From assembly GCA_964641245.1 (NCBI GenBank), contig CAZXML010000006.1:1-60354 (forward strand): a stretch of DNA of 60,354 bases, in the 5' to 3' direction. Positions within the stretch are counted from its first letter, which is position 1, and each line of letters opens with the position of its first letter. The translations under genes and the position numbers were made by a program. This DNA comes from an uncultured Gammaproteobacteria bacterium (GTDB taxonomy: Bacteria; Patescibacteriota; Patescibacteriia; Magasanikbacterales; GWA2-37-8). Below, piece after piece: positions 1 to 60,354 of this stretch. Below the pieces are notes generated by a model. The model did not search any database and had not been told where the DNA came from. It worked only from the letters and a program-made list of their open reading frames with translations.

Positions 1-3000
1 GACAAATTCTGCTTATAAAATCAACGGTACAAATGTCATCATTGCCCAACCAGCATTATCTAACTTCTTTTTCGGTAATTCAGGTAATTTGACGATGACG
101 GGGACCTATAACACCGCTATGGGTTATAATGCGCTCCTCAGCAACACCACCGGAAACACTAATTCCGCTATGGGTTTACAAGCGCTCTACAGCAACACCA
201 TCGGAACCCATAACACCGCTATGGGTTATAATGCGCTCCTCAGCAACACCACGGGGATCCATAATACCGCCATGGGTGTGAACGCGCTCTACGACCTCAA
301 TATCCTTGTTGGGACAGGAGCCAATACTGCCCTTGGCTATAACACCGGCAGAGGAATTATTACGGGTGTCAACAACACTATTATCGGAGCCAATGTTACA
401 GGGCTTACCTCCACACTTTCCAATAACATTATCATTGCGGACGGTGCCGGAAACCAAAGAATAAATATAGACGCAAACGGCTACGTTAGTTTCGGCACTA
501 CCACCCCCGTTGCTCAATTTTCTATCCAAGGGTTCGCCTCCAGCAGTCCTATTTTTGATGTAGCTTCATCATCTGGCGCAAGCCTTTTGCGCGTCCTCGC
601 CAACGGCAACATTGGCATCAATTCCTCCACTCCAATCGACACCCTCGCTGTTCAAGGCGGATTGCAAGTAGTAGGCGGAGTTACTTCCACAAATCTATAT
701 GTCTCCGGCATCACCAATCTTGGGGTCACTACTGTCTCTACACTCACTGCCACAAATGTTACCTCCACCAACGTTTCCAGTACCAATAGTTATTCCAATT
801 CATATACCGGTACTTGGAATGGAAACCTGCTTTCAATTACAGTCGGCGGCACCAACAGTTCCACCATTGGCCCGGCCGGCTCTGTCGCATATTCTAACGC
901 CAGCAGTTACTTGTTTACCGCCGCCGGTACAGCCGGACAAATTTTGCAGGCCAATGGCACCGGCGCTCCTACTTGGATAAATACCAGCACCATGGGATTT
1001 GTTAATCTGCAGGGCGTTACGTCCGGTACGCAACAAATTGGAAATTTTAATATTTCTGGTACAGGTCTTGTAGGTACGTCATTTGGTGTTAATACTACCA
1101 GCCCAATCGCTTCTTTGGCGGTGCAGGGAATTGGTGGAACTAACCCTTTTAGTATTAATTCCTCAACCGGAGCTTCTCTACTGGTTATTTTGCAAAACGG
1201 CAATGTTGGTATTGGAACTTCAACTCCCGCTTTCAAGATGGATGTTGCTGGAGATGTCAATATCACGACAAATTCTGCTTATAAAATCAACGGTACAAAT
1301 GTCATCATTGCCCAACCAGCACTAAGTAACTTCTTTTTCGGTAATTCAGGTAATTTGACGATGACGGGGAGCTATAACACCGCTATGGGTTCGCAAGCGC
1401 TCTACAGTAACACCGACGGAAGCAATAACACCGCTATGGGTGTACAAGCGCTCTTAAACAACACCACCGGAAGCGAAAACACCGCTTCGGGTATGTACGC
1501 GCTCTTAAACAACACCACCGGAAACTATAACACCGCTATGGGTATGTTCGCGCTCTTCGACTTCAATACCCTTGATGGGACAGGATCCAATACTGCCCTT
1601 GGCTATAACACCGGCAGAGGAATTTCTACAGGTGTCAACAACACCATTATCGGAGCCAATGTTACAGGGCTTGCCTCCGCACTTTCCAATAACATTATCA
1701 TTGCGGATGGTGCCGGAAACCAAAGAATAAATATAAACGCAAACGGCTACGCTAGTTTTGGCACTACCACCCCCGTTGCTCAATTTTCTATCCAAGGGTT
1801 CGCCTCCAGCAGTCCTATTTTTGATGTAGCTTCATCTTCTCTTTCCAGTTTATTTAGAATTTTAGCTAATGGTAATGTGGGTATCGGGACATCTTCTCCA
1901 AGCACCGCTCTGGCAGTAAATGGAACTTCTACGATGAATGGTTTACAAATTACAAACTTAGGGAGCGCGGCAGTACCCGCGATTGCGATAGGTACGGCCA
2001 CAGATGGTTTTTACCAACGAACCGCAACCACTTTGAATATAACTACTAATGGCGCGATAACTGCTGAATTTTATAATGGTGGACTCGCAAATAATCTTAT
2101 TTACACAGGCATTATCTCTAACGGTACTACTGCTGGGAGTAGTGCTGGGGGGCAAATAGACTTTGATGGTTCGGGAATGATTATGGGACTTACAACTGTT
2201 CCAACAATTCTGGCAATCAGAAATAAAACCGTATCTATCAACACCACATCCGTTTCCGCTTCGTTAATGGTTCAAAGCGCTCCCGGAGCCGTTCCGTTTT
2301 CGGTTGTTTCTTCTAGCGTTACCGAAACTTCAATGTTTAAAATATTATCAAATGGCAATGTGGGTGTTAATACTACCAGCCCAATCGCTTCTTTGGCGGT
2401 GCAGGGAATTGGTGGAACTAACCCTTTTAGTATTAATTCCTCAACCGGAGCTTCTCTACTGGTTATTTTGCAAAACGGCAATGTTGGTATTGGAACTTCA
2501 ACTCCCGCTTTCAAGATGGATGTTGCTGGAGATGTCAATATCACGACAAATTCTGCTTATAAAATCAACGGTACAAATGTCATCATTGCCCAACCAGAAT
2601 TAAGTAACTTCTTTTTCGGTAATTCAGGTAATTTGACGATGACGGGCGGCTATAACACCGCCTCGGGTTACCAAGCGCTCAACAGCAACACCGCCGGAAC
2701 CGATAACACCGCTATGGGTATGCAAGCGCTCTACAGCAACACCATCGGAAACTATAACACCGCTATGGGTGAGGCTGCGCTTTACAACAACACCACCGGA
2801 GACCAAAACACCGCCTCGGGTGCGTATGCGCTCTACAGCAACACCACCGGATTCTATAACACCGCCTTGGGCATGTACACGCTCCTCAACCTCAATATCC
2901 TTAATGAGACAGGAGCCAATACTGCCATTGGCTATAACACCGGAGGAGGAATTATTACAGGTGTCAACAACACCATTATCGGAGCCAATGTTACAGGGCT

Positions 3001-3230
3001 TGCCTCCGCACTTTCCAATAACATTATCATTGCGGATGGTGCCGGAAACCAAAGAATAAATATAAACGCAAACGGCTACGCTAGTTTCGGCACTACCACC
3101 CCCGTTGCTCAATTTTCTATTCAAGGGTTCGCCTCCAGCAGTCCTATTTTTAATGTAGCTTCATCTTCTCTTTCCAGTTTATTTAGAATTTTAGCTAATG
3201 GCAATGTTGGTATAGGATCTTCCACTCCTG
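1..3230 (+). repeat. Long in-frame tandem duplication inside the fibre gene: units 1-1266 and 1267-2544, plus a partial third unit from 2545 to about 3230.
   Basis: gacaaattctgcttataaaatcaacggtacaaatgtcatcattgcccaacc recurs at positions 1, 1267 and 2545. The stretch ~1083-1322 is essentially identical to ~2360-2600, as shown by identical frame-shifted ORF translations in the track (1083..1325 versus 2304..2603). Confidence 0.9.
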
Positions 3231-5260
3231 GCTTTAATTTTGTAGCTGTCGGATCTGTTTCTCTTCCTACCATTCCAGCCTTGGCCCGAAATTCCGATCT
3301 ACTTTGTTGGGATACTGTAACCGGTACTTTAAGCCACCAGGCAACCACATGTACAATTTCATCTGCTTGGTTTAAAGAAAATATTAAGAGCTTATCTTCG
3401 GAGAAATTGATGGAAGAGGTCAGACAATTAAGAGCTGTTAGTTTTGATTATAAATCTGATGGCCAAACAAGCGAGGGTTTTATTGCGGAAGAAGTGGCTT
3501 TAATAGATCCAATGTTGGTTGTTTATACTTCTGACTATACCAATGAAAGATTTGATTGGGTTCAAAAAAATTATCCGAACTCAATTCTATACAAAGACGG
3601 CAAAACTTTAATCCCCCAAACAGTGGATTATTCTCGAGTATCGGTTCTCCTTACCGGCGCGCTTCAAGACATAAATGCCAGACTGGCGGTTTATGCTTCT
3701 TCAACAGAAGTAATGTCTTCGGTTTTGAATATTAATACTACTAACAACACTATTGCAGTCGGCACTTCTACCAATCCATATAACCTTGTTGTCACAGGCA
3801 ATATTTCTTTGAGTGGTACGAATGTAGTGAATAAACTCTCCTTCGCCACCTCCACTTTATTTGAATCAAACGTAGCCAGTTTTTCCGGAGCCCGCGCCTT
3901 TATTTTAAACGCGCCTAATTTTACCGGCGCTTCGGCTGATAATTATATTATTTCTCTGCGGGCAAACAACAATCCGGTTTTCTCGGTGGCGGCCAGCGGC
4001 GATGTGCATGCATTCGGAAATTATTATGGCGCCAGCGCTGTTTTGGGCACTTCCACCAACCCTGGAGATTTGGCCGAGCGGGTAGATGTGGCTGTGGATG
4101 ATACGGTGGAACCTGGCGATGTGATGGTGGTAGATAAAAACGCGCCCGACACTTATCGTCGCAGTGGCTCGGCCTACGAACAATCCGTCGCCGGTATCAT
4201 CTCCACCAATCCTACTATTATCGTCGGCAACGGCAAAACCGAATACACTGCCGTAATGGCCATGGTTGGCCGCGTACCGGTAAAAGTTTCCAATGAAAAT
4301 GGAAATATTCAAAGAGGCGATTTATTGATTACCGCTTCCACGACCGGTTTTGCTATGAAGTATGATCCGGCTAAAGACAACAACAATAAAATGGTGGCTG
4401 TGATTGGTGTGGCCTTGGAGTCATTTGACGGCGGGATGTCGCCAACCCACCCCTACCCCGCCCAAGCGGGGAATACCACTACAGGAAAAATTTTGACTCT
4501 TATCAGAACCGGTTGGATATATAACCGCGATCAGGCGATAAATAATTTAGAAGATAATATTAAACAAATGGCTGTGGCGCAAGGAATAAATTTGTCTTCC
4601 GCCAGCGAAGCCAGCAATTTAAATATTCAGGACACTAGCGGACAACTGTCTTATACCGGCGGTATTCTTGATTTACAAAATAATTCCTTAATTAATGTAG
4701 CCGGTATAATGGGTAGAGATAATAAATGGAGAATTGACGAATCCGGTAATTTAATCCAAAAAATTGCCACGGCTAATGGCGATAAAGAAACCTATAGTCT
4801 GCAAAGCTCCGGCAAACAGGAGATTGTAATTTCCGGCACCAGTACATTGGAAAACGGAACTATAAAAGTCATTTTAGGCGATTTGGACCAGGCTATTATT
4901 GACAAAACAGTTCCATTAAGAATTCAAATTACCATGTCCGGTGAAACCAAGGGAGTGTATGTGTCCGAAAGGAATTTTGACAGCTTTGTGGTGAAAGAAA
5001 ATGAAAATGGACAGAGCAACGCTTCGTTTGACTGGACAGTCATCGCTAAAATTTTGCCGCCGGATTTGACTTCTGCCACCACAAATTCAGGCCAGGCCAA
5101 TAATGGCAGCGCGCCAACCGATGTTGTTACTATGATTCCTGATGCGGTCTTGTCAGCCAATACTTCTTCATCAATAAGTGATGTTACTTCCACGACGGTT
5201 ATTGATACGGGAGTTTCTTCTACGATTGATATTAGTTCCAGCACGCTCGTCACGCGGTAG
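2..5260 (+). CDS. Giant secreted fibre/adhesin-like protein with its 5' end outside the window. It has three ~425-aa modules of YadA-head/Hep_Hag-like NTAxG repeats, an internal Peptidase_S74-like intramolecular chaperone domain, and a ~525-aa C-terminal extension.
   Basis: Frame 2 is open from base 2. It reads TNSAYKINGTNVIIAQPALSNFFFGNSGNL, the same peptide as at the module junctions near 1267 and 2545, so the TTG at 89 in the ORF track is not the real start. Dozens of NTA[MS]G-xx-AL-xx-NT[TI]G heptad-like repeats are present. Stop codon is TAG at 5258-5260. Confidence 0.8.
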   Translation, partial: TNSAYKINGTNVIIAQPALSNFFFGNSGNLTMTGTYNTAMGYNALLSNTTGNTNSAMGLQALYSNTIGTHNTAMGYNALLSNTTGIHNTAMGVNALYDLNILVGTGANTALGYNTGRGIITGVNNTIIGANVTGLTSTLSNNIIIADGAGNQRINIDANGYVSFGTTTPVAQFSIQGFASSSPIFDVASSSGASLLRVLANGNIGINSSTPIDTLAVQGGLQVVGGVTSTNLYVSGITNLGVTTVSTLTATNVTSTNVSSTNSYSNSYTGTWNGNLLSITVGGTNSSTIGPAGSVAYSNASSYLFTAAGTAGQILQANGTGAPTWINTSTMGFVNLQGVTSGTQQIGNFNISGTGLVGTSFGVNTTSPIASLAVQGIGGTNPFSINSSTGASLLVILQNGNVGIGTSTPAFKMDVAGDVNITTNSAYKINGTNVIIAQPALSNFFFGNSGNLTMTGSYNTAMGSQALYSNTDGSNNTAMGVQALLNNTTGSENTASGMYALLNNTTGNYNTAMGMFALFDFNTLDGTGSNTALGYNTGRGISTGVNNTIIGANVTGLASALSNNIIIADGAGNQRININANGYASFGTTTPVAQFSIQGFASSSPIFDVASSSLSSLFRILANGNVGIGTSSPSTALAVNGTSTMNGLQITNLGSAAVPAIAIGTATDGFYQRTATTLNITTNGAITAEFYNGGLANNLIYTGIISNGTTAGSSAGGQIDFDGSGMIMGLTTVPTILAIRNKTVSINTTSVSASLMVQSAPGAVPFSVVSSSVTETSMFKILSNGNVGVNTTSPIASLAVQGIGGTNPFSINSSTGASLLVILQNGNVGIGTSTPAFKMDVAGDVNITTNSAYKINGTNVIIAQPELSNFFFGNSGNLTMTGGYNTASGYQALNSNTAGTDNTAMGMQALYSNTIGNYNTAMGEAALYNNTTGDQNTASGAYALYSNTTGFYNTALGMYTLLNLNILNETGANTAIGYNTGGGIITGVNNTIIGANVTGLASALSNNIIIADGAGNQRININANGYASFGTTTPVAQFSIQGFASSSPIFNVASSSLSSLFRILANGNVGIGSSTPGFNFVAVGSVSLPTIPALARNSDLLCWDTVTGTLSHQATTCTISSAWFKENIKSLSSEKLMEEVRQLRAVSFDYKSDGQTSEGFIAEEVALIDPMLVVYTSDYTNERFDWVQKNYPNSILYKDGKTLIPQTVDYSRVSVLLTGALQDINARLAVYASSTEVMSSVLNINTTNNTIAVGTSTNPYNLVVTGNISLSGTNVVNKLSFATSTLFESNVASFSGARAFILNAPNFTGASADNYIISLRANNNPVFSVAASGDVHAFGNYYGASAVLGTSTNPGDLAERVDVAVDDTVEPGDVMVVDKNAPDTYRRSGSAYEQSVAGIISTNPTIIVGNGKTEYTAVMAMVGRVPVKVSNENGNIQRGDLLITASTTGFAMKYDPAKDNNNKMVAVIGVALESFDGGMSPTHPYPAQAGNTTTGKILTLIRTGWIYNRDQAINNLEDNIKQMAVAQGINLSSASEASNLNIQDTSGQLSYTGGILDLQNNSLINVAGIMGRDNKWRIDESGNLIQKIATANGDKETYSLQSSGKQEIVISGTSTLENGTIKVILGDLDQAIIDKTVPLRIQITMSGETKGVYVSERNFDSFVVKENENGQSNASFDWTVIAKILPPDLTSATTNSGQANNGSAPTDVVTMIPDAVLSANTSSSISDVTSTTVIDTGVSSTIDISSSTLVTR
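3359..3685 (+). other. Peptidase_S74-like intramolecular chaperone / autoprocessing domain (tail-fibre and endosialidase type) embedded in the fibre protein.
   Basis: SSAWFKENIKSL...LRAVSFDYKSD...EGFIAEEVALIDPMLVV...QTVDYSRVSVLLTGALQDINARL matches the remembered S74 pattern: S-D-x-R-L-K-x-N-I ... GfIAqEv ... vdY..l..l...aiqeL. Confidence 0.6.
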
Positions 5261-5275
5261 AGATTTCGGTATTAT

Positions 5276-8200
5276 ATGACTTCACAACTAAAAAAAACAA
5301 TTTTGCTTGTCGTTGTTATTTGTAGCAGTTTTTTTTATTTATTTTTTCATCAAATTGATTCTATCCATGCGGCCAATGCAAATCAGGGAGTAACTGTTAA
5401 TTTGACCGTACCGGTTCCTGGCAGTACTGGCGGCGGCGGTACCGGCGGGGGCCCGGGAGGATCTGATGTGCCACCAGTAATTTTTGCTCTGGATTCCTTT
5501 GTTTCTTTTACCACGGCGACTGTAAGTTGGTCTGCCACTGATGATCTTGGCGTTGTCGCTTCAAGTTTTGTTTATGGGCCAACGATTAGTTATGGTAATT
5601 CCGGATTAGTAACCGGAAGCTATAAGGTTGATTTGCTCGGTCTGGCCACCGGCACTTTGTATTATTTTAAAATTTTGGCTATTGATACCGGTTCGCATAC
5701 CACTGAATATACCGGAACTTTTTCTACTTCACCGCCTCCGGCCGATACCGCCCCCCCGCTTATAAGCAACATTCAAGTGACTGCGGGCATAACCGCCGCC
5801 ACAATAACATGGGATACAAATGAATTAGCGGATAGCCAGATAAATTACGGTTTAACAAACTCCTATGGCAGTAATTATTTTGATGTAGAGGGAAAATTAA
5901 CGCATAGCGTTCTTTTATTTAATTTAACACCCAACACAACTTATCATTTTCAAATTATTTCCACCGACAGTTCCGGTAACAGCGGCAATACGCCAGATGC
6001 GACTTTTACCACTCAAGCTGACAGTGTGGCGCCTCCGGATGTTTCCGGCTTTCTTTTAACAACCACTACCAATTCTATTGTTTTGTCATGGACCAATCCT
6101 AGTTTAGCTGGAACCATAGACTTTAACTTAGTAAAAGTTCTCAGAAAAGTCGGGACACCATCGGTAAGCCCCGTTGATGGCACAGTGGTTTATACAGGCG
6201 CCGGAGAAAATTTTACAGATTTTAGTGTAGCAGTAAACACAGATTATTTTTATACAATTTTTTCTTTTGATACATCCGGAAATTATAGTCCGGGTATTTT
6301 TAGAAATGGAAAAATTTTACCGAGCCCCATTCCCGGACCTTTTGAAATTTGTGATAATGGATTGGATGATAACGGCAATGGCAGTGTAGATTGCGCGGAT
6401 ATTGCCTGCGTAAGTTTTCCGGCGTGTATTATTGTTCCCCCTCCCACTTCCACACCACCCGCGCCGGTTCCGGAGATTTGTAATAATGGAAATGATGATG
6501 ATTTAAACGGACAAATTGATTGCGCCGACAGCGCTTGTTCCGGCTATGTTGGCTGTCTGTCCCTTTCGACTGTCGCCGTTTGTAATAACGGGCTGGATGA
6601 TGATGGTGATGGAATAATTGATTATCCGGCCGACCCCGGATGTAGTAGCGCGGAAGATACCGATGAATATAATCCGCCCGAACCAACTATTCCGCCATTT
6701 GCCCAAATATATTTTAATGACCTGATATTTTTAGCCGGTAATCGCCAAATCAAGCTAGAGCCGTTGGAAAATATAATAACGGGATTATCCGGGGCTAATT
6801 TTTCATTGGTAGTTCCGGAAAATATTTTGGCAAGCGCGCCACGGACAATGATTTTAAGGGTAGGCGGGACGGATCAACACCAGTTTGTTTTTAATACAAC
6901 AGACAGAAAATATTATGCAGATCTTTCTTTTTTTGGCGTAGGTGAGTCACAGGCGTATTTGGAAATTGATTATGGTTCCGGTCAGCTGGATTCCGTGGGT
7001 TTTAAATTAAACAGTTTACCGTGGGGCCAAGTGGTTGATGAAGACGGCAAAGCTATTCCGGACGCTGAAATCACTCTTTTGGAAACCGACGGATCAGCGG
7101 CGCAGATGGGAAATTATGGCCAGTTAAATCCAATATTATCCGATGCCAACGGAAGTTTTGGCTGGATGGTGCTTAATGGCGATTTCAAAATTACCATATA
7201 TAAGGAAGGTTACTATAACCGTTCCTTTACCCTAAGCAATATTAGTAATCACGTAGTTAACGCAAAATTTGTTTTAATCACGCGGCCAATCAAGCTGGAT
7301 TTAACAGACACTCCGGCAAATATTATTAAAGCCTTAGGCTCGCAAACTAAAATCTTATCCAATATAGTTGTTCAGAAAGTGCAGGATGCCGTTACTAATC
7401 CGGAAGTGCAACAAGCAAACCAACAGATTGTGGCGCCGGCTACAATTACGGTGGTGTCCATTGGCGCGATAACATTAATTTCATGGTTGGATTTTCTGCC
7501 ACTTTTGCGGCTGTTGTTTCTGCAGCCGCTTATGCTTCTGGGCTGGAGAAAAAGAGAAAAATGGGGTTTGGTGTATAACTCTTTAAATAAATTACCAATC
7601 GATTTAGCAACTGTACGTTTAATCAGCCTGGAAACAAACAGAGTAATACAATCAAAAGTTACGGACACAAAAGGCCGGTTCTTATTTATGGTGGATCAGG
7701 GGAAATATAGGCTGGAAGTGCAAAAAAACAGTTTTATTTTCCCGTCCAAATTTTTGGAAGGATATAAAAGCGACGGCCAGAAAGTTGATATTTATCATAA
7801 TGAACCAATTGAAGTTCTTAAGCCGGCTAGCATTACAGCTAATGTGCCGCTTGATCCGGTGGGCGCGCAGAAAAAACCCTTACGTTTGGTTTTGGAAAAG
7901 TTTGGCCGAAAATTGCAGGTGGTGCTTTCTTGGATTGGTATTATTGTTACCGCCGCTTCCTTATATATATCCCCCAAATGGTACATTGTCGCTTTGCTGG
8001 TTTTACATATTGTGTTATTCCTTATCTTCCGCAGGTTGGCAGTGCCGCCCAAACCAAAAAATTGGGGTATTGTTTATGATGACACCAACAAAGCGCCGGT
8101 GGGCAGAGTGGTGGCCAGATTATTTAATTCCCAATTTAATAAGCTTGTAGATACGCAAATTACGGATAGTAGCGGTAAATATTATTTTATGGCTGGTGAT

Positions 8201-8320
8201 GGCAAGTATTATGTAACGTATGAACACAAGGAGTATCATCCAGAGAAAACGGATATTATTGATTTAGCAGGGAAAGATGCCGAAGTTATTACGGTTGATG
8301 TTAAATTAAAGAAGAATTAA
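5276..8320 (+). CDS. Large cell-surface/membrane protein: signal anchor, three Fn3-like domains, three Cys/Asp-rich CxNGxDDDxNGxxDCxDxxC modules, carboxypeptidase-regulatory-like beta domains, and internal TM segments.
   Basis: The N-terminal hydrophobic segment is KKTILLVVVICSSFFYLFF. Fn3-like blocks include VSWSATDD...YYFKILA and TWDTNELADSQINYG...TYHFQIIS. EICDNGLDDNGNGSVDCADIAC, EICNNGNDDDLNGQIDCADSAC and AVCNNGLDDDGDGIIDYPADPGC are present. TDTKGRFLFMVDQGKYRLEV and TDSSGKYYFMAGDGKYYVTY are also present. Confidence 0.65.
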   Translation: MTSQLKKTILLVVVICSSFFYLFFHQIDSIHAANANQGVTVNLTVPVPGSTGGGGTGGGPGGSDVPPVIFALDSFVSFTTATVSWSATDDLGVVASSFVYGPTISYGNSGLVTGSYKVDLLGLATGTLYYFKILAIDTGSHTTEYTGTFSTSPPPADTAPPLISNIQVTAGITAATITWDTNELADSQINYGLTNSYGSNYFDVEGKLTHSVLLFNLTPNTTYHFQIISTDSSGNSGNTPDATFTTQADSVAPPDVSGFLLTTTTNSIVLSWTNPSLAGTIDFNLVKVLRKVGTPSVSPVDGTVVYTGAGENFTDFSVAVNTDYFYTIFSFDTSGNYSPGIFRNGKILPSPIPGPFEICDNGLDDNGNGSVDCADIACVSFPACIIVPPPTSTPPAPVPEICNNGNDDDLNGQIDCADSACSGYVGCLSLSTVAVCNNGLDDDGDGIIDYPADPGCSSAEDTDEYNPPEPTIPPFAQIYFNDLIFLAGNRQIKLEPLENIITGLSGANFSLVVPENILASAPRTMILRVGGTDQHQFVFNTTDRKYYADLSFFGVGESQAYLEIDYGSGQLDSVGFKLNSLPWGQVVDEDGKAIPDAEITLLETDGSAAQMGNYGQLNPILSDANGSFGWMVLNGDFKITIYKEGYYNRSFTLSNISNHVVNAKFVLITRPIKLDLTDTPANIIKALGSQTKILSNIVVQKVQDAVTNPEVQQANQQIVAPATITVVSIGAITLISWLDFLPLLRLLFLQPLMLLGWRKREKWGLVYNSLNKLPIDLATVRLISLETNRVIQSKVTDTKGRFLFMVDQGKYRLEVQKNSFIFPSKFLEGYKSDGQKVDIYHNEPIEVLKPASITANVPLDPVGAQKKPLRLVLEKFGRKLQVVLSWIGIIVTAASLYISPKWYIVALLVLHIVLFLIFRRLAVPPKPKNWGIVYDDTNKAPVGRVVARLFNSQFNKLVDTQITDSSGKYYFMAGDGKYYVTYEHKEYHPEKTDIIDLAGKDAEVITVDVKLKKN

Positions 8321-8324
8321 TAAG

Positions 8325-8355
8325 CTTGCCACGCCGAAGCCTTAGCGAAGGTCTG
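8325..8355 (-). repeat. Copy A (inverted orientation) of a conserved 31-nt motif, CCTTCGCTAARGCTTCGGCnnGGCAAG.
   Basis: The reverse complement of cttgccacgccgaagccttagcgaaggtctg aligns with 42951-42982 and 57217-57249. Confidence 0.7.
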
Positions 8356-8356
8356 G

Positions 8357-8385
8357 TTGACAGTTGGTGATATTTAATTTATACT
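8357..8385 (+). promoter_or_regulatory. Sigma70-type promoter for tRNA-Ala.
   Basis: TTGACA (8357-8362), a 17-nt spacer, then TATACT (8380-8385), 12 nt upstream of the tRNA. Confidence 0.55.
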
Positions 8386-8397
8386 CATTAAAGAAAC

Positions 8398-8471
8398 GGG
8401 CCTTTAGCTCAGCTGGCTAGAGCGCTTCCATGGCATGGAAGAGGTCAAGGGTTCAAATCCCTTAAGGTCCA
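8398..8471 (+). tRNA. tRNA-Ala (anticodon GGC).
   Basis: Cloverleaf parse: acceptor GGGCCTT/AAGGTCC with the G3:U70 alanine identity pair. Anticodon arm is CTTCC-ATGGCAT-GGAAG. T arm is AAGGG-TTCAAAT-CCCTT. Discriminator is A. Confidence 0.9.
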
Positions 8472-8483
8472 CAAAAAATATAT

Positions 8484-9551
8484 ATGTCTCTATCCGTCGG
8501 CATAGTTGGTTTGCCTAACGTAGGAAAATCAACTTTATTTAACGCGCTAACCCGCAGTAAACAGGCAGACGCGCAAAATTACCCATTTTGTACCATCGAC
8601 CCTAACGTTGGTGTGGTTGAGGTGCCGGATGCAAGACTGCAAAAGTTGTCCGATGTTTCCAAATCAAAAAAAATTATTCCGACAGTTATAGAATTTGTAG
8701 ATATTGCCGGATTGGTAAAAGGAGCATCAGAAGGTGAAGGCTTGGGAAATAAATTTTTATCACATATTCGTGAAGTTGATGCGATCGTTCAGGTTGTCCG
8801 TTCGTTTAGCGATAGCAATGTAGTCCATGTGATTAATAGGGTTAATCCGCAGGAAGATGCCGATATTATAAATTTGGAATTGGTTTTGGCGGATTTGCAG
8901 GTGGCCAAAAAGAAGTTGGATACCGTGAAGCGCAGCGCGAAGGGAGTGGCGGCAAAAGATTTTGAAAAACAAATTGAATTATTTACCAGAGTGGAAGCGC
9001 ATTTGCAGGCCGGCAAACCAGCCCGCGATTTGGAGTATAATGAGGATGAAATTTTATGGATGAAAGAACTTCAGTTACTAACCATGAAGCCAATGTTGTA
9101 TGTGGTTAATGTTGATGAAGGTGGTCACGCTACCCAAATTAACGGTACAACTCCGCAAATAGAAATATCGGCCAAACTGGAAGCGGAACTGGCCGACTTA
9201 AGTGAAGAGGAAGCAAAAAATTATTTGAAAGAGTTGGGTTTGGAAGAAACAGGTTTGGATAGATTAATCACTGCCAGCTATAAATTATTAAATTTGATAA
9301 CTTTTCTTACCTCGGGTGAACCGGAAACCCGCGCCTGGACAGTGCAATATGGCGCCAAAGCCCCGGAAGCGGCCGGCGTCATTCACACAGATTTTGTTAA
9401 AGGTTTTGTAAAAGCCGACGTGGTAAATTGGCAGGATTTTGTGTTGGCCGGAGGCTGGAGCAAAATAAAAGAAACAGGAAAGATGAGATTAGAAGGAAAA
9501 GACTATGTGGTACAAGATGGGGACGTTGTGTATTTTCACATAGCCACCTAG
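8484..9551 (+). CDS. ychF: Ribosome-binding ATPase YchF.
   Basis: GIVGLPNVGKSTLFNALT P-loop, PFCTIDPN, and the C-terminal TGS-like VRAWTV...DGDVVYF motif. Confidence 0.9.
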   Translation: MSLSVGIVGLPNVGKSTLFNALTRSKQADAQNYPFCTIDPNVGVVEVPDARLQKLSDVSKSKKIIPTVIEFVDIAGLVKGASEGEGLGNKFLSHIREVDAIVQVVRSFSDSNVVHVINRVNPQEDADIINLELVLADLQVAKKKLDTVKRSAKGVAAKDFEKQIELFTRVEAHLQAGKPARDLEYNEDEILWMKELQLLTMKPMLYVVNVDEGGHATQINGTTPQIEISAKLEAELADLSEEEAKNYLKELGLEETGLDRLITASYKLLNLITFLTSGEPETRAWTVQYGAKAPEAAGVIHTDFVKGFVKADVVNWQDFVLAGGWSKIKETGKMRLEGKDYVVQDGDVVYFHIAT

Positions 9552-9613
9552 TTGTCATGCTGAACTTGTTTCAGCATCTTACGGTAGATCCTGAAATAAA
9601 TTCAGGATGACAA
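9552..9613. repeat. TTGTCAT...ATGACAA nested palindromic element, two-hairpin subtype.
   Basis: ttgtc-ATGCTGAA-cttgt-TTCAGCAT-...-ATCCTGAA-ataaa-TTCAGGAT-gacaa. It lies between the convergent ychF and methyltransferase genes. Confidence 0.85.
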
Positions 9614-9620
9614 TTGGCGT

Positions 9621-10796
9621 TTACCTTTTTTCATACCGCCAGATTTCTCTGGCTACCCGCTGGTTGGGGCGGGCATAGACAAGGCGTAATTGACCTTCAA
9701 AAAATGGTAGGGCTTTAAACCCTATTTTTTCAATTTCATTTTTACAATCAACCTCAATCCAATCACCGGCATATTTAAATCGGGGAATTATAAAAACAAC
9801 TTTGCCTTTAGTTTTTAGTACCCGGTGAAATTGTTGGAATGCCTGCAGATAAAGCTCTTTTAATTCTTTTGCCTGAACAAGCAAATCCTGCTTTGACTCC
9901 TGACCACGCAATGGTTTGCCGAGATATGGCTCGGTAACAACGGCATCTACGGAGCCGGACGGTAATTTCCCGGAAAGTTCCGCTATTTCACTTTTGAATA
10001 TTTTTATCTCCGGCAATTCCCGGTTGAATTTATTTGCCACCCATTCAATATTTAATTTTGTATCCGCCACCGCCTTTTCAGAGATATCGCTACCGATTAA
10101 ATTTTTATAGTTTAAGAGCAGAGCTTCGCTAATGATTGTGCCGGAACCGCAAAAAGGATCCAGTAGAATAGAGTTTAGCTGGGTTTGGGACAGGTTAATT
10201 AATATCATCGCCAGCTTGGGCGGTAACATGCCGCTTAAATCGTCGCGCCCCGGACGGCCAAAATCGCGGGCGCTAAATTGTTCAAAAGGCTGAACCGCGT
10301 CTGTTTTGGCGATGGAAAATAAATTGTCTTTTTTTTCTATTAAAAACTCCCGCCCCCGCGTCGTTAATCCGTTCATTGCCACGGCAACAGACGATAAGGC
10401 CGGTTCTTTGTTTTCCACGTATCTTATGGAGAGACCTTCATTTTTTAGCTTTTTCTTTATTTCTAAGCCGAGATCTTTTATTTCTTTTAAGGTTATTTCG
10501 GTATTGTAAAAACTAAGGCCAAAATTTATTTTTCCTTCCACCTTTTTAAGTTCCAGAATTATTTTTTCCTTCATTTCATCCGTGCTAACATTATCGGCAA
10601 TTTCCTCCGCAATTTTTATAGTGCCGCCCAACCGGCCGATTAAATTTTTGGCATCAAATTTAACATCGGTTTTTAAAATTGGCAAAGAGTAGTCGTAATT
10701 TTTTACACTTAAAACCGCGTCTATTTCAGCCGCGGCGATTAAAGATTCTCTGCCCAGTACAAACCAATGTCTAGGGCCTGGTGCTTGTGTTGGCAT
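9621..10796 (-). CDS. SAM-dependent RNA/DNA methyltransferase (UPF0020 / Trm11 / RlmL-like).
   Basis: DPFCGSGTIISEALLL SAM-binding motif and a VVTEPYLG catalytic motif (D/N-P-P-Y-like). Confidence 0.6.
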   Translation of the reverse strand: MPTQAPGPRHWFVLGRESLIAAAEIDAVLSVKNYDYSLPILKTDVKFDAKNLIGRLGGTIKIAEEIADNVSTDEMKEKIILELKKVEGKINFGLSFYNTEITLKEIKDLGLEIKKKLKNEGLSIRYVENKEPALSSVAVAMNGLTTRGREFLIEKKDNLFSIAKTDAVQPFEQFSARDFGRPGRDDLSGMLPPKLAMILINLSQTQLNSILLDPFCGSGTIISEALLLNYKNLIGSDISEKAVADTKLNIEWVANKFNRELPEIKIFKSEIAELSGKLPSGSVDAVVTEPYLGKPLRGQESKQDLLVQAKELKELYLQAFQQFHRVLKTKGKVVFIIPRFKYAGDWIEVDCKNEIEKIGFKALPFFEGQLRLVYARPNQRVAREIWRYEKR

Positions 10797-11103
10797 AAAC
10801 TGATGTGGTTGCGCCGTAATAAAATATATTCCTGACGTTCGGAGGGAACTCTTCCAGCTGCTTTTTGCGGCTGATTATTGCCCGCGCTTTTTCATAAGCC
10901 GGTAAATCCAGGTCATAAATACTCATATTTGACCGCAGGGCCACTATAGCATTCGCATTGGCGATTGTACTATAGATATTCTCATAAATAAAGTAATATG
11001 TAAACATGGCGCCGGATATGAGTAATCCAAGGATAATAATATTGATCAGACGCCAAAGGCCGTATCTCCCCTTATAAGAGATGATCATTTTATTGGTTAA
11101 CAT
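10771..11103 (-). CDS. Small single-pass membrane protein, last gene of the pil operon; function unknown.
   Basis: ORF with one TM segment (LINIIILGLLISGAMFTYYFIY). It overlaps the upstream pilO-like gene by 14 nt, suggesting coupling. Confidence 0.4.
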   Translation of the reverse strand: MLTNKMIISYKGRYGLWRLINIIILGLLISGAMFTYYFIYENIYSTIANANAIVALRSNMSIYDLDLPAYEKARAIISRKKQLEEFPPNVRNIFYYGATTSVYANTSTRP

Positions 11104-11632
11104 ATAATTCTATAGTAAGACTAAGGTTGGTGGTTGGTGTTGCTTCTCCATTTTTGGTAAAGACCGGCGTGGTTCGCAGTGAGTTTATGTAAATAAAATA
11201 ATTGGATGTTTCTAGTTCGGCGATGTGCATCAGGATATTCTCATAACTGCCGGCTAGGTTCATGGAAATGCTGGCGGTTTTGCTCCCACCCAGCTTATCC
11301 AGGTTGGAATTTAAAATTGTCTGCGTAATATGATGTTTGGCTGCTAAATCCTCCAAATATGTAATTAATTTAAGCTCATCCCCCGGTTTAAACAGAAAAG
11401 AATTAAAATCGGCGGAGGAATTTTTTATTTCTTCTAATTTTTTTCTGGTAACCCGTAAACGCAAAGATTGTTCATATTTTTGCTCCATGAATAACCGCAG
11501 CTTATAACTTTCATCTGAAGTTTTTTTAATATATGTTAAGGTTGGCACGAACACGCCCAGAATAATTATAAGAGACAGCAGTGTTAATGCGCCCGTTAGA
11601 ATAATTGTTTTTTTTGTTAAATCGAGAGTCAT
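11090..11632 (-). CDS. pilO: PilO-like type IV pilus assembly protein.
   Basis: N-terminal TM, then a coiled-coil region, then an alpha/beta domain. It sits directly after pilM-pilN. The call rests on position and topology only. Confidence 0.45.
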   Translation of the reverse strand: MTLDLTKKTIILTGALTLLSLIIILGVFVPTLTYIKKTSDESYKLRLFMEQKYEQSLRLRVTRKKLEEIKNSSADFNSFLFKPGDELKLITYLEDLAAKHHITQTILNSNLDKLGGSKTASISMNLAGSYENILMHIAELETSNYFIYINSLRTTPVFTKNGEATPTTNLSLTIELYVNQ

Positions 11633-11640
11633 AATGGCAT

Positions 11641-12246
11641 TTAATTATCATCTACGACCGGTTTTTGGCTGGATTTAGGGGCTTCTTTTTTTAATGAAAG
11701 GCTGACTAATTTCGCCTTAAATTCAAAATTAACATTCTCTTTTTGAAATAGCTGTGAAGCCGGCGTTTCTACCTGGGTAATCCAGGAAATTCCGTTTAGC
11801 ACATCCTGATAATGGATTAAGGCGGATCTGGTAAGGGCAGTTCCGGAAATTGACAATGTTTGCGCGTGGCGGTCTACCTGTACGGAACTAAGTTTTATAT
11901 CATTCGGCAAAGTGGCAATTAGTTCTTTTATTTTTGGCGTAACGGGCGCAAAGTTTTGGTTCGCTAAATTTATGTTGCGCACTAAATTATTAATAACCTT
12001 AACATCCTGATTGTAAGTATAATACTCGCGGTTAATTGCCGCCGCGCTGGCCGCCAAATTGGCAAAATCGTTTTCCAAAAAAAGCCAGCTCCAAATAAGG
12101 GTGGCCGCTAACACGGAGCCGATAATAATAACCAACTCCAAAATATCTTTTATCAGTAAAAAATTGATTATGTAGTCCAGGCGGCTCTTTTTTGCCGCCG
12201 GCAATAGATTGAAATTGATGTCCATCATACTTTTGTTTGTCATCAT
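11641..12246 (-). CDS. pilN: PilN-like fimbrial assembly protein.
   Basis: INFNLLPAAKK motif followed by a TM segment (PilN signature INLLP). The start is moved to the ATG pair at 12246/12243, because the 12261 start lies inside a repeat element. Confidence 0.6.
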   Translation of the reverse strand: MMTNKSMMDINFNLLPAAKKSRLDYIINFLLIKDILELVIIIGSVLAATLIWSWLFLENDFANLAASAAAINREYYTYNQDVKVINNLVRNINLANQNFAPVTPKIKELIATLPNDIKLSSVQVDRHAQTLSISGTALTRSALIHYQDVLNGISWITQVETPASQLFQKENVNFEFKAKLVSLSLKKEAPKSSQKPVVDDN

Positions 12247-12340
12247 GTTCACTGCGTTCAATGCAGGCTCTGAATGTAATGAAGGATCTCTGTCTCAATC
12301 GCTGAACGGACAGAGATTCTTCGCTTCACTCAGAATGACA
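12237..12340. repeat. TTGTCAT...ATGACA nested palindromic element, GATCTCTGTC/GACAGAGAT subtype, with a degenerate left arm.
   Basis: ctgaatgtaatgaaggatctctgtc ... gacagagattcttcgcttcactcagaatgaca. It lies between the pilM stop and the pilN start. Confidence 0.75.
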
Positions 12341-12353
12341 GTTTATATATTAT

Positions 12354-13460
12354 TTATTTTTCGTGGTTTTTGTTTTGTAACGGATTTTGAACGGCGCGGA
12401 GCGCTAAGCCGATCACACAGGCCAGCGGCAGGCTTTTATTTTTATCATATTCGTATAGTTTTTTATTCAGCAGGTTTTTCCACGGATGGCCGGCGTGAGC
12501 GGTAATTTTCAATTGCCTGGAAATAAAATTATCTATATTTTCCCAATTGGCCATGCCGCCGCAGATGGTAATGCGGCTGACAGTGTTGGTATTATTAAAA
12601 TGCTCTTTATAAAATAGCAGCGCGGTTTTAAGTTCGGCTATTAAACTTTCGGGAATGCCGGACACGGATGTGAGGTATTTGGGGTTATGAGCATCGTATT
12701 TAAGACCGTTTTTAATTTTTAATTCTTCAGCCGCGCCATGTTCAATTTTTAATCCTTGCGCAATAGCCGCAGTCACCAGTTCTCCTGAAAATCCTAATGT
12801 GGTGGTGAACTGAATGCTGTTGTTATCAAAGATAATTAAGGTAGAGCGGGTACCGCCTAAATCCAAAATTGCGCGCGCTTGCCCGGCGTAATCCTTATCC
12901 GCGGTAATCATAGACCGAGAAATAGCGGATGATTCCGTTTCTAAAACTATGGGGTTTAGGCCTACGCTTTCTATCAAATAAGTATAAGCATCGGTAACAA
13001 CCTTGGGAACGGCGGCAATTAAAACTTGTCTTTTTTTGGAAGTGGCAGTTGGCGTTACAACTTGCCAATCTAAATATGTGTCTTCCAACTCAAAAGGCAG
13101 ATGTTTTTTTGCCTGGTAGGTGATGTCTACCGATGTCAGTACGTTATCACTGCTTTCCACATCTATTAACTTTAAAAAAGTCTTTGGTTCCGGCAGGTTG
13201 GCAACAACCCAGGAAGAACGGATTGGTTTAAAACCGCCTCCATCTTTGCCTAATAAAACCAATAATTTCTTACGCACCAGTTCCGGCTGTTGAATATCCC
13301 CGTTAACAATAAGACCGGGTGGCAGAGAGGTTGAACGCAGTTCTTTAATATTATAATAGGGCCTTTCAAAGAAAGCGGAAGGCGAGAGTTGAACCAATTT
13401 TATGGATAAATCCCCGATATCCAAGCCGAACGCTCCGGCAAATGGGTTTCGTAGTAACAT
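12354..13460 (-). CDS. pilM: Type IV pilus assembly protein PilM (actin-like ATPase fold).
   Basis: FGLDIGDLSIKLVQL N-terminal phosphate-1-like motif, ILDLGGTRSTLII, and a position upstream of pilN. Confidence 0.75.
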   Translation of the reverse strand: MLLRNPFAGAFGLDIGDLSIKLVQLSPSAFFERPYYNIKELRSTSLPPGLIVNGDIQQPELVRKKLLVLLGKDGGGFKPIRSSWVVANLPEPKTFLKLIDVESSDNVLTSVDITYQAKKHLPFELEDTYLDWQVVTPTATSKKRQVLIAAVPKVVTDAYTYLIESVGLNPIVLETESSAISRSMITADKDYAGQARAILDLGGTRSTLIIFDNNSIQFTTTLGFSGELVTAAIAQGLKIEHGAAEELKIKNGLKYDAHNPKYLTSVSGIPESLIAELKTALLFYKEHFNNTNTVSRITICGGMANWENIDNFISRQLKITAHAGHPWKNLLNKKLYEYDKNKSLPLACVIGLALRAVQNPLQNKNHEK

Positions 13461-13462
13461 AA

Positions 13463-14569
13463 TTAGATAGTTTGTGACAAGGAATACATAGGCATGATGA
13501 CCGCGACAGCAATGCCGGCTACGGCCAAACCAAGCACCAGAATAATTATCGGTTCAATAATGGTGGTGAAATTTCTCATGGTAGTATCTACCTCGTTTCC
13601 ATAAAATTCCGCCAGCTCGCGCAACATGTCTTCGGTTTTCCCAGATCTTTCTCCCACCATTATCATTTCCGTAACCATGGGCGGAAAAATTTTGGGAAAC
13701 TGGCGCAAGATATCCGAAAGAGTTTCGCCTTTTTTTAATGATTCGGAAACTATTAATAAACTTTCTTTATAAATTACATTGCCCAACACCTCGGATGAAA
13801 TTCTGGTAGCGTCGATAATAGGAATGGTGCTTTCTAAAAGAGAAGAAAGCGTGAGGGTGAACCGCGCCAAGTTAATTTTTTTAATAATGCCGCCGATAAT
13901 CGGCAGGGCCAGGTTGGTGGCATGAACAACTCGTTTAACATCCGGTTTTTTTATAAGCCAAAATGCGGTTACTATAAATATGATTATAAAACCAAGCATC
14001 CATAAGCCGTATTTAGTGGTGGAGTCTGTTATAAAAATTAATATTCTGGTGGGTAAAGGCAGTTCTGCGCCAAAATCCTTAAACATAATAAGAAGTTTTG
14101 GCAAAATAAATACCACCACTTCTATGCTGATACCGATCATGGCGGTAACGATGACCGCCGGATACATCATGGCGCCTTTAATGCGCGAAGAAAGTTCGTG
14201 ATTTTTTTTCATTTGCACCGAAACCTGGTCCAGCGCTGTTTCCATTTTTCCGGCAGTTTCGCCGGCGCCAATCATGCTAACATAAATGGAAGGGAAAATT
14301 TTAGGATATTTAGCCAGCACCTCGCTTAACTGCAAGCCTTCTTCTACTCCAATGGTAATTTGGCCGATGACTGTTCTTAATTTTTTGTTTTCAATTTCCG
14401 CGCTTAAAATCCGTAAAGCATCTATTAAAGAAAGCCCGGCCTTTACCATGGTTTTTAAATGGCTGACAAAAAGAATTTTTTGCATGATTGGCACCCGGAC
14501 CAAATGATCCGATATCCAGGCGTTTATTTTTTGTTCAAAAGCGGAAGGTATGCGCGGTTGTTTAGGCAT
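13463..14569 (-). CDS. pilC: Type IV pilus platform protein PilC (GspF family).
   Basis: Two GspF repeats (KAGLSLIDALRIL..., SLLESTIPIIDATRI...) with three TM segments. The start is set at MPKQPRIP (14569), because the upstream codons lie in a hairpin repeat. Confidence 0.85.
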   Translation of the reverse strand: MPKQPRIPSAFEQKINAWISDHLVRVPIMQKILFVSHLKTMVKAGLSLIDALRILSAEIENKKLRTVIGQITIGVEEGLQLSEVLAKYPKIFPSIYVSMIGAGETAGKMETALDQVSVQMKKNHELSSRIKGAMMYPAVIVTAMIGISIEVVVFILPKLLIMFKDFGAELPLPTRILIFITDSTTKYGLWMLGFIIIFIVTAFWLIKKPDVKRVVHATNLALPIIGGIIKKINLARFTLTLSSLLESTIPIIDATRISSEVLGNVIYKESLLIVSESLKKGETLSDILRQFPKIFPPMVTEMIMVGERSGKTEDMLRELAEFYGNEVDTTMRNFTTIIEPIIILVLGLAVAGIAVAVIMPMYSLSQTI

Positions 14570-14586
14570 ATATTTAATTTGGATAA

Positions 14587-14640
14587 CACGAATGCGCTTG
14601 AGCGCCACGAATGATGCAAATATTATTCGTATTATTCGTG
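14587..14640. repeat. Word-stutter hairpin in the pilB-pilC spacer.
   Basis: cacgaatg occurs twice on the left and tattattcgt / attattcgtg on the right. It is followed by the ggcc-atca-ggcc mini-hairpin. Confidence 0.5.
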
Positions 14641-14673
14641 GGCCATCAGGCCATTTGTATCATCCTATTTTAT

Positions 14674-16407
14674 TTACTCTTTCGTGACCCGTAAAACTTC
14701 GGCAATAGTGGTAATTCCGGTTTTGGCTTTTACCAGACCATCTTCTAACATGGTAATCATATTATGAAGGCGGGCGTAGTTTTTTATATCATCGGCCGTG
14801 GCATGCGCGTTAATCATTCTGGTTAATTCTTCGTCAATTTCCAGAATTTCGTAGATGCCGATACGGCCTTTGTAGCCGGTTTGTCCGCAACGGTTGCAAC
14901 CTTCGCCTTTATAAAAAGTAATTTTTTCAACTTCACCGCCCTCGTCTTTGTAATCTTTGGGGATGTTGTTTTTAAAAAGGGCGGATATTTTTTTAACATC
15001 AAAGACTTTTCCCAGTTCGTCTGCAGATCCTTTGTCTAAATTGAAAGCCTTTTTGCAAAAAGTACAGATTTTGCGGACTAAACGCTGGGCCATAACGATA
15101 TTGGTGGTATAGGCCACTAAAAATGGCGGAACTCCCATATCTATTAAGCGGGGCACGGTGGTGGGCGCATCATTTGTGTGCAAGGTAGAGAGTACCAAGT
15201 GGCCGGTCATGGCCGCATGAATGGCAATTTCGGCTGTTTCCTGGTCGCGGATTTCTCCCACCATGATAATGTTTGGGTCTTGGCGTAAGAAAGCGCGTAA
15301 ACCGGTGGCAAAGGTAAAGCCAACTTTTGTGTTAATCTGGCTTTGATTTACGCCCTGGATACGGTATTCAATCGGGTCTTCAATAGTGGAAATATTAACA
15401 TCTGGTTGGTTCAAAATTCCCAAAATAGAGTATAATGTTGTGGTTTTACCACTGCCGGTTGGGCCGGTAACGAGTATCATGCCGTTGGGTTTTTTAATGG
15501 CTTCTTCCACCAGTTTTCTGGGGCCATCCAAAAATCCAAGCTGGTCTAAGGTCAGCGGTTTTGCGCCCTCATGTAATAAGCGCATTACGATTTTTTCACC
15601 ATCATAAACGGGAATAATAGAAACACGAAAAGCCATTTTTTCGTCTTGAATTTGAATCTTGAAACGGCCATCCTGCGGGGCCATGTGTTCGTCTATTTTT
15701 AGGTTGGAAAGGATTTTTACCCTGGCAATTAGGCCACTTTGTACGTTTTTTGGCAATGTCATGACCGCTTTTAAGATACCGTCTATACGATAGCGAACCA
15801 CCAGTTCCTTTTCGTTCGGTTCTACGTGAATATCGGAGGCGCCCTCGTAGACTGCATGCTCTAAAATACTGTTGACTATGTTTATGGTTGGTATTTCTTC
15901 GGCTGCCTTTTTTAAATCGCCGCCAACTACCTCTCCACCCTTGCTAGTGTCCTGAACAACACGCAAATCGTCCTCCAGTTCGGCGTGGTAGCGGTGTAAG
16001 GCTTCTTTGAGGTCGCCCGGGGAGGTAATATAAACTTTTGGTTCCAAACCGGTTTTACGGTGTAAAAATTCTATAGTTTGGATATCGGTTGGGTCAGCCA
16101 TGGCTAACATTAGTTCATTCTTTTCTTTATCAAAAGCCACTACCTGGTGCGCTCCCGCTACCGGCCCGGGTATTAAGTTTAAGACTTCCTTTTTAATTTC
16201 CTTTCCCTTTAAGGTAATATAAGGCACCTGCAGGTAATCAGCCGCTTTTTCGTACAATTCGGTTTCATTGACAACCCCATCGCTTATCAGCATTTCTTCA
16301 AACGGCTTGTTCATTTTATCAGCCTTCGCCTGCGTTACCTTCCAGATAGCGGCATCGCCAAGATTGTACTTTTTGAGGATAATTTTGAGGGTTTTTGGTA
16401 AAAGCAT
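14674..16407 (-). CDS. pilB: Type IV pilus assembly ATPase PilB (GspE family).
   Basis: N-terminal GspE_N-like domain, Walker A VTGPTGSGKTT, Asp/His boxes, and the tetracysteine motif CTFC...CNRC. Confidence 0.9.
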   Translation of the reverse strand: MLLPKTLKIILKKYNLGDAAIWKVTQAKADKMNKPFEEMLISDGVVNETELYEKAADYLQVPYITLKGKEIKKEVLNLIPGPVAGAHQVVAFDKEKNELMLAMADPTDIQTIEFLHRKTGLEPKVYITSPGDLKEALHRYHAELEDDLRVVQDTSKGGEVVGGDLKKAAEEIPTINIVNSILEHAVYEGASDIHVEPNEKELVVRYRIDGILKAVMTLPKNVQSGLIARVKILSNLKIDEHMAPQDGRFKIQIQDEKMAFRVSIIPVYDGEKIVMRLLHEGAKPLTLDQLGFLDGPRKLVEEAIKKPNGMILVTGPTGSGKTTTLYSILGILNQPDVNISTIEDPIEYRIQGVNQSQINTKVGFTFATGLRAFLRQDPNIIMVGEIRDQETAEIAIHAAMTGHLVLSTLHTNDAPTTVPRLIDMGVPPFLVAYTTNIVMAQRLVRKICTFCKKAFNLDKGSADELGKVFDVKKISALFKNNIPKDYKDEGGEVEKITFYKGEGCNRCGQTGYKGRIGIYEILEIDEELTRMINAHATADDIKNYARLHNMITMLEDGLVKAKTGITTIAEVLRVTKE

Positions 16408-16520
16408 AAAAAAAGACCAAGATTGATATTTAATCTGAAGTTTCCATTAATAATTATACCATATTATATGCAAAGCTTGAAATATTGATAAGGAGAGAGT
16501 AAAATTAAGGAGTAAAAAAT

Positions 16521-17018
16521 GTGGAGAGATTAATTAGAAGTAAAAATATGAGTGGTAAGATTGTCTGTGCCGGAGTTAATAAAACTGATATTGGTGCTGT
16601 TATTAAGCTAAGTCTTTTGTTAAATGAGGGCGATAATACTAAAACACCCGAGAGCATTAAAGAAGCGGCAAGTGAAGCATTAAAAAATGATTTAGTGTGG
16701 GTGGCAAAAAATGGAAATGAGGTTGTCGGCTATATATTATGCGAATTATTTGATGGGAAACAGCCGAATTTTCCCAATTCAATTTTTATTTCCGAGCTTT
16801 ATGTTGCAGATGAATTTCGAAAGCAAGGAGTTGGGCGACAACTGGTCGAATTAGTTTTGTCAGACAAATTTTCAGAAAAATATACATATTTATCCATTAC
16901 ACACGACCCAGAATCTAGGTTTTTAACCGATTTTTATAAATCACTTGGGTTTGAAGAAGTGGGTGTTACAGATGTTGGGAATGTAAAATTAATACGAAAA
17001 GTAGTAACCATGTTATAG
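16521..17018 (+). CDS. GNAT family N-acetyltransferase.
   Basis: ISELYVADEFRKQGVGRQLVE matches the acetyl-CoA binding motif (Q/R-x-x-G-x-G/A). The start is uncertain (GTG at 16521 or ATG at 16548). Confidence 0.7.
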   Translation: MERLIRSKNMSGKIVCAGVNKTDIGAVIKLSLLLNEGDNTKTPESIKEAASEALKNDLVWVAKNGNEVVGYILCELFDGKQPNFPNSIFISELYVADEFRKQGVGRQLVELVLSDKFSEKYTYLSITHDPESRFLTDFYKSLGFEEVGVTDVGNVKLIRKVVTML

Positions 17019-17043
17019 AAATTAAAATTTACAAAATAGATGT

Positions 17044-17532
17044 ATGGAAATTGCCGAGGAAAAATTTCAAAAAGTTAAAAACGAAGCTAAAGTATATTAT
17101 GATGTATTAGCGCCGGTGCATTGCCCATATCTTAAAAAAGATGTGCAGTTTAATAAATATGGTTTTGAACATATTTTATCTAAATCATGGAATTGTGGCC
17201 GTTCTAGACTGGAGCAGTATATTAGGTTGCGGCTTTTGCCTAAAATAGTAGAAATAATCAAATTTTCACACACATTACAAGAGTATGATGAACGGCCGAT
17301 GATGATAAGGCAGAAGATAAATTCACGCTGGGAAAAAAGACCAAAAATAGTGCGGTACTATGTATTTATCGCCGTTATTGTTTCCATAGGCGTTCGTTTT
17401 AAGGTCGTGGTAAAGGAAGTAGAAGGTGGGTTGCCATTTTTTTGGAGTATATATCCATCTTGGAGAAAAGAGAATAATGGTAATGGTGGGATGAAAAAAA
17501 TTTTTTATTCTGGAAATTTGGAACAAGATTAA
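17044..17532 (+). CDS. Hypothetical protein.
   Basis: A 162-aa ORF with no motif I can name. It is basic and has the FEHILSK...RLEQYIRLRLLP segment. Confidence 0.4.
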   Translation: MEIAEEKFQKVKNEAKVYYDVLAPVHCPYLKKDVQFNKYGFEHILSKSWNCGRSRLEQYIRLRLLPKIVEIIKFSHTLQEYDERPMMIRQKINSRWEKRPKIVRYYVFIAVIVSIGVRFKVVVKEVEGGLPFFWSIYPSWRKENNGNGGMKKIFYSGNLEQD

Positions 17533-17657
17533 AAAAACCGCCATACCAGATGGTTGACGGTCTTTACTATATAAACATTTGTCTGCGGTTTATGTGTTGA
17601 CCGCTGGAGAGCCAAAGCCCTCACAAATGCTTACAAACAAATTATACCACAGAATTC

Positions 17658-17678
17658 AGGGTTTTGTCAACCCTTTTT
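17658..17678 (+). terminator. Rho-independent terminator-like hairpin in a 320-nt non-coding gap.
   Basis: cAGGGTT-ttgtc-AACCCT followed by TTTT. Confidence 0.4.
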
Positions 17679-17736
17679 CCATAAACCTCAATTCTCTGTG
17701 GATAATTCGTAAAATATGCCCTCACGGCCACGCTTA

Positions 17737-17765
17737 TTGACTTTTTTACAACTTATTGCTATGAT
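17737..17765 (+). promoter_or_regulatory. Sigma70-type promoter of the rpsF-ssb-rpsR operon.
   Basis: TTGACT (17737-17742), a 17-nt spacer, then TATGAT (17760-17765). Confidence 0.5.
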
Positions 17766-17809
17766 AAGCCAGCCTTTGGAATAGTATCTAAACTAATTAA
17801 TTAAGTGGT

Positions 17810-17863
17810 TTGTCATGCTGGATTTGGTCAGCATTCCATATCCCGACTAAGTCGGGATGACAA
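17810..17863. repeat. TTGTCAT...ATGACAA element, two-hairpin subtype, in the rpsF 5' UTR.
   Basis: ttgtc-ATGCTGG-atttg-GTCAGCAT ... ATCCCGAC-taa-GTCGGGAT-gacaa. Confidence 0.8.
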
Positions 17864-17874
17864 AAAATTACACT

Positions 17875-18354
17875 ATGAAGAAATACGAATTGCTGTTGGT
17901 TTTGCCCGGTACTTTAGATGAAAAGGAAGTCGGGAAACTGGTACAAGAAATAAAGGAATCTGTTGGCGCTAACAGTCAGGATGTAGAATTAAACAATCTT
18001 GGCAAGGTTAGATTGTCTTATCCTATCAAGCAAATTAGGTATGGTTATTACTATACTTTAGTTTTTAATGCCGAACCGGGCGCAGTAAAAATAATTTCCG
18101 AAAAGTTAAGAATGAGAGCGGATGTTTTACGCAGTATGATTTCTCACTTTAACACCAACGTTGTAGCCGCCAAAAAAATTACATACAGCACCAACGAAGT
18201 CGGAGTTACTACTATGGTGGAAAAAGAAGAACCAGCTGAAAAAGTCAGAGTTGAGATGCCGGCAGTGTCCGCGCCGACTACCAAAGTTGATTTGAAGGCA
18301 ATTGATGAAAAACTGAATGAAATTTTGGATAACAACATTATACCGGGAGTATAA
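17875..18354 (+). CDS. rpsF: 30S ribosomal protein S6 with a C-terminal extension.
   Basis: MKKYELLLVLPG...RLSYPIKQIRYGYY. The start is moved from 17857 (inside the repeat terminus ATGACAA) to ATG 17875. Confidence 0.85.
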   Translation: MKKYELLLVLPGTLDEKEVGKLVQEIKESVGANSQDVELNNLGKVRLSYPIKQIRYGYYYTLVFNAEPGAVKIISEKLRMRADVLRSMISHFNTNVVAAKKITYSTNEVGVTTMVEKEEPAEKVRVEMPAVSAPTTKVDLKAIDEKLNEILDNNIIPGV

Positions 18355-18357
18355 TAA

Positions 18358-18425
18358 TTGTCATGCTGAACTTGATTCAGCATCTGGCGAATTTACAAAG
18401 ATCCTGAAACAAGTTCAGGATGACA
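18358..18425. repeat. TTGTCAT...ATGACA element, two-hairpin subtype, between rpsF and ssb.
   Basis: ttgtc-ATGCTGAA-cttga-TTCAGCAT ... ATCCTGAAC-aa-GTTCAGGAT-gaca. Confidence 0.85.
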
Positions 18426-18551
18426 TAACAAAATTGTATAGGGGTTTCGCCACATATATTCTCATTCACTCAAAAATGTTTTGTCATCAGGTTGCAATCA
18501 AGTAAACTTGTTGCAACTGCCGCCAATCCATTTTATTCATTCATTTCGAAT

Positions 18552-18989
18552 ATGGACCTAAATAAAGTCATGATCATCGGCCGTTTAACCCGAGATCCGG
18601 AACTTAAGAATACTCCTACCGGCAAGGCTGTGGCCACTATTGGCGTAGCGACCGGCAGGGTTTGGATAGATGCCAAAGGCCAGAAACAAAAACAAACCGA
18701 GTTTCATAATGTGGTGCTTTGGGGAAAGTTGGCCGAAATTGTTCACCAGTATTTACACAAGGGTGGAAAAATATATCTGGAAGGCCGTTTGCAAACCCGC
18801 GAATGGACCGGTCAGGACGGAGTAAAAAGATACCGGACGGAAATTGTGGGCGAGAACATGATAATGTTGGACTCACGACCGGCCGGAGCTACCGGAACTC
18901 CTTCCACATCTTATGAACCGACCGCTATGACGGAAGCGCCTCAAGAAGTCATTGAGGAAGAAGTAAAAGTAGAAGATATACCATTTTAA
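18552..18989 (+). CDS. ssb: Single-stranded DNA-binding protein.
   Basis: MDLNKVMIIGRLTRDPELK OB-fold start and an acidic tail ending in EDIPF. The start is moved to ATG 18552. Confidence 0.9.
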   Translation: MDLNKVMIIGRLTRDPELKNTPTGKAVATIGVATGRVWIDAKGQKQKQTEFHNVVLWGKLAEIVHQYLHKGGKIYLEGRLQTREWTGQDGVKRYRTEIVGENMIMLDSRPAGATGTPSTSYEPTAMTEAPQEVIEEEVKVEDIPF

Positions 18990-19006
18990 ATTAAAAAAAA
19001 TTATTT

Positions 19007-19240
19007 ATGATGAATAATGCAGCAAAAGAAAAAGAACAAAAAGATAAGGCTTGTTATTACTGTGTGAATAACAAATTAGTAGTTGATTATAAAGACATCA
19101 CTACTTTAAGAAAATTTGTTTCTTCCTACATGAAAATAGCCCCGCGCCGACGCAGTGGTTTGTGCGCTAAACACCAGCGCCAAGTTGCCGGAGCGGTAAA
19201 GAGAGCCAGACAAGCATCACTGATGCCTTACACAGCTTAA
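19007..19240 (+). CDS. rpsR: 30S ribosomal protein S18.
   Basis: CYYC...VDYKD...LRKFVS...I.PRRRSGLCAKHQR. Confidence 0.9.
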   Translation: MMNNAAKEKEQKDKACYYCVNNKLVVDYKDITTLRKFVSSYMKIAPRRRSGLCAKHQRQVAGAVKRARQASLMPYTA

Positions 19241-19246
19241 ATAAAA

Positions 19247-19265
19247 AGCCCCGCGAGGGGCTTTT
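19247..19265 (+). terminator. Rho-independent terminator after rpsR.
   Basis: AGCCCC-gcga-GGGGCT followed by TTT. Confidence 0.6.
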
Positions 19266-19272
19266 GAAGTAT

Positions 19273-20307
19273 ATGTCTAATTGGTCTGATTTAAAAAATA
19301 ATCCGCGGTTGAAAAATATCTATGATACGCGAATTAAAATTATTAAATTAATCCGCGATTTTTTTTGGTCTATGGATTTTATGGAAACAGATACGCCGGT
19401 TGCGGTAAAGTTGGCCAGCCAGGAGCCATATCTTAATCCGTTGTTCGTTACCATCCACGATCCGAACAGTCATGCTGAAAATTTTTATTTACGCACCTCG
19501 CCGGAGTTTGCTTTAAAAAAATTACTGGCGGTTGGTTACGAAAAGATTTTTGAGATCGGCAAATGCTTCCGTGATTACGAAAGTTTTGGCGGTAATCATA
19601 ATACCGAGTTCACTATGCTGGAATGGTATCGGGCGCCCGGAAAATATCAGGATATTATGGATGATACCGAGAACTTGTTTAAATATATTAGTCGAAATTT
19701 AGAAATAAAGAAATTAAGAAATAGGCAGGTCGAAATTTTAATTGATTGCAAGTGGGACCGCTTAAGCATGAAAGAGGTTTGGCAAAAATATATTGGTGTT
19801 AATCTTGACGATTATTTAGAAATTGATAGGTTAAAACAATTGGCCATTGATAAAAAATACGTGATAGATGATAATTACGAATACGAAGATATTTTTTATA
19901 AAATTTTCTTAAATGAAATTGAGCCTAATTTGGGAAACGAAACTCCGATTTTTGTTTATGATTACCCTGCCTGCATGACCTCTCTGTCCCGCTTATGCGA
20001 ACACGATAACAGATATGCGGAAAGATTTGAGTTGTATATTGGAGGTTTGGAGTTGGCCAATGCTTTTGGCGAATTAACCGATGCCAAAGTGCAGGAAAAA
20101 CAATTGCAAAAAGACATGGAGCTACGAAAGAAACTCGGCAAGGAAACTTGGCCAGTAGACAAGGATTTTATCGCCGCTTTACAGTCCGGAATCCCAACGG
20201 CAGGGGGTATTGCCTTGGGAGTAGATCGTATGGTAGTATTATTTACCGAAGCGAAGGATATAAATGAGGTAATCTTTGGAGCGGTAAAGGACCAGATTGA
20301 AAATTAG
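19273..20307 (+). CDS. epmA: EF-P lysine beta-lysyltransferase EpmA (GenX/PoxA; class II LysRS catalytic-core paralog).
   Basis: Class II aaRS motifs are present: FRDYESFGGNHNTEFTMLEWY, ELANAFGEL and GGIALGVDRMV. There is no anticodon-binding domain. The gene sits immediately upstream of efp. Confidence 0.75.
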   Translation: MSNWSDLKNNPRLKNIYDTRIKIIKLIRDFFWSMDFMETDTPVAVKLASQEPYLNPLFVTIHDPNSHAENFYLRTSPEFALKKLLAVGYEKIFEIGKCFRDYESFGGNHNTEFTMLEWYRAPGKYQDIMDDTENLFKYISRNLEIKKLRNRQVEILIDCKWDRLSMKEVWQKYIGVNLDDYLEIDRLKQLAIDKKYVIDDNYEYEDIFYKIFLNEIEPNLGNETPIFVYDYPACMTSLSRLCEHDNRYAERFELYIGGLELANAFGELTDAKVQEKQLQKDMELRKKLGKETWPVDKDFIAALQSGIPTAGGIALGVDRMVVLFTEAKDINEVIFGAVKDQIEN

Positions 20308-20326
20308 TAATTTTTCTAATTTATTT

Positions 20327-20418
20327 GTATTACGTATCAAGTATTAAGTATTAAGCCCGACCGATAAAGCTTTTATTGGTTATCAAATACATAATACTTA
20401 ATACATAATACCTAATAC
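20327..20418. repeat. AT-rich word-stutter hairpin (GTATTAAG words).
   Basis: The left arm is gtattacgtatcaagtattaagtattaag. The right arm is cataatacttaatacataatacctaatac. Related words occur at 28348-28380 and 45421-45507. Confidence 0.75.
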
Positions 20419-20425
20419 TTTGTCT

Positions 20426-20989
20426 ATGTCCTCATCAACATCCGATGTAAAAAAAGGAGTAGTTATCCGTCAGGGAAATGACTTGTTTGTGGTAGTAGAA
20501 TTTCAACATGTAAATCCGGGTAAGGGCGCGGCTTTTGTGCGTACCCGTATGAAAAGCTTAAGCAACGACAAAGTGGTGGAAGTAACGTATAAAACCAGCG
20601 AAACCGTGGATATTGTGCAGGTAGATTTCCGCACTATGCAGTTTTTGTATAAGACAGGTGAGAAGTATGCTTTTATGAACATGCAAACCTACGAACAGAT
20701 AGAAATGGACGGGGAATTTATCGGTAGTGACGCCAAATATTTAAAAGAAGGGATTGATGTGGTGGTTGGATTATACGAAGACCGCCCTGTTAGCGTGCAA
20801 TTGCCCACAAAAATAAAATACAAAGTAGTAGAAGCTCCTCCGGCAGTTCGCGGAGATAGCGCCACCGGCAACGTTACCAAAGAAATCACTCTGGATAATG
20901 GCCTAAAAGTACAGGCGCCAATATTCATTAAAGAAGGCGAAGAGGTTCTGGTCAATACCGAAACAGGCGAGTATTCCGCCCGAGCCTAA
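20426..20989 (+). CDS. efp: Elongation factor P.
   Basis: VNPGKGAAFVRTRMK loop with the modifiable Lys in PGKG. Three-domain length of 187 aa. Confidence 0.9.
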   Translation: MSSSTSDVKKGVVIRQGNDLFVVVEFQHVNPGKGAAFVRTRMKSLSNDKVVEVTYKTSETVDIVQVDFRTMQFLYKTGEKYAFMNMQTYEQIEMDGEFIGSDAKYLKEGIDVVVGLYEDRPVSVQLPTKIKYKVVEAPPAVRGDSATGNVTKEITLDNGLKVQAPIFIKEGEEVLVNTETGEYSARA

Positions 20990-21011
20990 ACTCTGATATA
21001 ATTTTAGGTAT

Positions 21012-22694
21012 ATGCAGTACCTGAATTTTTTATGGTCAAGCAAGTTTGGCGCGACAGTTTTATGGCTGATCGGTTTTTTGGTTGTTTTTAATATCTTAAA
21101 ATGGATTTTTCTAAAAAAGGGAAAAAAAGCGGCTAAATTTTTTCTTTCCCTGATTGTTTCCATCGGCGGGGGTGTAAAAGGTAATTCAAGTATCAGTAAT
21201 TTTATTGGCCGGCATCCGGTGTGGGCAAAGTTCTTAAAGCAAAGACTGGACCGGTCAAAATTTAGCGGGTTGATGCTGTCAATTCTGTCATTAGTGGTTT
21301 TTTACGCCGTTAGTTCCTTTGTGGGAACGGCGGTTGATATTTTTATTATTGGCAATGTTTTAAGCGCGGATTCAAGCTTGGCCAATCTGTTGGCGGCTTT
21401 TCGTAATCCTTTACTTGCAAAAATATTCTTATGGATAACATTGCTGGGAAATTGGCGTTTAGTGGCGGTAATGATGTTGGCGGCTTTAATTTTATTCTGG
21501 TTGTGGAATAAAAAAAATTATATTGCGCCATTTTTGATCAGTATCGGCGGAGGTTTTGTAACCGGCGCCGTGGGCAAATATATTTGGCAAAGGCCCAGGC
21601 CTTTAGAAGTGGCGGTCTACATGGAGAAGTCATGGTCGTTCCCCAGCGGCCATGCCATTCTGGCCGTAACCTTGTATGGTTTTTTAATTTACTTTTTTTG
21701 GAAGCATCTGGCCAGATGGAAAAATAAAATAGACGTTTTGTTTTTTGGTCTTTTGATAATTATTTTTATCGGATTTAGCCGTTTATATTTAGGGGTGCAC
21801 TATTTAAGCGATGTTTGGGCCGGTTATATGGTAGGGCTTTTTTGGTTAACTGTCGGCATTGGTTTGGTGGAATCCAAAAAAACATTTTTATCTTCACCGG
21901 AGAATGACTCGGCTATATTATGTTTTACCAAAACATGCCTGGCTAAATTAGGGTTGTATAAAGAAATTCTACCGAAGCATTTAAAAATTATTACGGTTGC
22001 TTTGGCCGGTTTATTGGTGGCCGCGTATGTTGGGTACGGTTTAAGCTACAAACCATTATTTAATCCGGCCGGAGAAGTAGAAAATATCCATACTGTGGCT
22101 GATGCTAAATTGGGAGAAATTTTTACCGATTACAAATTACCTAAATTTACCGAGACTCTTTTTGGCAATCCCCAGGAGCCAATCAGTTTTATAGTAGTGG
22201 CCGATAACGATGAACAGCTTATAACATCATTTCAAAAAGCCGGTTGGTTTTTAGCCGAAAAGCCCAATGTTCATTTTTTGGTGGCTGCATTTAAGTTTCA
22301 GGTCCTTAATCAACCTTACCCCACCGCGCCAATGACCCCGTATTTTTGGCAGACATATACTAACGATTTTGGGTTTGAAGAACCAACCGAAGTGAATAGC
22401 GCCCGCTATCGTCATCATGCCAGATTTTGGCGAACCGACTTTACTACTCCCGAAGGTAAAAATATTTATGTCGGCATTACCAGTTTTGATATGGGAGTAA
22501 AATGGTGGGGCTTAACCCATAAAATAAAACCGGATATAGACAGTGAAAGGGATTATCTTTTTGATGATTTGAACAAGGCGTTGGCAGTGGGTGATTATAA
22601 AAAAATACAATTTGTGGATCCGGTCCTGGGAATGAATTTTACGGGGGATCAGTTTTTTACGGATGGCAAGGCATATGTGATGTATTTGAAGTAA
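21012..22694 (+). CDS. Membrane PAP2-family phosphatase fused to an LssY-like C-terminal domain.
   Basis: PAP2 motifs KYIWQRPRP, PSGHA and SRLYLGVHYLSD are present. The C-terminal part contains RYRHHARFW...SFDMG. Confidence 0.7.
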   Translation: MQYLNFLWSSKFGATVLWLIGFLVVFNILKWIFLKKGKKAAKFFLSLIVSIGGGVKGNSSISNFIGRHPVWAKFLKQRLDRSKFSGLMLSILSLVVFYAVSSFVGTAVDIFIIGNVLSADSSLANLLAAFRNPLLAKIFLWITLLGNWRLVAVMMLAALILFWLWNKKNYIAPFLISIGGGFVTGAVGKYIWQRPRPLEVAVYMEKSWSFPSGHAILAVTLYGFLIYFFWKHLARWKNKIDVLFFGLLIIIFIGFSRLYLGVHYLSDVWAGYMVGLFWLTVGIGLVESKKTFLSSPENDSAILCFTKTCLAKLGLYKEILPKHLKIITVALAGLLVAAYVGYGLSYKPLFNPAGEVENIHTVADAKLGEIFTDYKLPKFTETLFGNPQEPISFIVVADNDEQLITSFQKAGWFLAEKPNVHFLVAAFKFQVLNQPYPTAPMTPYFWQTYTNDFGFEEPTEVNSARYRHHARFWRTDFTTPEGKNIYVGITSFDMGVKWWGLTHKIKPDIDSERDYLFDDLNKALAVGDYKKIQFVDPVLGMNFTGDQFFTDGKAYVMYLK

Positions 22695-22700
22695 TTAAAA

Positions 22701-22731
22701 AACCGACCACATCAGATGGTCGGTTTTTTTT
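22701..22731. terminator. Bidirectional intrinsic terminator between convergent genes.
   Basis: AACCGACCA-catcaga-TGGTCGGTT, flanked by an A-run upstream and a T-run downstream. Confidence 0.7.
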
Positions 22732-22740
22732 ATTCTTTTT

Positions 22741-23481
22741 TTATTCAACAAGTAATGTTCCGGTCATGCCCACATGCCCGACCCCGCAGTAGACCTTGCA
22801 GGAAGTAGTGAAAGTACCGGTCTTATCGGCTGTAAATTCAACGACCGTTGTTTCTCCGGGTTTAATATCGGCATTAATATTAAAATCCGGAATAGAATAG
22901 CTGTGCGCCACGTCAATTGTTTTTAATTTTAGCACAACCTTATCTCCTTTTTTAACTTTAATAACCGCCGGAGAGAATGACCATTGTTTGGCGGTGATAA
23001 TAAATTCTTTGCGCGCGCCGATGGGAGCTTGAATTGTGTCTTTGGTAACTTCCGCGAAATTAGATATATTGAACTCACCCATAATTACCTGCTGGTCTCT
23101 GATTACTGGGCCGTCATTGCCGGGGAATTCAAATACGCCATTTTGTCCGCGGTCATAATGGAGCATGGCGATTAAAGACGGGGAAAGATTGGTTTTGTCT
23201 ATTGTTACTTTTATTTTTGAAGAACTGCCTTTTAGTAATGCGGTGTACCCAATTACTCCTCCCGGCAAGCCATTTTGTTTTTCGTGGATTACCACCCAGC
23301 CATTGTCGTCGATGTTAGCTTTGTCGATTACCACCTGGTTATCGGCTTTTAAATCTTGCGCCGATACTAAAATAGATGGTGTTTGGTTGCCGGTTTGAGC
23401 CGTTTCTTTGCCGACACAACCGGCGCCCAGAAGCGCTAGAGTGCCTAGAACTGCGGCCAAAGACAGGAGTTGTTTATGCAT
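22741..23481 (-). CDS. Lipoprotein with a C-terminal CuA-type (cytochrome oxidase subunit II-like) cupredoxin domain.
   Basis: The start is moved to MHKQLLSLAAVLGTLALLGAGC (lipobox), because the 23541 start lies inside a repeat. DVAHSYSIPDF is followed 35 residues after the His by CKVYCGVGHVGM, which fits C-x3-C-G-x2-H-x2-M. Confidence 0.7.
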   Translation of the reverse strand: MHKQLLSLAAVLGTLALLGAGCVGKETAQTGNQTPSILVSAQDLKADNQVVIDKANIDDNGWVVIHEKQNGLPGGVIGYTALLKGSSSKIKVTIDKTNLSPSLIAMLHYDRGQNGVFEFPGNDGPVIRDQQVIMGEFNISNFAEVTKDTIQAPIGARKEFIITAKQWSFSPAVIKVKKGDKVVLKLKTIDVAHSYSIPDFNINADIKPGETTVVEFTADKTGTFTTSCKVYCGVGHVGMTGTLLVE

Positions 23482-23494
23482 ATATTTTATTTTA

Positions 23495-23554
23495 TTGTCA
23501 TCCTGAACTTGTTTCAGCATCTTCCGTAGATCCTGAAACAAGTTCAGGATGACA
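23495..23554. repeat. TTGTCAT...ATGACA element, two-hairpin subtype.
   Basis: ttgtc-ATCCTGAA-cttgt-TTCAGCAT ... ATCCTGAAAC-aa-GTTCAGGAT-gaca. Confidence 0.85.
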
Positions 23555-23587
23555 TTAATTATGTTTACAGTTTAATTCTACATTCTA

Positions 23588-23615
23588 TTGACTTTTTTGT
23601 AAAATTGAGTAAAAT
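23588..23615 (+). promoter_or_regulatory. Candidate promoter reading toward tRNA-Gly(TCC).
   Basis: TTGACT (23588-23593), a 16-nt spacer, then TAAAAT (23610-23615). Confidence 0.4.
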
Positions 23616-23630
23616 ACGCTCATTGTGGAT

Positions 23631-23662
23631 CTGTTTATTTCACTCACTGCGGGTATCATATA
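23631..23662 (+). repeat. Direct duplicate of the tRNA-Gly(TCC) leader plus the first 14 nt of the tRNA.
   Basis: ctgtTtatttcactcactGCGGGTATCATATA at 23631-23662 matches ctgtCtatttcactcactGCGGGTATCATATA at 23741-23772 (31 of 32). Confidence 0.85.
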
Positions 23663-23696
23663 CTTAAGGTATATAATACCCTCGCTCGGAAATATC

Positions 23697-23743
23697 CAGA
23701 ATAGATATTTTTCGCTTGCAAGCAATCAAAAATATCTATTCTG
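23697..23743. repeat. Perfect 16-bp inverted repeat with a 15-nt loop, lying between the two tRNA-leader copies.
   Basis: cagaatagatattttt - cgcttgcaagcaatc - aaaaatatctattctg. Confidence 0.85.
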
Positions 23744-23758
23744 TCTATTTCACTCACT

Positions 23759-23830
23759 GCGGGTATCATATAATGGTTATTATATCAGTTTTCCAAACTG
23801 AATACAGGGGTTCGATTCCCCTTACCCGCT
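23759..23830 (+). tRNA. tRNA-Gly (anticodon TCC).
   Basis: Acceptor is GCGGGTA/TACCCGC. Anticodon arm is TCAGT-TTTCCAA-ACTGA. T arm is AGGGG-TTCGATT-CCCCT. Confidence 0.85.
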
Positions 23831-23898
23831 CAAGTCATGAACCGACCGAAAGTCTGGTTTATGGCGGTTCCTTCACAACCCTAACCCGGAGGTAAACC

Positions 23899-24723
23899 AT
23901 GCTCCCTCTCGATCTATTCATTGTCCGCCACGGGAAGTCCGAAGGCAACAGCGCGCTTGGGAAATTCATACAAAATCAAGATGCAGAATTTGACCCCGAA
24001 TTCCTGAAACGTCACAATTCCCAATTTAGATTAACGGATAAGGGTAAGGATCAGTGTCCGGCTTCCGGGGTTTGGCTTAAGGAATGGCTCAAGGAAAAAA
24101 AACTGGCGCATTTTGACCAGTACTTTGTTTCTACGCACATTCGGGCATGCGAGACGGCGGCCTTACTTAATTTACCGGATGCGGCATGGGAACAGGACTC
24201 TCAGTTGCACGAACGTGACAATGGTCTGTGGGGTGTTATCCCTAATGCGGACTGGCAGAAACGGTACGAAGAATCCATACTACGTAATCGATTCCACGGT
24301 TTTTATACGCCACACGAGAACGGCGAATCTATTTCCGATGTATGTAATCGTTTGCGGCCATTCGTTAGCACTCTGGACAGACAAGAAGTAAATCAAAAAC
24401 GAGTAATCGTGGTCGCGCACGGTGATGTGTCGCAGGCTTTCCGCGTTATTTTGGAGAGAATTACCCCAGTCGACTTCCATGAACGCTGGATTGCAAATAA
24501 GCCGGACTTCCGGATTGGCAATGGTCAGATTCTCCACTACACCCGTGTTGATCCTTCCGAGCCGACATGCACCCACCATGATCGTTTTCGATGGGTGCGT
24601 TCTGTTAATCCCTGGTGTCCGACATATGCGGGCCACGACTGGCGATTTATCGAGAAACGTTATTATAGTAATGAGAAGCTAATAGACATGGTTGAGCGAT
24701 TTCCACCACTGATAAAGGACTGA
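23899..24723 (+). CDS. Histidine phosphatase family protein (phosphoglycerate-mutase-like).
   Basis: LFIVRHGKSEGN (RHG motif) and a downstream VVAHGDV. Confidence 0.7.
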   Translation: MLPLDLFIVRHGKSEGNSALGKFIQNQDAEFDPEFLKRHNSQFRLTDKGKDQCPASGVWLKEWLKEKKLAHFDQYFVSTHIRACETAALLNLPDAAWEQDSQLHERDNGLWGVIPNADWQKRYEESILRNRFHGFYTPHENGESISDVCNRLRPFVSTLDRQEVNQKRVIVVAHGDVSQAFRVILERITPVDFHERWIANKPDFRIGNGQILHYTRVDPSEPTCTHHDRFRWVRSVNPWCPTYAGHDWRFIEKRYYSNEKLIDMVERFPPLIKD

Positions 24724-24740
24724 TACAAAATCACAATCCT

Positions 24741-24777
24741 AGGCGCTCCGCAACCGCGGGACGCCTTAATTTTTTTG
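24741..24777 (+). terminator. Rho-independent terminator.
   Basis: AGGCGcTCCGC-aacc-GCGGGaCGCCT followed by taaTTTTTTT. Confidence 0.65.
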
Positions 24778-24839
24778 ATTTAACGAAATCACGCCACGCA
24801 CCGTCCATTGAAGCGTGGCGCTGTAAATTTAATAAATAA

Positions 24840-24868
24840 TTGACAAATTCCGGTTTAAGAGGTAAAAT
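24840..24868 (+). promoter_or_regulatory. Sigma70-type promoter of the small lipoprotein gene.
   Basis: TTGACA (24840-24845), a 17-nt spacer, then TAAAAT (24863-24868). Confidence 0.5.
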
Positions 24869-24906
24869 TGTTTTTGTTCATTAATCTCATAAGAGGAGAA
24901 GCGGTC

Positions 24907-25233
24907 ATGAGGAAAAATCTGGGCGGACTGATTGTTGCGTTGTTTTTAGTTGGTTCCTGTGGCGCATGCGCGGTTGGTTTGAATAAGAAACTCGACAAGT
25001 TGAACTCTAACCTCGAGGCCTCTCGGGTAGAGATGGCGGCAATTCGTGCAGAGGCAGTTAAGAAAATCGATGAGTTTATCGTTGTGATTGCCGGTCTTCG
25101 TGATGAAGTAGCGGGGCTGAAATCAACAGCGGCTGGTCAAGCAGACGTTCAGGTGCGCATTGCCGAAGCGCTGGAGTCCATCAATAAGAAGGCGGAAGAT
25201 TTCTTGAGGCTAAAGAAGATCCTTTCTCCCTAG
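24907..25233 (+). CDS. Small coiled-coil lipoprotein.
   Basis: MRKNLGGLIVALFLVGSCG lipobox after the RBS aagaggagaag; the rest is helical heptad-like. The start is moved from 24868 to ATG 24907. Confidence 0.6.
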   Translation: MRKNLGGLIVALFLVGSCGACAVGLNKKLDKLNSNLEASRVEMAAIRAEAVKKIDEFIVVIAGLRDEVAGLKSTAAGQADVQVRIAEALESINKKAEDFLRLKKILSP

Positions 25234-25329
25234 AAACAGAGGTGTTATTTTAAAATAATATCACGGTCGCCCAAAGTGACCGATTAATTCCAACAAAAGA
25301 CATCAGTCATTTGTCGGGATTAAAATTAT

Positions 25330-25401
25330 GCGGGTGTCATATAACGGTTATTATACGTCCTTGCCAAGGATGAAATGACGGTTCGATTCCGTTCACCCGC
25401 T
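25330..25401 (+). tRNA. tRNA-Gly (anticodon GCC).
   Basis: Acceptor is GCGGGTG/CACCCGC. Anticodon arm is CGTCC-TTGCCAA-GGATG. T arm is GACGG-TTCGATT-CCGTT. Confidence 0.85.
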
Positions 25402-25408
25402 CTAAAAT

Positions 25409-25479
25409 GGACTACAGACTACGGACTACCGACTACCGACTTTTGTCAGGTGTGGTCAGTAGTCTGTCGTCAGTAGTCC
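25409..25479. repeat. Word-stutter hairpin built from GACTAC heptamers, lying between two tRNAs.
   Basis: ggactac-agactac-ggactac-cgactac-cgac ... gtcagtagtctgtcgtcagtagtcc. Confidence 0.75.
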
Positions 25480-25485
25480 GCATAT

Positions 25486-25560
25486 AGCGGGGTAGAGCAA
25501 TGGCAGCTCGCTGGGCTCATAACCCGGAGGTTCCCGGTTCAAGTCCGGGCCCCGCAACCA
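25486..25560 (+). tRNA. Initiator tRNA-fMet (anticodon CAT), with CCA encoded.
   Basis: It aligns position by position with the E. coli initiator as I remember it: xGCGGGG-T-A-GAGC...CTGGGCTCATAACCCGG...CCCCGCAACCA. The GGG:CCC run in the anticodon stem and A11 are present. Position 1 is A opposite A72 (unpaired 1:72). Confidence 0.8.
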
Positions 25561-25656
25561 ATTGAAGGATCGTAATTGACCTTCATCAATCTTCATCAGT
25601 ATTTATCAATCTAGGCAAACGCTTAGTGTATTTTTGCTTTGCCTTATTAATTTTTT

Positions 25657-27006
25657 ATGACACACACAAATCTATTTGAAGCCTTGGGTTGGAAAAAAGG
25701 CTTGGGAGAAGAAGTGGCGCAAGGCAGTTTGCCGGAAGTGCACAAGTCTATTCCTGTGCCCAAACATTATTCATTCTTTAGGAAATTAATGGTCTTTGCC
25801 GGACCCGGTTTTATGGTAGCGGTAGGCTATATGGACCCGGGAAATTGGGCTACCGATTTGGCCGGCGGATCTAAATTCGGTTATGATCTGCTGTTTGTTA
25901 TTTTGTTGTCCAATTGTTTTGCTATGATTCTGCAACATTTGGCCCTGAAACTGGGAATTGTGACCGGCCGGGATTTGGCGCAGATCTGCCGTGATAAATA
26001 TTCACGAAAAACGGCAATATTTTTCTGGTTAATGGCTGAAGTTATGATTGTAGCCTGTGATTTGGCCGAAGTCATCGGTTCGGCGATTGCTTTAAAATTG
26101 TTATTTGGTATTCCCGTTTTGGCCGGTGTAATAATTACCGTCGCGGATGTTTTTGTTATTCTGCTATTACAACGCAGAGGCTTTCGTTATATAGAAGCGG
26201 TGGTTGTGACTTTGATTGCAACTATTACCCTGTCTTTTATTACAGAACTGTTCTTATCCGGTCCGGACGCCATCCCTCTTTTGCAGGGTTTTCTACCCGG
26301 AACAAATTTGTTCCTGAATCCGGAGATGTTGTACATAGGCATTGGTATCTTGGGCGCTACGGTTATGCCTCATAATTTGTATTTGCATTCGGCTATTGTT
26401 CAGACCAGAAATTACGAAGAAACCGAAGAAGGCAAACGCGAAGCGGTAAAATTTGCGACCATCGATTCCACCGTGGCTTTATTTCTGGCCCTCTTTGTTA
26501 ATTCCGCCATCCTAATTGTCTCCGCCGCCACCTTTCACTTCAGCGGTCATACCGGCGTGGCCGAAATTGATGAGGCGTATAAACTTTTTGCGCCACTACT
26601 TGGAACCGGTGTGGCCAGCATTTTGTTCGCAGTCGCTTTGCTGGCTTCCGGGCAAAACTCCACCCTGACCGGCACTTTAGCCGGACAGGTAATTATGGAG
26701 GGTTTTCTAAACTTAAGGGTTAAACCTTGGGTAAGAAGAATTATAACCAGATTGACGGCTATTGTGCCGGCGGTGCTGGTGATAATTATCTACGGCTCCA
26801 AAGGGCTGACTAATTTATTGATATTAAGCCAGGTAATTTTAAGCATTCAACTTTCGTTTGCCGTTTTCCCGTTAATAATGTTTACCGGCAGTAAAAAAGT
26901 GATGGGCAGTTTTGCTAACGGTAAAATTCTGACCGTTGTGTCATGGGTGGTGGCTTTGATAATCGCCGGCTTAAATGTTTGGCTGGTGGTGAATATTTTG
27001 TTGTAG
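25657..27006 (+). CDS. mntH: NRAMP-family divalent metal (Mn2+/Fe2+) transporter.
   Basis: GPGFMVAVGYMDPGNWATDLAGGSKFGY, TVMPHNLYLHS, and about 11 TM segments. Confidence 0.9.
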   Translation: MTHTNLFEALGWKKGLGEEVAQGSLPEVHKSIPVPKHYSFFRKLMVFAGPGFMVAVGYMDPGNWATDLAGGSKFGYDLLFVILLSNCFAMILQHLALKLGIVTGRDLAQICRDKYSRKTAIFFWLMAEVMIVACDLAEVIGSAIALKLLFGIPVLAGVIITVADVFVILLLQRRGFRYIEAVVVTLIATITLSFITELFLSGPDAIPLLQGFLPGTNLFLNPEMLYIGIGILGATVMPHNLYLHSAIVQTRNYEETEEGKREAVKFATIDSTVALFLALFVNSAILIVSAATFHFSGHTGVAEIDEAYKLFAPLLGTGVASILFAVALLASGQNSTLTGTLAGQVIMEGFLNLRVKPWVRRIITRLTAIVPAVLVIIIYGSKGLTNLLILSQVILSIQLSFAVFPLIMFTGSKKVMGSFANGKILTVVSWVVALIIAGLNVWLVVNILL

Positions 27007-27033
27007 GTGACAGTTTACCGCGAGTCTCGTTAA

Positions 27034-27244
27034 TTGTCATTTCGACACCGCGAATGTCATCCCGAGCGAGCCGTAGCGACGAGGGATCTATTCCGATTAT
27101 ACTAAGGTATTTTTCACACACGCTCGGAAATTAAAACAAGTTTTAACTTCTCTCACTTTGTATGAAAAATAAAAAATTATAATCACAATATTATATTAAT
27201 AGGTATAGATCCCTCGTCGGCTAAGACCTCGCTCGGGATGACAA
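27034..27244. mobile_element. Expanded, MITE-like member of the TGTCAT...ATGACA family: ~37-nt terminal inverted repeats enclosing a 115-nt AT-rich core.
   Basis: The left arm tgtcatcccgagcgagccgtagcgacgagggatcta (27055-27090) pairs with the right arm tagatccctcgtcggctaagacctcgctcgggatgaca (27206-27243). An extra truncated terminus, ttgtcatttcgac, sits at 27034. Confidence 0.6.
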
Positions 27245-27290
27245 ATAAAAAATCCTTCCGATTGAGTCGGAAGGATTTTCTTATATTTTT

Positions 27291-28343
27291 TTAATCGTTA
27301 CTCAATTCCTCCCGATAATATTGTTCGTACATTTCCCACAAAGACAAAAGCAGAGCGGTGATAATCGGGCCGATGATAAAACCGGAAACGCCGAAAATTA
27401 ATAAACCGCCCAAGGTGGAAAATAAAATAAGCAGGGGGTGCATTTGGGTGTCTTTGCCGACCAGGATTGGCCGGAGAAAATTGTCTACGGTGGAAATTAC
27501 CAGCATGCCCACAATTACTATCATAGTGCCTTGCCAGATATTGCCTAAAATAAACATTACCACCGCGGCGGGAAGCCAAACTACATAAGAACCAAATCCC
27601 GGCACGATAGAAAAAAGCATCATTATTATTCCCAATATTAAAGCGCCCTCAACGCCCGTAATATAAAACAAAACTCCGCCCAAAAAACCCTGAATCGCCC
27701 CCACAATGAGTGTGCCTTTTAGAACAGCGCGCACAGTAGAGGTAAATTTTTTATACATTATTTCTTCATGCTCATCTCCTAACGGTGAAATGTGTGACAG
27801 TTTTTTCAGTATTTTTTCTCCGTCTTTAAGGAAGAAGAAAAGCGCGTAAATCATGATAACGAACATGATGAGGAAAGTGAGTGAGTTCTGGGTTAAATTT
27901 TTGGCGGCGGTTAAACTAAAGTCCGCGATAGTTTTGGCGATTTCGATAAGTTTGGTTGTGACCTGCTGTTCATCGATATTAAATTTATCGGTGATGGGGT
28001 TGTTTTGTACCCAGCCAATTACGCCTTTTACTGCGCCGACAATAGCGTTCCGGTTATTTGACAAAGAAGTATAAAGGGACAGTGACTCTTTTAGGATTAA
28101 ACCGCTTAATATGGCCACCGGAATAATAATTACAATCAAAACCAGAAGTATTGTGATTAAGGAGCTGATGTTGGCATGTTTGATTTTGGATTTGATTTTT
28201 TTAAATACCGGATAAAAAATACCGGCAATTATGGCAGACCAGAAAATAGGATAAAAAAACGGTTTGATGAGGAAGAAAAAGATGATGGTGATGAGGATGA
28301 GAAAGGTAAAAAAGGTGAGGTTTTTAAATTTGGAGAAGTTCAT
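27291..28343 (-). CDS. AI-2E family transporter (PerM/UPF0118).
   Basis: A polytopic membrane protein with the family-typical C-terminal block VDNFLRPILVGKDTQMHPLLILFSTLGG. Confidence 0.75.
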   Translation of the reverse strand: MNFSKFKNLTFFTFLILITIIFFFLIKPFFYPIFWSAIIAGIFYPVFKKIKSKIKHANISSLITILLVLIVIIIPVAILSGLILKESLSLYTSLSNNRNAIVGAVKGVIGWVQNNPITDKFNIDEQQVTTKLIEIAKTIADFSLTAAKNLTQNSLTFLIMFVIMIYALFFFLKDGEKILKKLSHISPLGDEHEEIMYKKFTSTVRAVLKGTLIVGAIQGFLGGVLFYITGVEGALILGIIMMLFSIVPGFGSYVVWLPAAVVMFILGNIWQGTMIVIVGMLVISTVDNFLRPILVGKDTQMHPLLILFSTLGGLLIFGVSGFIIGPIITALLLSLWEMYEQYYREELSND

Positions 28344-28347
28344 AGCA

Positions 28348-28380
28348 GAAGTATTATGTATTAAGTATTATGTATTAAGC
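28348..28380. repeat. Tandem GTATTATGTATTAA words (half-site of the AT-rich word family).
   Basis: agaagtattatgtattaagtattatgtattaagc. Confidence 0.6.
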
Positions 28381-28401
28381 GTTGGCATTGTGAGTGTCTA
28401 A

Positions 28402-28484
28402 TTGTCATCCTGAGCATAGCGAAGGATCTCTGTCTCAACTGATCGACGACGGACAGAGATTATTCATTGCATTCAGAATGACAA
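28402..28484. repeat. TTGTCAT...ATGACAA element, GATCTCTGTC/GACAGAGAT subtype.
   Basis: ttgtcatcctgagcatagcgaaggatctctgtc-tcaactgatcgacgacg-gacagagattattcattgcattcagaatgacaaa. Confidence 0.85.
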
Positions 28485-28501
28485 AATAATTATACCACAA
28501 C

Positions 28502-29911
28502 CTAACCCTGCTTCAAAACCTCTTTTAGCGTTTCTTTGGAAATTATTTTAAAAATCATAACCAATGCGCCATATACCAGTACGCCGGTAAGAACCGAGAT
28601 TATGATATTAGCCGGTTGCAGTTCGTACACAATCACGCCCATTATAGTACTGGCCAGTACTATTTTCCCCAGCGATTTAAAGCGGGGAGTAAAATTGGCA
28701 TAATGATTGGCTAAAAGCATTAGCGCCAGGCCGGCATAAAGCTCGGAGAATATGGAAACGCCGGCGGCGCCGTAGATGCCGTACCTGGGAATAAAAATAA
28801 AATAGGCGATGGTGGTTAGAACCGCATCAGAAATGTAAATCCACACAGCTTGTCGTTGGCGGTCTATGGCCAGAGCAATATAACCGAAGATGTTACCGAA
28901 GGTAATGCCCAATATGGCCACGGATAAAAACTGCAAAATTCGGCCGGAACCGGCGAATTCCGCTCCGCCTACTAAAACCATAATTGGATTGGCTAAAACC
29001 AAAATCCCGGCCATCATCGGCGCTAAAATTAGGGCTACTAAATCCAAACTGGTTTGGTATCTTTTTTTAAATTCTTCGGTTAAATTCCGCGACCAGGCAA
29101 ATGCTACCAGCGGCATCATAATGCCCATAATCATTCCGGCGCTTTGGGTAATAATATCCAGTATGCGATAGGCCGCGCCGTAGAGAGCGACGTCCGTTTG
29201 AGAAACATACAAAGGCAAAATAACCCGGTCGCCCTGCAAATAAAAAACATTAAAGATAACCGTGGTCGCTGTAGGCCACATTTTATAAAAAATGGCTTTG
29301 GAGATTGTCCGATCAATTGCAAATTTTACTTTTGGACTTTTTTGCCAGAGATAGAAAGTATAGATGACCGAAGCTAAAGTGATAACACCCATGGTTGGCA
29401 GGAAGCCATAATTTTTCGCCGAGATCAAAAACAAACCTAACACCAAAATGATTCTACCCAGCACTTCGCCGGTTGTTTGAATAATCATTTTTAATTGCGA
29501 CTGGCAGTAGCCGATAAAAATATTGTTTAATGAAATGGCAAAAAAGGATAAAGACATTATGGCCACGGCCCACTTAATCGGCGCGGGGTAGGGGAATAAC
29601 AAAATAACCAACGGCGCCAAAAGTTGAAAGAATAAAGCAGTGATAAATCTCCAGGTAAATAAATTATTTAAAAGGCTGGATTTATCAAATTCCGGTTCGG
29701 AGAGCATTTTGGCCGTGATGATGGTGAAGCCAAAGTCGCTGAAAATGCCAACAAATTGTAAAAAGCCGGTGGCAGTAACGTACCAGCCGAACTTTTCCAC
29801 GCCTAAAGCGCGGGTCATGATACCAACTGCGACAAGCCCAAGCATAGTGCTGATGACTTTGCCGACGATTTGGATGGAGGTGTTTTTGGCGATTGATTTG
29901 GTGAGGGACAT
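28502..29911 (-). CDS. Polysaccharide/oligosaccharide flippase (MOP superfamily, Wzx/MurJ-like).
   Basis: 469 aa with about 12-14 TM segments. The N-terminal KNTSIQIVGKVISTMLGLV pattern is typical of PST-family flippases. Confidence 0.6.
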   Translation of the reverse strand: MSLTKSIAKNTSIQIVGKVISTMLGLVAVGIMTRALGVEKFGWYVTATGFLQFVGIFSDFGFTIITAKMLSEPEFDKSSLLNNLFTWRFITALFFQLLAPLVILLFPYPAPIKWAVAIMSLSFFAISLNNIFIGYCQSQLKMIIQTTGEVLGRIILVLGLFLISAKNYGFLPTMGVITLASVIYTFYLWQKSPKVKFAIDRTISKAIFYKMWPTATTVIFNVFYLQGDRVILPLYVSQTDVALYGAAYRILDIITQSAGMIMGIMMPLVAFAWSRNLTEEFKKRYQTSLDLVALILAPMMAGILVLANPIMVLVGGAEFAGSGRILQFLSVAILGITFGNIFGYIALAIDRQRQAVWIYISDAVLTTIAYFIFIPRYGIYGAAGVSIFSELYAGLALMLLANHYANFTPRFKSLGKIVLASTIMGVIVYELQPANIIISVLTGVLVYGALVMIFKIISKETLKEVLKQG

Positions 29912-29914
29912 AAA

Positions 29915-29977
29915 TTAAGGCAGAATAAGGCAAGTAAAGCAGAATAAAGCAAAGTAAGGCAGATTAAGCAAAGTAAG
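29915..29977. repeat. About three copies of a ~20-nt degenerate tandem repeat in a divergent promoter region.
   Basis: taaggcagaataaggcaag / taaagcagaataaagcaaag / taaggcagattaagcaaag. Confidence 0.7.
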
Positions 29978-30064
29978 TATAACAATTGTCGAAGTGGATA
30001 GCAACCAGAAGACCTGCCTGCCGGCTGGACAATATTTCTGGTATTGTGTTAACATTATGCCAAT

Positions 30065-31069
30065 ATGCGTCAAAATCAATATCTGACAAAAACTGCTTTG
30101 TTAATTGCTTCGGGCGTATTTTTTTTAATTTTTAGTCCAACTTTTGCCCAAACTATCATCAACTCTGTAACAACAGACGAGTCCAGCACCTCTACCGTGC
30201 AAACTCGCGAACTGATTGCCGAGCCAATTATCCGCGTTGGTTTGTATAAAACTAATGAGGCGGTTAAATTTGTTTCAGATTTTTCTTATGAAGTTTGGAG
30301 TGGGGAGAAATTAAGAGGGGTGATTGCGGCGGGCCAAACTACAACTTTGAGTTACAAAAATGGCCAGTATAGCATTAAGGGCGCTGGCATGGAATTTAGC
30401 TTATTTGATTATTTTCGTTTGATTCCTCAAGAGCCAAGCATTTTTTTTACTTTAGTCAGTTATCAGCGGCCGGTCGCCGGACGAAAAAAAATTAATTTTA
30501 ATGTGTATCGCGGAACGCTGGAATTTCGTTATTCACCAAAAAGCAAACAGTCTTATATTATAAATGAATTGCCGTTGGATTATTACACAGCCGGCGTGGC
30601 CGAAACCCACGATTCCGCTCCTATAGAATATATCAAAGCCCTAATGGTGGCCGTGCGGTCTTATGCCTATTCGCATATCAGCAAAAATCCGCCCACAGAA
30701 AAAAGAATGTTTGATGTTTACGCCACTACGGTGGATCAAATTTATCTTGGCTATAATTCGGAACTGTTTATGCCGAACGTAACCGCCGCGGCCAATGATA
30801 CTGCCGGCCAAATGGTAACCTACAAAGGCAACCCGGTACCCACTCCATATTTCAGTCACTCCAACGGCAACACCAAGAACTGGAAAACAAAAGATAGGCC
30901 GTGGTTAAAAAGTGTTATTGCTAAATATGACAAAGGCAAAAAAATGTATGGCCACGGTATGGGAATGAGCAACAATGATGCCATCAAACGCGCGCAAAAA
31001 GACGGCTGGACTTATGATCAAATCCTTCAGTACTATTACACTAGTACGACGATAGAGAAGATATATTAG
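30065..31069 (+). CDS. SpoIID/LytB domain protein (peptidoglycan remodelling).
   Basis: Signal peptide is present. Motifs are YTAGVAETHDSAPIEYIKALMVAVRSYA, DQIYLGY and YFSHSNGNT. Confidence 0.7.
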   Translation: MRQNQYLTKTALLIASGVFFLIFSPTFAQTIINSVTTDESSTSTVQTRELIAEPIIRVGLYKTNEAVKFVSDFSYEVWSGEKLRGVIAAGQTTTLSYKNGQYSIKGAGMEFSLFDYFRLIPQEPSIFFTLVSYQRPVAGRKKINFNVYRGTLEFRYSPKSKQSYIINELPLDYYTAGVAETHDSAPIEYIKALMVAVRSYAYSHISKNPPTEKRMFDVYATTVDQIYLGYNSELFMPNVTAAANDTAGQMVTYKGNPVPTPYFSHSNGNTKNWKTKDRPWLKSVIAKYDKGKKMYGHGMGMSNNDAIKRAQKDGWTYDQILQYYYTSTTIEKIY

Positions 31070-31605
31070 TGTTTCTCGTGGTATTTTTTGTCTTCTGCCG
31101 CCAGGTTTAGAATTTCTTCGCGTAATTTGTTTGGGTTAGACACGTTTCTAAAAATAAATTTTGGGACAGGGCCGGCGGTTTGTAGGTTTAAGTTGCCGTA
31201 ATTAAAAATTGAGGGGAAAATTCCGTGTACTTCGGAAGAAGCGTCTTGAATTTGATATAAATCAACTTCAGACACTGTTCGCGCGAACAGTGTTTTTTGT
31301 TCCACGTCCAGCAGGCGGTCGTTGGTTATAACCCATAAATCCAAATGAAAAGTGACAAAATAAGTATAAAAAAATAAAATAACGGATAAATAATAAATAC
31401 CGGCCAGCAGAACTGCGGCCACGTAATAAATAGGATTTTGTAAAAGTACGCTAAGTGTATTTAAAATGAGCCAGTACAAACCAACCGGTATGGCCAGCAG
31501 AACCACAAAAAATAAAATTACCGGTAAAAATGTTATCCAGTGTCGGCGGACAACGTACATTATTTTTTCGTAACCTTTTTGCTGGAAAAGTTTGCTTGGA
31601 TTCAT
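31066..31605 (-). CDS. Membrane protein with a bacterial PH (YdbS/YdbT-like) domain.
   Basis: RRHWITFLP, then two TM segments, then VITNDRLLDVEQK...NLQTAG. Confidence 0.5.
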   Translation of the reverse strand: MNPSKLFQQKGYEKIMYVVRRHWITFLPVILFFVVLLAIPVGLYWLILNTLSVLLQNPIYYVAAVLLAGIYYLSVILFFYTYFVTFHLDLWVITNDRLLDVEQKTLFARTVSEVDLYQIQDASSEVHGIFPSIFNYGNLNLQTAGPVPKFIFRNVSNPNKLREEILNLAAEDKKYHEKH

Positions 31606-31616
31606 AGTGTGAAAAG

Positions 31617-31880
31617 TTAAAAAATATTATTCTGATTGCCGGACCAACTTCCGCCCCAAATTATAACCGGCTGTGTCCAATCTGTTCCTTGTAATAAATC
31701 CCAGGTGACAAAAATAATTAGGGCGGAAACGGTAATAACAAATATTGTAACCAAAAAACTGGAAAAGGAATTGGTCCCGGTTAATAAAATATGAAAAAAA
31801 TTCACGGCGAAGAAAACAATAAATACAATTAAAAATAAAGCGTAAATAACGAGCAGACTGTAGAGGGGAACGGAAAGCAT
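31617..31880 (-). CDS. Small hydrophobic membrane protein (3 TM).
   Basis: An 87-aa ORF that is almost entirely hydrophobic, located in the ruvB-downstream operon. Confidence 0.45.
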   Translation of the reverse strand: MLSVPLYSLLVIYALFLIVFIVFFAVNFFHILLTGTNSFSSFLVTIFVITVSALIIFVTWDLLQGTDWTQPVIIWGGSWSGNQNNIF

Positions 31881-31897
31881 AATTTTTTAATTTTAAT

Positions 31898-31977
31898 TTG
31901 TCATCCTGAACAAGGTGAAGGATCCCTGTCTGTTTGGTAATTAAGACAGAGATTCTTCGTTTCACTCAGAATGACAA
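31898..31977. repeat. TTGTCAT...ATGACAA element, CTGTC/GACAG subtype; it overlaps the ruvB stop codon.
   Basis: ttgtcatcctgaacaaggtgaaggatccctgtc-tgtttggtaattaa-gacagagattcttcgtttcactcagaatgacaa. Confidence 0.85.
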
Positions 31978-33069
31978 TTGATTGATTGTTGGTTCTTTAT
32001 ATCCTAAATGTTTGTATGCCGCCGGAGTGGCTTTGCGTCCGCGGGGAGTGCGTTCCAAAAATCCCATTTGTAATAAAAATGGTTCGTAGATAGTTTCGAT
32101 TGTGTCCATTTCTTCGCTGATGGCGGCGGCCAAGGTGTTAAGCCCGGCCGGTCCGCCGGCAAATTTATTTATTAAAGTATCTAGCAGACGGCGGTCAATT
32201 TCGTCCAGACCCAGTTCATCTATGGCCAGCATGCTTAAGGCTTCGCCGGCAATTTGTTTATTTATTTTTTTATCGTTATGGCGGACTTGCGCAAAATCCC
32301 GCACGCGTTTTAATAAACGGTTGGCAATGCGCGGAGTACGGCGGGAACGTTCGGCAATTAGCGCGCCGGCATCCGTTTCTATATCCATATTTAAAATTTT
32401 GGCATTGCGAAGCAGTATGGTTTCAATATCGCCGTGTTCATAAAAATCCAAATGAAAAGTGTGGCCAAAACGGTCGCGCAGGGGAGCGGAAATTAAACCG
32501 ATTTTGGTGGTGGCGCCGATAAGGGTAAATTTGGATAAAGGCATGCGGATAGTGCGCGCGGCCGGGCCTTTGCCAATAATAATGTCTAAAGAATAATCTT
32601 CCAGCGCCGGGTACAAAACTTCTTCTATGGTTTTATTTAAACGGTGAATTTCATCTATAAAAAGAACCTCGCCGTCTTGCAGGTTGGATAAAATAGCGGC
32701 CAAGTCGCCCACTTTTTCTAAAGCCGGGCCGGAGGTGACTTTGATGTTGCTGTTCATTTCGCGCGCAATAATGTTGGCCAGAGTGGTTTTGCCTAAACCG
32801 GGGTTTCCGTAAAGCAAAATATGTTCCAGCATTTCGCCGCGCTTGGTGGCGGCTTCCATGGAAATTCCCAAATTTTGTTTTATTTGCGCCTGCCCGATAA
32901 AATCCGCCAGTTTTTGCGGACGCAAACTATTGTCAAAGACAACTTCTTCTTCATTTACTTCTGGCGCGGTTAGGTTGGATTGTTCTTCACTCCCTGCGGG
33001 AGTACCCCCGTATGAGGTTTGGTTTGAATCTTGCATATATGGGTTAATTATATGATAAACGGATAGCAA
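31966..33069 (-). CDS. ruvB: Holliday junction branch migration helicase RuvB (start uncertain; N-terminal extension).
   Basis: [12 protein letters not shown], Walker [20 protein letters not shown], and a [14 protein letters not shown] arginine-finger region. Confidence 0.9.
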
Positions 33070-33103
33070 AGTCCAATTGTAAATGATTGGAAATTAGAAA
33101 TTT

Positions 33104-33127
33104 AAAAAAGGCGACATTGCTGTCGCC
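33104..33127 (-). terminator. Rho-independent terminator of the deaminase-like gene.
   Basis: On the minus strand: GGCGACA-gcaa-TGTCGCC followed by TTTTTT. Confidence 0.65.
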
Positions 33128-33143
33128 CTGAAGCCGTGAAGAA

Positions 33144-34154
33144 TTATTGTCGTCTGAGCCCCCGAAAATAGTTGGCCAGATTTTCAATAAACTCCTGTCC
33201 AAAACTACGTGGATTAAAGGCGAAAGGAATCCATTCTTTTACGCTGGTTTTCCACGCGCCGGTTACTCGTTTTTGAGCATCGTATGTCACGAGCCAGACA
33301 GGCGGATCATTTTCTCGACCGGCAAGCAACTCTGCCTGCAGGTTCAGTTCCAGCAAATGCTGGCGATCCTTGTACGTCACTTGCGGCGCGCCTCCGCCAA
33401 AATTTTCGCAAACGATAATCACCGATTGCACAGATGGGTCATTTGCCCTTCTGGCTTGTCGGATGGCGTCGCGGAGCGCGTAGATTGGATGATAGTCGCA
33501 CATGATATCGCGCGCGCCAATGAAATAATTGATTTGCGTAGCAATAAGCGCGTGGTAGCGGCGTTCGGGGTGGATGTATTCTGAAGAGTAGGCATCATTT
33601 ACCAGTAACGCGCCATCCCTAATTACTACTTTGATTTTTTTCTGTATGTCTGGGGAGATACTGCCAATATCCAAACTTCTAAACCCGGAAAAGAGGTACT
33701 GGCTCATCTTGGCAACAACCGCGACACCGCCATCGGCCGCGCCCGAGACAATCTCGAAATCCGCGCCCAAATCTTCGAGCATGATATCCCGGCAATTGCC
33801 GCACGGCCCCGAAATGTTTTCAGGGTTTCCGTCAATAATTCCCAGAATAGCTTCTTCGACGTTTGTTCTTCCATAATGAGAACGGAAGGTCGCCACAGCC
33901 GTTTCTTCTCCGTGCAGTGCTTGGCAGAGGCCATATTCAATGTTACCAGCCGGCAACATCTTGTTTTGGACCGAACCAACACCTGTCCTTACCATATAAT
34001 TGGAGAACTGAGGATGTGAAACAACCGATTTCTCGGCCACCTCTAAAGCCTCGGCATACTTTTTGACCCGCGCTTTTTGCGCCGGGGAGAGGTCAACCAA
34101 ATTCATACCACCGCTTGAATTAAGTTGCGCCGCCTTGAAGTTCCATTTGCCCAT
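33144..34154 (-). CDS. Two-domain cytidine/deoxycytidine deaminase-like protein.
   Basis: A zinc-ligand pattern is present: ALHGEETA (H-x-E) and PCGNCRDIM (PCxxC). The second half lacks these ligands, as in two-domain Cdd. Confidence 0.5.
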   Translation of the reverse strand: MGKWNFKAAQLNSSGGMNLVDLSPAQKARVKKYAEALEVAEKSVVSHPQFSNYMVRTGVGSVQNKMLPAGNIEYGLCQALHGEETAVATFRSHYGRTNVEEAILGIIDGNPENISGPCGNCRDIMLEDLGADFEIVSGAADGGVAVVAKMSQYLFSGFRSLDIGSISPDIQKKIKVVIRDGALLVNDAYSSEYIHPERRYHALIATQINYFIGARDIMCDYHPIYALRDAIRQARRANDPSVQSVIIVCENFGGGAPQVTYKDRQHLLELNLQAELLAGRENDPPVWLVTYDAQKRVTGAWKTSVKEWIPFAFNPRSFGQEFIENLANYFRGLRRQ

Positions 34155-34295
34155 TGGGTTCTCCTTTGTTTTTTCCTAAACCCAATATATCCCGCTAATT
34201 GGAATTTGGCAAGTTTATTTGGTATAAAAAAAGTGCCTGGCGCTATGTAGTAGCCACCAGGCCTGTTTGCTTCACTCGCAGAAGTGTGACAGAGA

Positions 34296-34799
34296 TTATG
34301 TTTGGAACTTGGCTCTGTACTTGATGAGAGCCACCTTGAGAGCGTCCAAGCTCCGCACCATCTCACCGCCGTACGCGTAGATGAAGTGCTCGACTTGCAG
34401 ATTGACGACACTGCCGTCATTGTCCGAGGCCAGACGGAAGTCGCCTCGATAGCCGATAGTCGGCTTCCCCAACATCGCGCCGCACGCGATCTCCGCGGCC
34501 GTGCCACTGTCCACGTCAATGCCATCCAGTACGGCGATAATAATGTCTGACTCCCTGATGGCATTTTCGTTGTTGCGCCCGATGATGGGGTTGAGCTTCT
34601 CCCAGGCCTGCTTTTTTTCCGGGCCATACGGGAGGTCAAGAGCGACCTTGATCAGCTCAAATGGAGTCAGCTCCCACGGATCACGGATGTCAAACCCCGC
34701 CGCAATTACCAGGGGGATGAGTACCGTCTTGTGGAAATGACTGCCAACTTCGGAAAAACCCAACGGGCCGGCGAGATACGCAATCGGATTCGGTTTCAT
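34296..34799 (-). CDS. Nucleoside 2-deoxyribosyltransferase family protein.
   Basis: AYLAGPLGFSE N-terminal motif and DGIDVDSGTAAEIACGAMLGKP catalytic-Glu motif. Confidence 0.7.
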   Translation of the reverse strand: MKPNPIAYLAGPLGFSEVGSHFHKTVLIPLVIAAGFDIRDPWELTPFELIKVALDLPYGPEKKQAWEKLNPIIGRNNENAIRESDIIIAVLDGIDVDSGTAAEIACGAMLGKPTIGYRGDFRLASDNDGSVVNLQVEHFIYAYGGEMVRSLDALKVALIKYRAKFQT

Positions 34800-34913
34800 G
34801 ACGCTTCCCTCTCTTTCTTATTTTAAAGTGTAGCAGATGTGTATTACCAACGCAAGTACTTGTCAGTATCTTCTATATTTGTTAATCTTGAACAAGAAAG
34901 GAAGGAAACAAAT

Positions 34914-35825
34914 ATGGGAAATGTAACTGTGTTTGGTAGTTTTATCGTTGACTTGGCTTTTCGGGGCGACCGTTTGCCGGTGCCCGGAGAAACTGTTTTC
35001 GGCAAGTTCATTATGGGTCCGGGCGGCAAAGGATCTAACCAAGCCGTCGCGGCCAAATTAGCCGGCGCCGATGTCAGTTTGATTACCGCGCTTGGCGAAG
35101 ATATTTTTGCGGATGTTGCTCTAAAATTCTACAAAGAAATTGGCATGAACGATGGGTTCATCTATCGCGCGAAGGACTCTCATACCGGCGTGGCCTCCAT
35201 CGGCGTGGAAACAAAGAGCGGCCAAAACCAAATAATGGTGGCTCCGGGAGCCTGTGATGAAATAAGCGAAGAAGTGATTCAAAAGGCAAGCGAATTTTTG
35301 CAGGCCAAGATCTTCTTAACGCAATTCGAATGCAACCTGGCCGCCGTTGTTCTGGCAATAACTCTGGCAAAAAATAAATACGGCGCCCTCACCATTTTGA
35401 ATCCGGCTCCGGCCAAGGAATTCGACAGCAGTGTTCTTTCCTGCGTGGATATTATCGTTCCCAACGAAACAGAGGCTTCCTTTATCACCGGCGTGCCTTT
35501 GGCGGAATACGAATTTCACAAGAAAGCGGCCGCGAAGCTGGCCGAGAAGGTAAGAACGGTTATCATCACGCTTGGCGGCAAGGGCGTTTACTGTCCATCG
35601 GTTTCCGAAGAAATACTTCCGGCATTCAAGGTCAAGGCAATCGACACGGCTGGCGCTGGTGATGCCTTCTGCGGAGTCTTGGCCGCGGCTCTGGCTGAAA
35701 ATCAACCGCTGGCAACGGCCATCAGATTCGCCCAAGCCGGCGCGGCCATTTCCGTTACCAGACACGGCACGGCTCCGGCCATGCCTCGCCGAGCAGAAAT
35801 AGAAGAACTTATTAAGAACGGATAA
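34914..35825 (+). CDS. rbsK: Ribokinase (PfkB family).
   Basis: GGKGSNQAVAAAKLAG-like block, NETEA, and the DTAGAGDAFCG anion hole. The start is moved to ATG 34914, after the RBS aaggaagg. Confidence 0.75.
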   Translation: MGNVTVFGSFIVDLAFRGDRLPVPGETVFGKFIMGPGGKGSNQAVAAKLAGADVSLITALGEDIFADVALKFYKEIGMNDGFIYRAKDSHTGVASIGVETKSGQNQIMVAPGACDEISEEVIQKASEFLQAKIFLTQFECNLAAVVLAITLAKNKYGALTILNPAPAKEFDSSVLSCVDIIVPNETEASFITGVPLAEYEFHKKAAAKLAEKVRTVIITLGGKGVYCPSVSEEILPAFKVKAIDTAGAGDAFCGVLAAALAENQPLATAIRFAQAGAAISVTRHGTAPAMPRRAEIEELIKNG

Positions 35826-35845
35826 ATTCCCTCTGTGGAATATAA

Positions 35846-35880
35846 ACGGATACGCCCGAAAAGGCTATCCGTATTTTATT
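35846..35880 (+). terminator. Rho-independent terminator after rbsK.
   Basis: ACGGATAcGCC-cgaaaa-GGCTATCCGT followed by ATTTTATTT. Confidence 0.6.
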
Positions 35881-35951
35881 TATTTGCATTTTTTATTTAA
35901 GTAGTATAAGATTTTGTCTAGGTACAAACCTCAACAAGAAGGAGAAACACA

Positions 35952-36734
35952 ATGGACGCGAACAAGCCGATCAAAGAAGATGGCCGCACTTATCATCTGG
36001 AAACTTTGCCGGGTGACATTGCTCCGCACTGTCTACTCGTCGGTTCTCCCGAACGGGCCGAGATGATTGCCGCAAACTTGTTCAAGAACGGGACTCTCGT
36101 CGGTCACCATCGTGGTCTCATGTCTTTCACCGGAAGTGTGGAAGGAGTACCGATGTCGGTGGTCACTACCGGGATGGGAGACGCCTCTACTGGCATTGTT
36201 TTGCCCGAGGCATTCTATTCCGGCGCGAAGAGGCTCATCCGGGTAGGTTCCTGTTCCACTTTGTGGAAAGAGCCGAGGCCAGGCGATTCAGCGATCTGTA
36301 CTGCGGCTGTCCGTTATGAAGGCGCCTCAAAAGACTGGGCGCCCATTGAATACCCGACGGTGTCGGATTATCGCGTCGTCCGCGCGCTAGTCGAAGCGGC
36401 AGAACAGCTCAATCTGCCACATCACGTTGGCATCGGCGCCACCACGAGTGACTTCGTCGCGGGTCAAGGTCGGCCGGACATTAACGGCTACCTCTCGCCC
36501 CGAATGCTTGCTCGACACGAGGAATTGATCCAGCTTGGCGTCCTTTTTTACTCGATGGAAGAAGCGACGATCTTCGTATGGTGTACCGCTATCGGCAAGA
36601 ACATTTGGGCCGGCGCGGTGGACGCGATCTATGGCAACCGCATTACCAACGAGTTTGAGGTTTGCGGTGAAGAAGAAGCAGCCGAGATTGCCATAAAGGC
36701 CTTGCTGATTCTCAATGAGCGTTACCCGCTCTAG
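35952..36734 (+). CDS. Nucleoside phosphorylase, PNP_UDP_1 family (uridine-phosphorylase-like).
   Basis: YHLETLPGDIAPHCLLVGSPERAEMIA, VTTGMGDAS, RVGSCS and EEATIF motifs. Confidence 0.7.
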   Translation: MDANKPIKEDGRTYHLETLPGDIAPHCLLVGSPERAEMIAANLFKNGTLVGHHRGLMSFTGSVEGVPMSVVTTGMGDASTGIVLPEAFYSGAKRLIRVGSCSTLWKEPRPGDSAICTAAVRYEGASKDWAPIEYPTVSDYRVVRALVEAAEQLNLPHHVGIGATTSDFVAGQGRPDINGYLSPRMLARHEELIQLGVLFYSMEEATIFVWCTAIGKNIWAGAVDAIYGNRITNEFEVCGEEEAAEIAIKALLILNERYPL

Positions 36735-36968
36735 GCTTCCGTGATACGGGTATACTATCCTCTTAAAAATAACCAAGGAGTAAACTTATGGACTGTCTTG
36801 CGCAAAGGCAGTCCTTCTAATTTAGAAAATTATTTTGATGGAAAAAATTACAGCGCTTAGCGCTGTGGATAACTAATCAAGCACGTCTTTTTTCCTTTTG
36901 TTTAAAGCAAAAAAGAAACATTTGGAGCATTGTTTCAAAAATGCTATAATGTCTTTACCCTAATCTTT

Positions 36969-37016
36969 TTACTATATGTTGTGGTCAAAAATAATTTGTG
37001 CTACAATATGTAGGAA
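36969..37016 (+). promoter_or_regulatory. Two NrdR-box-like palindromes overlapping an extended -10 promoter upstream of nrdJ.
   Basis: CTATATGTTG (36972-36981) and CAATATGTAG (37004-37013) both fit the remembered core CwAtATaTwG. They are 32 bp apart centre to centre. TGcTACAAT is at 36999-37007 and TTGTGG lies 17 nt upstream. Confidence 0.45.
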
Positions 37017-37049
37017 CGGGGTTTAAGCCGCAATTAACTAAATTTCCAT

Positions 37050-40000
37050 ATGCAAAACGCCTTAGCCACTAAAACATTCGTCGTAGATAATGATTTTAAG
37101 TACTCCACGGAAGGGCTTCGTTTTGCCCGGCTTTTTACCAAAGATGGCGTTAGCCCGTTTGATATGTTTTCATACGAACTGCGTCCTTCTTTAATCCGCG
37201 AACCGAGCGGCCAAATTGTCTTTGAAATGAAGGAAGTAGAGGTGCCAAAAACCTGGACTCAAGTGGCCACCGATATTTTAGCGCAAAAATACTTCCGCAA
37301 GGCCGGCGTGCCTCAATATAATGCCGACGGCACCCCGGAGTTGAATCAAGACGGCAGTCCCGTTTTAGGGCCGGAGCATAGTGTAAAGCAGGTGGCTCAC
37401 CGTTTGGCTGGCACGTGGCGTTACTGGGGAGAAAAATACGGATATTTTGCTAGCGCCCAGGATGCGCAAGTTTTTTACGATGAACTGGTATTCATGTTAA
37501 TTTCCCAACGCGTTGCGCCAAACTCACCGCAATGGTTTACCACCGGTTTGTATTGGGCTTATGGAATTAACGGTCCGGCGCAAGGCCATTATTATCCGGA
37601 TCCAGATAATAATGGAGCCGTCACGCGCTCACCGGATGCTTATTCCAGAAACCAGCCCCACGCTTGTTTTATTCAATCAATTAAAGATGATTTGGTAAAC
37701 GATGGTGGTATTATGGATTTGTGGATACGCGAAGCCAGATTATTTAAATACGGCAGTGGTACCGGCACTAACTTTTCCACTTTGCGCGGTACCGGAGAAA
37801 AACTTTCCGGAGGCGGCACTTCTTCCGGCTTAATGAGCTTCTTAAAAATAGGCGACCGCGCTGCCGGCGCTATAAAATCCGGAGGCACCACCCGCCGCGC
37901 CGCGAAAATGGTTGTTTTAAACATAGATCATCCGGACATAGAAGAATTTATTGAATGGAAAGTAAAAGAGGAAAAAAAGGTAGCCGCTCTTATCGCCGCC
38001 GGTTATGATTCGGCCTACGAAGGCGAAGCCTATCAAACTGTTTCCGGACAAAACTCCAACAATTCCGTACGCGTTACCCATGATTTTTTGGAAACCGTAG
38101 AAAACAATAAAGACTGGAATTTAATCGGACGCAAAAATGGAGACATCATAAAAACCCTGCCCGCCCGCCAGCTTTGGGACAAGATTGCCAGCGCCGCTTG
38201 GGCTTGCGCCGATCCAGGAGTTCAATTTGATACTAACATAAATGAATGGCACACTTGTTTATCATCCGGACGCATCAACGCTTCCAACCCCTGTAGTGAA
38301 TACATGTTTTTAGATGACACCGCTTGCAATTTGGCCTCCATAAATTTGGGTCATTATTATGATGTTGATACTTTAAGTTTTGATGTGGATGATTTTAAGT
38401 ACACCACCAGAATGTGGACCGTAGTTTTGGAAATCAGTATTTTAATGGCGCAATTTCCCGGTCCGGAAATAGCCCAGAACAGTTATCTTTTCCGCACCTT
38501 GGGTTTGGGCTATGCAAATATTGGCAGTGTACTCATGACTGCCGGTATTCCCTATGATTCTCCGGAGGCCATGGGTTTTGCCGGCACCATTACCGCTTTA
38601 ATGACCGCCGAGTCTTATGTTGCTTCGGCTGAAATGGCCAAATTTATGGGCCCATTTGCCGAATATAATAAGAACCGCGAAGATATGTTGCGGGTAATAC
38701 GCAATCACCGCCGGGCCGCTTTTAATGTCCGTGAAGATGAATACGAAAATCTGTCGGTAAAACCAATGGGAATAAATCCGGAATTTGTGCCTGCCTATTT
38801 GTTGGTCGCCGCCCGTGAAAGTTGGAATAAAGCTCTGGAAATGGGAGAGCAATACGGTTATCGTAACGCGCAAACAACTTTGCTCGCTCCTACCGGTACC
38901 ATTGGTTTGTTAATGGACTGCGCCACCACCGGTGTGGAACCGGATTTCGCTTTGGTAAAGTTTAAAAAATTGGCCGGTGGCGGTTACTTCAAAATTGTAA
39001 ACGAATCCGTACCTGTCGCATTACGTGTTATGGGTTATACGGAAATACAAATAAACGACATTATAAATTATTTACGCGGTCATGCTACATTAAAAAACGC
39101 TCCACACATCAATCATCAAACTCTAAAAGAGAAAGGTTTTACCGATGAAGAATTGGCCAAGGTGGAGAAATCATTATCCAAAATTTTTGAATTGGCCTTT
39201 GCTTTTAATGTCTGGACATTGGGTGAGGATTGTTTAAAGCGTTTGGGTTTCACTAGCGAGCAGTATAATGACAACAACTTTAATGTATTATCTGTTTTAG
39301 GATTTAATGCCGAGCAAATTTTGGCAGCCAATGAATATGTTTGCGGAGCCATGACCATCGAAGGCGCGCCGCATTTGCGCAAAGAACATTACGCCGTGTT
39401 TGATACGGCCAATAAAAACGGCAAAAAAGGTTTGCGCTACATCCATTATTTAGGACACATCCGCATGATGGCCGCGGTGCAACCATTTTTATCCGGCGCT
39501 ATTTCCAAAACCATCAACATGCCAAACGAAGCAACGCTAGACGATGTGAAGACAGCTTATGTTGCTTCCTGGAAATTAGGGCTCAAGGCCATGGCTTTGT
39601 ATCGCGACGGTTGTAAGTTGTCTCAACCCTTATCCGCCAAATCGGACAAAAAGAAAGGGGATAAAAAAGATGAGAATGAAATAGAAAAACAAGAAATTAA
39701 GAAATTAGGAAATGAAGAAATTGGGAAATTAAAAAGTGATGAAATTGAGAAATTGGGAAATAAAGAAATTGAAGTTGTGGTAAAGCATAATGCCGACGGT
39801 TCCATTTCCGGAACCAGAATTTATACGCACAATGAACAACACAAATTGCCGTATAAACGCAGTGGTGTAACCATCAAAACAAAAGTTTCCGGTCAGACTA
39901 TATTCTTACGGACCGGTGAATATCCGGATGGTAAATTAGGAGAAATATTTATTGACATGCACAAAGAAGGCGCCGCTTTCCGAAGCATGTTAAATTTATT

Positions 40001-40496
40001 CGCTATTTCTATTTCTACCGGCCTGCAATACGGAGTTCCGTTGGAAGAATATGTAGAAAAGTTTACGTTTACGCGCTTTGAACCCAGCGGTATTACCGAC
40101 CACCCCAATGTTAAATTCTGCACTTCTATAATAGACTTTTTATTTCGCGTATTGGGCATGGAATATCTGGGCCGCACCGATTTTGTGCAGGTAAAACCAA
40201 ACGGAATTCAAAAAAATAAAGCCGAACAAATGGAACAGCTGGCCGCAAAACTGGGTGGGCAACACGCGATGTCTCTAAATGATGAAGTTGGTAAAAATGG
40301 TCAAATTGTTCAGGCAACGTTGCCAAATATGCCTAAAGCCGGCTCTGCGCATGAGGCCGAAGGTAATTCGATTAATAAACAATTATCCGGAATGATGGGC
40401 GATGCGCCGTCATGTGGAACTTGCGGACACATTACAATCCGAAGCGGCAGTTGCTACAAGTGTTTAAATTGCGGTAGCACGACGGGGTGTAGTTAG
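37050..40496 (+). CDS. nrdJ: Adenosylcobalamin-dependent (class II) ribonucleotide reductase.
   Basis: NPCSEY active-site Cys loop, GGTTRRAAKM, and ISKTINMP. The C-terminal tail is CGTCGH...CYKCLNCG. Confidence 0.9.
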   Translation: MQNALATKTFVVDNDFKYSTEGLRFARLFTKDGVSPFDMFSYELRPSLIREPSGQIVFEMKEVEVPKTWTQVATDILAQKYFRKAGVPQYNADGTPELNQDGSPVLGPEHSVKQVAHRLAGTWRYWGEKYGYFASAQDAQVFYDELVFMLISQRVAPNSPQWFTTGLYWAYGINGPAQGHYYPDPDNNGAVTRSPDAYSRNQPHACFIQSIKDDLVNDGGIMDLWIREARLFKYGSGTGTNFSTLRGTGEKLSGGGTSSGLMSFLKIGDRAAGAIKSGGTTRRAAKMVVLNIDHPDIEEFIEWKVKEEKKVAALIAAGYDSAYEGEAYQTVSGQNSNNSVRVTHDFLETVENNKDWNLIGRKNGDIIKTLPARQLWDKIASAAWACADPGVQFDTNINEWHTCLSSGRINASNPCSEYMFLDDTACNLASINLGHYYDVDTLSFDVDDFKYTTRMWTVVLEISILMAQFPGPEIAQNSYLFRTLGLGYANIGSVLMTAGIPYDSPEAMGFAGTITALMTAESYVASAEMAKFMGPFAEYNKNREDMLRVIRNHRRAAFNVREDEYENLSVKPMGINPEFVPAYLLVAARESWNKALEMGEQYGYRNAQTTLLAPTGTIGLLMDCATTGVEPDFALVKFKKLAGGGYFKIVNESVPVALRVMGYTEIQINDIINYLRGHATLKNAPHINHQTLKEKGFTDEELAKVEKSLSKIFELAFAFNVWTLGEDCLKRLGFTSEQYNDNNFNVLSVLGFNAEQILAANEYVCGAMTIEGAPHLRKEHYAVFDTANKNGKKGLRYIHYLGHIRMMAAVQPFLSGAISKTINMPNEATLDDVKTAYVASWKLGLKAMALYRDGCKLSQPLSAKSDKKKGDKKDENEIEKQEIKKLGNEEIGKLKSDEIEKLGNKEIEVVVKHNADGSISGTRIYTHNEQHKLPYKRSGVTIKTKVSGQTIFLRTGEYPDGKLGEIFIDMHKEGAAFRSMLNLFAISISTGLQYGVPLEEYVEKFTFTRFEPSGITDHPNVKFCTSIIDFLFRVLGMEYLGRTDFVQVKPNGIQKNKAEQMEQLAAKLGGQHAMSLNDEVGKNGQIVQATLPNMPKAGSAHEAEGNSINKQLSGMMGDAPSCGTCGHITIRSGSCYKCLNCGSTTGCS

Positions 40497-40500
40497 AGAT

Positions 40501-40594
40501 TTATCCAGATATCCAGATAATCCAGATTTACGGATATTGAACCGTTAGTTTGGAGTATCATCTGTAAATCTGGATTATCCGTAAATCCGGATAA
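40501..40594. repeat. Word-stutter hairpin built from ATCCAGAT / TTACGGAT words, between nrdJ and the adenosyltransferase gene.
   Basis: The left arm is ttatccagatatccagataatccagatttacggat. The right arm is atctgtaaatctggattatccgtaaatccggataa. Several pairing registers are possible. Confidence 0.8.
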
Positions 40595-40598
40595 CACT

Positions 40599-41180
40599 AT
40601 GAAAATATATACAAAAACCGGTGACAAAGGAGAGACGGGTCTGTTGGGCGGTGTTAGGGTTGATAAGAATTGCATAGAAATGCAACTCATTGGCGAAACC
40701 GACGAATTAAACGCCGCGCTGGGTGTGGTTGTGGCTTCACTCAACTGTCATCCTGAACTTGTTTCAGGATCTTTGGTTCAATTTCTCCAAAACATCCAGC
40801 GCGATTTATTTAAAATCGGGGCCGAGTTCGCTTCTCTGCAAACACCTCTGTCGGAACGCGTAGAAAAAATAAACGAAAGCAGAGTTATAGAAATGGAAAA
40901 AATGATTGATGAATTTTGGTCGGAACTTTCGGAACTTAAAAATTTTATTCTTCCGGGTGGTAGCCAGGCCGGCGCGCATCTTCATCTGGCGCGGACTATT
41001 TGCCGGCGGTTAGAGCGGGAACTGGTAGCGTTTGGCAAAAGTCAAATGTCAAATGTCAAAAGTCCAAAGTCCAATCTACGTCCCGAACTTTATATTTATT
41101 TAAACCGTCTTAGTGATTTTTTATTTGCCGCCGCGCGGTGGGTGAATTTTAAAGCGGGGGAGGAGGAGATAAAAGTATAA
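40599..41180 (+). CDS. pduO: PduO-type ATP:cob(I)alamin adenosyltransferase.
   Basis: MKIYTKTGDKGETGL N-terminus, DELNAALG, and IQRDLFKIGAE. Confidence 0.85.
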   Translation: MKIYTKTGDKGETGLLGGVRVDKNCIEMQLIGETDELNAALGVVVASLNCHPELVSGSLVQFLQNIQRDLFKIGAEFASLQTPLSERVEKINESRVIEMEKMIDEFWSELSELKNFILPGGSQAGAHLHLARTICRRLERELVAFGKSQMSNVKSPKSNLRPELYIYLNRLSDFLFAAARWVNFKAGEEEIKV

Positions 41181-41184
41181 TAAA

Positions 41185-41204
41185 AGGAACGATTTCTCGT
41201 TCCT
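41185..41204. terminator. Hairpin between convergent genes.
   Basis: AGGAACGA-tttc-TCGTTCCT. Confidence 0.5.
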
Positions 41205-41222
41205 CGGGTAGTAGCTAAAGTT

Positions 41223-41588
41223 CTATTGCCTGACGAGTTCGGCTCGCAGTCTGTCCGGCCGGTCTGGGAAATGTTCACCACGGAAAAACAGAGCGGCCCA
41301 ATTATCAGGTTGCCAACCTTCTTGAATCCAATGAATCCAATAACCCAATGCGGCTTGTTGTCCGTATTGTGGATTTCCAGGATATGGCATGTAACCAGTC
41401 TCGTCATCAATCTTAATTACATCGTTGAAAAGGACACTTCCGTCGGCGTTATAGATTGTGAGTCTGTCGCCGGGTTGAAGTAAAACCAAGGCATCATACC
41501 CTTGTTTTCCGTCTTCCATAAGAGACCACATCACTCCTTCGGTACCAGTCTCAAAATAGTAGTCTAAAACTCCGCTGTATTGCCGCAT
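41223..41588 (-). CDS. Hypothetical protein in a G+C-rich islet.
   Basis: A 121-aa ORF with no recognisable motif. Its composition is clearly richer in G+C than the neighbours. Confidence 0.45.
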   Translation of the reverse strand: MRQYSGVLDYYFETGTEGVMWSLMEDGKQGYDALVLLQPGDRLTIYNADGSVLFNDVIKIDDETGYMPYPGNPQYGQQAALGYWIHWIQEGWQPDNWAALFFRGEHFPDRPDRLRAELVRQ

Positions 41589-41619
41589 GGTTTTCCTTCC
41601 TTCCGTTTTGGTTGATTGT

Positions 41620-42165
41620 TTACTTGTCGGCCTTCACCGCCATCGCATCCATCATGGTGCGGTTGGTGATGTGAAACTGGCAGGCCGGTTCGTGGTTGTC
41701 GCTGGGGAGAAAGAACTCATACTCCGCGTCCAGGGTTCCGTCATTGTGGAGACGGAGTTCGTTGGCGGAGATGGCCACCTTCACGTTGGTGGCGCATAGG
41801 TATTCGTTGTTGCTGGGCACGTTTTTGCCAACGTGCATCTGGTCATCCGAATTTCGGATAACAACGTTTTGCCAGACCTGCCTGATGTTGAATGACATCT
41901 CCGGGTAACCGGTGTAGAAAACGCATACTACGAATTCGCTGTCAGAATTCCCCCGGTCGCATTGCGTATAGATTGTACCGCCATCCACCACTTTTGCTTC
42001 CAAAATGAAGCTGTGGTCCGCGGAGTCAGATGGAACATCTTCCTTAGCGAAGGTTACCGACACTACATAGGATGGTTCGTAATTGGTTTCTCTGCCCGAC
42101 CGGTAGGTCGTGGCACAGCCAAATGTCAAACCAATTACAATGAATGTCATCATCATTCTGCGCAT
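41620..42165 (-). CDS. Hypothetical lipoprotein in a G+C-rich islet.
   Basis: MRRMMMTFIVIGLTFGCATTY matches a lipobox (L-T-F-G-C). Confidence 0.5.
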   Translation of the reverse strand: MRRMMMTFIVIGLTFGCATTYRSGRETNYEPSYVVSVTFAKEDVPSDSADHSFILEAKVVDGGTIYTQCDRGNSDSEFVVCVFYTGYPEMSFNIRQVWQNVVIRNSDDQMHVGKNVPSNNEYLCATNVKVAISANELRLHNDGTLDAEYEFFLPSDNHEPACQFHITNRTMMDAMAVKADK

Positions 42166-42240
42166 CGTCTGCCTCCGTTGTTGGGTGTGTATTTCATCCT
42201 AGATTAAAAGGCGCGAATTGTCAATATATGAGTAATTAAA

Positions 42241-42267
42241 AATCATCCCGATTATATCGGGATGATT
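42241..42267 (-). terminator. Terminator hairpin downstream of tRNA-Leu(TAA).
   Basis: AATCATCCCGA-ttata-TCGGGATGATT, with a T-run on the minus strand (the A-run at 42236-42240). Confidence 0.6.
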
Positions 42268-42273
42268 TGTTTG

Positions 42274-42356
42274 TGCCCAGGGCGGGAGTCGAACCCGCAT
42301 GACCGAAGTCGCAGGATTTTAAGTCCTGTGTGGCTGACCAGTTACACCACCTGGGC
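42274..42356 (-). tRNA. tRNA-Leu (anticodon TAA).
   Basis: Minus-strand parse: acceptor GCCCAGG/CCTGGGC. Anticodon arm is CAGGA-CTTAAAA-TCCTG. Long variable arm is CGACTTCGGTCAT. T arm is GCGGG-TTCGACT-CCCGC. Confidence 0.85.
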
Positions 42357-42359
42357 ATA

Positions 42360-42833
42360 TTATTGTTTTTTTCTTCTTCCTCGATGTGTTGGTTTTAGAC
42401 TATGGCAATTTGGACATAAAACCCGTAAATTTTCTAACCTATTATCGTGTCGGTCTCCGTTTATATGGTCAAGTTCAAGTGGTAAATAACCGTCAGGTGT
42501 TTGTACCGCCCAACCACATTCTTCACAATGCTTTGGTTTTAAATTAGCCGTGAATAGCCGTTTTTTTAATTTAAAACTTTGGAAGTAAGTACCTTTGGCA
42601 AGAATTTTTTCCAAGGGTATGCGCGCTACACCAACTCCGCGTAGCCCCGCATTCCAACCACGGCCTTTGAAGTGCGCAATATCCAATTTATATTCTATAA
42701 GATATTTTTTTACCTGCTCATAATTACCCCCAGCTTCTCGCAATCCTAATCTTGTTAATACCTGTCGATAACTGAAACATTCTTTAGCCGCTTTTTTTAA
42801 TTGCTCCATTGTCCATTTTCTTTTTCTATTCAT
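42360..42833 (-). CDS. HNH endonuclease (free-standing, homing-endonuclease-like).
   Basis: CEECGW...LELDHINGDRHDNRLENLRVLCPNCH. The stop codon is 3 nt from the 5' end of tRNA-Leu. Confidence 0.75.
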   Translation of the reverse strand: MNRKRKWTMEQLKKAAKECFSYRQVLTRLGLREAGGNYEQVKKYLIEYKLDIAHFKGRGWNAGLRGVGVARIPLEKILAKGTYFQSFKLKKRLFTANLKPKHCEECGWAVQTPDGYLPLELDHINGDRHDNRLENLRVLCPNCHSLKPTHRGRRKKQ

Positions 42834-42950
42834 AGTGCCAGTATTATATCATAACGGAAGAGATATAACAACAGCAGTATTCTTTGTCTACCATTTAGAC
42901 GAAGAACGAAAACTGTAAAAATATTATCACAATCCGCGGTAAATTACAAG

Positions 42951-42982
42951 ACCAGCCTTCGCTAAAGCTTCGGCACGGCAAG
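42951..42982 (+). repeat. Copy B of the 31-nt CCTTCGCTAAAGCTTCGGCnnGGCAAG motif.
   Basis: accagccttcgctaaagcttcggcacggcaag. Confidence 0.7.
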
Positions 42983-42984
42983 TG

Positions 42985-42993
42985 TGGTATAAT
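42985..42993 (+). promoter_or_regulatory. Extended -10 element, TGgTATAAT, ending 6 nt before the ATG of the pilin-like gene.
   Basis: tgGTATAAT at 42985-42993; ATG at 43000. Confidence 0.4.
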
Positions 42994-42999
42994 ATCTCC

Positions 43000-44793
43000 A
43001 TGCTTGTCAAAAACACAAAAGGCTTTTTGCTTATGGAAGTTCTGGTTGCGTCCGGACTGTTTTTGTTATTTGCTATTGGAATATATGGAACAACAACTCT
43101 TGTTTTTAAAATTGTGTACTCATCTCGGTTGCGAATTTTGGAAACCGCGCTTATCAGCGAGCGCCTGGAAGTGGTTCGCAACCTGCCTTTTGATAATGTG
43201 GGAATAATTAACGGCGTTCCCAGCGGTGTTCTTCCGTACACCACCACCACTGTCCGCAACGGCGTTACATTTGTATTAATTACCACGGTTAGAAATATAG
43301 ACGACCCGTTTGACGGCACCATCACCAGTACTCCGGCCGATACTTCTCCGGCTGATTATAAATTAGTGGAAATATCCGCAATTTGTCAAAATTGCCGCCA
43401 ACTAAATTCTGTCATTCTTAGCACCAGAGTTGCCCCAAAAAACTTAGAGGGCGCCAGTCAAAACGGGGCGTTATTCATTCATGTTTTTGATTATAACGGC
43501 CTGAATATTGCGGGCGCTACCGTATCTGTCACAAATACCGCCACCAATCCGCATACTATTATTACAGATACAACCGACAATTCGGGCATGGTTCAGATTA
43601 TTGGCGCGCCAACCGGAACTCAAAGTTATCACATCCGAGTTTCAAAGGCCGGATACTCCAGCGACTATACGGTTTCATCCACCGCCCAAGTTCCCAGTCC
43701 GGTTAAGCCGCCGTCAAATGTTGTCAGTCAGTCAATTACCGAAATAAGTTTCCAAATCGATGTGGCGGGCGCTTTAAATCTAAATACCGTCAATGCCGGT
43801 TGCGCCACGGTGGCCAGCGTCCCTCTTTTAGTTCACGGCGAAAAAATTATCGGCACCAGCCCGACTTCTTATAAATTTTCACAAAGCATCACCACCAATG
43901 GCAGTGGAAATTATAATTTTTCTAACATGGAATTTGATAAATATCTTATATCCGTGTTGGGCACAACCTATGATATTGCCGGTTCAATTCCCATGTTGCC
44001 CGTAGATTTGACTCCCGGGCTGACTCAAAATGCATTCTTAATAATGCGGGCGATCAGCGGAATTTCTTTGCTGGTTCAGGTAAAAGATGCCGGTACCGGC
44101 CTGCCGTTATCCGACGCCGCCGTAAGAGTTTACAATGGAGCGGGTTATGACCAGACAATATCCACCGGAGTCGGTTATCTTCGGCAAACGGACTGGTCCG
44201 GAGGAAGCGGCCAGGTAAATTATACGGACACCGCCAAATATTTTAGCGATAACGGCAATGTTAATGTTAGTTCGGCCGGCGACATAAAATTAAAAAAAGC
44301 CGGTGGCGACTATTTAAACAGCGGATGGCTGGAATCATCCTCCATAGATTTTGGCGCGGCCGCAAATTACAACAATATTATTTTTTCGCCGCTTTCTCAG
44401 CCGTCACGAACCGGGGTTAATCCGATATCTTTTCAAATCGCAACGGCCAATTCAGAAAATCCCAACCAGTGGGTTTTTCTTGGGCCCAACGGCACATCCA
44501 CCACATATTACACAGCTACCAGCACTAATATAAACAGCGTACACAACGGCGACCGCTACCTGCGGTATAAAGTATTTTTAAACACCGCCGACGATTCATA
44601 CACCCCCACACTTTCAGAGGTTTCTTTTACCTATACCAACAGCTGTACGCCTCCGGGGCAAAGCTATTTTAACGGTTTGCCTTCCGGAGATTATACTATA
44701 GATGTCAGCCGGACAGGTTATTCCACCAAAAGCACGGCCGACACAATTACCAGCACTTCACAAATTCTAATCAACCTTTCTCCAAGCCAATAA
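43000..44793 (+). CDS. Large prepilin-type (class III signal peptide) protein; minor pilin / tip-adhesin candidate.
   Basis: MLVKNTKG|FLLMEVLVASGLFLLFAIGIY carries the G/F-x-x-x-E prepilin cleavage motif. It is followed by repeated beta-rich, carboxypeptidase-regulatory-like segments. Confidence 0.65.
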   Translation: MLVKNTKGFLLMEVLVASGLFLLFAIGIYGTTTLVFKIVYSSRLRILETALISERLEVVRNLPFDNVGIINGVPSGVLPYTTTTVRNGVTFVLITTVRNIDDPFDGTITSTPADTSPADYKLVEISAICQNCRQLNSVILSTRVAPKNLEGASQNGALFIHVFDYNGLNIAGATVSVTNTATNPHTIITDTTDNSGMVQIIGAPTGTQSYHIRVSKAGYSSDYTVSSTAQVPSPVKPPSNVVSQSITEISFQIDVAGALNLNTVNAGCATVASVPLLVHGEKIIGTSPTSYKFSQSITTNGSGNYNFSNMEFDKYLISVLGTTYDIAGSIPMLPVDLTPGLTQNAFLIMRAISGISLLVQVKDAGTGLPLSDAAVRVYNGAGYDQTISTGVGYLRQTDWSGGSGQVNYTDTAKYFSDNGNVNVSSAGDIKLKKAGGDYLNSGWLESSSIDFGAAANYNNIIFSPLSQPSRTGVNPISFQIATANSENPNQWVFLGPNGTSTTYYTATSTNINSVHNGDRYLRYKVFLNTADDSYTPTLSEVSFTYTNSCTPPGQSYFNGLPSGDYTIDVSRTGYSTKSTADTITSTSQILINLSPSQ

Positions 44794-44795
44794 AT

Positions 44796-45407
44796 ATGTT
44801 TAGCCGTTTAGACAATAAGGGTATTTCGCTCTTGGAGCTGGTAGTGGGAATAGGAATTTTTATACTGCTTTTTGGCGCGGTAATAGATATGTTTTTATTT
44901 ACCTGGAGAGGAAACGCAATCGTTTGGGAACAGCTTTCCACCCAAAATGAAGGCAGAAAGGCGACACAGGATTTCAGCAACGAGCTAAGAGAAGCGACCG
45001 CATCCAGTATCGGCGCCTATGCCATAGAGTCGGCCACTGGCACGCAGATGGTTTTTTACAGCAACATAGACGCCGATTCGTTTGTGGAAAGAGTAAGGTA
45101 TTTTGTTGCCAGCACAACTTTAAAAAAAGGGGTAATAAAACCAACAGGCAATCCGCTTACTTATAATTCCAGCACCGAGAGCATTGTTACCATTGCCAAT
45201 GATGTTGCCAACAACGGCATAACCAATGTATTTACATATTACGACAACAATTTTACCGGTTCGGAAAGTCCTTTGACAGGCGCAATTGATGTCACCAAAA
45301 TACGGGTTGTCAAAATGAGTTTAAGGTTGGAAGAAAACCCAAACCTTTCGCCGGTGCCTTTTTATATAGAATTAAAAGTAATGATAAGAAATTTGAAAGA
45401 TAATTGA
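44796..45407 (+). CDS. Prepilin-type minor pilin.
   Basis: MFSRLDNKG|ISLLELVVGIGIFILLF (G-x-x-L-L-E motif). Confidence 0.65.
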   Translation: MFSRLDNKGISLLELVVGIGIFILLFGAVIDMFLFTWRGNAIVWEQLSTQNEGRKATQDFSNELREATASSIGAYAIESATGTQMVFYSNIDADSFVERVRYFVASTTLKKGVIKPTGNPLTYNSSTESIVTIANDVANNGITNVFTYYDNNFTGSESPLTGAIDVTKIRVVKMSLRLEENPNLSPVPFYIELKVMIRNLKDN

Positions 45408-45420
45408 GTTGAGCGCAGTG

Positions 45421-45507
45421 AAGTATTAAGTATCAAGTATTATGGGGTGAACGGCCGCGTTTGTCTGCTTAATACTTAATACATAATACTTGATACATAA
45501 TAATACT
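45421..45507. repeat. AT-rich word-stutter hairpin (GTATTAAG / GTATCAAG words).
   Basis: aagtattaagtatcaagtattatg ... cttaatacttaatacataatacttgatacataataatact. Confidence 0.75.
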
Positions 45508-46917
45508 ATGCAAATAGAAAAACTTAAAAAATTAAAAAAACTATTTTCTCGCGACAGGCGCGGCAATATCCTGCTGTTCGTGATGGTTTTTGGCACTATT
45601 TGTCTTTCTATTATTATTGTGGGAGTGGCCGGATATGCTATTTCTGAAAACAGGGCGTCCTTAAAAAAACATAACAGAGAAATGGCCTTTGAGATTGCCG
45701 ACGCCGGCGCGAATTATTATCGTTGGCATTTAGCTCACGACAAAAGCGACTATTACGACGGCAACGGAACCAGCACGCCCGGTCCGTATATCCATGATTA
45801 TTACGACAAAGACGGTAACGCCATTGGACAATATTCTTTAACGATCACGCCTCCGCCGGTCGGATCATCCGTAGTCACAATAGAATCAACCGGATGGTTG
45901 AATATCCAGCCGGGTAGCCGGCGGGTGATAAAAATCAGAGTTGCTTTTCCGTCTGTTACCGACTACGCCTTCTTAACAAATAGCGACGCCTGGATCGGCA
46001 ATGAAGAAGAAGTGCACGGCCGTTTTCACGCCAATGGGGGCATTCGTTTTGACGGGACTAATGACGCTTCGGTGGCCAGCGCCGTTTTGACTTATTACTG
46101 CCAGCCAATACATGGCGGCGGATGTAATAATACATCCAAGCCGGGCATTTGGGGTGATGGCGGACCAACGGAGTTATGGAGTTTCCCTGTTCCCGCAAAA
46201 GATTTTACAGAAATCACCGCGAGTCTGGCGCAAATGAAAACAGCCGCAGAGTCGGACGGCGTTTATTTATCTTCTTCAGGTGAACAGGGGTGGGCGATAA
46301 CTTTTACGGGTGATGGCAATTTTGCCGCCCAGAAAGTTATTACCACGGATTGTTATGATACCAAGGACATTGGCGAGAAAAATTGGGTTGTGCGCTGTAC
46401 AGATGCGTCAACATACGGGCCGACCACTACTTATTCAATTCCGGCGAACGGTTTTATTTATGTAGACGATATGGTTTGGGTTAGCGGGGTAGTTAAAGGA
46501 AAAGCGACCATTGGCGTATCAAACGGTAAATCAATTACAATTGGCGGCAACATAACTTATGTTGCAAAAGACGGGACTGATGTTTTAGGGTTAATCGCCG
46601 AACAAAATATTTTGGTCGTTAAAAACTCTCCGGATGTTCTGGAAGTTGACGCGGCTTTAATCGCCCAAAATGGAGCGGCCAAAAGATATGATTATTCAGG
46701 CGGCGGCGGAGATGACAGAAAAACCAGTATTACAATATATGGATCCATAGCTTCAAATGGTATATGGACATGGAGTTGGATAAACCTGGGCGGAAATTTA
46801 GTGTCCGGGTATAGAGATACATTTGCGACCTACGACGTAAATTTAACCTACGGTCCGCCGCCCGGATTTCCAATTAGTTCACAATATAATTTGATTAGTT
46901 GGGAAGAGGTGAATTAG
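45508..46917 (+). CDS. PilX-like pilus-associated protein with an N-terminal membrane anchor.
   Basis: The start is moved to MQIEKLKK (ATG 45508). RRGNILLFVMVFGTICLSIIIVGVAGYA is a hydrophobic anchor. The gene follows two prepilin genes. Confidence 0.5.
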   Translation: MQIEKLKKLKKLFSRDRRGNILLFVMVFGTICLSIIIVGVAGYAISENRASLKKHNREMAFEIADAGANYYRWHLAHDKSDYYDGNGTSTPGPYIHDYYDKDGNAIGQYSLTITPPPVGSSVVTIESTGWLNIQPGSRRVIKIRVAFPSVTDYAFLTNSDAWIGNEEEVHGRFHANGGIRFDGTNDASVASAVLTYYCQPIHGGGCNNTSKPGIWGDGGPTELWSFPVPAKDFTEITASLAQMKTAAESDGVYLSSSGEQGWAITFTGDGNFAAQKVITTDCYDTKDIGEKNWVVRCTDASTYGPTTTYSIPANGFIYVDDMVWVSGVVKGKATIGVSNGKSITIGGNITYVAKDGTDVLGLIAEQNILVVKNSPDVLEVDAALIAQNGAAKRYDYSGGGGDDRKTSITIYGSIASNGIWTWSWINLGGNLVSGYRDTFATYDVNLTYGPPPGFPISSQYNLISWEEVN

Positions 46918-46960
46918 CCCTTGCCGACTGGTAGATTTTTGATATAATGGACAATGGTAA

Positions 46961-47088
46961 TTGTCATTGCGAGCAAAGCGAAGCAATCCCACAGTCCGTT
47001 AGTGCCAACAATGGGATTGTCCCGATAGTGAATCGAGGATCCTCGACTGCAGTCGGGACCGCGTCGCTACGGCTCCTCGCAATGACAA
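46961..47088. repeat. TTGTCAT...ATGACAA element, TTGCGAG / AATCCCA subtype, with an extra TCCCGA...TCGGGA hairpin.
   Basis: ttgtcattgcgag...gcaatccca-...-tgggattg-tcccgatagtgaatcgaggatcctcgactgcagtcggga-...ctcgcaatgacaa. Confidence 0.85.
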
Positions 47089-47113
47089 CTAGAAATTCAT
47101 AATTTATATCGCT

Positions 47114-47980
47114 ATGTCCAAAATCCGCAAGCTCGTCATCCCCGTCGCCGGCCTTGGTACTCGTTTTTTGCCAGCCACCAAAGCCCAGCCAAAAGAAATG
47201 CTGCCTATTGTGGATAAGCCTATAATCCAGTATGTGGTAGAAGACGCGGTAAGATCGGGAATTACCGATATTATTATGGTTACCGGTCCCAGCAAGCGGG
47301 CGGTGGAGGATCATTTTAGTCCTAATTACGAATTGGTTAATTTGTTAAAAAAACAGGGAAAAGAAGATCTGGCGGAAGAGGTAAAGAAAATAGCCGACAT
47401 GGCCAATTTTATTTTTATTCGCCAGAAAGGGCCGTATGGCAATGGTACGCCGGTGCTGTGCGCCAAAGATGTGGTTGGCGACGAGCCGTTTGCCGTAATG
47501 TGGGGGGACGAGTTTTTTTACGCGCCGCAAAAACCGCAACTAAAACAACTAATGGAAGTCTATGAAAAATTTGGCGAACCAGTTCTTACTGCTTACGAAG
47601 TAGATGATAAAGGAACGGAAAAGCACGGTATTATAGACGCGCTGGAGGTGGAAGAGGGTATATATAATGTAAGAAATATTATAGAAAAACCCGGGCCAAA
47701 AAAAGCGCCTTCCCGTTTGGCCAGTTTGGGCGGATTTATTTTTACCCCGGATATTTTTGAAGCTTTGGAAAATACCAAATTAGGCAAAGACGGAGAATTA
47801 TGGTTGGTAGACGCCATTTTCAAACTCTTAAAAAACCACCCAATTTATGCCAAAAAAATAGACGGCATATATTATGATACCGGCTCCAAACTCGGATACC
47901 TCAAAGCCAATGTAGATTTTGCCCTGCGCGATAAAAAATTGGCAGATGAATTTAGAAAGTATTTGCGGAGTGTGGTATAA
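47114..47980 (+). CDS. galU: UTP-glucose-1-phosphate uridylyltransferase.
   Basis: KLVIPVAGLGTRFLPATKAQPKEMLPIVDKPIIQYVVEDA. Confidence 0.9.
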   Translation: MSKIRKLVIPVAGLGTRFLPATKAQPKEMLPIVDKPIIQYVVEDAVRSGITDIIMVTGPSKRAVEDHFSPNYELVNLLKKQGKEDLAEEVKKIADMANFIFIRQKGPYGNGTPVLCAKDVVGDEPFAVMWGDEFFYAPQKPQLKQLMEVYEKFGEPVLTAYEVDDKGTEKHGIIDALEVEEGIYNVRNIIEKPGPKKAPSRLASLGGFIFTPDIFEALENTKLGKDGELWLVDAIFKLLKNHPIYAKKIDGIYYDTGSKLGYLKANVDFALRDKKLADEFRKYLRSVV

Positions 47981-48017
47981 TGGAAATGAGCGAAAAAGAT
48001 ATCAACCATAGCTTGTC

Positions 48018-49403
48018 ATGGTTTCTATGTCTAAAAAGTTATTATTAATTTTCAGTTTCATTCTAGCCTTACCTCTGGCCGGCTTTGGTTGCCAGGGTCT
48101 TTCCCAGCAACAGGTCGCGGCTACCAAACCAATTACATTGGAATTTTGGACAGTTTTTGACGATGTAGATGCTTTGCAGGCGCAGATAGCTAAATACAAA
48201 GCCGAACGTCCTTATTTAACCATCAATTTAAAGCAACTCACCGCCGGGGAGTTGTATCCGCGTCTTCTAGAGGCTCTGTCCGAAGACCATGGACCGGATA
48301 TTATTTCCGTCCGCAATCGCTGGATGCGTTTTTATCAGCCCAAATTGGCCGCCATGCCATCGGGTTTTTCCGACACCACCGTGGTTGTAAAAAAAACCAC
48401 TTTGGGCACGGAAACTATTGTTAATACGGTGGCGCAAACTCTGCCGACCGCTCTTCAGGTAGATAAAGAATATGTTCAGGCGGTTAAGAATGACGTAATT
48501 ATAGATGGCAAAATTTACGGTTTGCCCTTGTCTTTAGAAAACATGGCTTTGTTTTATAACAAAGACTTGCTGGATAAAGCGGGTGTAGCTGAACCGCCAA
48601 AAAACTGGGAAGAATTTCAGGCGGCGGTAAAAAAGCTTACCAAGTTTGATAAAAAAACCGGAAAAATTTTACAATCCGGCACTGCCATGGGAACCGGAAA
48701 CAACATTCCCGGATTTGAGGATTTGCTCTATATTTTATTCAAACAAAGCAACGTCCCTTTTGTAAATAAAAACGGCGCGGCTACTTTCCAAAGTGGTGTA
48801 CCCAATCTGGCCAACCCCGCTATGTCGGTTATGAATTTTTATACCGATTTTGCCAATTCCGCCCGCGACACCTATACTTGGAACGAAGAAATGGGTAATG
48901 CTTTAGATCAGTTTGTAAACGGTTCGCTGGGTTTTTTCTTCGGCTACAGCTATCATTATCCGGTTATCAAAGCCCGCGCCCCGCAATTAAACGTGGCTAT
49001 TTTACCAATGTTGCAACTCAATCCGGAAACTCCGGTTAATGCCGCTAATTATTGGGTGCAGACTGTTTTAGACAAATCAAAAAATAAAAATGAAGCCTGG
49101 GGTCTGCTCAACTTCTTAACCCATTCCAAAACCACCAAAGATTATCTAGACCAATCCGGCCGCCCGTCCGCTCTGCGTACCTATATAGCCGGGCAACTAG
49201 ACAACACCGAACTTTATCCATTTGTATCGCAAGTTTTAATTTCCGACAGTTGGTACAAAGGTAAAGATTACGAAACCGCCGTAAAAGCCCTAGGCGATAT
49301 GACACACGAATGGTTGTTGCCACCGGTACAGATAGGCGCGGAATTACAATACCGACAAGAAGTCTTAAATCGCGCCGCCGCGAAGTTTAATCAGAGTTTA
49401 TAG
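48018..49403 (+). CDS. ABC transporter extracellular solute-binding lipoprotein (family 1, sugar-type).
   Basis: The signal peptide is KKLLLIFSFILALPLAGFGC, with a lipobox. The 460-aa periplasmic-binding-protein length and the YGLPLSLENMALFYNKDLL block fit the family. An alternative start is at 48027. Confidence 0.65.
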   Translation: MVSMSKKLLLIFSFILALPLAGFGCQGLSQQQVAATKPITLEFWTVFDDVDALQAQIAKYKAERPYLTINLKQLTAGELYPRLLEALSEDHGPDIISVRNRWMRFYQPKLAAMPSGFSDTTVVVKKTTLGTETIVNTVAQTLPTALQVDKEYVQAVKNDVIIDGKIYGLPLSLENMALFYNKDLLDKAGVAEPPKNWEEFQAAVKKLTKFDKKTGKILQSGTAMGTGNNIPGFEDLLYILFKQSNVPFVNKNGAATFQSGVPNLANPAMSVMNFYTDFANSARDTYTWNEEMGNALDQFVNGSLGFFFGYSYHYPVIKARAPQLNVAILPMLQLNPETPVNAANYWVQTVLDKSKNKNEAWGLLNFLTHSKTTKDYLDQSGRPSALRTYIAGQLDNTELYPFVSQVLISDSWYKGKDYETAVKALGDMTHEWLLPPVQIGAELQYRQEVLNRAAAKFNQSL

Positions 49404-49427
49404 GCGATCATTCTGACCGCGCACCAT

Positions 49428-49507
49428 TTGTCATTCTGAGCATAGCGAAGAATCTCTGTCTGTTCGGCGATTGAGACAGAGATCCTTCATTACATTCAGG
49501 ATGACAA
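49428..49507. repeat. TTGTCAT...ATGACAA element, ATCTCTGTC/GACAGAGAT subtype.
   Basis: ttgtcattctgagcatagcgaagaatctctgtc-tgttcggcgattga-gacagagatccttcattacattcaggatgacaa. Confidence 0.9.
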
Positions 49508-49516
49508 TAAAAAAAT

Positions 49517-49960
49517 ATGACAAAAACTTCCAAAATTATATTTATTTTTGCAATTCTAGCCATAACTTTTTTTAATGCCGGTCAGGTTTTGGCGCAAACC
49601 GGTAGTAGCGAACTAATAGATAGTAAGTTTATTCCGCAATGCGCGCTAGAAAATCCCACTGGCGGAGAAGCGGGAAAGGCCAAAGAAGGCGAATGCCGAA
49701 ACATTAGCATCTTTGTAGTATTGCTCATACACCTCGCCAATTATTTGTTCAGCATTGTCGGCGCTTTGGCTTTGTTATTTTTTATTTATGGCGGTTTTAC
49801 CTTAATTTTATCCCGAGGCGCCACCGAGCAGGTAAAAAAAGGAAAAGATATTATGGTAGCGGCAATTATTGGGCTGGTAATTGTTTTTGGCGCCTATATG
49901 TTGGTAGGATTTTTGGGGGATGCTGTGGGGCTGAAAGGCGGCTATAAATTAACAATGTAG
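49517..49960 (+). CDS. VirB2/TrbC-like (T4SS-pilin-like) small membrane protein, paralog 1 (most divergent).
   Basis: The signal peptide ends in VLAQ. A Cys pair (CALEN...EGEC) is present. TM1 is followed by the loop YGGFTLILSRGATEQVKKGKD, then TM2 with IIGLVIVFGAY. Confidence 0.55.
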   Translation: MTKTSKIIFIFAILAITFFNAGQVLAQTGSSELIDSKFIPQCALENPTGGEAGKAKEGECRNISIFVVLLIHLANYLFSIVGALALLFFIYGGFTLILSRGATEQVKKGKDIMVAAIIGLVIVFGAYMLVGFLGDAVGLKGGYKLTM

Positions 49961-49966
49961 TAGTTT

Positions 49967-50827
49967 ATGAAAAATTTGAAAAAAAACTTAGTCAGTCGCG
50001 GATTTACAATTTTAGCTTTATTCATTTTATTTTTTATATTGCCGGTAAATAGAGCAAAAGCAGCTTGTGACCCCGCAGTACAAAGTTGCGCCCCTGTTGA
50101 TTATTACTATTACAGTGAAGACACGTTAACTAATTGTTATTGCCATTCTTTGCAAGCGGGTAGTCAGGCCGAGGCAGAAGATAAATTAGCAGGCCTCACC
50201 CCAATACCAAGGAAATGTGGTGTAGATCAGGCAGTGCCATCAGAAAGTTCGGAAACAATTCCAGAGGTAACAGAAGGAGCCTGTCCGGCAGAAGATGGTT
50301 CCACCCAACTTATCTATTATTATTGCATAGTTATTGAAGTTATCGATGATGAATCAAGTGGATCAAGTCAGCTTAGTCAGGGTAAGTGCTTGGATTTTAC
50401 CAGCACAAATGACTCCAACGCTTTTGATCAAGCGCGCACTCTTTGCGCCGGTGGTACTACCAAGTTGATAGCTAATACAGTCCAATGGGATAAAGGTAGA
50501 TGCCAATTACAGGGAGAATTGGGGAGCGAGGACAAGCCTAAAGGATCACTTGCAGAATTAAAACGTTATGCCAAATCATTAAACAAGGCAAAATTTTCCG
50601 GTCCGGTGGATGTTATCAGCCGGTTCATAAACATGCTGTTGGCATTTATTGGTTCCATATCTTTAGTTTTGTATATTTTTGCCGGATTTTTGTGGATGAC
50701 GGCTTCCGGAAATGCTGAAAAAGTAACCAAAGCAAAAAGCATAATGGTTTGGACTACTCTAGGTGTAGTGGTTATGTTGGCCAGTTACATGTTAGTAAGT
50801 TTTATATTTGATTCTTTGAAATTGTAA
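49967..50827 (+). CDS. VirB2/TrbC-like protein, paralog 2, with a ~190-aa Cys-rich N-terminal decoration.
   Basis: The signal anchor ends in NRAKA. Twelve Cys residues lie in the inserted domain. The C-terminal core is FAGFLWMTASGNAEKVTKAKSIMVWTTLGVVVMLASY. Confidence 0.6.
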   Translation: MKNLKKNLVSRGFTILALFILFFILPVNRAKAACDPAVQSCAPVDYYYYSEDTLTNCYCHSLQAGSQAEAEDKLAGLTPIPRKCGVDQAVPSESSETIPEVTEGACPAEDGSTQLIYYYCIVIEVIDDESSGSSQLSQGKCLDFTSTNDSNAFDQARTLCAGGTTKLIANTVQWDKGRCQLQGELGSEDKPKGSLAELKRYAKSLNKAKFSGPVDVISRFINMLLAFIGSISLVLYIFAGFLWMTASGNAEKVTKAKSIMVWTTLGVVVMLASYMLVSFIFDSLKL

Positions 50828-50839
50828 TTTATGTCCTTC

Positions 50840-51208
50840 ATGAAAAAGACAATTTTTATAATTATTTTAAGCCTTGCATTTATTTTTAGCATGTCTGGCC
50901 GTGCTTTAGCAGTTCCCGCGCCGGCGGATCCAAACATGGTTAAGTTAGATAATCCATTAGAAGGAAATAAAACCGAAGCCACTCAAATCATATCCAAAGT
51001 CATCACAACAGCCCTTGGCATAATCGGCGCCCTAACCTTATTAATGTTGGTGTATGGCGGGTTCCAGTGGCTCACCTCAGCCGGCAATCCGGAAAAAGTA
51101 AAAATGGGCACGCAAACTATGGTTTGGGCTATAATTGGTGTGCTTTTGGTCTTTGCCAGCTATATGTTGTTATCAACCTTTACAAATTATCTAACTGGAA
51201 AGGTATAA
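50840..51208 (+). CDS. VirB2/TrbC-like protein, paralog 3.
   Basis: The signal peptide ends in ALAVP. The core is YGGFQWLTSAGNPEKVKMGTQTMVWAIIGVLLVFASY. An alternative start is at 50831. Confidence 0.65.
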   Translation: MKKTIFIIILSLAFIFSMSGRALAVPAPADPNMVKLDNPLEGNKTEATQIISKVITTALGIIGALTLLMLVYGGFQWLTSAGNPEKVKMGTQTMVWAIIGVLLVFASYMLLSTFTNYLTGKV

Positions 51209-51281
51209 ACAGGTGTGATATAATACTAAATAATTACAAATAACGAAATATGCAAATTTCAATTCGAAAGGGGGTGAAAAT

Positions 51282-51665
51282 ATGATGAAACTGAAACAAA
51301 TGTTTGCTGTTATGGCAACCTTGTCTATATTAGCCCCGGTCGTAGTAATGGCGCAAACAGCGCCAATTACCGCAGAAGATTTAGGTATTCAATATGGCGC
51401 GGCAACAGGTTTGGGCACTAAAGATATCCGCGTTACTATAGCTTCTATTATCAAAACAGCCATGGGCTTACTTGGTATTGTGGCCGTAGTAATCGTTTTA
51501 ATCGGTGGTTTTAAATGGATGACCGCCGGTGGTAACGATGAACAAGTTGGTGAAGCCAAGAAATGGATATTTTCCGGTGTTATTGGTTTAGCAATTATCT
51601 TGTCCGCCTACGCGTTGGCGACATATGTAATTAATAGTTTAGTTACAGCTACTACCTCACCATAA
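51282..51665 (+). CDS. VirB2/TrbC-like protein, paralog 4.
   Basis: A strong RBS (aagggggtg) is present. The signal peptide ends in VMAQ. The core is IGGFKWMTAGGNDEQVGEAKKWIFSGVIGLAIILSAY. Confidence 0.65.
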   Translation: MMKLKQMFAVMATLSILAPVVVMAQTAPITAEDLGIQYGAATGLGTKDIRVTIASIIKTAMGLLGIVAVVIVLIGGFKWMTAGGNDEQVGEAKKWIFSGVIGLAIILSAYALATYVINSLVTATTSP

Positions 51666-51677
51666 TTATTTTTCCTT

Positions 51678-51706
51678 GCAGGGGGTTCGCGCGCGCAACC
51701 CCCTGC
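51678..51706 (+). terminator. GC-rich hairpin after paralog 4.
   Basis: GCAGGGGGTT-cgcgcgcgc-AACCCCCTGC. A second hairpin, CCCCGC-ttgg-GCGGGG, lies at ~51733-51748. No clear T-run follows either. Confidence 0.4.
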
Positions 51707-51777
51707 CCAGGAAAGCTCGGCACCTGTAATTCCCCGCTTGGGCGGGGTAGGGGCGGGTTGGTAGGTGTCCATTAGTC

Positions 51778-51847
51778 TGTCATTCTGAGCAGAGCGAAGA
51801 ATCTCTTAAACAATGAGAGGGATCCTTCATTTCATTCAGGATGACAA
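51778..51847. repeat. TGTCAT...ATGACAA element, short variant.
   Basis: tgtcattctgagcagagcgaagaatctct-taaacaa-tgagagggatccttcatttcattcaggatgacaa. Confidence 0.85.
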
Positions 51848-51861
51848 AACCAAAATAAAAT

Positions 51862-52227
51862 ATGACAACACTCAAAAAAATATTTCTATTTTTAGCGGTA
51901 GTGGGGTTAGTAGTTCCGTCTTTTGCATTTGCAGATGAATTTGGTTTAGATGAAGCTGCCGGGGGAACGAAATTAATACAGGTTAAAGATACGCAAACGG
52001 ATATACCGAATTTAATCGGCAACATCGTCGGCGTGGCCCTATCATTTTTAGGCGCCATATTTTTTCTTTTAATTTTATACGCCGGTTTTTTATGGATGAC
52101 CGCTTTTGGTTCGTCAGAAAAAACCGACAAAGCTAAAGGCATATTAGAGCACGCGGCTGTAGGTTTGCTGATAGTTTTGGCCGCCTATGCGATTTCCAGG
52201 TTTGTGTTTACCGCTCTAGGCGTGTAA
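51862..52227 (+). CDS. VirB2/TrbC-like protein, paralog 5.
   Basis: The signal peptide ends in FAFA. The core is YAGFLWMTAFGSSEKTDKAKGILEHAAVGLLIVLAAY. Confidence 0.65.
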   Translation: MTTLKKIFLFLAVVGLVVPSFAFADEFGLDEAAGGTKLIQVKDTQTDIPNLIGNIVGVALSFLGAIFFLLILYAGFLWMTAFGSSEKTDKAKGILEHAAVGLLIVLAAYAISRFVFTALGV

Positions 52228-52309
52228 GGTGGCAGTTCAGCTCAAACTCCAACCAACCCGTTTAATATATTTAATTTTAAACAGTTGTTGAATAATTTAT
52301 AAACTGAGT

Positions 52310-52834
52310 ATGCGTAAAATACTTTTTACAACCATAATAATGTTAGCATTGTCAACACCGTTTTTTGTCTCGGCCCAGGCGCCATGCCCACCAGGCAAAT
52401 CCGGTCTACAATGTGCTGGCACGATTTTGGATCAATCCGCAAACACCAGCAAAACCGGACTCTCGGCCGATTTGGGAGACACCGTCGCCACAGTAATAAA
52501 AGCCGTATTGGCTCTGGTTGGCACCATATTTTTAATCCTCACTATTTACGCCGGAATTTTATGGATGACAGCCCAAGGAAACGAAGAACAAGTTACCAAG
52601 GCCGTGGGCATAATTAAAGCTTCAGTTATTGGTTTGATTATTATTATGTCCGCTTACGCCATTACTTTCTTTGTAACCAGTAAGTTGACGGGAGCGACCG
52701 GCACATCAAGCCAAAATACTCCTAACTCAAATCAACTCGGTTGTTGTTATACCGCTTCAACCGATCAGTTTACTTCGCGCCTAGAATCAGATTGCCAAGG
52801 CGCTCAAGAGACATGGGGCGCCGAGCCATGTTAA
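52310..52834 (+). CDS. VirB2/TrbC-like protein, paralog 6, with a Cys-containing C-terminal tail.
   Basis: The signal peptide ends in VSAQA. The core is YAGILWMTAQGNEEQVTKAVGIIKASVIGLIIIMSAY. The tail is ...QLGCCYTASTDQFTSRLESDCQGAQETWGAEPC. Confidence 0.65.
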   Translation: MRKILFTTIIMLALSTPFFVSAQAPCPPGKSGLQCAGTILDQSANTSKTGLSADLGDTVATVIKAVLALVGTIFLILTIYAGILWMTAQGNEEQVTKAVGIIKASVIGLIIIMSAYAITFFVTSKLTGATGTSSQNTPNSNQLGCCYTASTDQFTSRLESDCQGAQETWGAEPC

Positions 52835-52840
52835 AATTAT

Positions 52841-53209
52841 ATGAAAAAATATTTTCTCATTTCTCTGTTAGCGTTTAATCTGTTGCTCGTTCCGGCGGCA
52901 AATGTTTACGCGCAAACAGATCTTTCTCAAGACATTGCCCAAAAGAGCGGTTATGGTCCGGTTACCGGCTCTAGCCTTTCGGAAACCATTGGCAAAATTA
53001 TAAAAATAATCTTGGGATTTTTAGGAACTATATTTTTAGCGTTAACCGTTTACGCGGGCGTGTTATGGATGACGGCGGCGGGAAACGAAGAACAAGTCAC
53101 AAAGTCATTGGGAATTTTAAAAACAGCCGTAATCGGGCTGATTATCATAATCGCCGCTTATAGTATTACCTATTTTGTAATGCTTAATGCCTTCGCCCTC
53201 ACAGCCTAG
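52841..53209 (+). CDS. VirB2/TrbC-like protein, paralog 7.
   Basis: The signal peptide ends in VYAQ. The core is YAGVLWMTAAGNEEQVTKSLGILKTAVIGLIIIIAAY. Confidence 0.65.
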   Translation: MKKYFLISLLAFNLLLVPAANVYAQTDLSQDIAQKSGYGPVTGSSLSETIGKIIKIILGFLGTIFLALTVYAGVLWMTAAGNEEQVTKSLGILKTAVIGLIIIIAAYSITYFVMLNAFALTA

Positions 53210-53215
53210 TGGGCA

Positions 53216-53302
53216 TCTCTCCCCTTTTAGGGGAGAGACAGAGAGAGGGGTATGCGGTGAACGACAATACCCCCACCCTGCCCTCCCCCTAAAAGGGGGA
53301 GG
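53216..53302. repeat. Cluster of three G/C-homopolymer-rich hairpins between paralogs 7 and 8.
   Basis: TCTCTCCCC-tttta-GGGGAGAGA (53216-53238), GGGGTAT...ATACCCC (53247-53273), and CCTCCCCC-taaaa-GGGGGAGG (53282-53302). Confidence 0.7.
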
Positions 53303-53330
53303 AGAAACAAAAAGTGAATTAAATTTTTTT

Positions 53331-53810
53331 ATGAAAAAAATAACCTTTTTTATATTCTGTCTCGTTTCTTTATTATTTATTTTGCATTCTTCATTCGCGC
53401 TCGCCGCGACCCCTTCTGAAGAAGCCCTGGAACAGTTAAATGCGGCTGCTGGAGCAGGCGGAGCAAATATTGCCGGCTCCGGGCCAATGGATCCGCGCAT
53501 TATTGTGGCCATAATCATCCGGTCGCTCTTGCAGCTTATTGGTATAGTTTTTGTTGCGCTGACTGTTTATGCCGGCTTTTTGTGGATGACGGCTGGCGGA
53601 GAAGAAGAAAAAACAAGCAAAGCAAAAAAATTATTATCCAATGGGGTGATTGGCTTGGCTATAATTTTATCCGCTTACACTATTTCGTATTTTATTTTCC
53701 GGTCACTTTTGGGCGCTACCGCCAGCAATGGCAACCCCTTTGGTTATGGAAGTACTTCTAATATTACTAATTATGGCCCTAATGCCAATGATTATAATTA
53801 TTACAAGTAG
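53331..53810 (+). CDS. VirB2/TrbC-like protein, paralog 8, with an Asn/Tyr/Gly-rich C-terminal tail.
   Basis: The start is moved to MKKITFFIF (ATG 53331), because the track ORF start at 53187 reads through hairpin repeats. The core is YAGFLWMTAGGEEEKTSKAKKLLSNGVIGLAIILSAY. Confidence 0.65.
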   Translation: MKKITFFIFCLVSLLFILHSSFALAATPSEEALEQLNAAAGAGGANIAGSGPMDPRIIVAIIIRSLLQLIGIVFVALTVYAGFLWMTAGGEEEKTSKAKKLLSNGVIGLAIILSAYTISYFIFRSLLGATASNGNPFGYGSTSNITNYGPNANDYNYYK

Positions 53811-53815
53811 AAGGT

Positions 53816-54940
53816 TTATATTTTTGGCGTAAAAATATTTTTCAATATAATCTCGCCAGCATTTGGGTGAGATTTTTTTTGAATGAGAGTTGGATTTGAA
53901 AGTAGGGTTTGGATTTTTTTGGCCAGATCATCGCTTGAATTCGCTCTTAAGCCGTAATGATTTTTTTCCAGATACGTCGCGTTGTAATCTTCCTGTCCTG
54001 GGATAGGATTTATAATTATAATAGGCTTTTGCAAAAACATAACCTCGGAAACGGTTAGTCCGCCCGCCTTGCCAACTATTACATCCGCAATCCGCATCCA
54101 TTCGTCTATATTATCGGCATTTTTTAAAATAGTAAAATTCCTTTGTCCGGCATCCTTTATATCTTCCAAATCCTTAAAAAGTTCTTGATTAGTATTGCCT
54201 GAAATAGCCACCACATTCACATTCTTATTTTGAGAAAAAATTGCCGGTACCGCGTCTTTGGCGCTGATTTTACCGCTGGAGATGGGCATGATTAAAATTG
54301 TTGGCCAGTCATTATTTATATTCAGTTTCCTTTTTAATTCAGCAGTATTTTTGACGGCAAAAAAACTGGCGTGAAGAGGCAAACCGCTGGCGATGCTTTT
54401 TATGCCTTTTTTTTCCAGTTCAATTTTTGTTTCTTCGCTGGCGACAAAAAAATTGCGTACACAAGGGGCCAGCCAGATTTGATGAGCGTGATAATCGGTA
54501 ATTACCGTGTCCAGAGGTATAGAAAAATTTTTAGGGAATAAGAGTTGAGGAGAAAACTGGGTGGAAACTATATAATCCGGCCGGAATTCCTCTATTTTTT
54601 TTAAAAATTTCCTCGCGCCTAATTTAAAAAACGGTCTAAGACCTATCAATATTTTCTGTGTGAAAGGTTTGTCGGTTAAGTGGTAGATAAATTTATAAGT
54701 TCTGGGGATGTGGTTGATGAATGTGTTGTAGGATGAAACCGAAAAAGCGCGGGCAAACCCGGAAAGATAATCCGCCAAATCTATATGAAGCACCTGAACA
54801 TCGGGGTATAGTTTTTGAGAAGCTAAACGCAATGCCTCGGCCGCGCGGAAATGTCCGGAGCCGGTGGAGCACGAAACAATAAGAAGTTTTTTCCCGCCAA
54901 AGCGGGATCCCGCCTCATGGCGGTGATAAATGTTGGACAT
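53816..54940 (-). CDS. GT28-family glycosyltransferase (MGDG-synthase / diacylglycerol glycosyltransferase-like).
   Basis: KKLLIVSCSTGSGHFRAAEAL N-terminal motif and C-terminal GKAGGLTVSEVMFLQKPIIIINPIPGQE. The start is moved to ATG 54940, because the 54985 start overlaps tRNA-His. Confidence 0.65.
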   Translation of the reverse strand: MSNIYHRHEAGSRFGGKKLLIVSCSTGSGHFRAAEALRLASQKLYPDVQVLHIDLADYLSGFARAFSVSSYNTFINHIPRTYKFIYHLTDKPFTQKILIGLRPFFKLGARKFLKKIEEFRPDYIVSTQFSPQLLFPKNFSIPLDTVITDYHAHQIWLAPCVRNFFVASEETKIELEKKGIKSIASGLPLHASFFAVKNTAELKRKLNINNDWPTILIMPISSGKISAKDAVPAIFSQNKNVNVVAISGNTNQELFKDLEDIKDAGQRNFTILKNADNIDEWMRIADVIVGKAGGLTVSEVMFLQKPIIIINPIPGQEDYNATYLEKNHYGLRANSSDDLAKKIQTLLSNPTLIQKKSHPNAGEIILKNIFTPKI

Positions 54941-54943
54941 ATT

Positions 54944-55019
54944 TGGGGTGCCTAATGGGAGTCGAACCCATGTTGCGAGATCCACAATCTCACGTAATAA
55001 CCGTTATACCATAGGCACC
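54944..55019 (-). tRNA. tRNA-His (anticodon GTG) with encoded G-1 and CCA.
   Basis: Minus strand: G-GTGCCTA...TGAGA-TTGTGGA-TCTCG...ATGGG-TTCGACT-CCCAT-TAGGCAC-C-CCA. Confidence 0.85.
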
Positions 55020-55036
55020 ATATCGACGACGTCCTG

Positions 55037-55108
55037 TGTTCCCAGTAGGAATCGAACCTACACATCCAGCTTAGAAGGCTAGTGTCCTATCCATTAAACG
55101 ATGGGAAC
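55037..55108 (-). tRNA. tRNA-Arg (anticodon TCT).
   Basis: Minus strand: acceptor GTTCCCA/TGGGAAC. Anticodon arm is CTAGC-CTTCTAA-GCTGG. T arm is GTAGG-TTCGATT-CCTAC. Discriminator is A. Confidence 0.85.
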
Positions 55109-55357
55109 ATTGCTATTTTTTGAATTAATCAATCGTTCAATTGCCTTTCTGCTTTTCCATTTTTTAATTTGGTATTCTCTACTTTGTGCATCGGAGCGAT
55201 TTTGATATGGCTCTGTATATACTAACATACACGGCAATTTACTTTTCGTCGAGAAAACCCTGCCTCGGTCATGGTCGGCTTTCCGGCTAACCAGGTCGCT
55301 CGTGCTTCCAATGTAGTATGAACCATCGCTTAACTTGATGATGTATACGTGGTACAT
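55094..55357 (-). CDS. Small GIY-YIG nuclease (UPF0213/YhbQ-like). Its last 5 codons and stop codon lie inside tRNA-Arg.
   Basis: MYHVYIIKLSDGSYYIGSTSDLVSRKADH...REYQIKKW carries the GIY-(10)-YIG motif, the Arg, and the Glu. The start is moved to ATG 55357, because the upstream part of the track ORF reads through a palindromic repeat. Confidence 0.7.
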   Translation of the reverse strand: MYHVYIIKLSDGSYYIGSTSDLVSRKADHDRGRVFSTKSKLPCMLVYTEPYQNRSDAQSREYQIKKWKSRKAIERLINSKNSNVPIV

Positions 55358-55373
55358 ATGGAAGAGTAGTGTC

Positions 55374-55436
55374 TCCCGACTTTGCCTTTGGCGGCAAAGT
55401 CGCGGATCCTCGATTTTGCTCGAAGCAAAATCGGGA
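55374..55436. repeat. TCCCGA...TCGGGA nested palindromic element, related to the inner hairpins of 17810 and 46961.
   Basis: tcccgaC-TTTGCC-tttggc-GGCAAAG-tcgcggatcctcga-TTTTGCT-cgaa-GCAAAA-tcggga. Confidence 0.75.
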
Positions 55437-55458
55437 CTATCCATTAAACGATGGAGAC
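55437..55458 (-). pseudogene. Orphan duplicate of the 5' acceptor/D-arm segment of tRNA-Arg(TCT).
   Basis: ctatccattaaacgatggagac matches 55087-55108 (ctatccattaaacgatgggaac) at 20 of 22 positions. Confidence 0.7.
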
Positions 55459-55547
55459 CCGAGACTTTTGACTCGTTCGCTATCATATACTATTTTTACA
55501 GATTAATCAAGGTGTGGTATCATATGGGGTAGTTTATCATAATTTGT

Positions 55548-55895
55548 ATGTATAGAAGAATTTTTATATTTCTGGTTTTTACTCTAATAATTCTTGGTCC
55601 TGCTCGTCCGGCATTGGCTCAATTTGGCTTAGATAAAAGCGGCCCAACGGCGGGTTATGGAGAGACTAATATTTATTCCACCATTAGCACTGTCATCAGC
55701 GTTGTACTATCCGTTGCCGGTTTGGTTTTTTTGGCTATTATGTTTTATGCCGGCCTGCGCTGGATGACTGCCCGCGGCAATGAAGAATTTATCTCCAAGG
55801 CAAAAGGAGCTATGTTTGGAGCGCTGATCGGGTTCATTTTAGTCACAATTTCTTATGGCGCTTCCGCCTTTATTTTCAGCAAGTTGATTAATTAA
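55548..55895 (+). CDS. VirB2/TrbC-like protein, paralog 9.
   Basis: The signal peptide ends in ALAQ. The core is YAGLRWMTARGNEEFISKAKGAMFGALIGFILVTISY. Confidence 0.65.
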   Translation: MYRRIFIFLVFTLIILGPARPALAQFGLDKSGPTAGYGETNIYSTISTVISVVLSVAGLVFLAIMFYAGLRWMTARGNEEFISKAKGAMFGALIGFILVTISYGASAFIFSKLIN

Positions 55896-55896
55896 T

Positions 55897-55998
55897 TTGT
55901 CATTGCGAGGAGGTCTTGGCGACCGACGAAGCAATCCCAAAGTACTGGTTGGTACTAACAATGGGATTGCCACGTCGCTACGGCTCCTCGCAATGACA
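55897..55998. repeat. TTGTCAT...ATGACA element, TTGCGAG / AATCCCA subtype.
   Basis: ttgtcattgcgagg...gaagcaatccca-aagtactggttggtactaaca-atgggattgc...cctcgcaatgaca. Confidence 0.85.
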
Positions 55999-56005
55999 CG
56001 CCAAC

Positions 56006-56034
56006 TTGACATTTTTGGGGTTTTGGGCTATAGT
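56006..56034 (+). promoter_or_regulatory. Sigma70-type promoter of rpsO.
   Basis: TTGACA (56006-56011), a 17-nt spacer, then TATAGT (56029-56034). An 84-nt leader follows before ATG 56119. Confidence 0.6.
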
Positions 56035-56118
56035 TATCTTGTTATTAAACACATCCGCCTAGGCGGAGCGGACTGCCTGGAAACATACTCCTGGGTCAGC
56101 TCGTTAAACATATTTCGT

Positions 56119-56487
56119 ATGTTAGAGAAAAAGAAAAAGCAGGCGATTATCAAAAAGTTCCAGACACACGCCGGCGACACCGGTTCAAACGAGGTCCAGA
56201 TTGCCATCCTGGCAGCGGAAATAGACGAACTGGCCGAGCACTTAAAAAGCCATCACAAAGATCACTCATCCCGCCGCGGTTTACTGCGCAAGGTAAGCAG
56301 CCGCCGGAACTTAATGCGTTATTTAAAGAAAGAAGATCCGGAAAGTTACGAACAATTAGTCAAAAAATTAAAAATTAAACCAGCTAAACTCATCACTAAA
56401 CCGGACGGTTCCACCGCAGAAATAGAAGAAGAATTGGCTGAAGAAATAGAATTAATCGGACAAAAACATGATTCCGCAAATCAATAA
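56119..56487 (+). CDS. rpsO: 30S ribosomal protein S15 with a ~35-aa C-terminal extension.
   Basis: MLEKKKKQAIIKKFQTHAGDTGSNEVQIAILAAEIDELAEHLKSHHKDHSSRRGLLRKVSSRRNLMRYL. The start is moved from 55897 (inside the repeat) to ATG 56119. Confidence 0.9.
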   Translation: MLEKKKKQAIIKKFQTHAGDTGSNEVQIAILAAEIDELAEHLKSHHKDHSSRRGLLRKVSSRRNLMRYLKKEDPESYEQLVKKLKIKPAKLITKPDGSTAEIEEELAEEIELIGQKHDSANQ

Positions 56488-57043
56488 AAAAAGAAACACA
56501 CTTAAACACCCCGACCAAAGAGTAGGGGTGTTTATTGATGTGCAAAATATGTACTACAGCGCCAAAAATTTATTTGGCGCCAAAGTAAATTTTGGCAACA
56601 TCGTCAAAGAAGCCACCGCCGGCCGAAAACTTATCCGCGCTATCGCTTATGTGGTCAGCACCGAAGGCAAAGAAGAACAGCCGTTTTTTGACGCCTTATA
56701 TAATGTAGGCATAGAAACCAAAGACAAACCATTGCAAATATTCTTGGGCGGAGAAAAAAAAGCCGACTGGGATGTTGGTTTGGCCGTAGACGCCATCCGT
56801 TTTTCTCCCAGTTTAGATGCTATAATTTTGGTAAGCGGCGATGGCGACTATATTCCTTTGGTAGATTACTTAAGAAGCCAGGGCAAGCAGGTAGAAGTTA
56901 TGGCTTTTGGCGGAACGACCTCCGGAAAGTTAATAGACGCGTCCGATGATTTTATAGATTTAAGCCAGGACAAAGCCAAGTTTTTGATAGCAGACAAAAG
57001 ATACACCGCCAAGAGACCAGGGTATCCACCGAAGAAAGTATAA
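56468..57043 (+). CDS. NYN-domain (LabA/DUF88-like) putative ribonuclease.
   Basis: VGVFIDVQNMYYS ... ILVSGDGDYIPLVDYLRSQGKQVEVMAF, the acidic NYN catalytic pattern. It overlaps the rpsO 3' end by 20 nt. Confidence 0.7.
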   Translation: MIPQINKKRNTLKHPDQRVGVFIDVQNMYYSAKNLFGAKVNFGNIVKEATAGRKLIRAIAYVVSTEGKEEQPFFDALYNVGIETKDKPLQIFLGGEKKADWDVGLAVDAIRFSPSLDAIILVSGDGDYIPLVDYLRSQGKQVEVMAFGGTTSGKLIDASDDFIDLSQDKAKFLIADKRYTAKRPGYPPKKV

Positions 57044-57053
57044 CAAACAATCA

Positions 57054-57133
57054 TTGTCATTCTGAGCAAAGCGAAGAATCTCTGTCCGTTCGGCGATTGA
57101 GACAGAGATCCTTCATTGCATTCAGGATGACAA
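57054..57133. repeat. TTGTCAT...ATGACAA element, ATCTCTGTC/GACAGAGAT subtype. Its loop and right arm are nearly identical to the copy at 49428.
   Basis: ttgtcattctgagcaaagcgaagaatctctgtc-cgttcggcgattga-gacagagatccttcattgcattcaggatgacaa. Confidence 0.9.
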
Positions 57134-57216
57134 AAAAACAAATCAGTAATTAATTAAAAGAAGTTGGTTTGAGGACAAATAGACCGTAATTGGTCTGTAG
57201 CTCTCAAATCATCTTC

Positions 57217-57249
57217 AGCCCGCCTTCGCTAAAGCTTCGGCCGGGCAAG
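57217..57249 (+). repeat. Copy C of the 31-nt CCTTCGCTAAAGCTTCGGCnnGGCAAG motif, in the pnp leader.
   Basis: agcccgccttcgctaaagcttcggccgggcaag. Confidence 0.7.
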
Positions 57250-57286
57250 AAAGTCCCAAGGGGGATACCTTTGGGAAACATATAGT

Positions 57287-59479
57287 ATGTCAGTAAAAAA
57301 TTGGTCCATGGAATGGGGCGGAAGAACCCTGTCTGTGGAAGTAGGCAAGCTTGCATTACAAGCTAATTCTTCTTGTACAGTCCGTTATGGCGACACGGTC
57401 ATTTTGGCCACCGCCACCATCAGCAAAAATTCCCGCGAGGGCATAGACTTTTTGCCTTTAATGGTAAATTTTGAGGAAAAGTTATACGCCGCCGGAAAAA
57501 TAAAAGGCAGCCGCTTTATAAAGCGTGAAGGCCGCCCTACCGAAGAGGCCACTTTATCCGGCCGTTTGGTAGACCGCGCTATCCGTCCGCTTTTTGATGA
57601 GAACTTACGCAGAGATGTGCAGGTTATTTTAACCGCTCTGTCTTTTGACGGTGAGGTTGATTCGCAAATTCCGGCTATGATTGCCGCTTCAATCGCACTC
57701 ACCATTTCTCCAATTCCTTGGAAGGGGCCGATTGCCGGCGTTCGCGTTGGCCAAATAGACGGCCAGTGGAAAATTAACACCACTATTTCCGAAAGAGCCA
57801 TCAGCACCACAGACATTGTGGTGGCCGGCACTCCGGAAAAAGTAATTATGGTGGAAGCCGGTTGTAACGAAACAACGGAAGAAGATGTAATCGCCGCTAT
57901 GCAGTTTGGCGCTTCACAAATGGCTCCGATGATAGACTTTATCAATAAAATTCAAAAAGAAGTCGGACAAACTAAATATGATTTGTCCGGAACCGGCGAC
58001 GAAAAAGAAGCTGCTCTTCAAGAAGCGGAGAAATCCGCCATTGAATTGGTTTCCAGCCACGTGGATGATTGGATTTTTGATGTGCCAAAAATTGATCGCA
58101 GAGAACGAGTGGAATTAATCAACAAATTCAGCGACGCCATTGCCGAAATGTTGAAAGTCAAAGAAGTTGATGAAAAAATCACAAAAATTATTTTGGGACG
58201 CGTTAAAGTTTATGTGGAAAAATATATTACCGAACGCATTATTAAAAAAGATCAGCGTTTAGACGGCCGTTCCATTCACGAAGTTCGCCAATTATCCGCG
58301 GAAGTCAGTTTGTTGCCCCGCACTCATGGCACGGCTATGTTTATGCGCGGTGATACTCAAGTATTATCCGTTGTTACTTTGGGAGCTCCCGGGGATGTGC
58401 AGACATTAGACACCATGGAACAAGAAGGCACCAAACGCTACATGCATCATTATAGTGATACTCCGGCTACTTACGGAGAAACCGGCCCATTACGCGGTCC
58501 GGGAAACAGAGCTATCGGCCACGGCGCTTTAGCCGAGCGCGCTTTGGAGCCCATGCTTCCGCCGGAAACTGAATTTCCTTACACCATGCGTGTTGTATCC
58601 GAAGTTTTGGGTTCTAACGGCTCCAGTTCTATGGCTTCGGTTTGCGGTTCTTCCTTATCTTTAATGGATGCGGGCGTACCGTTAAAAAAACCGGTGGCCG
58701 GAATTGCCATGGGACTTGCCAGCGATGATAAAGGCAATTGGAAAGTTATTACCGATTTGCAGGATGTGGAAGACGGACCGGGCGGAATGGATTTCAAAAT
58801 TGCCGGAACCCGCGATGGTATTACCGCTATTCAAATGGATACCAAAACCGAAGGTTTAAGCTGGGAAATTGTGAAACAAACATTTGCTCAATCCAAAGAA
58901 GCCAGAATAAAAATTTTGGACTTCATGAGCAAAACAATTGCCGAACCCCGCGCCGACTTATCGCAATATGCTCCGCGCATTGTCACCATCAATATCAATC
59001 CGGATAAAATCCGCGATGTTATTGGTCCGGGCGGAAAAATGATTAACAAAATTATCGCCGAAACCGGAGTGGCTATAGACATTGAAGATGACGGACGTGT
59101 GTTCGTCACTTCAACGGACGCCGCCGGTATGGAAAAAGCCGTGCAGTGGGTAAAAGATTTGACCCGCGAAGTGGTGGCCGGAGAAACTTTTGAAGGCACA
59201 GTTGTCCGCTTGGAAGACTTCGGCGCTTTTGTGCAAGTTTTACCTGGCCAAGACGGCTTAGTTCACGTAAGCGAAATTGCCTGGACCCGAACCAACAAAC
59301 CAAGCGATGTCATGCATTTGGGCGACAAAGTAAAAGTGGTTGTAAAAGAAATAGACAGCATGAACCGCATAAGTTTAAGCATGAAACAATTAACTCCCAA
59401 ACCGGAAGGCTACGTAGACCAACCGGCCTTTGAACGCACTTCCCGCCCGCCTCAACGCGGAGGTGGCAGAGGAAGGTAA
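57287..59479 (+). CDS. pnp: Polyribonucleotide nucleotidyltransferase (PNPase).
   Basis: Two RNase PH domains (GRxxEEATL..., DGRSIHEVRQL...RTHGTAMF), a KH domain (IGPGGKMINKI) and an S1 domain (FGAFVQVLPGQDGLVHVSE). Confidence 0.95.
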   Translation: MSVKNWSMEWGGRTLSVEVGKLALQANSSCTVRYGDTVILATATISKNSREGIDFLPLMVNFEEKLYAAGKIKGSRFIKREGRPTEEATLSGRLVDRAIRPLFDENLRRDVQVILTALSFDGEVDSQIPAMIAASIALTISPIPWKGPIAGVRVGQIDGQWKINTTISERAISTTDIVVAGTPEKVIMVEAGCNETTEEDVIAAMQFGASQMAPMIDFINKIQKEVGQTKYDLSGTGDEKEAALQEAEKSAIELVSSHVDDWIFDVPKIDRRERVELINKFSDAIAEMLKVKEVDEKITKIILGRVKVYVEKYITERIIKKDQRLDGRSIHEVRQLSAEVSLLPRTHGTAMFMRGDTQVLSVVTLGAPGDVQTLDTMEQEGTKRYMHHYSDTPATYGETGPLRGPGNRAIGHGALAERALEPMLPPETEFPYTMRVVSEVLGSNGSSSMASVCGSSLSLMDAGVPLKKPVAGIAMGLASDDKGNWKVITDLQDVEDGPGGMDFKIAGTRDGITAIQMDTKTEGLSWEIVKQTFAQSKEARIKILDFMSKTIAEPRADLSQYAPRIVTININPDKIRDVIGPGGKMINKIIAETGVAIDIEDDGRVFVTSTDAAGMEKAVQWVKDLTREVVAGETFEGTVVRLEDFGAFVQVLPGQDGLVHVSEIAWTRTNKPSDVMHLGDKVKVVVKEIDSMNRISLSMKQLTPKPEGYVDQPAFERTSRPPQRGGGRGR

Positions 59480-59493
59480 AATTATCTAATAAA

Positions 59494-59529
59494 ATCAACT
59501 CCGACTCAATCGGGGTTGATTTTTTTTTC
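59494..59529 (+). terminator. Rho-independent terminator after pnp.
   Basis: ATCAACTCCGA-ctcaa-TCGGGGTTGAT followed by a T9 run. Confidence 0.75.
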
Positions 59530-59566
59530 TTTTCGTGGTTGAATTAGAGGCACAAAGGAGGAAGAC

Positions 59567-59818
59567 ATGACCGAACCGGCGACCCCCAGTACGTTTATTG
59601 AAGCAGTTCGAAAAGCCGATACGAGGGACGGCATTCTTTTCACTTTTCTCTTTGATCAAGGCGTGAGCTTGCTTATGCTTACCGCGAGTTATGAGAAGAT
59701 TGCCGATCTGTTAGGGGTTGACGCGCCCACCGTGACTCGTTGGCGGGTAGGCGTGAACTTGCCACAACGAGCAATGTGCCGTTCGATTTTGGAGAAGTTG
59801 GTAGTAGCTCTGATGTAG
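59567..59818 (+). CDS. Small helix-turn-helix (Cro/XRE-like) protein.
   Basis: A strong RBS (aaaggaggaag) is present. IADLLGVDAPTVTRWRVG is a helix-turn-helix segment. Confidence 0.5.
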   Translation: MTEPATPSTFIEAVRKADTRDGILFTFLFDQGVSLLMLTASYEKIADLLGVDAPTVTRWRVGVNLPQRAMCRSILEKLVVALM

Positions 59819-59874
59819 TTCATTAAAAGTAGATATAAAAATACGGGGCGCGCTTTTTGCTCGTCCCCAAATAT

Positions 59875-59958
59875 GCCGCGGTGGTGAAATTGGTATCCAC
59901 GCCAGCCTTAGGAGCTGGTTCCCGCAAGGGATTGAGAGTTCGAGTCTCTCCCGCGGCA
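59875..59958 (+). tRNA. tRNA-Leu (anticodon TAG).
   Basis: Acceptor is GCCGCGG/CCGCGGC. Anticodon arm is CCAGC-CTTAGGA-GCTGG. Long variable arm is TTCCCGCAAGGGATT. T arm is GAGAG-TTCGAGT-CTCTC. Confidence 0.85.
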
Positions 59959-59988
59959 CATAATAAATATAAATACGACACACCTAAA

Positions 59989-60270
59989 ATGGAGAAACAC
60001 GAAGCAAAAATATTCGCCGCCGAACTGGGCGCGGAAATGCCGCAGTTTGATTTGCATGAAAAATATCCTCATGAAATTGAGAATGATGTGAAATCATTTG
60101 TGATAGAAAATTACGGATTGGGTAAAGAAATGGTGCGAATTATTTACGGCGGTGGAACCGGGAAAATGAGGGAAGCGGTATTAGAAATTCTTAATCAGAA
60201 AGACCTGCAAAACATCATTGCCAATATAGATATAAAAGAGGGCAGTTGTGTAGTGGTGTATAAGGGCTAA
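59989..60270 (+). CDS. Smr (small MutS-related) domain protein.
   Basis: MVRIIYGGGTGKMREAVLEILN fits the Smr pattern (v.IIHGkGtG.L+). The start is moved to ATG 59989, because the track ORF start at 59857 overlaps tRNA-Leu. Confidence 0.6.
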   Translation: MEKHEAKIFAAELGAEMPQFDLHEKYPHEIENDVKSFVIENYGLGKEMVRIIYGGGTGKMREAVLEILNQKDLQNIIANIDIKEGSCVVVYKG

Positions 60271-60354
60271 TCTATCCACATTTTATCCCCGCCCGTAGCC
60301 CTGAATAAGATGACATACATCGTAGACACTTTTACCCCGCCAAAAGGATGCCGT

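Follow-up and report, generated by a model that had tools for sequence, protein, structure and literature searches.

The feature described here is read from the minus strand of the window, by which we mean the whole 60,354-nt stretch of DNA that was analyzed. It comprises a partial copy of tRNA-Arg(TCT) that begins at the tRNA 5' end, a palindromic repeat that divides this copy, a small nuclease gene, and a complete tRNA-Arg(TCT) followed by a tRNA-His. In minus-strand order, the elements are as follows:

55482-55510, minus strand: host tRNA promoter, TTGATT-17 nt-TATGAT; the sole minus-strand promoter-like site in 54850-55650
55437-55458, minus strand: orphan tRNA-Arg positions 1-22, GTCTCCATCGTTTAATGGATAG, resident allele; 20/22 identical to the working tRNA
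55374-55436, no strand assigned: 63-nt double hairpin (DH); two perfect 10-bp hairpins, fold z = -5.1
55436-55407: DH hairpin 1, TCC-CGATTTTGCT..AGCAAAATCG-A-GGA
55406-55374: DH hairpin 2, TCC-G-CGACTTTGCC..GGCAAAGTCG-GGA
55361-55373, minus strand: orphan tRNA-Arg positions 23-35, GACACTACTCTTC, ending within the anticodon; 11/13 match
55094-55357, minus strand: GIY-YIG nuclease gene, 87 aa, UPF0213/YhbQ, SLX1-like minimal domain (Pfam PF01541)
55036-55108, minus strand: working tRNA-Arg(TCT), allele GTTCCCA..TGGGAAC (ARAGORN; Rfam tRNA, 63.4 bits)
54944-55018, minus strand: tRNA-His(GTG), co-oriented and 17 nt downstream of tRNA-Arg (ARAGORN, Rfam)

The initial annotation had recognized the similarity of 55458-55437 to tRNA positions 1-22, the 63-nt palindrome between this orphan and the nuclease gene (55436-55374), and the 87-aa GIY-YIG gene itself (55357-55094), all of which were confirmed. 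It had also placed the last five codons and the stop of the nuclease gene inside the tRNA. The TAA (55096-55094) does lie there, at tRNA-Arg positions 13-15; positions 1-15 encode V-P-I-V and the stop, so that the codons inside the tRNA number four instead of five and the ORF/tRNA overlap is 15 nt. A second tRNA piece, positions 23-35, is found after the DH and is collinear with the first, which indicates that the orphan comprises positions 1-35 (31/35 identical to the working tRNA) and is split by the DH at 22|23. Because the orphan extends to position 35, the break in the tRNA falls at 35|36, inside the anticodon and three bases before the ATG of the nuclease gene. The broken copy has no 3' half, and in its place stands a second, complete tRNA. 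A search of the 60-kb window for tRNA positions 1-22 with up to three mismatches returned these two sites only, and 0/100 shuffles gave any. Neither a second nuclease gene nor a second DH was found within the window, where the cassette occurs once. An Rfam scan of 54500-56000 (E ≤ 10) returned the two tRNAs and chance matches only, with no DH family and no intron family. A group I intron in the tRNA gene was ruled out by the lack of an Rfam intron and of the 3' half of the broken copy.

The nuclease matches Pfam PF01541 with 53.5 bits (cut-off 22.6, E = 3.1e-14, residues 1-70), and the GIY-YIG catalytic motif residues Y5, Y15, G17, R25, H29, and E49 are invariant across 32 sequences including the window protein. 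Profile matches were obtained to 1zg2 (BH0048, 1.7e-13), 1ywl (EF2693, 5e-11), SLX1 (2.8e-4), and I-TevI (0.18). Based on these similarities, we assign the protein, which is single-domain and falls in the size range of roughly 80-110 aa expected for the type, as a UPF0213/YhbQ-like minimal GIY-YIG nuclease; BH0048, EF2693, and SLX1 are nearer to it than are I-TevI and UvrC. Residues 1-77 are taken up by the domain, and the remaining tail is the translated 5' end of the tRNA, which varies between loci. Characterized homing enzymes carry a DNA-binding module (Seg proteins have a DNA-binding domain besides the catalytic domain), whereas the 87 aa here amount to the catalytic domain only, lacking a separate module of this kind. 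In comparisons with relatives, pN is far below pS, with dN/dS of 0.03-0.07 where measurable; the gene is intact and under purifying selection. No NCBIfam model was matched, PHROGs returned weak "endonuclease" matches only, and an exact-protein look-up found no database record of an identical protein. Viral contigs contained neither a relative of the protein nor the DH pattern, and there is thus no sign of a phage vector. In the literature searched, no mobile-element role, tRNA linkage, or palindrome is described for the UPF0213/YhbQ family.

A longer, 130-aa form of the nuclease beginning at 55486 (orphan D-loop ATG, reading through the DH) was considered and rejected. The extension, present in only 5/31 homologues, is no more than translated hairpin, and in all cases the domain begins at the downstream Met. 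Several database gene calls begin with MVSPDS..GSSIL, reading from the orphan D-loop ATG through the hairpin.

Comparison of the tRNA-Arg/tRNA-His locus with related genomes, which are metagenome assemblies throughout and come from groundwater in the case of L085, L087, and L092, identified the empty sites that the initial annotation had called for. Six relatives (L078, L079/L091, L086, L087, L089, and L092) carry an uninterrupted tRNA-Arg without the cassette, and these sites are syntenic with the window in the order promoter, tRNA-Arg, tRNA-His, glycosyltransferase. This gene order from tRNA-Arg to the glycosyltransferase is kept in relatives, and a single-copy tRNA-Arg is the common state among them. 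In L078, L079, L086, L087, and L092, a TTGATTA..TATGMT promoter lies directly 5' of the uninterrupted tRNA-Arg. Alignment of the window to the empty sites requires a single net insertion of exactly 350 nt. The early proposal of a cassette of about 350 nt in the tRNA gene is borne out in its size, with the break at 35|36 instead of in the D-loop; the interruption in the D-loop is a separate insertion of the DH. At this conserved site, presence and absence of the cassette are polymorphic, as for a free-standing homing endonuclease gene.

The empty sites also show which copy of the tRNA is resident. Orphan positions 1-22 are identical (22/22) to the tRNA-Arg of the empty sites L078, L086, L087, and L092, which has the form GTCTCC..GGAGAC. 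The working tRNA of the window (GTTCCC..GGGAAC) departs from this form at base pairs 3-70 and 4-69, both compensated; with the tRNA of L084 and L090, two other interrupted sites, it shares 100% identity across 76 nt. The GTTCCC..GGGAAC allele is restricted to interrupted sites, namely the window, L084, and L090. The pattern is consistent with co-conversion, as judged from these three loci and from relatives that are 72-83% identical in the neighbouring protein. The initial annotation had suggested that the insertion carried a replacement for the tRNA 5' segment. A carried replacement agrees with a working allele that differs from both the orphan and four of the empty sites; the imported segment was probably the whole tRNA, not 22 nt, because the 3' acceptor strand is also of the non-resident allele.

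Interrupted sites without the nuclease gene were found as well. L084, L085, and L088 contain an orphan (up to position 42), palindromes, and a full tRNA, with no ORF. No remnant of a nuclease gene was detected at the four ORF-less interrupted sites (L084, L085, L088, and L090), which makes a "degenerated cassette" at these sites an assumption. The ORF-less orphans in L084, L085, and L088 suggest that partial duplication is possible without a nuclease gene in cis.

The same architecture recurs at approximately 20 independent loci, in support of the earlier proposal that the arrangement is a 5'-side mirror of elements that target tRNA genes. Of the homologues at or above 50% identity, all those that could be assessed (19/19) are located directly 5' of a same-strand tRNA, at distances of -22 to +247 nt. 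They occur in unrelated neighbourhoods, and their tRNA partners are Glu-TTC, Glu-CTC, Arg-GCG, Gln-CTG, Ala-TGC, and Ala-GGC; with the Arg-TCT of the window, seven tRNA species are struck, and at all seven the orphan matches its own local tRNA. The initial annotation had also suggested a search for further copies of the cassette next to tRNA genes, which are missing from the 60-kb window and are found at many loci in related bacteria. In most of the 19, an orphan is present whose first base is exactly tRNA +1, whose end lies within positions 13-37, and which a DH interrupts. Over approximately 25 loci, the upstream copies run from +1 to no further than about position 42; they are never complete and have no 3' part. 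The ORF/tRNA overlap is present in 8/20 other tabulated loci and is not conserved. Copies located at different tRNAs have reached saturation at synonymous sites, and are therefore old. Homologues with less than 50% identity, mostly from Firmicutes and other phyla, are not tRNA-adjacent except for L069 (37% identity, with a 123-nt gap before a tRNA-Ala). A possible orphan tRNA-His fragment 5' of a LAGLIDADG ORF in L080 was weak, its score being equaled by 7-12/300 shuffles, and was not used.

The DH has GGATCC as its dyad axis, and a module with the same conserved bases was found at 26 places in relatives. Over 52 DH hairpin units, 585/588 stem pairs are Watson-Crick and 3/588 are G-T. Since both strands read alike and G-T pairs are nearly absent, the DH is unlikely to be a structured RNA. 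In the orphans of other loci the DH is inserted at 4|5, 7|8, 11|12, 15|16, or 18|19, and in L013, L018, L020, L023, and L029 it lies exactly at -1|+1 of the working tRNA. Solo DHs occur in L002 (at 3340) and L021 (at 3618), and no target-site duplication flanks any DH examined. The DH is the ORF-less form of the element. It has the inverted-repeat structure and the ORF-less copies across genomes of a dispersed repeat, yet is present once in the 60-kb window. Between L001 and L011, the promoter, orphan, and DH together are 97.3% identical and the third codon positions of the ORF 73%; the promoter, orphan, and DH are under constraint. The relative position of the DH is kept while the tRNA species of the cassette changes. 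We infer that the DH is probably a DNA structure or site acted on by the SLX1-like nuclease.

In five loci (L028, L069, L036, L030, and L053), DH hairpin 1 holds the ORF between its two arms, which we take to be the autonomous form of the element. One of these, L030, has a protein-coding target: the element sits between topA codons 1-12 and a full topA, and the nuclease stop overlaps the new start codon (ATGA). The topA duplicate differs at 11/37 nt, and nearly all of the differences are synonymous, so that the two copies are orthologous alleles. L053 has the same design at another gene start.

With regard to expression in the window, one promoter-like site is present 5' of the orphan and no terminator precedes the tRNAs. 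The strong host tRNA promoter would be expected to drive the orphan, DH, ORF, tRNA-Arg, and tRNA-His as one transcript. The ORF has no stop codon of its own and reads to the D-loop TAA, so that the stop codon would be lost when RNase P cleaves at +1. It is a reasonable inference from this layout that, as had been suggested, translation of the nuclease and maturation of the tRNA would compete for the same RNA.

Taken together, we consider it probable that a selfish homing-type cassette inserted itself into tRNA-Arg(TCT), in the 5' half of the gene, using the host promoter and bringing a replacement tRNA with it. The resident tRNA-Arg would have been broken at 35|36, leaving its first 35 nt as an orphan behind the native promoter, and the cassette would have supplied the ORF and, immediately after it, a complete tRNA-Arg of a different allele. 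With a complete replacement supplied, the cell would retain a working tRNA without splicing. As for free-standing homing endonuclease genes, the nuclease would cut the uninterrupted tRNA gene, and repair would copy the cassette from the filled allele. Both homology arms would be tRNA sequence, with the orphan as left arm and the working tRNA as right arm, and interspecies transfer would thereby be possible. It counts against homing that the rebuilt tRNA again offers any target lying wholly inside the tRNA, which leaves the immunity of the filled allele unaccounted for. In addition, a host-beneficial role could also give strong purifying selection and conserved orphans.

Several other explanations were weighed against the homing-type cassette. 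One is a transposon-like unit bounded by palindromes, in which the DH, with or without the ORF in its loop, is inserted by structure-specific cut-and-paste or copy-in through the SLX1-like nuclease, and the 5' duplication arises de novo at each insertion (for instance by wide staggered nicks, or by unequal exchange between copies at -1|+1 and in the gene) and is not carried from a donor. The DHs without target duplication at many orphan positions and at -1|+1 of five working tRNAs, the solo DHs in L002 and L021, and the match of orphans to their own local tRNA in seven species would all fit, as would perfectly Watson-Crick, dyad-symmetric hairpins suited to a dimeric structure-specific nuclease and the place of SLX1 among the closest solved homologues. 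A fresh duplication should yield identical copies, however, and the changes that separate the two copies in the window and in L030 are compensated or synonymous, as is usual for different functional alleles. Moreover, the duplication always begins at a functional start (tRNA +1 or a start codon), which would be "unknowable" to a staggered DNA cut, and 60 kb hold a single DH; we regard this explanation as unlikely. Alternatively, the gene could be a domesticated host gene tied to tRNA operons, acting for instance in nucleic-acid repair or processing, or in control of tRNA expression through the shared transcript, with the orphan and DH as a regulatory 5' leader and mobility in the past. The low dN/dS (0.03-0.07), a promoter, orphan, and DH better conserved than synonymous sites, the tRNA-upstream position in 19/19 close homologues, and the age of the copies implied by saturated synonymous sites between copies at different tRNAs are what such a gene would show. 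Presence or absence at the same locus nevertheless varies among close relatives, tRNA partners and neighbourhoods differ, the same design occurs at topA and another gene start in relatives, and GIY-YIG ORFs have been reported from non-intron insertions of CPR rRNA genes (PMC11270868), all of which makes domestication improbable.

An ordinary tandem duplication of tRNA-Arg, whose decayed upstream copy became a safe landing pad for unrelated palindromes and a stray nuclease gene, had been named at the outset as the scenario that would refute the cassette. L084, L085, and L088 approach it, with a partial upstream tRNA-Arg and palindromic inserts but neither nuclease ORF nor remnant. The upstream copy is nonetheless incomplete in all of the approximately 25 loci, running from +1 to about position 42, and the arrangement is repeated at seven tRNA species and at protein-gene starts. 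Furthermore, six relatives have a single tRNA-Arg, and the allele of the relatives is found on the orphan and not on the working copy. Tandem duplication is thus a very improbable origin. Lastly, Campbell-type integration of a circle, through a site-specific or homologous crossover in the 5' part of the tRNA, would mirror integrase insertion at tRNA 3' ends. One crossover joining a circle that carries tRNA(1..y) to the chromosome would yield orphan(1..y)-ORF-tRNA(1..76), the order seen here, and the ORF stop in the tRNA 5' end would be an element-internal junction. We give this model hardly any credence, as the unit consists of the 87-aa GIY-YIG ORF only, no recombinase gene is adjacent in the window or in the contexts examined, and the non-resident allele on the 3' acceptor strand is unexpected from a crossover confined to the 5' part.

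The proposed homing-type cassette can be compared with several known systems. Islands and prophages of the integrase type duplicate the 3' part of a tRNA and use a tyrosine or serine recombinase. As in these islands, the element carries part of a tRNA, an intact gene is regenerated, and a partial duplicate is left at the other end; in contrast, the cassette duplicates the 5' part, has no adjacent recombinase gene, and is only 350 nt. With REP/RAYT systems, MITEs, and Rickettsia palindromic elements, the DH has in common a short palindromic repeat, an associated gene, ORF-less copies, and intragenic sites. Unlike REP/RAYT and MITEs, the DH is partnered with a GIY-YIG nuclease and not with an HUH or DDE transposase, lacks a target-site duplication, is apparently low in copy number (one in 60 kb), and is tightly linked to tRNA 5' sequence. 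In phage T4, the GIY-YIG homing enzyme SegB, encoded among tRNA genes, recognizes a conserved tRNA-gene sequence and drives co-inheritance of the gene that encodes it and of the neighbouring tRNA genes (PMC2330249). SegB is, however, an intergenic phage element that leaves no duplicated tRNA fragment, whereas the cassette is cellular and leaves one. The GIY-YIG ORFs in CPR rRNA genes, which lie in insertions other than group I/II introns, share with the cassette the host group, the protein superfamily, and structural RNA genes as targets, but no tRNA target, partial duplication, or palindrome is described for them (PMC11270868).

A closer parallel is found in the mobile ORFs ("mORFs") of fungal mitochondria, known from atp6 in Allomyces and from atp6, atp9, cox2, and nad3 in Glomus (PMC3630166). 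In these genes, a free-standing LAGLIDADG ORF (GIY-YIG in atp9) travels with a replacement gene end; the native end, pushed aside, persists as a duplicate that is not expressed and that matches close relatives, and the inserted end is diverged, mostly at synonymous positions (PMC3630166). The same allele pattern is seen here, with an orphan of the allele of four empty sites and a working tRNA that differs, and likewise in topA of L030. The cassette is the mirror image, in that the duplication affects the 5' end and leaves the native piece upstream, together with the promoter. It also differs in residing in Patescibacteria chromosomes, in its tRNA targets, in its bare nuclease of 80-90 aa, and in the DH with its ORF-less copies. 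The mORF-type gene hybrid is used as a working analogy that does not imply common descent.

If the homing-type reading is true, the cassette would represent a third way for a selfish gene to reside inside an essential gene: introns and inteins splice, and this element would replace the 5' end of the gene and take over its promoter. Such gene-end replacement was previously documented only as the 3'-end mirror image in fungal mitochondria. It would give the large, uncharacterized UPF0213/YhbQ family a biological role and candidate substrates (tRNA-gene DNA and the DH), provide a means by which tRNA alleles are replaced horizontally in CPR bacteria, and account for tRNA fragments that keep appearing, and for gene calls that run too long, in CPR annotations. 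More broadly, and with doubt outweighing confidence, we raise the possibility of an undescribed class of Patescibacteria mobile elements, in which an SLX1-like GIY-YIG nuclease of 80-90 aa, nested in or linked to a DH, would invade essential genes, among them tRNAs and topA, within their first ~35 nt, replacing the 5' end and hijacking the promoter or start codon, to the same effect as introns and inteins but without splicing. The hairpin would then be the DNA structure on which the nuclease acts, and the result would be a new mode of mobility that combines nuclease and structure and has ORF-less, MITE-like derivatives of its own. The arrangement is undescribed in the literature searched, which left out most subscription journals. 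Tandem arrays are present in two relatives, L069 and L022, and may be the result of re-invasion.

The cassette at the tRNA-Arg(TCT) gene lies on the minus strand. In reading order it comprises an upstream partial copy of the tRNA 5' part (the orphan), which is split by a 63-nt double hairpin, then a GIY-YIG nuclease ORF and a complete working tRNA.

Features of the window locus
55458-55437, minus strand: orphan, first piece, tRNA positions 1-22 (20/22 identical)
55436-55374, read on the minus strand: double hairpin, 63 nt, two perfect 10-bp hairpins
55373-55361, minus strand: orphan, second piece (GACACTACTCTTC), tRNA positions 23-35 (11/13 identical)
55357-55094, minus strand: GIY-YIG ORF, 87 aa (Pfam E=3e-14)
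55108-55036, minus strand: tRNA-Arg(TCT) (Rfam tRNA, 63.4 bits)
55018-54944, minus strand: tRNA-His(GTG) (Rfam tRNA, 59.6 bits)

The orphan match to positions 1-22, the palindrome and the nuclease gene described in the initial annotation are all real. With up to three mismatches allowed, tRNA positions 1-22 are matched in the window only by the orphan and the working tRNA, and no match appeared in 100 shuffles. The annotation had let the orphan end at position 22 and had placed the insertion in the D-loop, and both points need revision. The second orphan piece directly follows the double hairpin, so that two separate interruptions are present: the palindrome between tRNA positions 22 and 23 (22|23), and the nuclease gene plus complete new tRNA at 35|36, in the anticodon. 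Once the hairpins are left out, the two orphan pieces join into a collinear match to tRNA positions 1-35 (31/35 identical), which ends inside the anticodon; the ATG lies three bases further. The nuclease gene does end inside the tRNA as claimed, although the codons shared before the TAA number four rather than five (GTT CCC ATC GTT, which together with the TAA make up tRNA positions 1-15). The native tRNA promoter is the sole promoter-like site on the minus strand here, the nuclease gene lies behind it, and no terminator was found between this promoter and the tRNAs. Small genes flank the locus (window 55548-55895, plus strand, and relatives L079, L080 and L081); by the relatives' annotations they belong to PF18895 (T4SS_pilin), with six to seven consecutive paralogues in L079 and L080.

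Searches with the neighbouring glycosyltransferase and with tRNA-Arg positions 5-43 recovered 12 other contigs with the same locus (pilin gene, promoter, tRNA-Arg, tRNA-His, glycosyltransferase). The empty-site comparison proposed in the initial annotation could thereby be made: six loci are uninterrupted (L078, L079/L091, L086, L087, L089, L092), and alignment to them leaves a single net 350-nt insertion in the window. The cassette is an insertion with defined boundaries, absent in relatives, and a complete tRNA of a non-resident allele follows the nuclease gene. L087 resembles the window most, both in the leader (90% over 83 nt) and in the Arg-His spacer. Its tRNA-Arg and those of L078, L086 and L092 read GTCTCCA...TGGAGAC and are identical to the window orphan over positions 1-22. 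The working tRNA reads GTTCCCA...TGGGAAC; base pairs 3-70 and 4-69 are changed, each with compensation. Apart from the window, this allele was found only in L084 and L090, both of them interrupted, with 100% identity over 76 nt. The resident allele has therefore been kept by the unconstrained orphan. A non-resident allele on both acceptor strands of the working gene is what import of the tRNA with the insert would predict and what local duplication with decay would not, in a comparison where the relatives' flanking protein is only 72-83% identical and variation of the acceptor stem is frequent among them.

Upstream of tRNA-Arg in L084 and L088, the orphan reaches position 42, the nuclease ORF is absent, and a 30-nt mini-hairpin pair (CCCGCCAAAGGCGGG TGCGCCYYRGGCGCA) sits exactly at 35|36, the window breakpoint. 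L084 has an additional 36-nt palindrome in the D-loop (~21/22). No ORF remnant was detectable in the ORF-less interrupted sites L084, L085, L088 and L090, which may be later stages or non-autonomous relatives. In L080 (2329-2996), a 147-aa LAGLIDADG ORF (2475-2918) separates tRNA-Arg from tRNA-His. Downstream of this ORF, tRNA-His is an allele unlike that of most relatives; a possible decayed tRNA-His 5' fragment ahead of the ORF is a weak match, its score being equalled by 7-12 of 300 shuffles. The tRNA-Glu loci of L001 and L011 are 88-100% identical through the upstream region, cassette and tRNA. Past the tRNA 3' end (from 1520 in L001 and 2822 in L011) they are at once unalignable (39% over 170 aligned positions, 160 gap columns), which puts a recombination boundary at the tRNA end.

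The arrangement recurs at other tRNA genes. The protein has 31 close homologues, every one in a metagenome bin of Patescibacteria type, and their contexts were combined with a scan of one genome per species. A same-strand tRNA lies -22 to +247 nt from the ORF stop in 19/19 assessable homologues of at least 50% identity. The partners are Glu-TTC, Glu-CTC, Arg-GCG, Gln-CTG, Ala-TGC and Ala-GGC, making seven tRNA species with Arg-TCT of the window, and gene neighbourhoods vary from locus to locus. At less than 50% identity most homologues come from other phyla, and such tRNA adjacency was seen only in L069 (37%, 123 nt before tRNA-Ala). Bacterial genomes carry roughly a few dozen tRNA genes per megabase; by this rough argument, the adjacency of the closer homologues cannot be chance. 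The finding is genuine, not an artefact, and many independent assemblies show it again.

At most loci, an orphan copy of the local tRNA precedes the ORF, starting exactly at +1, ending at positions 13-37, and split by a double hairpin of common design (at 4|5, 7|8, 9|10, 11|12, 15|16, 18|19, 21|22 or 22|23). No target duplication surrounds the hairpin in the orphans of the tabulated loci. The ORF ends within the tRNA in 8 of the 20 other tabulated loci, at a D-loop TAA (13-15) or TAG (20-22); in the remainder its stop codon falls 0-15 nt short of +1, or +1 directly adjoins a second double hairpin. The overlap is thus a by-product of a tight junction and not a conserved device. Tandem arrays at tRNA-Ala in L069 (2290-2960) and L022 (2380-3070) each contain a series of two hairpin elements and two 5' halves of an orphan. 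The acceptor and anticodon stem of one L069 orphan do not fit the 3' half of the local tRNA, and this orphan is similar to tRNA-Ala of another genome (L025), which suggests repeated invasion or foreign origin. The public gene calls for the homologues P0008, P0011, P0014, P0022 and P0028 begin at the orphan D-loop ATG and run through the double hairpin ('MVSPDS...GSSIL...'); these 25-40-aa N-terminal extensions are spurious, an annotation artefact of the cassette architecture.

Hairpin 1 encloses the ORF between its arms in L028, L069, L036, L030 and L053 (for example, TCCCGATTTTGT-ORF-ACAAAATCGAGGA-hairpin 2-TCGGGA), and the 63-nt double hairpin is thus the ORF-less form of this element. Two such elements occupy starts of protein genes.

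GIY-YIG/double-hairpin elements at protein-gene starts
L030, 2447-2840: topA, element within the first 11-12 codons, gene start duplicated
L053, 2445-2830: gene of a small Cys-rich protein, element within the first 11-12 codons, gene start duplicated

The L030 locus begins with topA codons 1-12, to which the element is joined in frame; then come CAAAAACA and a complete topA (Toprim and Topoisom_bac domains by Pfam) whose restored ATG is overlapped by the nuclease stop (ATGA). A CAAAAA spacer is conserved after the element in both loci. The duplicated 37 nt in L030 differ at 11 positions, nearly all synonymous, and so the two topA starts are orthologous alleles of different lineages and not a fresh target duplication.

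The double hairpin was characterized from 26 examples comprising 52 hairpin units. Its layout is TCC-CGA-(stem/loop)-TCG-A-GGA followed by TCC-N-CGA-(stem/loop)-TCG-GGA, with a GGATCC dyad at the centre, and all 26 read the same on both strands. Stem pairs are Watson-Crick in 585 of 588 cases, with 3 G-T and no mismatch, and a one-base bulge is present in 51/52 units. Upper stems comprise 40 different sequences, and a variant base (TGC...GCA for TCC...GGA) is compensated. With this symmetry and so few wobble pairs, the element looks more like a DNA-level structure or a site bound by a dimer than like a strand-specific RNA. Between L001 and L011, 150 nt of promoter, leader, orphan and double hairpin are 97.3% identical, compared with 73% at third codon positions of the ORF; hairpin and orphan are not drifting.

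The window protein is a minimal GIY-YIG domain of the UPF0213/YhbQ family, with PDB profile matches to BH0048 (1zg2, 1.7e-13) and EF2693 (1ywl) and, more distantly, SLX1. The GIY-YIG motif residues are invariant among aligned homologues, and non-synonymous divergence is far below synonymous (dN/dS 0.07 for L001-L011; pN 0.085 versus pS 0.74 for window-L001). An ORF distance tree, which at ~80 residues is indicative only, contains sister pairs at different tRNA species that share the hairpin position.

Sister pairs in the ORF distance tree
Window Arg-TCT and L011 Glu-TTC: double hairpin at 22|23
L015 Arg-GCG and L021 Glu-TTC: double hairpin at 7|8
L024 Gln and L026 Glu-CTC: double hairpin at 11|12

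This sharing suggests that the orphan-hairpin-ORF skeleton is passed on in one piece when the cassette moves to a new target.

We infer that the nuclease would break uninterrupted tRNA genes and that break repair would copy the cassette, with the orphan as left and the working tRNA as right homology arm. Since tRNA sequence is conserved, such arms would allow spread between species, and their role in homology would explain why orphans remain intact. The central proposal of the initial annotation, that a cassette brought its own replacement tRNA 5' segment, is largely correct, once the site of insertion and the part played by the palindrome are amended.

A transposon-like reaction at the double hairpin, with the duplication made de novo, would suit the scattered, duplication-free hairpin insertions; we consider it unlikely, as the duplicate segments are diverged and begin where the functional gene begins. 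A domesticated host function would account for the strong selection, yet the presence/absence pattern and the variety of targets make it rather less probable still. Plain tandem duplication followed by decay fits three ORF-less loci and is very improbable given a 5'-only truncation that is constant over ~25 loci. Campbell-type integration is barely credible: no recombinase is present, and the altered 3' acceptor strand would be left unexplained.

The closest analogue is the mobile ORF of fungal mitochondria, in which an endonuclease gene arrives with a new C-terminal end for the invaded gene and pushes the original end aside; the original matches that of close relatives, and the end brought in has diverged at synonymous sites (PMC3630166). 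The window cassette differs in being a 5' mirror image, in a bacterial host, with tRNA genes among the targets. The GIY-YIG homing enzyme SegB of T4 is able to target tRNA-gene sequence (PMC2330249), and a survey of CPR rRNA insertions reported GIY-YIG ORFs in non-intron insertions without a link to homing (PMC11270868). We regard the insert as a putative endonuclease cassette of the free-standing homing type that brings a gene end with it; no description of a tRNA 5' duplication with a GIY-YIG gene and hairpin module was found in the full-text literature, whose coverage excludes most subscription journals.

Two smaller hairpins were also noted in the window. The glycosyltransferase gene (53819-54940) has a 39-nt in-frame insertion at codons 4-16 (54893-54931, minus strand), which makes a small double hairpin around GGGATCCC (CACCGCCATGAGGCGG GATCC CGCTTTGGCGGG). 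This insertion is shared with L079, is not in the orthologues of L078 and L080, and looks like a miniature relative of the double hairpin inside a coding region. A perfect 13-bp hairpin at 42240-42268 (AAATCATCCCGAT / ATCGGGATGATTT) adjoins the 3' end of tRNA-Leu(TAA) (42273-42356, minus strand) and holds the CCCGAT/ATCGGG core of the double-hairpin arms; it may simply be a terminator.
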